Shown one piece after another: positions 1 through 64,000 of a DNA stretch of 64,000 bases. The stretch is from Selaginella moellendorffii (taxonomy: Eukaryota; Plantae; Lycopodiophyta): NCBI RefSeq assembly GCF_000143415.4, contig NW_003314369.1:434001-498000 (forward strand), given 5' to 3'. A program made the translations under genes and the position numbers. The notes under the pieces are model-generated. The model saw only the letters and a list, made by a program, of their open reading frames with translations. It searched no databases and was not told the origin of the DNA. Numbering within the stretch: position 1 is the stretch's first letter; each line of letters opens with the position of its first letter.

Positions 1-199
1 GGGATGGGATGAGATTTAAATATAATTGTGGATCTTTAAAACTTTAAGGGATAAATGGATAAAATAACTATTGATTGAGCAAGAATAGAACTATATTTTG
101 CTAAATTTAGCTATGTTTTCTATTACTCAATCATGGCCAATTAAGAAGAACAAGACTTTATTTCCATAGAAGTGATAGAAAAAATGTTTCACTTTTTTT

Positions 200-600
200 G
201 GATGCCATGAGTTCTAATCCACAAACTTGGGCTCTCTCTACAATGATTCCCACTAAACTCTAGACCACTTATAAATGTCCTCAAGTGAATGATCTGGCTA
301 TCAATGGCCTCCCATCTCCACCTAGACAGCTTTGTCAATCTCATTTAACGTTAAAAGCTTTCTAAAGAACTCATGTAACCAGATACCAGCAGCTACACAA
401 CTCCATTCTTGGCTAGGATTAACTTGGCCAAAGATATGGGCATGATTGCCACCAGCACTATTATTTATATGATGACTGTGCCCATGGTCATGTGGTCACT
501 TGTCTACTTGTTTGATTCCACCACATCTCCTTAATATACTACATTTGGCATTGCCTCCTTTTGAACATGAAGCTGATATGGCTTCTTGTTATGTTTCATA
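200..600 (+). repeat. Copy 1 of a decayed dispersed repeat (about 400 bp), probably transposon-derived
   Basis: Collinear shared blocks with 5585-5940 (ccatgagttct, tcccact, ccatctccac, taccag.agct, aggat.aact.ggcc, ttgtttgattcca, ttggca.tgcc) and with 10430-10620. Boundaries are approximate. Confidence 0.6.
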
Positions 601-2029
601 GGCAAGAGTTAAGGAAGTTGAAGATTTATAAAGCTGGAGAAGCTCTTTAGACATAATACAGTGTGACTGCATATGAGATGTAACATGGTATCAAAAGTTC
701 ATTTTGCTTAGCATCATTTATTAGGATTATATTTTTTGGGTGGTGGAGCATTTCTTGGTATGTCAAGAAATGAATCAGATTATCTAGGATTGATGCTAGA
801 GTAGTCTAGAATAGAAATGGGAAAAGAAGATTCATCTAGCACTAAGTTGCATGAGAATACTTTCCAATGGTTATTTGGAGTTGTCACAAGACAAGAACAC
901 GCTCCAACTTGATGCCACTAGAGGATGTGGCAAGAATGGCACTGGTGTAGCAGCATACATAACAAAGGAGGCATGAGGAGAAGGACATCTATGCTAAAGC
1001 TATGCTAGAGTGTGTTACAAGGATGTTTTGAAGGTCAGGAATTCTCCCACTGCCTTCAAAGCATGCAAACAATCTGGGTAATGGAGATGAACAATAGGTA
1101 AATGGTGAATTGTCAAGAAAGAGCAAAAGAGAGAGCAGAACTTTGACATAGTTTGGACCAAATGAGCAAATATCCACCACTTGTCTTACCATATGTATTC
1201 CTTGTGTTCTGAAGATGTCATTCAAGCTTGCATCATCAACTTCCATTAGAACAGGACCATCACCTATAGGAAGTAGAGCTAAAAGACGTGCAATGAGAGG
1301 TGGAAGAGGCGACGCCTTTTCACATAAGCAACCAAGGACAATTGTTGAATGAAATTTGGTGGAACAAGCTCATACCAGATGCAACAAGTGCTGTGGTTTT
1401 GGCCACCTTATTGCAACTTTCCCAGCTCGAGAGGAAACAGAAATTGGAAGGGACAAATTGCAAATGCTATGACGATTGACAACAATGAATTAAATAGTAG
1501 CTTTTTACTATTGAACTCATCTTTGGTATTTGCATGCTGAGTCAGGAAAATTAAAATTTGAGCTAGCTTTTGGATAGTAGCACCACCCATCACATGATGT
1601 CAAATTGATCAGCTTTTCAGCAAATCAATTAGTGTTTCTGTAAGTACAACAAGTGGTGAGACATTAAGAATAATAGCTTTTTGAAAGATTTTTTTCCTGC
1701 TTTACATCAAGAGATCACTAAAGTTTTATTTATTCTGAAGCTTTCCAAAAATTTGTTATCCATTTCTTAACTATCCATTTCTAAGAATGGGATTTACACT
1801 TTCCATCACAGACTTCATCTTTGGACAGAAACACCTCTCACAAGCAATACCAAAGAATGGACTTTATTTTCTTTCTATGATCTCTATCATTGCTAATGTT
1901 ATCTCAGTCTTCAAAGATTTGAATTTACAGCTTTAGCATCAAAGATTGCTGCATGCAAGCTATTGACGGGTTAAGGATGTTACTCTAATTGCTCATACTC
2001 TTGAAAGGACTCAATTTCATGCAAGGACT

Positions 2030-2620
2030 GCTTGTGTGCAAAGATGAAGAAAAAGCCACTACAACCACGTTGATATCTAATGACCCTCTCCTCTCAAGTC
2101 ACCTTCTATTTTTTACTAATAGTGGACAACTTTAATTACTTCATGGAGGTTCTTTTTTTAAAGCAGAAATCAGACACACATGATTGGATCCAAATGTCAG
2201 AACATCAATCCATACGTGTGTTTCACGTTGATGGAGGCTGAGAACTTTTCTCAGCAGAATTCCAGACCATCCTTCATGAGGGATTTCCCTCCTGATCTAA
2301 AACATGGCCAGAATGGGGCTGTGGAGAGAAAAATGCTTACTGTTCTCAATGCATCCCATGCAATGCTTAAAGCTATACATGTTCTGGGCCAAAGCTGTGG
2401 TGACAACTGTTCACATTTAAAAAATTCTTCCAACAGCAAAGGAGCTTTGGACTGGTGAAAGCCTACTCTTTCAAATTTACGCGTGTTCAAATGTACAGGA
2501 TACTCATATGTTCCAGATGAAGAACGACAAATGAAATGGGATGACTGCTCTACAAGATGCTTGGATACAGTAAAGATAAGTATGGATTTTCATTCAGAAG
2601 AAGGTGTTTATATGCTGAAC
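2030..2620 (+). mobile_element. Degenerate Ty1/copia integrase remnant
   Basis: Frameshifted fragments VDNFNYFMEVLFLKQKSD, QNGAVERKMLTVL, WAKAVVT and KPTLSNLRVFKCTGYSYVPDEERQMKWD match copia integrase motifs (VDDFSR..FLK.KS, QNG.AER, LRVFGC..Y). No LTRs found. Confidence 0.75.
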
Positions 2621-3605
2621 GGTGTTTTTAAAAGAATAGACACCAGATTCACTGAGAGAAGGTTAGTATTGGTCAAGTTTCTTTTTTCTCATGGAACATT
2701 TGAGTTGAGGTGAAATTTCACAATGCTGGCAGTGGCACAACACCATATCTAGTAAGGAAAGAACGTGAGAGAATGGGAAAGCAGTTGGAGAAACGTGAGC
2801 TAAGCTCAAGGACCCTAATCTACTAACACATCCTAAACTTAATTCATCATACTCACATTAATATGAGTTTCTTGAAAACTATATATATGTTTTTGCTACA
2901 AGTTTCTCAAGGATCTCCTAGTGCACTCTTTCCATGCCCGGAGACATGTATGAACTAAAAAGACTGGCTAAATTTACTCGCATTGTTTATATCTCTTGCT
3001 GCATCTTAGCAATCAGAATCTAGCAGCAAGAAAACGACAGAAAAGAAATCTGTTTGCCTATTTCAGGACGGCAATGGAGATTAGAAATGTTTTGATTTGT
3101 CACATCAGTGGTGTCATTCCATTTGGCAGCTCTATTCCATGAGGATAGAGCATATGTTTTGTCTCAGCTATATCTCCCTTTGATCCTCCATAGAACTTTC
3201 AGTAGTTTCCAACACTTCATTATAGCTTTTCTTAGATTTATATATAAGAATTTCAACGTGATAAGCTCTTTCAGCTAGGAGCTCACAAATATTCTGCCAC
3301 CTTTTGAAACATAATAAAATGCAAAATTATTTTGAAGAAATGGTTTCATGGTGTACTTGGGGCGGCTGTTTTCAATAGGATGCCAAACGTATTCAAGAAA
3401 TAGAAAAATATAGTTTCACTTCTGAGAAGCTTTGAATCCTCAAAATGGAGACAACCATTGCCGTCCAAGCCTTGACCAAGAGGTTTCTTTGTCATCGTTT
3501 TCTTGCTGCCATCTTGCTAGAATGAATTTACATAAAATAAGAAATCCAGGCGTTGCTCGAAACAGTCATTCGTTACATAATTCTTAGCTCTCAAGCAATA
3601 CATAC

Positions 3606-4926
3606 ATGGCTCCAGGCATGGTGAGAGTTTGCAATGTTTCATGTGTTATTCCCAAGAATCCAGGCCCCAATCGTTATTCTTTTATGCGCCAGAAACTAGG
3701 ACTTTGGATGTGGATCGTCTCAAATCGTCCCTGGCTGAGGTGTTGGATTCACATGATTTCTGGGGTGGAAGGCTGAGATTCAATGAAAATGGGCGTATGG
3801 AGATCGACTGTAGCAATCAAGGAACTTTCTTCACATTTGCTACTTCTGATCTTGGCATGGACCAAGTGACAGCTGATGACTCGGATGATTTTTTCTCTTT
3901 CGACGATGACATGATTAAAACCTTGGAAGATCTTCCATTGTTGAGGATCCAGGTACGTAGTTACAGCAAACATATAAGCTAGAAACTTGGATTTTAAACT
4001 ACTTTCTCTACAGTGACTCACATGCTTGGCGACAATGGTTACGCAATTTCGATATTGTTCCACCATGCTTTGGTTGATGCAACATCTGGTATCAATTTCC
4101 TGCTCAACCTTGCATCCATCAACCGGGGAGATGGTCTCTATATGGTACCAAATGGCGACCGGACTCAACTTAAATTCCGGGATCCACCACAAGTAAATCT
4201 TGAGCACGAAGAGTTTTCTACACAAACACCTCACAATGGTGCGGTGTCTTTACTTTCACCAAGGAGTCGGTGATTAGCTCGGAGATGAGGCAAAAAACGG
4301 CTCCAAAGAACGAGAGGAAGACCTTCCTCTTCAGGTTTGACAAGCTCCGCGAGCTCAAGAAAGCTGTTCTTGACGAAGGACCCTTGAGTGAATGCTCCAC
4401 TTTCGAGGCTCTGGCAGCTTTGATCTGGCGAGCCCACGCTCGGTCCATCCCAGGCAAATCGAACAACGATTTCTTCACCTTGGATTTGTAGTGGATACAA
4501 GAAACATCCTGGATCCGCCATTGGGTGAAAACGTCTGTGGCAATGCGTTCTATCCAGCATACCGAGCTGACACTTATGGATATATGCAAGCTTCCACTCT
4601 CTTCCGTCGTTGCTCAAGTGCAAGAGGCAAAAACACGAGTGACGGATGAATACGTTCGATCTGGACGAGATTTTCTCCATCTCAATCCCAACTGTTGGTA
4701 CCGACGGTGTGAGATGGTGATCAATGCTTGGCCCCGGCTGATGCAGAAGTCCCTGGAGCTCGACTTTGGTTGGGGTAAGCAATCACGAGTGGAATTTTCA
4801 CTGGATCCACGATCCTCGGTTATCGCGTTCCTCCCGTTTAGCTGGGATGGGATTTTAGTCTCGGTCTCTGCTAATGGCATTGCACTTGGGATCTTTGAAG
4901 ATGCTATAGCACAATTCCACAAGTAA
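3606..4926 (+). pseudogene. BAHD acyltransferase pseudogene, inverted paralogue of 10884-12241
   Basis: HHALVD (HxxxD) and DFGWG motifs. Against the intact paralogue: about 52-nt deletion after PNR (~3675), one base lost at the intron acceptor (4013), and frameshifts at ~4240, ~4470 and ~4560. Intron 3953-4013. Confidence 0.9.
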
Positions 4927-5584
4927 TGCCTTCTTATTGTCTTCGGGAATTTACAAGCCAAATCCGTAACATATTCCCTGATCATGCGTGATCGCTGAGG
5001 CCGCATCTGAAAGTGCACGCAGAGCGAAAGAGGCCATGGTTCCTTGCTTTGATTTTATCTGATTTTAATTTATTCTGATTGTATATGCAAAATGCCGGAC
5101 TTTAAAAGTTCACGAAGCATAGAACGTTTTTCTAGTTTGGAAACTCTTCTTATCTGGTTATAGCATTAAAGAATCCCCATTTGAAAGTGGTAGCAACATC
5201 TTTGTATGTAGACGGAAATAACAACAGATAATATATCTATGCGTTGATGGCTGATTTTATTGAAAATGTTAAAATACATTATGATTAAAGTGGTTTCATG
5301 GTGTAGTTGATCGTGTCTCCAGCTCAAACCTCAATGAAGCCATGCATTTCTAGCAAATCAAATTTGGCAATTCCATCAACCATGCATGTCGTTCAGTCAC
5401 GGTTAGCATTAAGTTTTTACCTCAATAGCTAGTGCAGACTAAGGAGTTTCTCACTTAAGCTTGATTTGTGCAGGCTCAAGGAGTTTCTCAAAGAGAAATT
5501 GCTTTGACCTATGTCAAACTCCAGGCATCACTGCACCAGTTCCTATTTAAATACCGCCAGCTTCAGTTCCAGTTTGTTTTACAC

Positions 5585-5940
5585 TGTCCCATGAGTTCTT
5601 CCAATTAGCGAGCATGCTTTGTGCGAAAAACCACAACTCTCTCCATGATGGCTGGTTAGAATCCCACTGAGCTCGGATCCTTCATCTTGGTGTCCACCCC
5701 ACCAGCCATCCAATCCATCTCCACTTCGTCAACTTTGTCCTTGTCGCTAGCCAAGCTTTCAACCTTGCTGCCTGCATACCAGGAGCTGTCCGGCCAGACC
5801 AGGATCAACTCGGCCTCAAGGACACAGCCGCCAACATGGTTACATCGCCAAACTATGGCCCACGGTAGTTGTTTGATTCCAGCGCCTACATTGGCACTGC
5901 CACATTTTGGAGCGAAGACAAAGAGATGAAACAACCTCTT
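5585..5940 (+). repeat. Copy 2 of the decayed dispersed repeat
   Basis: Collinear similarity to 200-600 and 10430-10620. Confidence 0.6.
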
Positions 5941-6346
5941 GTCCTTGTTCCCTCTGATGAAGATCATGGCCAAGAAAAGAGAATTTTTAATTATAAAAAG
6001 AAAATGATATTATAGTTAGTGGTTCCAGTGATAATGAAACCATTAAAAAAATTGACAGATATATATCATAAATGTATGACTTTTAAATTGATCTGGTGAG
6101 AACAAATGTGAAAGTTCGCACACATTTTTACCAATTGTCTAGAAAATCCAAGGATTTTTGAAATTCAAAATACCTGCTGCTTGGAGAATTATGTTTTAAT
6201 TAAGCTCTACTAAAGTATGGGTTCATACTCATTGGGCACGCCAAACCAAAAAAAGAGATTCTAAAACTTTTGATCCATAACTAGTATTGCTTATTCTAGT
6301 AATTTCCAAGCTCACACTCTTGGCACAGTATCCCTCAACCAGTATA

Positions 6347-7580
6347 TCAAACGAAGATGTCTTTAATAGAAGCAATTGTGCCGATTACTGCCAAACAAAT
6401 CCCCATTAATAACATGGCTAGAAGTCCAATCATATGTGCTCTCCTATGTGAATACTTAAATATCTTCATGTAGAAAACCATTGGCAAGATCACTCCTAGT
6501 AGCATATCAAGGGAGGAGCCAACAAACTCGATAATACTAGCAAATTTAGGAAGCCCCAAATCACAAGTGCTGTAAATGAGCTCACTAAAACTCTTGCAAT
6601 TGTGGACATGAGGGTCTTTGGCTGAATATTAAGTTTCTTTGCAATAATTTCATAAACATCTAATGTGATAGGATGCATAAGAAGTGGAAATTTAGAAACT
6701 GGAATGATAAAAGATACCCAGCCAGCAAGCCTGAAATCACACACAATACAGTTTAGAAATATTAGTGTAATAAAAGGAGTAAACACAAACTAACCTGGAA
6801 GCAAGAAAATGTCTTGGTAAATTTTGAGTGATCAAAGGGGCTGTAGAGAACCCAAACATGAAACTTCCCAATAATTGAAAGAGTAAAAATATAATTGTGA
6901 ACACTCCAAATGCAATTGAGAGTACCTGGAAAAAGCTATGAACATTAAAACCAAGAAAATAAAATTACACGCCAGTGTGAAAGATGTTTGGTTTTGCATT
7001 GAATAATAGATACTTGGATAAATTGGAGCCAACCCATAACCAAAAGAATAAATGCCAATGAACTTTGATATCTTTGAAGCTTGAACAAATGGAATTTGAG
7101 ATTTGAATCCAATCCCATCATAAAACCCAATGTAAGCTGTTGACAGCATGACAAATAAGAGGCTAAGTGTATAGCAAAGAGAAAAGAAAGAAATTACAGA
7201 CAGCTTCTCGAACCAAGTTGTAGGCACAATAACCACCATAACTACAAGTGTAGCAAGTTCTCTTGCATTAAGCAAACTAAAGTGGCATGATTTTAAAAAC
7301 TTTGTGATAAATCCCCCACTGCAACCAAGAATCCCAGAAGTGTGCATAGTACCTATGACATTGCATACATCCTACCATCAGGAGCACTCCATGCTAATAT
7401 AATAGTCCAATGCCAATGCACATCCCAACCCCAACATAGCCAGAAGTAACCATGGTGTATGGGCTAGCTAAGGTTGATACACCTAATAAAAAAGAGATCA
7501 AATAAAAAAAAAAGAAAATATCAAACATACCAAATAAGACAATGAGGGAATTCTACATCACTTGCCAGAAAGTAGAGTAT
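6347..7580 (-). pseudogene. AVT1-like amino-acid transporter pseudogene, paralogue of 13638-15027
   Basis: Collinear with the intact copy, same intron positions. Lesions: 5' end lost upstream of TFWQ, in-frame TAG at ~7394, about 90-nt deletion at ~7350, and a frameshifting deletion at ~6560. Confidence 0.9.
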
Positions 7581-10429
7581 AATTTAATAATACATTATAT
7601 TATAAATAAAGAACTATTTAGCCCCAAATAGAAGCTCACATATGTTATTAACACATATTCAATCACACACTTGATATAAAAGAAACAAAAACCAACACTC
7701 AAGATGGATTATTTGAGTCTCACTCACTTCCAATGCCATCAAATACCTCAAACATGTCAGACTTGTTAAAAGATTTTACTTCACCTTCAGCTAGATGAAG
7801 AGTATATAGTCAAATGGGGCTTTTCATAATTATCCTCTAAAAAACCATAGAGGTCAATTTTGAGGTCAAACTATGGGATTGGGGGGGGAGGAGGGTGACA
7901 AAGGTGGGATCAATGAAATTAGAGTTTAATTTTGTGCAGTTTAGATCAAGGAAACTAGAGTCTAGTTCTGTGCAACTCAAATCTGTGCCACTCACTCCAC
8001 AAACACATGCTCCCAATCTGTAATGGTGGTGAACTTTGCACTTTGTCTATGGTCCTCAACCTTATCTCTTCCATGTGATTGCATCTACCAAAGTGAGGGA
8101 CTTGTGTTGATCATGAGATTAATGGAGGTACACCACCCTTGCTTGATCTCCATCCATATTGTGCTTATAGTTTCCTAGAGATATAAAAAGCCCCTGAAGA
8201 TGTATAGTCCTGGATCCCATAGTGCGGTGAACTGAGGAAGAATATACAATCTTCAATAATGGTGATGCTACTGCTGCCTAAAAGTCCTCTCCTCACTACT
8301 ATATGACTCCAATTGGGATTGTTATTTCCAGCTTCCCATAAGACCATGCAAGTGTAGTGCCACCATGCCAGTCCCACAGCCTCATACCAATATAGTTGTA
8401 CCCTTGGTGCCATCCATCTAGAATCATAACCAAAGGTGAGCTGCTCCTCTCGGATCCGGGTTGAAGTTACACTTCCGCACTCCAACAAACTAGCTTAATA
8501 CAGCTTCTGACACAAGCCATACCCCTCGAAACATCCTATACATCTAAATGGTGGTGCTCCAAATGCCTTGATCATGGTGAATTCACAACCAACACAAGAA
8601 AGGAATTGGCCAACACAGCCGTACTATACAAACTGAGACTTCAGTGTGCTGTCGAAAAGTGTTCCATTGCTAATTGGAACTAAGTGTGCAATCAGAGGGT
8701 AGGAAAGTGTTGTTGTGCAATTTGAAGGACCCGGTAGCATATTGGACAATAGTGTCCTTTGCATGTCAAATCGAGCAATTGTAATGGCACTAAGTGAGTC
8801 GTCCCCTCCTTAGGTGGAGCTTGGCTCTTCAGATCCCAAGTGAATGAGATGAAGTTCTATGCAGCTAGTATTCTTGGAACAAGTCTTAGCAACTGTGGAC
8901 CCAAAAACCCTAAACTTAAACCATATTTTGAACTTTGAGCATTTGGATCTCATTCGCAAACCATTGGATTGCCATGAAGTCTTTTTGTCCCACCATTGCA
9001 ATCAGCGAAAAAATACTTAGTTCAGCCACTGCCACAATCCCTAGGTCGTCCATACCTTAGCCATCGCCAAAGATATGGTTGCTTTGATCTCCTAATTCCT
9101 AGTTCCAAATCGCTTGTTCTTGGACTCAAAATGATTGTGGGGACGTGCTCTCTCCAGCCGTGAAAGGAGATCATGGAAAATTTAGGTGGGGAGCTAGCAG
9201 TGACTAAAAGAATATTCTCAATGCTTTCTCACTCATGGAACATATAAATCCATTGAAACCAAAGCATGGCTTGCTCTTAAAATCATCCTTATTGCTCTAC
9301 TAGTGTTACTCTGACTCTAGATTAAGCTTGGAAGTGGTGCTCCTCTTCTCACTAAACTTAGGGTTTTGAAAAAGTATATATAGTGCCACTTCACCTTTAG
9401 AATCAGATGGCATGTCAATGAATTGTTGACATTCAAAAGCTCAATATCTTTTGGTTTCTGACTTGTCAATTTATACTACTATGTATTATTTGAAATTTAG
9501 CCTGTCAATTCTTTATCTAAGCTAAATTATTTTATATTAACTTATAGTATAGTTATTTTAATACAGTTTTATTATATTTTTAGGCCTAGATATTATTTAT
9601 AGTTTTTATAATATAATCAGATATTTCTAAGTAGTCGTGCCTTTTTTTCTTTTTCCCCTTTGTTACTTGTGTTAGGTCTAGCGTTCGTGGCCAGTGCGAG
9701 GGCTGGCCTGTGGCTAAGGGCCAGACTGAGCGCCACAGACCTACTGGCTTGCAAATGTGCACAGTGCCCAAGCCATTAAATGTGTTTTGTGAAGATGGTT
9801 TTTTGTTTTCTTTTGGGTATCACGGGATGAAATGAAGCTATATGGAGGGAAACATGAAGCAAGCCCAACTTTTCAACTAAGGTAAGAGTTGTATGCTTTT
9901 TTTCTAATTCTAAGAAACTAATACATTATTTTTCAGGTGTGGAATGAACTGGGAGAGAAGAACAAAGGCACATTTGATCTTGTACTATTTGTAGTTTTAA
10001 AATTAACTTTTCTTGTTTCTCAAGTGCTTTGATCTAGTGTGTCTGAGACCAATCCAGTGTCTAAGATCCAATCCAGTAGGCTGCTTAAAGTTTTATTATA
10101 AAATCTCTACAAAAGACTGAGCATTGCTAGTTTTGGTGTAGTTTTGGTTTTGTTTTATAGTAGGCAAATGGGGTGCCTAGTGAGGGGAGAAACAGGCACC
10201 TGCAGCCAAAGTATATTAACCTCAACATGCTGCAGAGGTCTCTTAAAGTTTACAAGGAGTGAACTCCCCAGGGCTAGGCAGAGCACAACAACGTGGAATC
10301 GCGGAGCATCAGCGAGGCGAGGTAACTCAGTGGCAGCAATCTTGCTGTAAGAGGAAAGCTGGGAGCGGCCAAGAACGAGCCAGATGAGCTAGGAGAAGGA
10401 GTAACTAGGCGGTGACATGTGGCTCCATT

Positions 10430-10620
10430 CTGCAACACGTGGATCAAACACTATGTGCCCTCACCTCCACTCCAGGGGCCCGGACTGGATATGGGTGTGA
10501 TCACTGCCGGCACAGTTACATGCTTTTAGACATAAGAGTGTCAAAAACTATGGCACATGGTATCCCACCACGTTGTTTGGCATTGCCACCTTTTAGAGCA
10601 CGAAGACAATGAGGTGATGC
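10430..10620 (+). repeat. Copy 3 (partial) of the decayed dispersed repeat
   Basis: gatatggg..tgat, aactatggc.ca.gg and tttggcattgcc.cctttt blocks shared with copies 1 and 2. Confidence 0.5.
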
Positions 10621-10883
10621 TCTAAGCATTTATATGTCTACAGGAGAGAACAACACATTCAAAGGCGGAGTATCAGGCATGACAAGAGGCCATGAATAGG
10701 AGTGCAAACGCTAAGCAAATTTTTTTAAAGAAAAACAATATTGATATCATGGTGTTCGGCATCAGTCTCAGAGTCTAGAAGCCACAATGTCATGACTTCT
10801 AGACGAATAAAATTCTCTAGATGTGTCACTTGAAATAACAATTGTCCAACAGATCCAATTATTTTTAGCAGGAAATCAGAGTT

Positions 10884-12241
10884 TTAGAATTGTGTTATAA
10901 GCTCTTCAAAGGTGGCAATTGCAATGGGATTCACAGGAACTGAGACAAAAATCCCATCGGAACTAAGCGGGAGGAACGTGATATGAAAGTTTCGTGGATC
11001 CATTGGGAACTCCACTCGTAACGGCTTTCCCCCACCAAAGTCAAGCTCCAGGGACTTTCGCATCAGCCTCGGCCAAGCGTTGATCGTCGTCTCACATGGC
11101 TGGTACCAGAAGTTGGGATTGAGATGGAGAAAATCTCGTGCAGAACGAACGTACTCATTTGTCAATCGCTTTTTCGCCTCCTGGATTTGAGCAACGATGG
11201 AGGAGAGTGGGAGCTCACTTAGATCCGCGAGTGAGAGCTCGGCATGCGCTAGATATATCGAATTCCCGCAGAAGTTCTCACCCAATGGAGGATCCAGAAT
11301 GTTCCTCGTGTCAACTGCGAATCCAACGTGAAGAACATCGCTGCTGGATTTCCCTGGGATCGATCGAGCATGGGATCGCCAAATCAGAGCTGCCAGAGCC
11401 TCGAAAGTGGAGCACTCGCTCAAGATTCCTTCGTCCAGAACAGCTTGCTTGAGCTTGCGGAGCTTGTCAAACGTGAAGAGAAAGGTCTTCCTCTCAATTT
11501 TTGGAGCCGTTTTCCTCTTCGATTCGGAGCTAATCACAGACTCCTCGGTGAGAGTGTAGATACTGTGGCCACCATTGAGAGGTATCTGTTTAGCAAGCTC
11601 TTTGTGCTCGAAGCTCACACGCGGTGGATCCCGGTATTTAAGTTGAGTCCGGTCGCCATTTGGTATCATATAGAGACCGTCTCCCCGGTTGATGGATGCA
11701 AAGTTGAGCAGGAAATTGATACCAGAGGTTGCATCAACCAAAGCGTGGTGGAACAATATTGACATTGCGCAGCCACCGTCAAGCAAACGAGTTACCTGTA
11801 GGCAAATTCCTCAAGAAACAGACTGTAAATTTGTGTTCATACCTGGATACTCAATAGTGGAAGATCTTCCAAGGTTTTAATCTTGCAATCTTCAATAAAG
11901 AAGAAGTCATCAAAGTCATCAGCCGTCACTTGGTCCAAGCTAAGATCACACGTTGCAAGCGTGAAAAAAGCTCCCTGGTTTCTACAGCTGATCTCCATAC
12001 GCCCATTTTCATTGAAGTGCAGCCTTCCAGCCCAGAAATCATATGAACCCAATACCTCAGCCACAGATGATTTGAGACGATCCACATCCAAAGTCTTAGT
12101 TTCTGGCCCATAGAAGAAGATACTTCTCACATAGAATCCCAGCTTTTGATCCGCATCACACAGATACATTATGCGGTTAGGGCCTGGATTCCTTGCAACA
12201 ACACATGAAACACTGCAAACTTTCACCATGCCTGGAGCCAT
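10884..12241 (-). CDS. BAHD family acyl-CoA acyltransferase, 436 aa, 2 exons (12241-11843, 11795-10884)
   Basis: LKSSVAEVLGSYDFWAGRL, PLLSIQVT across the conserved Q intron (47 nt, GT-AG), catalytic HHALVD, STFEALAALIWR, and DFGGG variant of DFGWG. Confidence 0.93.
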
Positions 12242-12988
12242 GTATGTATTGTTTGAGAGAAATTATCTTAAAGACTGCTTCTTGAAAGCTGAGGTTCGCT
12301 GATATCCCTTGCTCTTATGTAAATCCGTTCTAGCAATAGAAAGACGGCAGCAAATGACAAACAAACGTGTTGGACAAGGCTTGGACGGCAGTGGTTGTCT
12401 CCATTTTGAGGATTCAAAGATTCTCAGTCAACCCTATCCTATTGAAAACAGCCGTCACCTTCCTGTTTCAAAATCACGTAAAGATCAAGAAATTGAAAGT
12501 AGTTTTTTGAAAAGAAGACGTCAGCATTGAATGTTCCAATTTCTAAAGAACAGATGAAGAACTTAACGTGGATATTTTTCTTCATTATTTTGTTGTGTGT
12601 TTGTTTTGTTTGTTATTGGTCAATTGGTCATCACATCAGTTCGATCCTCGATGAAGCCACAACCATGAGTGTCAGACAAGAGAAAGAATGTTGCACCTTT
12701 CCAGCTGGAAGGAACTCGAAATTGTTCCTTGAAAGTTTACGAAGAGAACACTACAACCATGAGTCAAATCCCCCTGCTGCTTTCGAAATCATCCACCACC
12801 CTGCCAATCTAAACATTCTTTAAGAGAAGAATGGAAACGCTCCTACGAAACAAAAGACCGTTAGTTTAAAACTGCAGCTCTCGAGGACACAATGAAGGAA
12901 AATACGACCCCTGAGCATAGCTTTCAAAGCAAACCTAGATTCGGCAGAAATTAAGGAAGAAGAACAGCATTATAATTGTTACTTTATA

Positions 12989-12992
<4 letters not shown>

Positions 12993-13024
<32 letters not shown>
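12993..13024. repeat. (AG)16 microsatellite
   Basis: Read directly from the sequence. Confidence 0.97.
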
Positions 13025-13030
<6 letters not shown>

Positions 13031-13637
13031 CTACTTAACCTCAAGCCAGCCTCAAGCTTTGAGCGAGCTATAACAAACGAGATAGTGGGAGTCCACTGGG
13101 CTTTCTGGCGCGGAAACCGACATGCGGAGAGGCGCACTCGCTGATGCTATGATCTTGCTGAGAGCCACCATACGAGAACACAGGCCAATTCTCTCTCCAT
13201 CCATTCCAGTAAATTTCCTGTTCGGTCGCGAGTCCCCGTCTTACGACGCCACCAGCTTCTTCCCAGCAATTCCTTCCTGTCTATGCCGGTGACGTTTCGT
13301 CGGACGTACTGCCTTCGACGGCCTCCACGGGGTATACAAGCCTGGTCATCTGGACGAGGACTTTAAAAAGGTGGTGCTGATGCTAACCAATCAGCTCTGC
13401 CAGTGGGGACAGCAGGGAGAAGGATTATTGTAAAGTAGAAACATGATGTTAATGTGCATTGGCTGACACTACGTACCTTCTTCATTTGCTTTCAAATAGT
13501 CACTGAAAAGGAAGACAAGTTAGGATGATCAATAAACCGGTTTTGAACAGCTACAAGCGCATGTTGCTGGCTAGCTTGAGCAAAGCCTCTGTGCCCAGCG
13601 TTTGAACATAATATTTTCGAATGTTTTATTTTTGCTA

Positions 13638-35496: not shown

Positions 35497-37032
35497 CTAG
35501 CTAGAACTATTACGGCTTATAGCAACAGCTCTCTCTCCTTCGAACAATTTCTTGTGGACTCTAGCAAACACAGATGGCTGCGGACCGCAACTGTTGTCAG
35601 TCGTCTTGAAGTTGTCAAAATCCAAGCCGACTTTAGCAGCAGCAAGCCGCAGCTCGGGGAAAATGGACTTGGGGAGGCTTGAACTCCGTGTGTAGACGAC
35701 AGCTCCACCATAGCCGTCCCATGCATCGTTGGACCCATTGTAGTACACGAACATGTAGTCGTCAGGTTGCTTGTTGAGCCGGGCAGAGACGATGAACCTA
35801 CGGAAGAGCCACCAATCAATCCGTCAATTGCTCATTCAGAATTCGCAGCTATGCTGTCAATCGCGCACCGGACCTATGCACAAGGAAGCTTTGGAAGATT
35901 GCGAAACACTCACCAATCGTCTTTGTAATTGAGGTACTCGTTATCATGATTGGAGAGGACACCCGGGCGTTTGGGATTACTTTGCACGAAATTTTGTATT
36001 GCGTTGCGTGTGATGAAGCCGCCGTCGGGGGTGGTCACCCTCCACGTCAGTTTTCCGGTGAGCTTGTGGGGACTGGCCGAGAACTCATGAACTTGGCAAT
36101 CGTAGAGATCGAACAGGGGGTTGAGACCGCTGGTAATATACCATGTGCCTGTGAAGTCTTGGGTGTTGAACTTTTCCACCAGAGCGCAGTCTGGAGGTTT
36201 AGGGTAGGAGCCGTCGTTGGCACTTTGAGGGATGCACTTTTTTTTGCTCAGGAGGCATGTGTTGAATTCCTCTACGACCTTGTTCTGGAAAATGTCTCCG
36301 CATCTGACCTATATTCCGATACAAAACGAGAGAACAGAAACATAGTGAGAAACTTGATCCCAGGAAGCCTGTATAAAATTAAATAATACTTGGCAATTCA
36401 AGTCTCCTGGACTGCAAGTTTCCAGACAAACTAAATTGGCAGCGCATGAAGGATCTCCCACGCATCGAACCAGCTCGGATCTGAAGAACATGCACAACTA
36501 TGAGATCAGGTGGATTCAAAATAAACAATGAAACCCAACAAATGAGAAGTGGAACACAACAGCACCTGCATCCACTCAGAAGACATTTCCATGTTTTTTG
36601 AGCAGTCTCGATGTCCAGAGCTCCAGCACGGTTTGCTGGGTGCAAGAGCAAAAACGTCCCCAGGAGCAAGCCCCATGCATTGACTTTGAATCCCGGTCCG
36701 GTACTTGTCGCTGTTACATTCTTCACACTTCGGACAAGGGGGGGCGGAACCGTGGTACTGGCAACCATCTGCTCGTTCTTCTTCCCACATAGCAGCTTAC
36801 TACTCTTCACACTTCGGACAAGCGGGGCCGGAGCCGTGGTACTGGCAACCATCTGCTCGTTCTTCTTCCCGCATAGCAGCTTACTACTCTTCACATTCGG
36901 CCCAATACTTGTTGTTGCTACTCTTCGAACAAGCCAGTGCGGAGCCGTTGTAGTGGCAAACATCTGCTCCTTCTTCTCCACCTTCCAGCCGCAGCTACTC
37001 AAGTTGTAAGCGACCGCCTTGCAGTGATACAT
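35497..37032 (-). CDS. VDE: Violaxanthin de-epoxidase-like lipocalin, about 417 aa, 4 exons (37032-36566, 36480-36390, 36308-35914, 35797-35497), lacking the Glu-rich tail
   Basis: Cys-rich domain CLL.GCR.EL..C..DPSCAAN..CL.TC....CQVRCGD.F.N.VV.EFN.C..SKKKC. Lipocalin motifs [50 protein letters not shown] and TDNSCGP. An alternative in-frame ATG lies at 37257. Confidence 0.92.
36690..36990 (-). repeat. Coding tandem repeat, 84-nt (28-aa) period, in the VDE presequence
   Basis: Unit starts at 36722, 36806 and 36890. Two near-identical [26 protein letters not shown] units plus a diverged third. Confidence 0.92.
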
Positions 37033-37393
37033 TTCAGGAAGCCTCCGCACAGGACCGACCCGAGATGGACGTGCGCGGGGTGCTCTTCCTTCCTCCTTCC
37101 ACAGGGGTACAAAGTCCGTGTACGCAGCTGGTTTGGTCCGAGCGGCGTACAAGCCTTGCTGTGTACGTTTCTCGGACAAAGTCTTTTTCTCGATATGACA
37201 TTTGGGTCCTGTGGGCCATTTTAAAAGCCTGGGACATTCCACCCGCCAAGATTCCATGTGATTCAAAAAACGCACGTTTTCTAAAGGTACGATAGTTTGA
37301 AGACCTGGTGCCAGCTTTATAGGGCCGATTTGCAGTCGCTTTTTTTTAATAAATAATAATAGTAAAAAATCTTTTTCGTGGTGCTACAATCTA

Positions 37394-38510
37394 TTATTTT
37401 TTAAGTTGACGACGTGACACCAGCTTCTCCAGCTCCACTTCTCCACCCACCGCTTCCAGTTCCTATCAGGGCAACGAATCCGTCAAAATTTTCGTTTCCA
37501 TCTCTCTCACCTTTAGCCCCAGGAACAAACCGTACGGAACGCCATCAAACAGATTGGCATGGTGAATCTGAGGTTTGATGCTGAATCTAGAGCTGAATGA
37601 TTTATGGACAAACCTGGTGAGCAGCAGCTACCTTCTGGAAGTATGGTACATCGGCCAGTGGGCCAACTGGAAACCTTTGGTGCACCAGGCCGTCGTGAAC
37701 AAACATGTAGGCCATCCCGAAGATGGTGATGCCCAGGCCCTGGAATGCAATATTTTCAAAGCTACAAGAAATACTTCTATTACTTACTGCTCCAAAGCAC
37801 AGACCAGGAAGGAGTCCTTCGTGGGAGAATCCGTAAGACATGAGAGCTATAGCAGGGACTGCGTTCACAATGGCAAAAACGTCGTTGAGCTCGAATGGAC
37901 CTTGGCGAGGAACATGATGAGACTGTTGTAGAGAGACTTGTGGCAATTAACTGTCGGAAAATTTGTGTGTGCGTTACCTTGTGCATGCTCCACAAGCAAG
38001 AGTGCCATAGCGCTTTGTGTGCCCATCTAGCCCAAAACTCCATGCCCACCTGAGATTCGAGAAACAGAATAAAATCAATCTTGAACAGCAGCTTTGAACA
38101 TACTCACAGCTGCGCCTAATGCCAAAGACACGGTACCAAGGATTTCCAGAGCAGGCAATTCACTGCTGCCTTTCTGAACATAGTTAAAGATTTCTCTTTT
38201 GTGATCAAGCCTATGTGTGTCAAAGTTCACATACCTCCTGCATTTGCCACACGAATCTGTAACACGCAGCTCCAATGCTGAGACCGCCGATCAATGTGCT
38301 TGAGGCAACAGCAGCGAACAAATATGTTGTGCGCGCTGCTTTCTTCTTCTTTGTTGCATCTTGCTTCTTGCAAGTACGAGATTGCCCATCCTCCGACATT
38401 GACGCACCCAATACAATCGCTTTCAACTTCGGCCTTCTCAGAGATTTGTGCAATGGCGGCAGAGAAAGGAGCCCGCGAAGATTGAACGACGAACAAGGCA
38501 CTAGCGCCAT
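37394..38510 (-). CDS. BCH: Non-heme di-iron beta-carotene hydroxylase, 266 aa, 7 exons (38510-38235, 38173-38108, 38049-37978, 37922-37788, 37739-37614, 37567-37511, 37462-37394)
   Basis: GMEFWARWAHKALWH, HKSHH.PR.GPFELNDVFA, FVHDGLVH.RFPVGP and HQIHH....GVPYGLFLG: all four His boxes intact. Continuous 801-nt spliced frame. Confidence 0.95.
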
Positions 38511-41500
38511 CGAAGCTGCCAATTCAGATAAACCTAGCGTTCCGTACAAGACTAGAGAACAGTATCCTGGACTCAACTCGTGAGTTGCGAATCTCAGGAA
38601 CTGTAGCAGCAATTTGAAAAAAAAAAGGAATGAGAATTTACCTCTGAGTTAGAGATGTGTACATGGTCCAATATAGACAAATGCAAATTGAACAAGCAGA
38701 AAGCAAAAAGAGGTTGGACTTCACATGGCCAAAGAGGTGCAGCAGAGGAAGGAGCTTCTTAACAACTCACAATACACTTGCATTTTTGCATTCATCAATT
38801 TCATGCTTCAAAATAGCACATAGACAGACAGACAGACGGGTTTTGGAAAATATGTAGAAAAATTGCTGGAGCTTGATGCCGTCCAAAGCTTTGTGACCTC
38901 ATGAAATGACGATTAGTGGAGCTTGGAAGTGTCCATTCATCGCTCCATCACTTTTTTAGCTGTGGTTTGTAGTAGCGCTGGTTGAGGGGTGGTCTGAACT
39001 CTCTGCAGCTTGGCAATGTTGTCCACCGCCACCTGGGACAGCTATATCGATCTCCCAGGTGCTCGTGGGAGAATTATCGATAGCCTTGTGATGAGCTCCT
39101 GAGGTGGAGTGACATAGCTGTCCGATGGCGGTGTCATGTAGTTTAAGCTGGCTGTGCAAGGCCTAGTGGCGCTGGTAGTGCAGTAGCACTGGAGATCGAT
39201 ATATCGATACTCATGCTCTTTCTTTTTCAGACTACCAGGATACTTCCAGATTAAAATGAGAATCCAGGATTGATTGGACGACACGCTTATATGAATCTCC
39301 CCTCGAACTTTTTCTGGAGCACTTCGAAAGGTGGTGGTGTTGTATCCTCGTTGAATTCTCTGCCATGGCCACTGATTCTTCCAGCTAGTGGTTCCACTGC
39401 CAGACACTCCAGCACTCGTTCACCTCTCCAGAAAACTAGCCACAGAAGAATTCTCCATCATGACCATCAACATCGAGAGCATCCATAGGAGGAAGTGCCC
39501 CACATCCAGCTGAAGTCCATTCCATTCTCTTCGTCCATTCTGACTAGGCTCGACACTCAAGCCTTAAGAACTGTAGATCAAGTTTCTAGTTTCTTAGTCA
39601 TGCAAAGAGAGCTTTGCCACTGGTGAGAGCGAGATATTCCTTGAATATCCCAAGATCCTTGTATAAAAACTCCCATAGAATATAAGGCAAACATTATACC
39701 CCTAACAAATGGTGAACTTGACATGACACATGCTCTTTGATTGGAGATTGCAAAGTTGTTCCACTATGGGCTTTGAGCTTTCCTCGCTCATCTCTGAGCG
39801 GAATTCCTTTGTTTTGGATGCTCTGGAAAGTTATGGTTTCCTCTTTCCAACAAGGTATGGCACTAGCTTAGATGTGGAGTGATCTTAGAGATATTTATGT
39901 TTTTCTGTTGTGGTGCACATTTATTATGTGTTTGGAGCATGCTTTCTAGCTGGAGAATTCCTCAGTTTTTGAGCGGAGATCTGAGCCAAGTAAATCACCT
40001 TTCATCACAATTGAGCCATGGATTGCCACATGCAACTAATTTCCTCTTGTACACACTTGGAGCTTCACTCACTTGGATCTTGGGATATGGTGCATGGTTT
40101 ATGGTAATATTTGGTTTGCTAGGAGCGTCTTCTATCACCGCACTGAATACTGTCTCCATCCATGTTCAATCTTGTGAGTTTTAAAGATTTCTATTTTGGA
40201 TTGGTTGTTTTACCTTGAGATGAGAGGCTGGTTTGTCACGGTTTCTTAAAAATTTTGTGTGAATTTTCATGTTTAGGGTTTGGTCTATATATATTTCTTT
40301 TTTATTTTTTTTATGTTTCTTTCTTGTTTTAATTTGGCTTATATGAGAACATTTTTTTTCATTTTCTTTTGTCATTTTCTAGTGAGTATGAGCATGTTTG
40401 AGTCCTTGAGTGGTTCTGAGTGATTCATATTTCTTTTTCTGGATCCTGACTTTTACCCTGAAGTGGCATTTACAGGACACACAACTTGATGCCCATTCAG
40501 ACTCTGGCTTAGAGCTCTACTCAACCAGGAGTGTTTTCTCCATAACGTATTCTTTTTAAGAAGTATTCACAACTCACAAAGGAGCTTGAATTTCCTCTTG
40601 GCCCAGATATTGGCAAGGCTTCCTCCCCTGTGACGCATCCCATTGACAGGCCTTTATTGCTATTTGACAAACTTTTCAAGATGGAGCCTCTTGCTATCCA
40701 TATCCTCTAGCACTCCATGGAGATGCCATGGTTCACTTCTAGACAAGGTGTTGATGCTGAAGAACATGTTCAGCACTTCGCTATGTATATTACACATAAT
40801 CATATCAATGATGAGGATCTTGTTCACGAGCATTTATTACTTTCTCTTTGTGGGTGAGTGAGTGGGCAACTTCTCTCCTTCCTGCAGAATGGCCAGACCT
40901 TAAGACAATGAACAGAAAGTTCTGCAAGAAGTTGCAATGAGAGGACTGACTAACAATTTTACTCGGAGCTTTTCTCTTTTCAGCAACGACACAATGAGAG
41001 TGTGGTAGATTATGTCATCTTCTTCAAACATCACTGGAAGGCATGCCTTACTCAGAACCTCATAGAGGACAAGAAGCCAGTCATCTCTGCTTTCATCCAA
41101 AGTCTCAAGCCAATGATCCAGCACAAAGTTGCAAAGCAACGACACACAACATGCACTAATGCCTTTGATCATGCCGAGGAGTTAGAGCGTGAATACCTCC
41201 AGGACTTGGTCGTCCCAGTCAGCACTAAGGATGATCCTCCACGAGCCAAAACTTGTGTCACAGCTTGTAGTGTGCCAGCTGTTTCAGTTGAGGAGAAACT
41301 CCCACCCACGATCATGAAGGCACTTGACAAGCTCGTGACTTACAAGCAACTGATCCAGCAGCAACAACAGCAACAAGACAAGTTGATAGAGGAATTGAGG
41401 TCCCTCAAGCTCCAGTCTTAGGCCACACAAGAGAGCAAGCCTTGTGGGCGATGGTGGTGTATGCATTGCCAAATTTCGATAGATAGCACTGATTGTTGCT

Positions 41501-42431
41501 GGACATTGCATCTGGAGCAGCAATCACTGAGGACACAGCATGTCCGGAAACAACCTCTTGCTGACAATAGCTCACTTTGAAACACCTCAGGACCAGTTCC
41601 AAAGTTTCCTTTCTCATTGAGCACTTGAGGCATTCGTCAAGAGAAAGTTATCTTGACAATCTGGATTGCTGAAGGAATATTCCTGGATTCTCACAGCTAC
41701 TTGAGGCATTTACCAAGCATCAGACCAGCCCTTCAACTCCTGTACAAGGTCTCCCACAGTCAGTTCAGATTGTGGACTTGGAATCTTCCCCAGATCCTGG
41801 GGCATTCGTCACGAATGTTACGATTGGAGGATGTGATGCCGGAACCTTCTCGACTCTAGTTCTTTGAAAAATGTGATTTCTTCTCACCTGGTGGAGGCTC
41901 TTCAACTTTATCGTTCAGAAAAAGCGACCATGCTACTCAAAACCTTTGTGAACCATACAGTGGTGCCCATGGGAGTTTGTCGAGACATCTTGATCCAAAC
42001 TGATGGCATTTCAGCGGGTGCAGACTTCATTGTGGTCAACTTCTAGATGTGGCGTGACAAAGATTAGCAACAAGACAAATGAGGCAAATCTTTCCAACTC
42101 TTCTGGATACATATAACAACAGAAGCACGTGTCTACAGTTGCATCCAGTCCACAAGCTGAGGCCAATCAAGCACTTGAGGAGATCTCTCCAGAGATCATT
42201 CGAGACTCCACTTTTCTGGTCGTCCATTTCCTTTAATGCAACATGATCATGCATGTCATGGGACTCTTGTCAATCCTTGATGATAGACAACTTGATTCTA
42301 CCCCAGGGATCTCAAGGCAATGCCACTTTGATGCCTTGGATCTCATCACGAAGCAGCTGGACGCCACACTACAATCAACACCTCACAACCTTCTGCCTTG
42401 GGACTCAGAGCCTGACTTGGCAGCTGGCCTC

Positions 42432-43218
42432 TGTTAGAGGTAGAGATGATGTGGCAGTAGTTATGCTCAATCATATACAGTTATATATATACAGTTCTTC
42501 CTCCTCGTGTGCGCGCCTCTCCACTTCCGCTTCCACTGCTAACATGGTATCGGAGCCTTGGGCTCCTTGATCCTGAGAATGGCGCTTGCTGGCCAGGAGG
42601 CTAGTGATGAGGAGGAGGATGAGCCTCCCGATAGCAATCCCTCTGGCAATGTTTGGGACGCTTGAGACGTTGCACCAAGGCACCAGGCTGTGTACAGGTG
42701 CTGAGCAACAAGCAGCAGCAAGCAGAGAACAAAGCCAGTGGGAGATTGAGAGATTTCAACAAGCCACATCAAGAATTGGGTCAAGATTCAAGAACATTGC
42801 ATAGCAATTCTTTGCAGGAATTTCCAGCAATTGGGAAGGATGCTTATGGAGATTCAAGTGCCTAGTCGCAGAGAAGTGGGAGCCTGGCAGTTCACGGCCA
42901 AGACCACATGCTAGAGGCAAGATTGAAGCCATAGCAAGAAGCAAAGAGTGTGCAAGCAAGTCCAAGACCAAGAACCAAGTTTTAGGTAGTTGATTGATGA
43001 GTTTTTCATATGCTTTTCTCATCAGCTCTCCATGCTCATCATCTAGCTAGACACGATTCAGGCTTAGATTCAGACTTGGATTAGCCGCCTGATCGTGAGT
43101 GGGAGTGTTAGAGGTAGAGATGATGTGGCAGTAGTTATGCTCAATCATATACAGTTATATATATACAGTTCTTCCTCCTCGTGTGCGCGCCTCTCCACTT
43201 CCGCTTCCACTGCTAACA
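42432..43218 (+). mobile_element. TRIM-type non-autonomous LTR retrotransposon, 787 bp, intact
   Basis: Identical 113-bp LTRs (42432-42544, 43106-43218; TGTTAG...CTAACA). PBS TGGTATCGGAGC at 42545. PPT GAGTGGGAG before the 3' LTR. Perfect TSD GCCTC (42427-42431, 43219-43223). Confidence 0.97.
42545..42556 (+). other. Primer-binding site (initiator tRNA-Met type) of the TRIM
   Basis: TGGTATCGGAGC versus canonical TGGTATCAGAGC, directly after the 5' LTR. Confidence 0.9.
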
Positions 43219-44398
43219 GCCTCCACAGCTCCATACAGTGAAGATCTTCCAACCTTCATGTACCAGATTCTTATGACCCAGCTCACGAACAGTGAACACA
43301 CTGCTGGAGAGTCACCTCCCATCATAGCCACGACCTCTCCTTCATTTGTCCAACATGATGATGACGATATCATCAGTCCAGCGCCACTCTTTCCTGAGGA
43401 CACTCCAACTCACATAGCTTTCTTTGATGGTGCATTTTTTCTGAGAGCCATCCTCATGATCAAGAAAAGACATATTTCCACACACCATGGGTGTCTTCGC
43501 ATACAAAGTACTTCCATTTGGTTTGTGTAATGCAGGAGCTACTTTTCAGAGATTTGTCACGTATGCTTTTCATGACCTCCTTGGCTCCTCTCTTCAAGTT
43601 TACATGGAAGATCTTTGCTCAGCATCTCACTCTTTTGGAGATCATCTAGTTGACCTTGAGTGAGTTTTCTAGCATTGCTGCTTATATTGATTTTCACTCA
43701 ACCCTGACAAGTGCAAGTTTGGAGTCCTCAACCAAGCTGGTTTCTTTTGACACTTTATATCAGAGTTTGCTGCAATCACCTGTCCTTTTCAGCATCTCCT
43801 CAAGAAGGAAACACTTTTCCAATGGACTGGAGATGGCCCTTGACGAAGACGATGCAATTGCTAAAAGGCATTATTACAATCGTTAGCATGTTTGAATGCA
43901 CGTTTAAAGATGTCTGGGAGAATATTTTAATCCCCATGAGTGGCTGCGCTCAAACCATTGTACCACTGTAGTGTCGTCCCTTGAAGACACATGAGAAACT
44001 TACGCAAACGTCAAGCATCATTCCAAGAATGATATGTGGCAATCACCGTGAAGTGATTAAATTAATGGTACACATCATCCCCAAAATTCCCACAAAAGAA
44101 CTCCGGCCGAACACAAGGATTGGCACTAAGAGTAGGAGGAATTGTACCATGTGTCATGAATGTCACTATCAACTGAGTTTGGTTGTTCAATTGCAATTGC
44201 ATATCATTAAACAATTGCACCAATTGCTGCTCTAGAGTTAAAGGAGAATCTAAACAATGGAAAACCTAAATCTAAACCAAAATTCTGAAAGGAAATGAAA
44301 AAAGTTAAATTTAGGCAATGCTAAAGCTAGATTTAAACAAAAATTCTAAATCCAAGCATTCCTCAGGGACAATGAAAAGTGCCTTTCATCTCTACCAA

Positions 44399-44567
44399 TG
44401 TAAGTGTATGGAATATGGAAAAAAAATATAGAAAATGTGTATATCAATTAGCCTAAAAACCCTAGTTTATATATAGGAGTGAGTGGTCTGAATTGAAACC
44501 AATCCGATAGCTACCAAAATCCCACTATGTTAATATTAGTATATGGCATTGTAACTATACACATTGG
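44399..44567 (-). mobile_element. Solo/truncated LTR of the same family as 24956-25131
   Basis: tgt.agtgt.tggaatatggaaa...gaaaatgtgtatatcaattagcctaaaaaccta...gagtggtctgaatt...aaaatccc...ggcat aligns with both gypsy LTRs. Lacks the terminal ccctcaca. Confidence 0.88.
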
Positions 44568-46033
44568 TAATTTATTCTAAATATTACTAAAATTATTAAT
44601 TTTGTTTAAAATACTTATTTAAAACTTTAATAGAATATTCTTTAGTGTAATAAAATATTCTAAGAATATTCTTGTTGACAAAATTACTCCATCACTTTTT
44701 AGTGCTGTGGGGAGTAGATTTTGGATAAAGCTCTAGTCTGTAGTGGTGCTGATTGTGGTTTCTGGTCTTTGTAGGGAGAATTTTGTGTAGCTTGTTGCTG
44801 GCTGATGGGTTGTGGGGAGAAGTCTTGATGACCTTTTGATGAGCTCTTGCCTTCGAGTGACGTCTTTGTAGAAGCTGGCTGTTGGTCCAATGGCAAGTCA
44901 CATATGGCACAGGAAATTTCCAAGAGACTGTAGAATAAGAAGAAGAGAACAAAATGGTTGGTGCTTCCCCTTCATAGAGAACACTTTGTCAATGAGTAAG
45001 ATCCAACTTGTTCTATGCAAGATGACAACTTAACATATGAATGAGGCTTCATGGGTGGACGAAGGTGTAAAGCCTCCAGATTCATTGAGGCAGCAATCAT
45101 TTGGACACTTTGTTTGCAAGTGTGTGATCTTGAAGGCTGTAAAAGATTGAAGACACCACTCAGAAGCTGGAGAAGAAAGTGTTTTTAAAATTGGTCTAAA
45201 AGCTGGATATCCATTGGTGCTTAAGATATTGTGTTGTCAAGTGCAAACTAAGACAACTTTGTCTTTGATTGAGCAAGTTTAAGAGGCTGTAAGGGGTTCT
45301 GGAGGAGGCTTGAGATGCCACTAAAGCAAACTGGTTCTCCATGCAAGACAATTGCAAGATGATGCAAAGGCTTGAGGTGGAAGTGCATAGCATTGCAAGA
45401 AAACTTTGAGTTTGGCTGTGTGTTGGAAGGTGGAGAGCTCTTATTTACTATGAAGGAATGACTCTGAAGTGCTGAACTCGGCTTGAATCACTCTTGGTGA
45501 TCTAATGAAGTGTTGGTGACTTTGAAAGATGCTGCGATCACTTGAAGTAACAACCAGAGCTGCATTTCTAATGGTTGGCATGATGAGGTGGCTAAACTGA
45601 TCATGCTAGTGCTGAAGGACAACCAACAGAAACTGAAAATGCTCTCTGTGCATGGAATCATCATCACTTGAAGTTGCCTGGACCACTCCTGTAACATTAA
45701 GAGTGTTGTGATCCATGTCCTCAATGTGGCAGCAAGCTCCTCCAAAAGTTGATCTGTAGTTGCTGAAAGTAATGCAAACTTGCATAAATCTTGGTCCTTA
45801 AATAATTATTGCTTTCTGCAAAGTGCTATGTGAGTCTTCAGCCTCTGAATGCTGAAAAGGTTTTTTTTTCATGAAGGAAGAGCCTACAACAATGCTGTCC
45901 AGCATCAGATCCTCAAGAATGTTGATTAATGATTCTGATTGAGTGTGTGGACACTTTAAATCTCCAATAGTTTAAAGCCAATTAAAGAGCACTCCATCCT
46001 CATCATGCTAAATACTCTTATCCAAGTGAATCA

Positions 46034-46154
46034 CCATGAATGAAATGATATCATTCTGAGGTGATGAACTTCTATTGGCTCCACTATTACTTCTGCAATC
46101 GCCATGAATGAAATGATATCATTCTTGAGGTGAACTTCTATTGGCTCCACTATT
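46034..46154. repeat. Direct repeat of about 54 bp (46034-46088, 46102-46154)
   Basis: ccatgaatgaaatgatatcattct..gaggtga..acttctattggctccactatt occurs twice. Confidence 0.9.
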
Positions 46155-46429
46155 TAGAGCTTTTGTTGAACATTTTGAAAGAAAGGTGGTTTGTTGGGAA
46201 GGCATGGGAATTGATTTAACATCTATGGAGCTAGCTAGAGAACCTGTCTTTCCAATATCTAGAATGATGTTAAGATAGATACCAAGAAAGAGTAAAATTT
46301 AGAAATTTGAAAAAGTTGATTTTGCTTTTATATCAACAATTAGCATAACAGCTATAATTCATTTTTATAATAAATAAAAAATGTATTCTGGATAATTATG
46401 TTTATGTAAAACAATTAAGAGGAGTGACA

Positions 46430-48741
46430 CTAATGCTGAGGGGGAGGGAAGTACTTGTTGAGGTTGAAAGGTAGCTTGTAAAACTCTTCATTGGTGGCAC
46501 TGTCCTTCCATTTGTGATATTTCCTCCACCAGCCATATCCCCGATTCTTCTTATGCGTCTTGAGAGCGTTGTCAAGGATGATGGCAAGAATGAAGCCCAC
46601 TGTTGCTTGGGAGGAGAAGATTGTGTTGAGCATGTCATTGAACTGCATAAATAGCTGTGCTGTTAGCATTTCACATCCAAAAGAATCAGAAGTACAAAAG
46701 AACATACCCAGCCTGCTCTCGTATGTACAGGTCCATGGCCACTGGCAATTGCGAACTGGTAAAAGTACTGAGGAATCGAAAATCCCATGAACAACGTAAA
46801 GCCCAGGATAAATAAGTTGCGAAGAATGTTAAGATTTGTGAACTGGAGGTACGAGAGACCAACAGCAGCTGGCAATGGGAAGACAATTCGTTACAAAGCC
46901 ATAAGGAAATAGCATCATCTCACCTAAGATGGCGTAGAGAACAGAGTTAATTGCAGCAACGATGGGCTGAGGTATGGAGGCAACAATCGCACCAAATTTG
47001 CCTGCACGTACCACGAGCAGTGAGAAAACCACCCTTGTGTGTTTGGAGCTCACCAAAGATCGAGAGAACTATCATAAATAACGCTGCAATTTGCACAGTA
47101 AGTCTGCTACCAACTCTTGTGAGACCAACAAGCCCAGCGTTTTCGCTGCAAAAGAATGAAGCACAAAATCATAAGATCGATATGTAGCAGGATCCACTTA
47201 CACTGAAACAGCAGATCCGGTGATTGTTCCAAACAAGCCATTCAACATCAACCCGATACCCTGCAAACACGAAAATGCTCGCCAATGTCAACCAGGATAA
47301 ATTGCTGCTTACTTGCCAGCCGATACTTCTTCCAACAATAAATGGCGGTGGAGGAGTCGCATTGGCGAGCCGTGAAACACCATATATCGTGGCTGTTGAC
47401 TGTTTTTCCAAATCAGCACCGGGAAAGAGAAGATGAAGTCCTACCTCCAGTTGTGAAACAAACGCTGCTGCAAGGAACGCAAAGGCATCGCCGGCATCAA
47501 ATGTTGGAGCATCCCACTCCAGTGGATACGGGATTCGCACCCTGTATGGTGACAATGTGAATAAATCCAAAAGCTCTCAGAGAGCCATACCAAGGCGCTG
47601 ATTTTACAAAGTGTGCTCGGTCTGTTCGACAGTGATCCTTTCCAAGTTCCGTTGCATGTCTGTACGCACCGCTTACAGTGAGCAGGTGTGCATAAGCCCA
47701 GATGATAACTCCACTCAGAAGCACAGGGAAGCGTTCTAAGACTGGCAGCTTCTTCTTGGAATTCATTTTCCGCAAAAACTGTCACGATAGCATGCTTTCC
47801 AAAATCAGAAACTACATTTGTAAAAGAAACAAAATAACCTGTGAGAGAACTATAAGAAGAAGAAGTTCTGGCAGTCCAATTTCAATGCATTTAGCTACCT
47901 GGACAAGGAGAAAACAAAGTTCAGGGATAGCGACGTTCAAATAAAAGACATTTGCCTACCGCAGGAAATCCATACTCAAATAATCCAAGACCAACCAGAG
48001 CAATCACTGGAGCAATAGAGAGCGGAGAAATATAGCTGCCAACAACCAAGGCGAGAGGTCAGAACCCGTGCGAGCGAGCATTAAATGAAAAGGAAACTCA
48101 CTGGAGCAAAATTCCCCAGAGCCCACTAAAGCCAAGTATAATCTGTATGCTCGACGCACAAGTCAATGCCCCTTGAATGGCTCGCATGGTATGGTAGAAT
48201 CTCTGAAGAACAAGACAAAGACAAAGAATGTTTTCACATGAATGGAAATGCGAAGAACCAGACCTCATGATCATCAAATATAGAGCGATACTTCGGCGAA
48301 TTCACAATCCTCCAGATTGGAATAACATACGAGAAGGATGCATTCATCACAACTGGCAGCCTGGTACCAAAAAAACTCTGGACAAGAGTCATGAGCCCAT
48401 TGACAAAGAGAAGCGTCTGGATCACTCGAATGAGCTCCTCCTGTTCCAGAAGAAACAGTGAGATGTCACGGGATTAAAAAAAAAGATCCGTAGAGATTAC
48501 CGTGTTTCCCCCCATTTCAAAAACAAACATGCTAGGGATGAGCACAGTAGTGCCGATCATCACGACATAGTGCTGGAATCCCAAGAGGATCGCCTCAGCT
48601 GCCAAAGAGACAGCGGTTATGCTTGATCTAGAATGCGAAGTGACAGAACATACCGATACTGGGGCTATCGTTGGGGCAGTAATCGATGTCTGGCAGCTGA
48701 TCTTGCACGGGATGCTGATGATCCTCTTTCGGAGCAGCCAT
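46430..48741 (-). CDS. Nucleobase-ascorbate transporter (NAT/NCS2), multi-exon
   Basis: LLGFQHYVVMIGTTVLIP, QTLLFVNG..TL.QSFFGTRLPVV, NAT signature ENAGLVGLTRVGSR, GKFGA..ASIP and EEFYKLPFNLNKYFP. Confidence 0.93.
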
Positions 48742-49712
48742 GCCGCCCCGCTGCCTCTGCCTACCGCGTAATCGCCGATCGAAGCTCACGTTGTCATCCC
48801 TGGCAGGAGAAATGTCGAATGGAATGCTCCCGTCGATCGATGCAGCGCAACACCAGCATTGCGAGCGAGAGAGATTAAGAGAGAGTGGCGCTGGGCGAAC
48901 AAGAGCCGATGCCGTGAAAGGGAATGAGAGAGATTATCGAGAACCTAGCCAGAGCTTCTTCCTCCCGGGAAAGAAAGAATGAAGAACCCTAGCACTGACA
49001 GGCGAGAGAGCGCAGCAGCACAATGCCCAGAGCGTAAAAAAACGTAAGCTACGGGGATTAAAAAACTTGTTTCTACCGGGGATGAAATTAAAAGCTCCTG
49101 GAAGCTAACAATTCCCACTTTTAACGTCACCGTTTTAAACCCTGGCAGACCGTTTAGGGCTTTATGTGGGCCGTACGATTGACTTTAAGCAGCCAGGTGT
49201 CACGTATTCCGCTCGTTCCCGCCAAACGTTAATCCGAATATACCGCACTTGATTAATAGCTTAACAGTAATGGGGATTTTGTGGACTCTGGCAGTGACGC
49301 TCTGAACAAACGATCCTTGAAAGATTTTAAACAACTCCAAGAACAACGAAAGCGAGTCTTAATAGAAAATTCCTTTCATGTACCTTTGCCCAATGCGTCC
49401 ATATCTCTTTGGAAATCCCTGCCATGAGCTATGAGCATCATCGCTATAGGAAAGGAGTATAGAAAAGAGTCTTCTCCAGTCAGTCAGTCGCGCCTGCGAA
49501 GCAGTCAAGAATCTCTTCGTAAAGTGAGCAATCGAAATCACCTTAGTCTGATCTGATACCGAGGAAAACTCTTTGTTTTCTTGTCTACAAGCCCACGCCA
49601 GTTTCGCAGAGAACATTTGTCCGGATTGAGCATGTCACCCCTGTCCCAGAAAAAGAACAAGCTTGTCTGAGCAACTGTAAGAAGGAAATGAGTAAACTAG
49701 AGTCTCGTACCA

Positions 49713-52483
49713 TCAGTGGAGGCAGTACTCCAGCTTGTATCTGCGAAGCCAGTCTTGTCCTTTCTCTTCATAGTCACTCCTCGTGAACGCAAACTTTGAG
49801 AATAAGCTGGAGCTCGCGTACGCGGACGCGCCATGCCAAGCGTCTAGCGACGGGTCTGCTGCTCGCACCACTCTGATAACCGAGCCCAGCGGTCGATCCC
49901 TTCGAGCTTCCGAGAACATCCTCTTGTCGAATCCATCGAACTCGCAGTTTCCACCTGTGAGTAGAATTGTCCCGTCCATGACTCGGCTGACGAGTTCCTC
50001 TGGCAGCCTCCTCATGGCGATGGATGTCATTTCTCCCACTCCTGCTTGATCTACACCGACCATCGACGGCTGGAAGACTATCTCCGCGCATCTGAATCGT
50101 TCCACACCAAGTCCTATTCGGTAGTCCTTCTCGGTAAGAGGCCGTTGTATTACAAACTCTGGCACTATTTCTTGCGACCCTGGTGGCGGCACTGAAATAT
50201 ATGAAGGATCAAGTTCCTGAAAGTAAAGGAGTTAGAAAGGGAAACAAAAGTCGTGACAGTGTTGTACCTTGAGTCTCGAGGCTAGCCGACTGAGTTCCGC
50301 TTCGTCTTCGTCTATATCTTCTTCTTCGTCGTAGTCTCTGTCCATTTGCTTGTACATTTGCCAATCCTCGTCATTCATGCCAAACGTATCTTCGTCCTTT
50401 CCCCGATCAAAGGCTGCTTGCGTTAAGAGTTTCATTCGTTCTCTCTGCACGGCGGTCAGCCTTTCACTTCGACCGCCAGTAGCTGCAGTTGTAGTACCAT
50501 GGCCGTTGTTTGTGCCAACCTTCTGCCGTTTTCGTTGGTCTACCCTGGCTGAAACTTCGCAATGCCTGGCCTTCAGCTCCTCCAGATACTTCTCCGGGTT
50601 TTCCCTGTGACGAGAACGAGATGTAAGTATTTACAAACAAAAAGATGTCAGAGACGCACAAGCGACGCTCTTCTTCCATCTGTTGCTCGCGCTCTCTCTG
50701 CAGGCACTCCTCTTGACGTCTTTGCTTTGCTCGAATGCGTCCCTCAGCTGTTGTTTTCAGAAACCTTTGCTTTCTTTTTTCCTTCAACTGCCGAGAACGC
50801 AAAAGTTAGACAGCTGACAAAAAGGAAACTTGATTTTTAGGCACCTGCTCCTCGGATAAAAGGTTATCTGCAATTTCGAGCAGAGGGTACTTCTCTGACA
50901 ATGGAATGTCGTCACTGTCTTTCTCCGCCTCAATGCTTTCACCCTTAGCTTTCCGTAAAGCCGAGACTGCCTTGTTTAACGAAATCTGTACTTCTTGCTT
51001 CGACGTAAATCCTGCTTCCGCCAGCAAAGAGTCCTCTTGCCCGTTCTCCAATCCGTCCAGATCTTGAAGAAGGTTCTTCAAGTATTCCACCTCGTTTTCT
51101 AAATCGGCAAGCTTTGAGGATCGTTTTGCTGCTGCCATTTCTCGAAGCCGCTGGCCCTGTTTTTCTCTTAAAGCTGCTTTTCTGGCCAGTTGATCCTCCG
51201 TAGGCTGCTCTTTTTCAGGTGGCGGTACCCATGGCAGCTGCCACCATCTCGTTTTCTCTAATGCTTCGGGAGATTCTAACTGATTAAATAAACTGTTATG
51301 ACATTGAGACACCGAACTGCTTACCTGAAATAGTTTTAGCTCTTCAGCATAGTCGACTGCAATGTAGCCATGCTCTTTTTTCAGGGCCTCAACTTTGTCC
51401 CATACAATATGATTTCTGCAAATCCACAAATGGCAGTTATATTTTAATGCAATCGCTACCACCCTTACGTATGATACGGATATTCAAGGCACAGGAGGCG
51501 CTTCAAATAATCGGTGACGTGAAACCCACCAACCGCGGTTCTGCAGCATGCTTCCATAACAGGCTCCCCGTTGGATATCTGGAAAAGAAAAAGAGATTAG
51601 AGCTTAGAGAAAGGACAAAGAATTACAGAGAAGCCATCAGCATACCGGTATAACATGAGTTGTAGTGTAGCCCGAGCAAACAAGTATACCGTCAGAGTCG
51701 CAGTTTCCAATCTTTCTGTTGTGTGAATAGCTGAAGACTCCATCCATACCGAATGCTGTCATTTACACACGAAGGAAACGATGTAAGTTATATCGTTGCA
51801 TAGCATATAGTAGCATGGGAAAGACCAAAAGATTCACCTTACCCAAGGAAGGAACTCCATAGGTCTCAAAAAGAAGCTCAGCCATTTTGCTCCGCGACTG
51901 AAGCGGATTGCAAGGACATTCGGTTAACAAGACCGGATGTTCCACCTTCAAAGGCAGCACCGGATAAGTACCGCGTAGTAGCCACTTTTCGAAGGAAACA
52001 AACCTCTGGTCCCCGAATTCCCATTCTATCAAATGCGTAGTCTAGTATCTGCAACAAGTTATTGTCATTGTAGATCCTTTTCAAAGGAAGGAAAGAGAAG
52101 AGACTTACACATTCCATAGTCTCGAACTGGAACACCACATTTCCATCGAATGCAGAGCGGGCAGCCGATCGAGTGAAATCATAAACCTTCGCAATCCCCG
52201 AATCATAATCCCCGATGAGATTCACAGTCTCACCTGGAAAAAATACGCCAATGCAAACACGCTCTTCCACAAAGAAATGCTTACCAGAGGACCGATGCTT
52301 GGGACGATTGAGAACGCTCTTGAACTCAATGCGCGGCTCCGCATCGCCGGCCCACCTAAGACCACACTTGCAATCGGCAATAAAACTCGGTACGATGAGG
52401 CCATACCCCGCTCGGCAGCTGAAGGATCCATTATCGATGACGATCGGCGCAACCCTGGGCGGTGCGCTCTCTCGCCGACTCAT
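49713..52483 (-). CDS. ARP5: Actin-related protein 5 (INO80 complex), multi-exon
   Basis: [42 protein letters not shown], charged insertion [45 protein letters not shown] and DAW.GA. Confidence 0.92.
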
Positions 52484-52609
52484 CGGCTCACAAGAACCCT
52501 AAATATTGGTAGAATATCCTTCACCCTACCTTTAACTACGTTAAAAAAATGTTAGGATCCTTTTAGGAGGGGAGCATGGGAATCGAACCCGGCAGCTTGC
52601 ACTCGGGAA

Positions 52610-52629
52610 TGATAAAATATATTTTATCA
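52610..52629. other. Perfect 20-bp palindrome TGATAAAATATATTTTATCA
   Basis: Read directly. Lies between the Bet v 1 stop and the ARP5 start. Confidence 0.9.
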
Positions 52630-52677
52630 CCATGTCGTTGGATAAGCCAAAACGAGGCGAATCTAAGCAGCGAATAT

Positions 52678-53245
52678 TTAATTCGCATATGCGTTGGTTG
52701 CGAGGAGGTATCCCTCGACGGCCTTCATGGATCCAAGAACAGCTTCTTTGGCTTGCTCGGGAGCTGGGCTATCGCCAATCGGCTCGTATTCCACGCTCCA
52801 GATCGCGGTGGAGCTGCCATCGTCCGCCCCATCGACGTACTTGGTTGTGGCCACGAATTGGCTGTAGAGCTTGGTGAGATCGCCCTCGATCAGCGAATAG
52901 GTCACGGATTTGGCTGCGTCGTCCACAGCCAGCACCTTCTCGGTCGCCACGGTGGGTTCCTTGGACACGACTGGATCGAAAGAATCAAGCAAAATCAATG
53001 GATTCAATCATCAGTTCTCTCGCGCAGGGGATAGATCAATCAAGAACTGGAGACGATGGAGACTTACGAGGGCCGAATGTGATCTTCCTGATGGTTCCAA
53101 CGCCGCCATCGCCCTCTACGAGCTCGTAGCTCTTGATGAAGTCGGGGACGATCTTGGGCAGGAGATTGTGGACGTCTCTGAGCGTGGCGTACATCCGGCT
53201 GGCCGGGACCTTGAGCGGGAGCTCTGCGGAGAGAGTCTTCACCAT
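52678..53245 (-). CDS. Bet v 1 / PR-10 / MLP-like protein, 156 aa, 2 exons (53245-53068, 52970-52678)
   Basis: LLPKIVP..IKS.E.VEGDGGVGTIRKITF glycine loop, YSLIEGD and KAVEGYLL. Single phase-1 intron. TATAAAA on the minus strand at 53386-53380. Confidence 0.93.
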
Positions 53246-53641
53246 TTCCACAGATCGAATGCTACTAGATCGATAGATCGATCGCGAAAGGCAGGAGTGA
53301 TCTAGAATGGGAGCGAGATTGATCGAGGAAAGGAAGAATTTGATCGATTGGATTGAAAGCCATGAGCCACTGCTTGGGGTTTTATACTGCCTGGAGGACA
53401 TGTCGGTGGAAAAGCTGCGAGGAGGATCAGAACAAAATCAGTCCTGGCATGGGTGGGACAAAAACTTCACCAGTTCTTGCGACCTCCTTTTCAGGAATTG
53501 TAAGGTCAACGTGTTCGTCACCAACCAGCTTTAATGTTCTTCGCGTGGAAGAAATTGACCCGCGCTGACAAATCTTCCTTCTTCTTTCTTACTTTGATTG
53601 ATCCAAGCATGGCCGGCACTTAGCTTAGCGAGCGCATCTAC

Positions 53642-55348
53642 ATGAGATTCTCGCTAGCTGCGAGCTCAAATCCAGTACAGGAATACGTGAAGCTTCTCAA
53701 GTTTGCTGGGCAGGCGAAGAATTTGGCCGAGGGGAAGAGGATCCACCGCGAAATCGAAACCAGCTCGTTTTCGAGTGACAAGTTCCTGTCCGATCACCTC
53801 ATCGACATGTATGGAAAGTGCGGCAGCGTTCACGAAGCGCGAGCCGCGTTTGAACAGAGCAACCAGAGAAACTGGAACTCGTGGAACGTAATAATCTCCG
53901 CATTTGCCCAAAACCGGCATTTCCATGATGCGAAGTTTGCGTTTGAGCGAATGCCAAAGAGGGACGCCATAAGCTGGACGACGATGTTAAAAGCCTACGC
54001 AAAAGCTGGCGAGCTTAAGGAAGCTGTAAACTTGTTTGATAACATGTTAAAAAGAGATGACGTCGCCTGGAACAACATGCTTGCTGCATATGCCCAAGAA
54101 GGGAATCTTTGCAAAGCACTTCTTACGTTCGATCTCATGCCGCAATGGACTGTTGTGTCGTGGAACACTTTGATCTCGGGGTATCTCGAGCACGGCTGTG
54201 CCGACGAAGCGACCAAGCTGTTCGATCAGATGCCAGAAGAGACTGTGGTTTCCAAGACTGTAAAGTTTCGGGCGAGTGCACAGGCCGGGAACATCCATGC
54301 TGCTCGATCGATTTTCGAGTCAATGATGGAGCGAGACGTGGTTGCCTGGAACGCGATGATCTCCACCTATGGTGAAAACGGATCTTCGGACGAGGCCAAG
54401 AAGCTGTTCGATCGAGCGAGTGAGCGAAACGTTATCTCTTGGACGTCCCTCGTCACGGCATTCGCTCTGGGTGGCCAGATCGATCGTGCGACTGGAGCGT
54501 TCAAGAGGATGCCTGGACATGACTCAGCGTCATGGAACTTCCTCATAACCGCGTATGCCCAAACTGGGCAGGACACCGAATCAAAGAGATTGTTCGATGA
54601 ACTCCCTATGAAGGATGTAATATCGTGGAATTCCTTGCTCATCGCGTTTGGGTGGCGGAAGTCCAAACACCACCTTCGTGCAGCGTTCGAAAAAATGCCG
54701 CAGCGTCACCTTATCTCGTTCAACGTGCTCATCACAGGATATGCCCAATGCGGGTGTATGCGCGAAGCACAAAACGCCTTCGATTCCATGCCCGTCCACG
54801 TTGTGCTAACGTGGAATGCCCTAATGGCGTCATACGCACACTGCGGGTTCCTCCAAAAGGCCAAGACCGTCTTCGACGAGATGCCCGTGCGAGACAGCAT
54901 CTCGTGGAACGCGCTCATGGCCGCATATGCCCGAGCCGGGCACGGTGACGTGTCGTTCCACGTGTGCAGGCTCATGTACCAGGACGGTGTACGCCCCGTC
55001 GACGTCACCTTTACCATCGTCCTCACGGCGTGCAGCCACGGTGGCCTCTCCAAGGATGGATTGCAGTATTTCCACTCGATTTGCGCGGACCACAACTTGG
55101 TGCCTTCGCTCGACAATTTTTGCTGCATGATCGATCTGCTTGCGAGGTCTGGGCGGACTGGAGATGCGCTGGAGCTGGTGGAGAGCATGCCGTACCTCCC
55201 CAACGAGGTTGCATGGGCGGTGCTGTTGGCAGGGTGCATGACACACAAAGATGTACGGCATGGGGAGATTGCTGGGAAGAGGTTTTGTGAGCTTAGCCCT
55301 TCCAAAGGTGCACCTTATGTCATGCTAGGCAAGCATTTGATTTCATAA
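53642..55348 (+). CDS. PLS-class PPR protein with E domain, no DYW, 568 aa
   Basis: LIDMYGKCGS, run of 31-aa repeats, FCCMIDLLARSG and W..LLAGC..H, ending at PYVMLG. Confidence 0.94.
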   Translation: MRFSLAASSNPVQEYVKLLKFAGQAKNLAEGKRIHREIETSSFSSDKFLSDHLIDMYGKCGSVHEARAAFEQSNQRNWNSWNVIISAFAQNRHFHDAKFAFERMPKRDAISWTTMLKAYAKAGELKEAVNLFDNMLKRDDVAWNNMLAAYAQEGNLCKALLTFDLMPQWTVVSWNTLISGYLEHGCADEATKLFDQMPEETVVSKTVKFRASAQAGNIHAARSIFESMMERDVVAWNAMISTYGENGSSDEAKKLFDRASERNVISWTSLVTAFALGGQIDRATGAFKRMPGHDSASWNFLITAYAQTGQDTESKRLFDELPMKDVISWNSLLIAFGWRKSKHHLRAAFEKMPQRHLISFNVLITGYAQCGCMREAQNAFDSMPVHVVLTWNALMASYAHCGFLQKAKTVFDEMPVRDSISWNALMAAYARAGHGDVSFHVCRLMYQDGVRPVDVTFTIVLTACSHGGLSKDGLQYFHSICADHNLVPSLDNFCCMIDLLARSGRTGDALELVESMPYLPNEVAWAVLLAGCMTHKDVRHGEIAGKRFCELSPSKGAPYVMLGKHLIS

Positions 55349-55507
55349 GGTAATTATAAACTCTTTAAAACATTCTTAATATTTAATATTTTTCAAAAAC
55401 TATAGATTATATTTTTAATTGTCACACTATTAATCTGCTCAGCCATATACTTCCTTTAATCTTCTCATAAAGCAAGAAATGTTTAGTCATGAATGTGTCA
55501 ATATTAT

Positions 55508-58000
55508 TCAAATCTTTGAATACAAGTTAGAGATGGCAATGTGAGCAGAAGAACTTTGGGTGTTTTGCTGGAGAAGCTGCATTGCCATAAACACACCCGT
55601 CTTGTCAACGCTAGCACCATGGCATCCACTCAGCAATGCCATCCACTTGATAGAATCCGGTGTGGTTGGCATCGTCTTGAGCAGCTGACGTGCCTCCTCC
55701 AGCCAACCCCCTCTCGCCAACAGATCAATCATACACCCGTAATGCTCTGGAATAGGATCCATGTCATAGTCCCACCTCAAGGACGAAAACAGGTGGCAGC
55801 CAACGTCCGCCACGCCAGCATGGCCGCACACACTCAGCACGCTGACGAAGGTGACAGCCGTGGGAGCCACGCCCTGCTGGACCATCTCCGCGAGTACGTG
55901 GAGCGCCTCACTGGCATGGCCGCTCTGGGCATACGCCGCCAGCGTGGAGTTCCACGTCACCACGTTGTCGGCCGCCCCGACGCCTTGGAAGATCGAGCGC
56001 GCTGTGGCGAAGTCACCGCATTTTCCATAGAAGTTTACTAGCGCTGTGGCGACCACGCTGTCTATCTCCATGCCCGCCTCCAGGATGGAGTCGTGGATGA
56101 TCTTTCCTTTCCGGAAGAGTTGCAAGCTTGCTCGAGAGTTTATCACTGTGGCGAGCGTGACGCTGTCCGGATTGTGGCCTTGGAGCTCCATTGCTCGGAG
56201 TAAATCGAATGCCCGGTCGGGATGCCCGAGTCGTGTATGCGCTGCTATCAACAAGTTCCAGGAGATAACGCTCGGCTCGCCTATCCCATCGAAAGTTTCG
56301 TTCGCGTCTTCCAGGCTTCCACAGGCGGAGTAGACTTCCAAAAGAGCGTTTGCGACGAGCGGATCCTTCTCCCAGCCCAACTGCCTGATCCGTTCGTGGA
56401 AATCTCTCGCTGAAGAGAGATTCGTGCAAGCACCGAGAGCTGCGATGAGTGCCACCCTGTCTGGAGTGTGTCCCTCGAGCTGGATTCGTCGAAAGGTGAT
56501 AGACGCCTCGTCGAGAAGCCGTGCTTGAGTGTAAGCTCCAAGCATTGTTGTCCAGGAGATCAAGTCCCGCGACTCCATCTTCTCGAAAACCAGCTTTGCG
56601 TCGTCCAGTCGGCCACAGGCTGCGTACATTCTCACCAGAGCTGTCCCAAGAACTGCGTCGAGGCGGTATCCTTGCTCAAGAATCTCTTCGTGAGTTTTTT
56701 TCCCGGTTTCCAGCCCGAGAGAGCTCCCTGTTGCTGTGCAAGCTGATAAGATCGATACGAACGTCACCTTGTCCGGCCTCACTTGATCGAGTTTCATCTG
56801 TTCTTGCAGCTCCATCGCGTCCCTCAAGCGTCCGTGCTTGGCATAGGCTGAGAACATACAGTTCCATGCAGCCAAGTCCTTCGCTCGCAAGCTGTCAAAC
56901 ACCATCTTCGCAGACTTCCTATCGCCTTGCTCGCTCTTGATCTTCACCAGGGCAGTCCCGACCAGTGTATCCGAATCCAAGCCGCTCTCAACAGCCAAGT
57001 CGTGAATTGTCTGTAAACTTGAGGCTTGCAACGTGCTGCTCTTGGCACAAGCATCGAGGACTGTGAGCAAAGTGTGCTTGTCACCTTTCCAGCCATCGAG
57101 CAGCATCTTCCGGAAGAACTCGAGAGTTCCTTGGGCTTCATTAAGGGAAGCGTAGCCGGCGATCATACTGTTCCACACTAGCAAGTTCCTGTCTGCTATC
57201 CCATCGAAAACCAAGCTTGCATCCTCCAGCGAACCACACCTCCGGTACATTTTGATCAGGGCGTTCCCGACGAAAGCATCCGAGTCTAGACCACTTTGCT
57301 CGATCAGCCGATGAACTTTCCTTCCGGCATCAAGATCGCAGGCGTTGAGAACAGAAACGTACGTGATCTCGTTTGGAGCTACCCCTTCCTGTAGCATCTC
57401 GATAAACAGCGTCAGTGCTTGCTCGAGACACCCTCTCTCGACGTAGGCCGAAACCATTGTCGTCCACGACACTATGTTCTTCCGGAGAAGCCTGTTGTCA
57501 AACACTCGCCTTGCCTCGTCTACGCTGCCACACTTGGCATACATCCTCACAAGTGCGGTTCCCACGTCCACGCTCCACTCAAAGTCACTGCCCTGAATCC
57601 TCCTGTGCACCCTTCTTCCCTCTGCCAAGCTCCCACTTTCGCTACAAGCGTTGATCACTGTGAGGAGAGTGACTCTATCCGGAACCACGCCTTCGTCTAG
57701 CATCCGATGAAACAAGCCTGTTGCCTCTTGGAGATGCCCGACCCGGGCATAAGCTGCCATCATCGGAGCCCACAGTCCAGCGTCTCGAGAGGCCATTTTG
57801 TCGAACACCTTACGAGCGTTATCCACGCTCTTGCATACCAGGTACATGTGAACGATACCATTGGCCAGATGTAAGTTCTTGTCCAGTCCATCACTCACGA
57901 TTTGAGCATGTAGTTCTTTGCCTTTCGGCAAAGTATGACATGCACGTAAGCTTGCTGCTAAGTCTGTTACTGTCGTAGAGATTGTCAACACTGCCAGCAT
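55508..58000 (-). CDS. PLS-class PPR protein (P-L-S triplets) with E domain, no DYW, 830 aa
   Basis: ALVRMYAKCGS, SWTTM..AY, GV.PN.ITYVSVL.AC triplets, HYGCMIDLLARGG, ending at HIAISNLY. Confidence 0.95.
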   Translation of the reverse strand: MLAVLTISTTVTDLAASLRACHTLPKGKELHAQIVSDGLDKNLHLANGIVHMYLVCKSVDNARKVFDKMASRDAGLWAPMMAAYARVGHLQEATGLFHRMLDEGVVPDRVTLLTVINACSESGSLAEGRRVHRRIQGSDFEWSVDVGTALVRMYAKCGSVDEARRVFDNRLLRKNIVSWTTMVSAYVERGCLEQALTLFIEMLQEGVAPNEITYVSVLNACDLDAGRKVHRLIEQSGLDSDAFVGNALIKMYRRCGSLEDASLVFDGIADRNLLVWNSMIAGYASLNEAQGTLEFFRKMLLDGWKGDKHTLLTVLDACAKSSTLQASSLQTIHDLAVESGLDSDTLVGTALVKIKSEQGDRKSAKMVFDSLRAKDLAAWNCMFSAYAKHGRLRDAMELQEQMKLDQVRPDKVTFVSILSACTATGSSLGLETGKKTHEEILEQGYRLDAVLGTALVRMYAACGRLDDAKLVFEKMESRDLISWTTMLGAYTQARLLDEASITFRRIQLEGHTPDRVALIAALGACTNLSSARDFHERIRQLGWEKDPLVANALLEVYSACGSLEDANETFDGIGEPSVISWNLLIAAHTRLGHPDRAFDLLRAMELQGHNPDSVTLATVINSRASLQLFRKGKIIHDSILEAGMEIDSVVATALVNFYGKCGDFATARSIFQGVGAADNVVTWNSTLAAYAQSGHASEALHVLAEMVQQGVAPTAVTFVSVLSVCGHAGVADVGCHLFSSLRWDYDMDPIPEHYGCMIDLLARGGWLEEARQLLKTMPTTPDSIKWMALLSGCHGASVDKTGVFMAMQLLQQNTQSSSAHIAISNLYSKI

Positions 58001-58117
58001 TTGGATCTGTCGCTAGAAAAACTACACACCGTTATATGTACAAAGAGAAGCTTTTCTGTACAAGCTTACCTCGAAATGAAAGAACTCTACCGCCACCCGA
58101 CTGTACAGAAGGATTTT

Positions 58118-61100
58118 TCACACTGCCAGTGACAAGAGGAGCGCTGTGCCACGCTTCACCCAGTGGTCTGGACTGGCGTTTCCAGTCTTCAACGCGACGT
58201 TGAGCAGAAAACTCGGCCTTTCTCTCGTTCCCGTGCGAATGGGATAGAGAAATAGAGGGCACATGTAGAGGCCCTTTGGAACTTTTTTCTTGTTGACAAC
58301 CGGTTTGAAAAGAATGATAGGCATTGGCACTATCAGTTCCATCGGCTTTGGTTCCTGCGACAAAAAGTGGTTTAGCTTCAGCGATGGCAGAAAAGAAACT
58401 TACTGTCAAGCATTCGTTTTTCGAGTCCCATCCTGCTCCTTCCAAGAACAGTCCCTTCACGTAAATTCCTTCTTTTGGCGGCTCCTGAATATCACTCTCC
58501 TCCTTGTTGATGATAGTGAATTCCCAAGTCAAAGTATCGACTGGTATCAAGTTTCTTCTTGCTGTTGTCTGAAGAACAGCAGTAAGAAAATCAGCGGGAT
58601 ACGTAAATCCAGCGAGCCAATATACGAGAGGGTACGTCCTCTCTGCCCAGTTCTTCAATTCAATTATCCTTTGCAAGAGGTCTCTTGTCCAAGGGCCCAG
58701 AGGTTTTAAAGAAGGATACGCTCTACAGGCATCAAGCATGAGCAACAGATAAAAGGAAAGAGCCTCGAAAAAACTTACTTGAGCCATTGTGCAGGCACTC
58801 TTGCTTCAGCAAGTGCGTTGAACATAAGCTCCAAGTCCGGAGACATTGATACAAGACCTTGCACAGCCTTCTCCAAAGTCAAACATGATTCACGCATATT
58901 TTTGAGAAGAATGTTGTATCTCTCAAGCTCCTGGAAAAGAACAGTGTGCAATGCTGATGGATCGTGCGCTTTTTGTGCTTGTATATCAGCCAAGTCGAAT
59001 GGTTCGGGTATCTGAAACAAGAAAACCGTCATCGCCTGCAGAGAATGAAAACCTTGAAGAGGCCTACCTGTTGGATGAGATCGGCAAGAACGTTTCCAAC
59101 CATTTCTTCGGTGCTAAGGCCGCCTTTACTGGTGGCCACCCTCGGTTGCAAGCTCGTGATAGTCTCCAGGACGATTTTACTGGCAGCGAGCTGAGAGGCA
59201 ATGTCAGCGTTGCCATGCTGGCCAAAGGCCTCCGGTTTGTCGACAGTCGGGAGCGTCTGTATAAACTCTTTGTGACTCTGCAGAGTTCCATCATCAGGGA
59301 TGTGATAAACGGGAATAGAAGAAAGCTGATAATTTTGGTTTGCGAGGGCCTCTTCGCAGTAGAACTGATTGAGGTAAGAAGCGAGGACACGGCGGTCGAG
59401 CTCGTCAGTGACTCGACCACCGTAGTTGGCTTCAGATATCAAAAACTTGAGAGCATCGAAAGGAGTAATCTCGTACTCGTCCAGGTACGTTTTAAGCAAA
59501 TCATCTGAGACCTGCATTTGAAAGAATCCCGGATCTTAGCTAGCCGGAAAGAAACGTAGTGAACTTACTTGAAAATCCGTGTCGTTGAAATCGTATGGAA
59601 TGTTAAAGCCCAGTGTCCCAAACTTTCTACGCTCGAGAAGCACGCTGTGGAAGTAAGCGAGTGCAAAGAAAAGCTTTTGGTACTTGTGCTGTGTTTTGCA
59701 CGCAAAGAACGACTCTTCTGTCGTTTGATTATAGAGCCTGGTAAGGTTAGCTCGCAGACCCTGTGAGAAAAAAATTACTTAGAGGCAATTCATCGTCATT
59801 CTTTCCAACCAAACCTTTGGAGGTTCTGCTGTCATTTTAACGCTACGTTGAAGGATAGAAATGGGGAATTCCGAGCTCGGTGCGCTAGAAAGCCAAAGCC
59901 TAAACGTTTCATTCGGCTTACTCTTTTCCAGGCCCTGAAGAACCTTCTCAAGCGTAGGCAGCCATTTGGTCATAAGATGGCAGTTCGCAAGGAATACCCA
60001 GCCGCCAGCTTTTGCCTGAAAGAAAAAAAAAAGAAAAAAAGAAAAAAGGAAAACAGATTTAATAGAAAGAAACTTGATATACTTACTGCTTCGTTGATCA
60101 GCCTGATTGCAACAGGACCCTGTCCCTGTCCCAAGGCCACCGCATGAAACTTGTCTTGGATGCCTTTTGTCTGAGCAAACTGTTGAAGACCGGTTGTAGG
60201 ATCCACACCTGATAGCAAGTTTACGTCAGTGACTTTCTTCGAAAGTAAACAGAAAACATACCAGCTGAGAGAATAAAGAGAAGCGGGTTCACAGGTGACG
60301 AGTCGCTATAAGATTCTGCTAAGTCCAGAATTGGTGGCTCAACAAATTTCTGACCCAAAAGACTCGAAACGTATGTTGTGATCGAAAAAATTAGACGATC
60401 CTGCAGACATCAGCATTTAGAAAAGAGGCCGCAGCAGTGTTGTGACTGATACCTGTCGGAAGCACCGTAAAATAATCAGACGCTGCAAGTCATTGCATTT
60501 GTCCTCCCAGTCACCAGGCAGCTCTATTTGCTCCGGCTCCGCAACTTTATACCATTGCTCCCATTTACCTCGCTCCTGTTCTAGGCTCGCGGCCTGTCAA
60601 ACGAGCTTACGTTTAAACAAGCAAGAAATAAGCTGGAGTCCTTTACCAGCTTTTCGAAGTGAGGAATGGCTTTGGAAAGCTCTGTCACATCATCCCACGC
60701 CTGTTCTGAGATCCATGGTGCCGGAATTGGCGGCTGAGATGATCTGTCGAGAACTGTACCGCCCCTCAGGAAAAACTGCCACTCTTCATTTGAAATGACA
60801 TTTGATGCTTGCAAAATTTTTGCACAGATCTGAGGAGATGAGACAGCAACATAAGGAGGTCTTATTTTCTAATAATCAAGAGATACCTGGAGCGAAAGGA
60901 GGAGTTTATGCTTTTCAAACAAACCGCGAGAGGTATATTTATAAACTGCGTAAGTGTGGTACTCAATCAAGGCCTTGATTCGCTCGCTCAAGTTCTCGGA
61001 CCTGAATAAGAGACACGTTAGCTTACTGATGTTTGAATGACGCACACTTACTTAGGCGCCCGTGCAATGGAGATGACGAACAAAACCGTGTAAGCCTCCA

Positions 61101-64000
61101 AAGAAAATTGATACATGGGATCGATTGCCACCAGTTCGTTGAGCAGAAAGTAGAGAAGCGAAGCTCGCTCGGCAACAGTTTTATAAGCTGCACTAGCAAC
61201 TTCAATGCTCTTTGCAGTAACTTCTGCTACCTCCAGAGATACTTTGACCTGATAAACACGAGAGAGCAATCAGGAAAGTCACAAGTTTCACAAGTATCCT
61301 ACCGTTTCCCATGTAACTTTTGACTTGTCCAGAGTTTCTATCAGCTCGAGGTTCTCAAGAAGTGGCCCAGTCGCAGACGAAAGAAGACGCAAAATATTAT
61401 CCTCGCACTCCGCCTGGGTCCGTTTACCGTTTGTCACCTGACAGCAAACAAGAATATATCACAACATGCTGCAACCGAAAGGCGATCCTATACCTGAATA
61501 ATAAGTTCGTTTCTTTGCTTGTCTAGATCTGGTCTTTCTTTCTGAACAACCAGCGTCAGCAGTTGCGCCTCCAAGCTTGCTTCTTTGACAGCAAAGTTGA
61601 TAATGGTTGTTTTCGTCGATGTTTCAGGTGAGAAATGCGGATTCGACAACTTTGTTGTGATGTACAATTTAAATCTCGGATGATAGTCAACTTCCTTATC
61701 GCCCAGTCTCAGGAAAACCTGGAAACAGAGGCTTAGCACACGAAGAATGCCAGGATATACATCTACTCACTCTATTTCCTCGTTGTATAAAAGCTTTCGC
61801 AAGGACAGGTTCTATCGACGGATCAATTTCTTCCATGATGTCTACCAGCAGCACAGGAGTTCCACTTTGAATGCAGTCTTCCATAGTGCGCATCAGGTTA
61901 TCAGTCTAGCAGAAAGAAAAACAATCATATGAGATTGACAAAAGAGACTTATAAATCACGTACTTGCAAATCCATGACAACAAGCCCGTTGCTAGCTTCA
62001 AGGTTCTTAATCCACCTCTTTGACTGTTCCTGTAATCGCCCAAACCTTCCTTTCAGAAAAAAGGAAGACAATGAATGACATTCTGCTTACCTGCGGATCG
62101 ATCATCAAGGGCCATCTATTACTTCGCATGACGACTACACCGTTCTCTGTAGAGAACGAATCTGCGGGAAGGCCTTGAATGTTCCATTCTCGAACATCGC
62201 CAGCATTGGCTAGAAAGTTGCAGAAGTTAAAATCTGCCGAGGAAGGAATCTCTAGCTTCACGACCTGCATCAAAAAAGAGAGAGCCATTAACGTCACACC
62301 AAGCGGCAATTCACGAGGCCAACCTCAGCCATCCATGTTTTGTTCACAAGCTCATCTCGATATTCGGACGAGAAAGGTCCAGCATACGATAGAAACGCCG
62401 CCGCAACAAGACAATCTCCAGGGAGCTTACTTATTTGCTCTTCAAAAGATTTGATGGATGCTTCCCACCTATCTTTCTCGCCAGCCAAACCATTCACGAG
62501 CTTTTCAGCTCGTATAAGTTTCACCTATTAGACAACAGGAAGAATGAGGTAAATGCTTTGCAAAATGTCTCAATAGGCACCTCGAGGTCGTCTGCTTCCC
62601 GCTGAAGCGTCTCTTTCGTGTTCATTGACTTGTCATACTTGTCTTTCAGAACCTGGAGCTTCATTCTCACTTCTTCCAAGGTGTTCCTGCGTAGATACAA
62701 GAATACGTTAGAGTCAAACAGAAACGCAATATAGAGTTACCTCGCAGCTTGCAAAGCGTCCATTTGTTTCTTCAGTGCGTCTTGAGCAGATTTTAGTTTC
62801 GCCTTTTTGGGAGCCACTTCTTTGGCAACGTGGCCATATGACTCCATGGCACGGACCTGTAACGTAAAAGTTTAGTCTATCCATCGCTTTAGAGTTCCCG
62901 TCAGACATTACCCAAAGGCAAAGACCGCGAGCAGCCCCTGAGACTTTCCCGATGATGTCAGGAGTGAAGTCGGGATTTGCAGTATACTTGTTGATCTTTT
63001 TTAACAGCGCATCGACCTGAAGAGAACATTCAATAGACGTCACCAAATGCAAGAATGCACTCACAAGTTGGTCTTTGTCATATTTCAGAAGATTTGTGAG
63101 GAATTGTGAGTCTCCGAGTTGCTTTTTTGCCTCGTCCCAGGTCGGGGGTTTTTTCAGCACTGTCATGACAGCTCCCAACGTCAACTCCACCAAAGCTGGT
63201 GGTTTCGCATATGCCTTCACTTCGCTAAGATCTTTCTTGGTCAAGACATTCAGCGCTTCTTCTGCAGCCATTAGTGCTGGCATAGCTTTATCGAGGTCTT
63301 GCTGACAATCAGAAGCGATTGCGTTGCATATCTTTGCCTCTTTCTCAATCTTAGCTGCTTCTTCATTGACCTGATGGAATCAAACGTCTAGACAAGAACA
63401 TTTTCTTCACCATTACTCACTTGTTTTTCTTGATCATCGATAACACGTTTTTCTTGCACAATCTCCACAAGAATTTCCTCACAGTCCTTCTTTGCTTGTG
63501 CCACAATAACCTTTTTATCCTGGCAGACAATTTGCAATGCTGCCACTTGTTCCCGTGTCTCATTCAAAGTATGAAGACCGCCACGTAGTTTTGCAGCGTT
63601 ATCAGCCAGCTGCTTCTTCTTTTCAGCAATAAGCTTTCGATATCTGGTGGAACAGCGACATTAGAATTTATGCGAAAAGGAGATCATACCCTTTAGCAAA
63701 CTCAAGGTAACTTGTTGGTGTGACATAGTTCCTCCTTTTGAGCTGCGCATACATTTTTGTCGATATAATAATCACTGATTTGTGAATGATCACAAATATC
63801 TTGCAGATATTTGTCTTCACTGCAGCAGCAACATTTTCCTCATCGGCCATCAGCTTTATAGCGACTTCATGAAGAGCGTCTTCAGGCCAATCCAGAAACC
63901 TGCAGTTCGACCCAGATTAGTATTCCAGAACTTGAAAATTTAAGCCTTACCAGTCAATTGTTGTACAATTCACCAGGCCTGGAAACATCATAAGTCTTCT
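58118..64000 (-). CDS. Axonemal dynein heavy chain, inner-arm I1-beta (DNAH2/DHC10) type; 3' part, runs off the window
   Basis: FPGLVNCTTIDWF, RRNYVTPTSYLE, stalk (LTKKDLSEVKAYAKPP), WNIQGLPADSFSTENG, RWPLMIDPQ, NYGGRVTDE.DRR, GLFLEGAGWD and C-terminus CPLFLYPIR.G..ERPSF....PDHWVKRGTALLLSL. Many short introns. Confidence 0.93.

Follow-up and report, generated by a model that had tools for sequence, protein, structure and literature searches.

Canonical plant violaxanthin de-epoxidase (VDE; NPQ1 in Arabidopsis) has three domains: a Cys-rich N-domain with ten conserved cysteines; a lipocalin domain with two further cysteines; and a Glu-rich C-terminal domain of about 100 residues. A single cysteine, C7, is dispensable, and the C7S enzyme is fully active (PMC4412432). 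The same paper, citing Hieber 2002, describes partial C-terminal truncation as tolerated in vitro. VDL1 and VDL2, from stramenopiles and haptophytes, also belong to the VDE-family lipocalins, but have had their acidic C-terminal domain lost or replaced (PMC13181403; PMC2483416). VDLs have been reported only outside the Viridiplantae, where they are confined to chromalveolates (PMC13181403). Their tail loss was suggested, in a 2026 review, to go with constitutive membrane association and a biosynthetic rather than regulatory role.

The beta-carotene 3-hydroxylases (BCH1/BCH2 and CrtR-b) are characterized by four His boxes. One BCH paralogue, the honeysuckle rhodoxanthin synthase LHRS, is retained beside canonical BCH genes. 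BCH resides in the membrane and VDE in the lumen, and binding between the two is not expected. In plant metabolic gene clusters, non-homologous genes of one pathway lie side by side on one strand and are inherited as a unit. To our knowledge, plant carotenoid genes are otherwise unlinked.

The window analysed here, a stretch of 64,000 nucleotides from Selaginella moellendorffii, matches scaffold GL377673.1 (L002) at 100% identity. An intact BCH gene lies directly upstream of an intact VDE gene, with the following features.

37394..38510, minus strand: BCH, beta-carotene 3-hydroxylase paralogue (non-haem di-iron); 801 nt, 266 aa; ATG at 38510, TAA at 37396-37394; seven exons (38510-38235, 38173-38108, 38049-37978, 37922-37788, 37739-37614, 37567-37511, 37462-37394)
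37033..37393, minus strand: BCH-VDE spacer, from the BCH stop to the likely VDE start
35497..37032, minus strand: VDE, tail-less violaxanthin de-epoxidase paralogue; 417 aa from ATG 37032, stop at 35499-35497; four exons (37032-36566, 36480-36390, 36308-35914, 35797-35497)
36720..36900, minus strand: 84-nt tandem repeat (TRF; 2.2 copies, 94% match), encoding a 28-aa unit repeated within the VDE presequence
36566..36660, minus strand: end of VDE exon 1, with a hydrophobic stretch and an A-x-A site before LD, then the start of the Cys-rich domain
29461..33132, minus strand: decayed copies of adenosine-deaminase (Pfam A_deamin) and RCC1 genes, found with L001/L004 as blastn queries (70-96% identity to the window)

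Eight of the nine introns in the two genes are supported by joints in RNA reads or contigs. For BCH, with exon boundaries refined by reading the sequence, five of six introns are seen directly as GT..AG joints; at intron 5 (37613-37568) the productive form is deduced from loose ends at 37570, and a joint is seen for an alternative donor only. For VDE, spliced reads (6-39 per run) confirm all three introns. First-mate read strand agrees with minus-strand genes. These structures bear out an earlier note on this DNA, which described a seven-exon BCH followed by VDE on the same strand. Its two figures for the gap between the genes are also right: from the BCH stop, 136 nt to ATG 37257 and 361 nt to ATG 37032.

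The RefSeq model of the window VDE (XP_002990454.2, P0006) starts at ATG 37257 and has 492 residues. In each of four runs, no RNA covers 37144-37277, and this ATG falls inside that interval; therefore ATG 37032 is the likelier start. ATG is absent between 37201 and 37032. RNA from the BCH 3'UTR reaches at least 37336, and that from the VDE 5'UTR extends up to at least 37104 (both contig ends), so that the untranscribed part of the spacer is at most about 231 nt. The spacer is diverging at an approximately neutral rate: its Jukes-Cantor (JC) distance to a sister locus (locus A, below) is 0.11-0.14, near the dS of 0.12.

The BCH-then-VDE pair is found at four loci in the S. moellendorffii genome, assembled as seven copies: locus A (L001 and L004); locus B (the window, which is haplotype 1, and L003); locus C (L005 and L007); and locus D (L008). 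In every copy, a tail-less VDE comes immediately after BCH or its remnants. Identity is about 98% within allele pairs, 96% between A and D, and 93% between B and either A or D; C stands at 86%. BCH is dead at loci C and D, where VDE persists, and at locus A one of its alleles is interrupted by a premature stop; locus B alone is intact for both genes on both haplotypes. All seven VDE copies are open frames that end at the identical truncated point.

Inter-locus dS is 0.10-0.17. The dN/dS ratio is 0.17-0.32 for mature VDE and 0.15-0.37 for intact BCH; for dead BCH copies it is 0.42-0.70. Both genes at locus B are under purifying selection. At sister locus A, the pair is followed by A_deamin and RCC1 genes with called products of 419/386 and 1039 aa, versus 153 and 197 aa in the window. 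These decayed copies mark the segmental duplication that made locus B. The flanks, which the earlier note took to be gene-poor and repeat-rich, hold decayed A_deamin and RCC1 along with one retroelement fragment and a 164-nt repeat; that description was only partly right.

Both genes are transcribed, with reads dominated by cross-mapping from locus C. Expression specific to locus B is documented for BCH by a 668-nt exact-match contig (0 differences), and for VDE by pieces with 0-1 differences and by 12-15 raw reads at 99% identity or above. Most VDE reads mapped to the window derive from locus C, as L005/L007 share 37 of the 38 common variants, so the sampled runs show low expression of the locus-B VDE itself. 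The VDE copy with the highest expression sits at a locus with a dead BCH. Since BCH has been lost at two of four loci, and the top-expressed VDE is among those, the pair is not an obligate two-gene module. Within 10 kb of the Diphasiastrum BCH locus (L009), no VDE was found. The BCH-VDE linkage seems to be a historical accident that was perpetuated as the block was duplicated, rather than an operon-like obligate unit.

The window probably holds one haplotype of a Selaginella-lineage cassette in which a BCH of ordinary chemistry and a tail-less VDE are held together by hitch-hiking; we favour this explanation with some reserve. The juxtaposition would have arisen once, after which segmental duplication produced four loci and copied the flanking genes too. 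Each gene at locus B is spliced and transcribed on its own. Counting against this explanation are the low expression of the locus-B VDE; a H174N replacement and a six-residue insertion in VDE; and BCH loss at loci C and D together with the locus-A stop, which indicates that the BCH half is dispensable in places.

These same losses could instead mean that the cassettes are redundant duplicates, slowly decaying and with no distinct role, in which case locus B is merely not yet damaged and its adjacency is meaningless. The decayed neighbour genes, the low locus-specific read support at locus B, and the recent inter-locus divergence would fit this alternative as well. However, the dN/dS values across loci and alleles point to ongoing constraint on both genes, and all seven VDE frames remain open with the same end. 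Moreover, the VDE phylogeny (below) combines a long stem with a short crown, so the tail-less form was long retained before it was amplified. We judge simple decay unlikely, although it is the alternative that survives best.

What sets the VDE apart from the canonical enzyme is the missing Glu-rich C-terminal domain. Its assignment to the family is secure: exon pieces match Pfam PF07137 (2.7e-51, 4.4e-23, and 9.4e-06) and jointly span positions 10-242 of the 242-position profile, and the protein matches PDB 3cqn, the Arabidopsis VDE lipocalin domain, at 7e-38. Past the TDNxC motif, only 29 residues remain, whereas the median for 115 other VDEs is 96; the five cassette VDEs are the only ones this short among 123 land-plant VDE clusters. 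The domain is visibly absent in alignment A1, and the loss amounts to about 60-67 residues. RNA coverage ends just beyond the stop codon, with no later joint, and so the earlier claim of a tail-less VDE is upheld.

The catalytic, ascorbate-site, and pH-switch residues checked are canonical. Aligned with 3cqn, it keeps: D98, D117, H121, R138, and H168, from the pH switch; D114 and Q119, from the ascorbate site; the catalytic D177; and F123, Q153, F155, and W179. Alignment A1 adds the catalytic Y198, the pH-switch residue D206, Y214, and the 12 essential cysteines (ten in the N-domain, two in the lipocalin domain), which occupy invariant columns. (Residue roles are those given in PMC13181403.) The KDDW of the window VDE aligns to QDDW of 3cqn, and its FVYYNG to the invariant Y411/Y412 columns of A1. 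Departures from the canonical enzyme include C7 to W, T112 to L, and H174 to N; the six-residue insertion, which lies past the predicted signal cleavage site; a two-residue deletion in the Cys-rich domain; and the occurrence of the tail-less form at four loci, each behind a BCH gene or remnant. The hydrophobic stretch and A-x-A site at the end of exon 1 align with the canonical VDE signal in A1, and are consistent with a predicted thylakoid-lumen signal.

This conservation suggests a working enzyme. The tail-less VDE has a putative lumen-type presequence, the 12 essential cysteines, and all checked catalytic, ascorbate-binding, and pH-sensing residues, and most likely it continues to form zeaxanthin by de-epoxidation of violaxanthin and antheraxanthin. 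Loss of the acidic tail has probably changed how pH governs its attachment to membranes or its oligomerisation, relative to the canonical protein. The anatomy, splicing, expression, copy family, selection, and residue conservation of the pair are observed, whereas the activities of both enzymes, their targeting, and the altered regulation of VDE are inferred from sequence.

Land-plant VDEs are the nearest relatives of the window VDE, with 57-62% identity; compared with any canonical VDE, the species' own included, it is about 59% identical. Tail-less VDEs form a clade with 100/100 support that nests among land-plant VDEs, its stem measuring about 2.2 substitutions per site. In the free tree, this clade and the species' canonical VDE do not group together, but a tree in which they do is not rejected by an AU test (p = 0.165). 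Among the homologues found, which cover other Selaginella species to an uncertain extent, there is no orthologue from another species at 62-90% identity. Horizontal transfer was considered and rejected, since the closest homologues of both BCH and VDE are from land plants.

Could the tail-less VDE be a green-lineage counterpart of the VDLs? It would then be uncoupled from the lumen-pH switch, being membrane-bound or active at milder pH, and with a dedicated BCH it might maintain a permanent pool of zeaxanthin, or produce some non-standard xanthophyll, in a spikemoss that lives in shade. If so, the gene pair would be the first case of a carotenoid mini-cluster among land plants. We regard this proposal as speculative and rather improbable. 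The window VDE does resemble the VDLs as a family lipocalin that has lost its acidic domain. However, the earlier note's parallel with VDL-type, neoxanthin-forming proteins does not extend to the active site: the window VDE retains D177, where the neoxanthin-forming VDLs, and VDR as well, have E (PMC13181403).

The upstream gene encodes all four His boxes: HKALWH, HKSHH, HDGLVH, and HQIHH (HX4H, HX2HH, HX4H, HX2HH). RefSeq calls a 266-aa PF04116 gene at this position. A Pfam scan of the exon pieces gave no match, attributed to short pieces with intron read-through. Homologues were searched with the open frame spanning exon 4, the intron, and exon 5, and each exon was then compared separately; over exons 4-5, identity to canonical BCHs is about 80%. 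An N-terminal extension, putatively for targeting, occupies the place where canonical BCHs carry a transit peptide.

The earlier note saw a divergent BCH in two of its motifs, HKSHH and LGAK. The second is a misreading of LGLK (GGG CTA AAG). The first, with K in the HESHH position, is a common natural variant, found in seven of 28 family representatives. Most land-plant BCHs do have HESHH where the window protein has HKSHH, and the latter also has LGLK for LGPK and VPRQ for RPRE. Nevertheless, it differs at none of the 57 columns that are at least 90% conserved among the 28 cluster representatives. By these columns, BCH is conventional and not meaningfully divergent, and most likely hydroxylates beta-rings as canonical BCH does, converting beta-carotene to zeaxanthin. 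Its distinction among BCHs is physical coupling to a VDE gene.

Neither gene is the sole copy of its kind in the species. There is also a canonical VDE of 438 aa (P0017), with its tail, on a different scaffold and with no BCH neighbour, and S. moellendorffii-labelled RNA contains a second BCH, which reads WDMHESHHRP and is seen in two 30-nt read overhangs only. The pair therefore consists of paralogues alongside canonical copies. This is one of the observations in favour of the earlier proposal of a co-regulated, specialised two-gene module with new chemistry, in which BCH would resemble rhodoxanthin synthase or VDE would form allenes (neoxanthin) in the manner of a VDL. Two others are the very long stem of the VDE clade, with its tail absent as in VDL proteins (PMC13181403; PMC2483416), and purifying selection on both genes while their co-duplicated neighbours decayed.

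The proposal does not fare well. All checked substrate-contact residues in VDE are of the VDE type, D177 included, and BCH is unchanged at its conserved columns. Like LHRS, the window BCH is a retained paralogue, and nothing observed here points to retro-carotenoid formation. VDE stands without BCH at half of the loci, and conservation of the spacer is no higher than neutral. No read-through or co-regulation was seen at locus B in four RNA runs, in which BCH depth is low and power correspondingly weak. A literature search gave no paper tying S. moellendorffii to these genes or to rhodoxanthin, no primary report of that pigment from Selaginella, and nothing on a Selaginella VDE/BCH pair. A specialised, co-regulated module is thus very improbable. 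Least probable of all is a co-transcribed, bicistronic or read-through unit with VDE driven by the BCH promoter: the untranscribed gap is short, and a locus C RNA contig (run X6, depth 106) collinearly covers the BCH remnant and continues into the 5' region of VDE, but a contig spanning two genes is no proof of a single transcript, and the zero-depth interval in four of four runs at locus B, a weak test at this BCH depth, speaks against it.

The preferred explanation, a duplicated cassette with ordinary chemistry, still leaves an arrangement that is unusual among plant carotenoid genes: two different zeaxanthin-forming enzymes inherited as one block. Like plant metabolic gene clusters, it places two non-homologous genes of the same pathway next to each other on one strand. 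Unlike them, it comprises two genes only; its adjacency was multiplied by block duplication; and half of its loci have lost a partner. The literature search found neither a tail-less plant VDE nor a BCH-VDE block described.

The gene pair is a natural test case for VDE tail function, and not evidence for new pigment chemistry. Here is a natural VDE that long ago lost its acidic tail, retains every catalytic residue checked, and is under purifying selection. With a canonical tailed VDE in the same genome, one can test directly what the tail contributes to pH-dependent membrane binding, to oligomerisation, and to NPQ kinetics. At the other end of the protein, the copy number of the 84-nt repeat in the presequence differs between the two haplotypes (P0006 versus P0014, alignment A1).

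The minus strand carries both genes of the pair, a beta-carotene hydroxylase paralogue (BCH) followed by a violaxanthin de-epoxidase paralogue (VDE) that lacks the acidic C-terminal tail. The earlier note's observation of this pair is confirmed with small corrections, and both of its figures for the spacing, 136 nt and 361 nt, are correct.

ATG 38510 to TAA 37396-37394, minus strand: BCH; seven exons, 801 nt, 266 aa
end at 35497, minus strand: VDE; four exons

Exact exon boundaries were refined by reading the sequence. Stranded RNA-seq reads (two runs) and RNA contigs (two further runs) contain GT..AG joints for each of the three VDE introns and for all but one of the six BCH introns. The exception is intron 5 of BCH, whose productive form is supported by loose ends at 37570, the joint being present in RNA only for an alternative donor. 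This intron (37568-37631, minus strand) has two donor sites: 37613, which retains the codons VAAAHQ; and 37631 (run X4 joint 37567>37632, depth 39), which loses these six codons and, with them, the initial His of the fourth His box. The latter isoform is probably inactive. The VDE exons are covered by Pfam PF07137, and match the Arabidopsis VDE lipocalin structure 3cqn at 7e-38.

RefSeq XP_002990454.2 starts at ATG 37257, 75 aa upstream of the start at ATG 37032. BCH RNA is present at least as far down as 37336, and VDE RNA begins at or above 37104, so that the untranscribed part of the spacer between the genes is at most about 231 nt; depth is zero at 37144-37277, which contains ATG 37257, in all four runs. 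Moreover, the spacer, including 37033-37257, diverges at the neutral rate. ATG 37032 is therefore the likelier start, and the RefSeq amino terminus is probably over-extended.

Six scaffolds carry the RefSeq and GenBank VDE proteins that belong to this 90% cluster, and at every fetched locus BCH or its remnants stand directly upstream of the tail-less VDE. The positions 25497-47257 match one such copy (L002, fetched via XP_002990454.2; assembly GCA_000143415.2) at 100% identity.

BCH-then-VDE cassettes at four loci
Locus A: copies L001 and L004; scaffolds GL377643.1 and GL377633.1; BCH intact in L004, with a premature stop in L001
Locus B: copies L002 (window) and L003; scaffolds GL377673.1 and GL377649.1; BCH intact in both
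Locus C: copies L005 and L007; scaffolds GL377637.1 and GL377630.1; BCH dead; VDE followed by a short-chain dehydrogenase
Locus D: copy L008; scaffold GL377643.1, 170 kb from A; BCH without exon 1 and with a stop

Identity within copy pairs is about 98%, which fits the two assembled haplotypes; between loci it is 96% for A and D, 93% for B against A or D, and 86% for C. In exon 1 of the L001 BCH, CAA is changed to TAA (window-equivalent 38363), and RefSeq calls a 212-aa protein there; with its allele L004 intact, L001 is either a heterozygous null or an N-terminally truncated BCH. Because L001 carries this stop and BCH is intact in the window, L003, and L004, locus B alone has kept BCH and VDE intact in both of its haplotypes.

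The duplication took flanking genes along with the pair: adenosine-deaminase (A_deamin) and RCC1 genes, found 3' of the pair at locus A, survive in the window solely as decayed fragments. Their decay largely explains the flanks described previously as gene-poor. Over its full length, the window is not poor in genes.

10884-11786, minus strand: BAHD-type acyltransferase piece
14080-14862, minus strand: amino-acid transporter piece
18737-20791, minus strand: PPR protein
24956-25119, 29158-29321, and 44399-44562: 164-nt dispersed repeat, three copies around the pair
26597-27163, minus strand: LTR-retroelement RNase H fragment (PF17917)
53642-55348, plus strand: PPR protein
55508-58000, minus strand: PPR protein
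58032-58787, minus strand: dynein heavy-chain C-terminal piece

Selection was gauged as dN/dS, counted codon by codon inside exons. Values between loci are 0.17-0.32 for the mature VDE, 0.15-0.37 for intact BCH copies, and 0.42-0.70 for dead ones; against locus A, introns and spacer diverge by about as much as dS (0.10-0.15). At the window locus the two genes are constrained, and the spacer is unconstrained.

The earlier note read the pair as a co-regulated module with possible new chemistry. That reading is in part supported: both genes are paralogues, and the linked pair recurs. The analysis gives no support to co-regulation or novel chemistry. Half of the loci have lost BCH, which speaks against an obligate module. 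The tail-less VDE strongly expressed in the sampled runs is the locus C copy, beside a dead BCH; 37 of 38 common VDE read variants match that locus. One RNA contig (run X6, depth 106) runs collinearly from the BCH remnant into VDE there, joining window-equivalents 37621, 37452-37420, and 37046-37016 in the order of locus C (L007 9009-9413; L005 9750-10134). With the usual caveat on contigs, this hints at read-through, and the highly expressed locus C VDE mRNA seems to have its start within the dead BCH. Expression of locus B is lower (12-15 raw reads at ≥99% identity in each run), and its RNA comprises a 668-nt BCH contig with no differences and VDE pieces with 0-1; no reads span the spacer at the window locus. 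No VDE lies within 10 kb of the Diphasiastrum BCH, a named-protein search found no tail-less orthologue at 62-90% identity in another species, and the literature searched yielded no description of a BCH-VDE pair or a tail-less plant VDE.

The BCH itself is conventional: none of 57 columns conserved at ≥90% among 28 cluster representatives is mismatched. The K of HKSHH occurs in seven of the 28; the motif reported as LGAK is actually LGLK, and L occupies that position in one. Over exons 4-5, identity to canonical BCHs, that of the lycophyte Diphasiastrum among them, is about 80%. The sequence, which is not by itself decisive on this point, gives no hint of a change in BCH chemistry. Neither gene of the window is the only orthologue. 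Under the same species label, a second BCH is expressed that has the usual HESHH motif, since RNA reads that extend beyond a conserved 44-nt stretch of exon 4 give WDMHESHHRP and AVPAIALLAY on translation. The canonical S. moellendorffii VDE (P0017, 438 aa, 59% identical in a named-protein search with a sister copy as query) carries a Glu-rich tail of the usual kind, with RKLR at its end. At its locus (L006) the neighbours are a BRX gene and one for a pyridoxal-dependent decarboxylase, and no BCH stands beside it. About 5 kb upstream of that gene (GL377637.1) is a partial second canonical copy (L006 4596-5359; residues 5-207, 67-84% identical).

The tail-less VDE clade, by comparison, is new and interesting. 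A maximum-likelihood tree of 32 VDEs unites the five cassette proteins in one clade (support 100/100) with a short crown; its stem, at about 2.2 substitutions per site, is roughly three times as long as the path to other lycophyte VDEs. The free tree places the clade among land-plant VDEs but not with the canonical VDE of the species; a Selaginella-specific duplication is nevertheless compatible with the data (that grouping not rejected, AU p = 0.165). Only 26-30 residues follow the TDNxC motif, versus a median of 96, and among the 123 top VDE clusters only cassette proteins have fewer than 60. A C-terminal deletion of about 71 residues, close to the length missing here, was reportedly tolerated in the Hieber study.

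Residues named by the 2026 review PMC13181403 were mapped through the 3cqn alignment and a protein alignment of VDEs. Retained are D177, Y198, W179, D114, Q119, F123, Q153, F155, H121, R138, Y214, D98, D117, H168, and D206; altered are T112 to L (a known tolerated variant), H174 to N, and C7 to W. C7 is the sole cysteine whose mutation leaves VDE active (PMC4412432). Both VDE-like proteins and VDE-related ones typically have glutamate at position 177 (PMC13181403), whereas the window VDE has D177. Ahead of the Cys-rich domain, a hydrophobic stretch and A-x-A resemble canonical lumen signals. Partial C-terminal truncation leaves activity largely intact, according to the passage of PMC4412432 that cites Hieber 2002, and tail loss in VDE-like proteins may amount to constitutive membrane association, as the review PMC13181403 argues. 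On the likeliest reading, the tail-less VDE is an active de-epoxidase whose regulation by pH and membrane is altered.

Two features vary among the cassette VDEs. An 84-nt tandem repeat in the presequence (36720-36900, minus strand) codes for a repeated 28-aa unit; the L003 haplotype (protein P0014) has one unit fewer than the window, and at loci A and C the unit occurs once. At the Cys-rich/lipocalin domain junction (36195-36201, minus strand), SYPKPPDC is a private substitution of the window copy; the other cassette copies read SYPVPPDC, and locus C TYPV-PDC.
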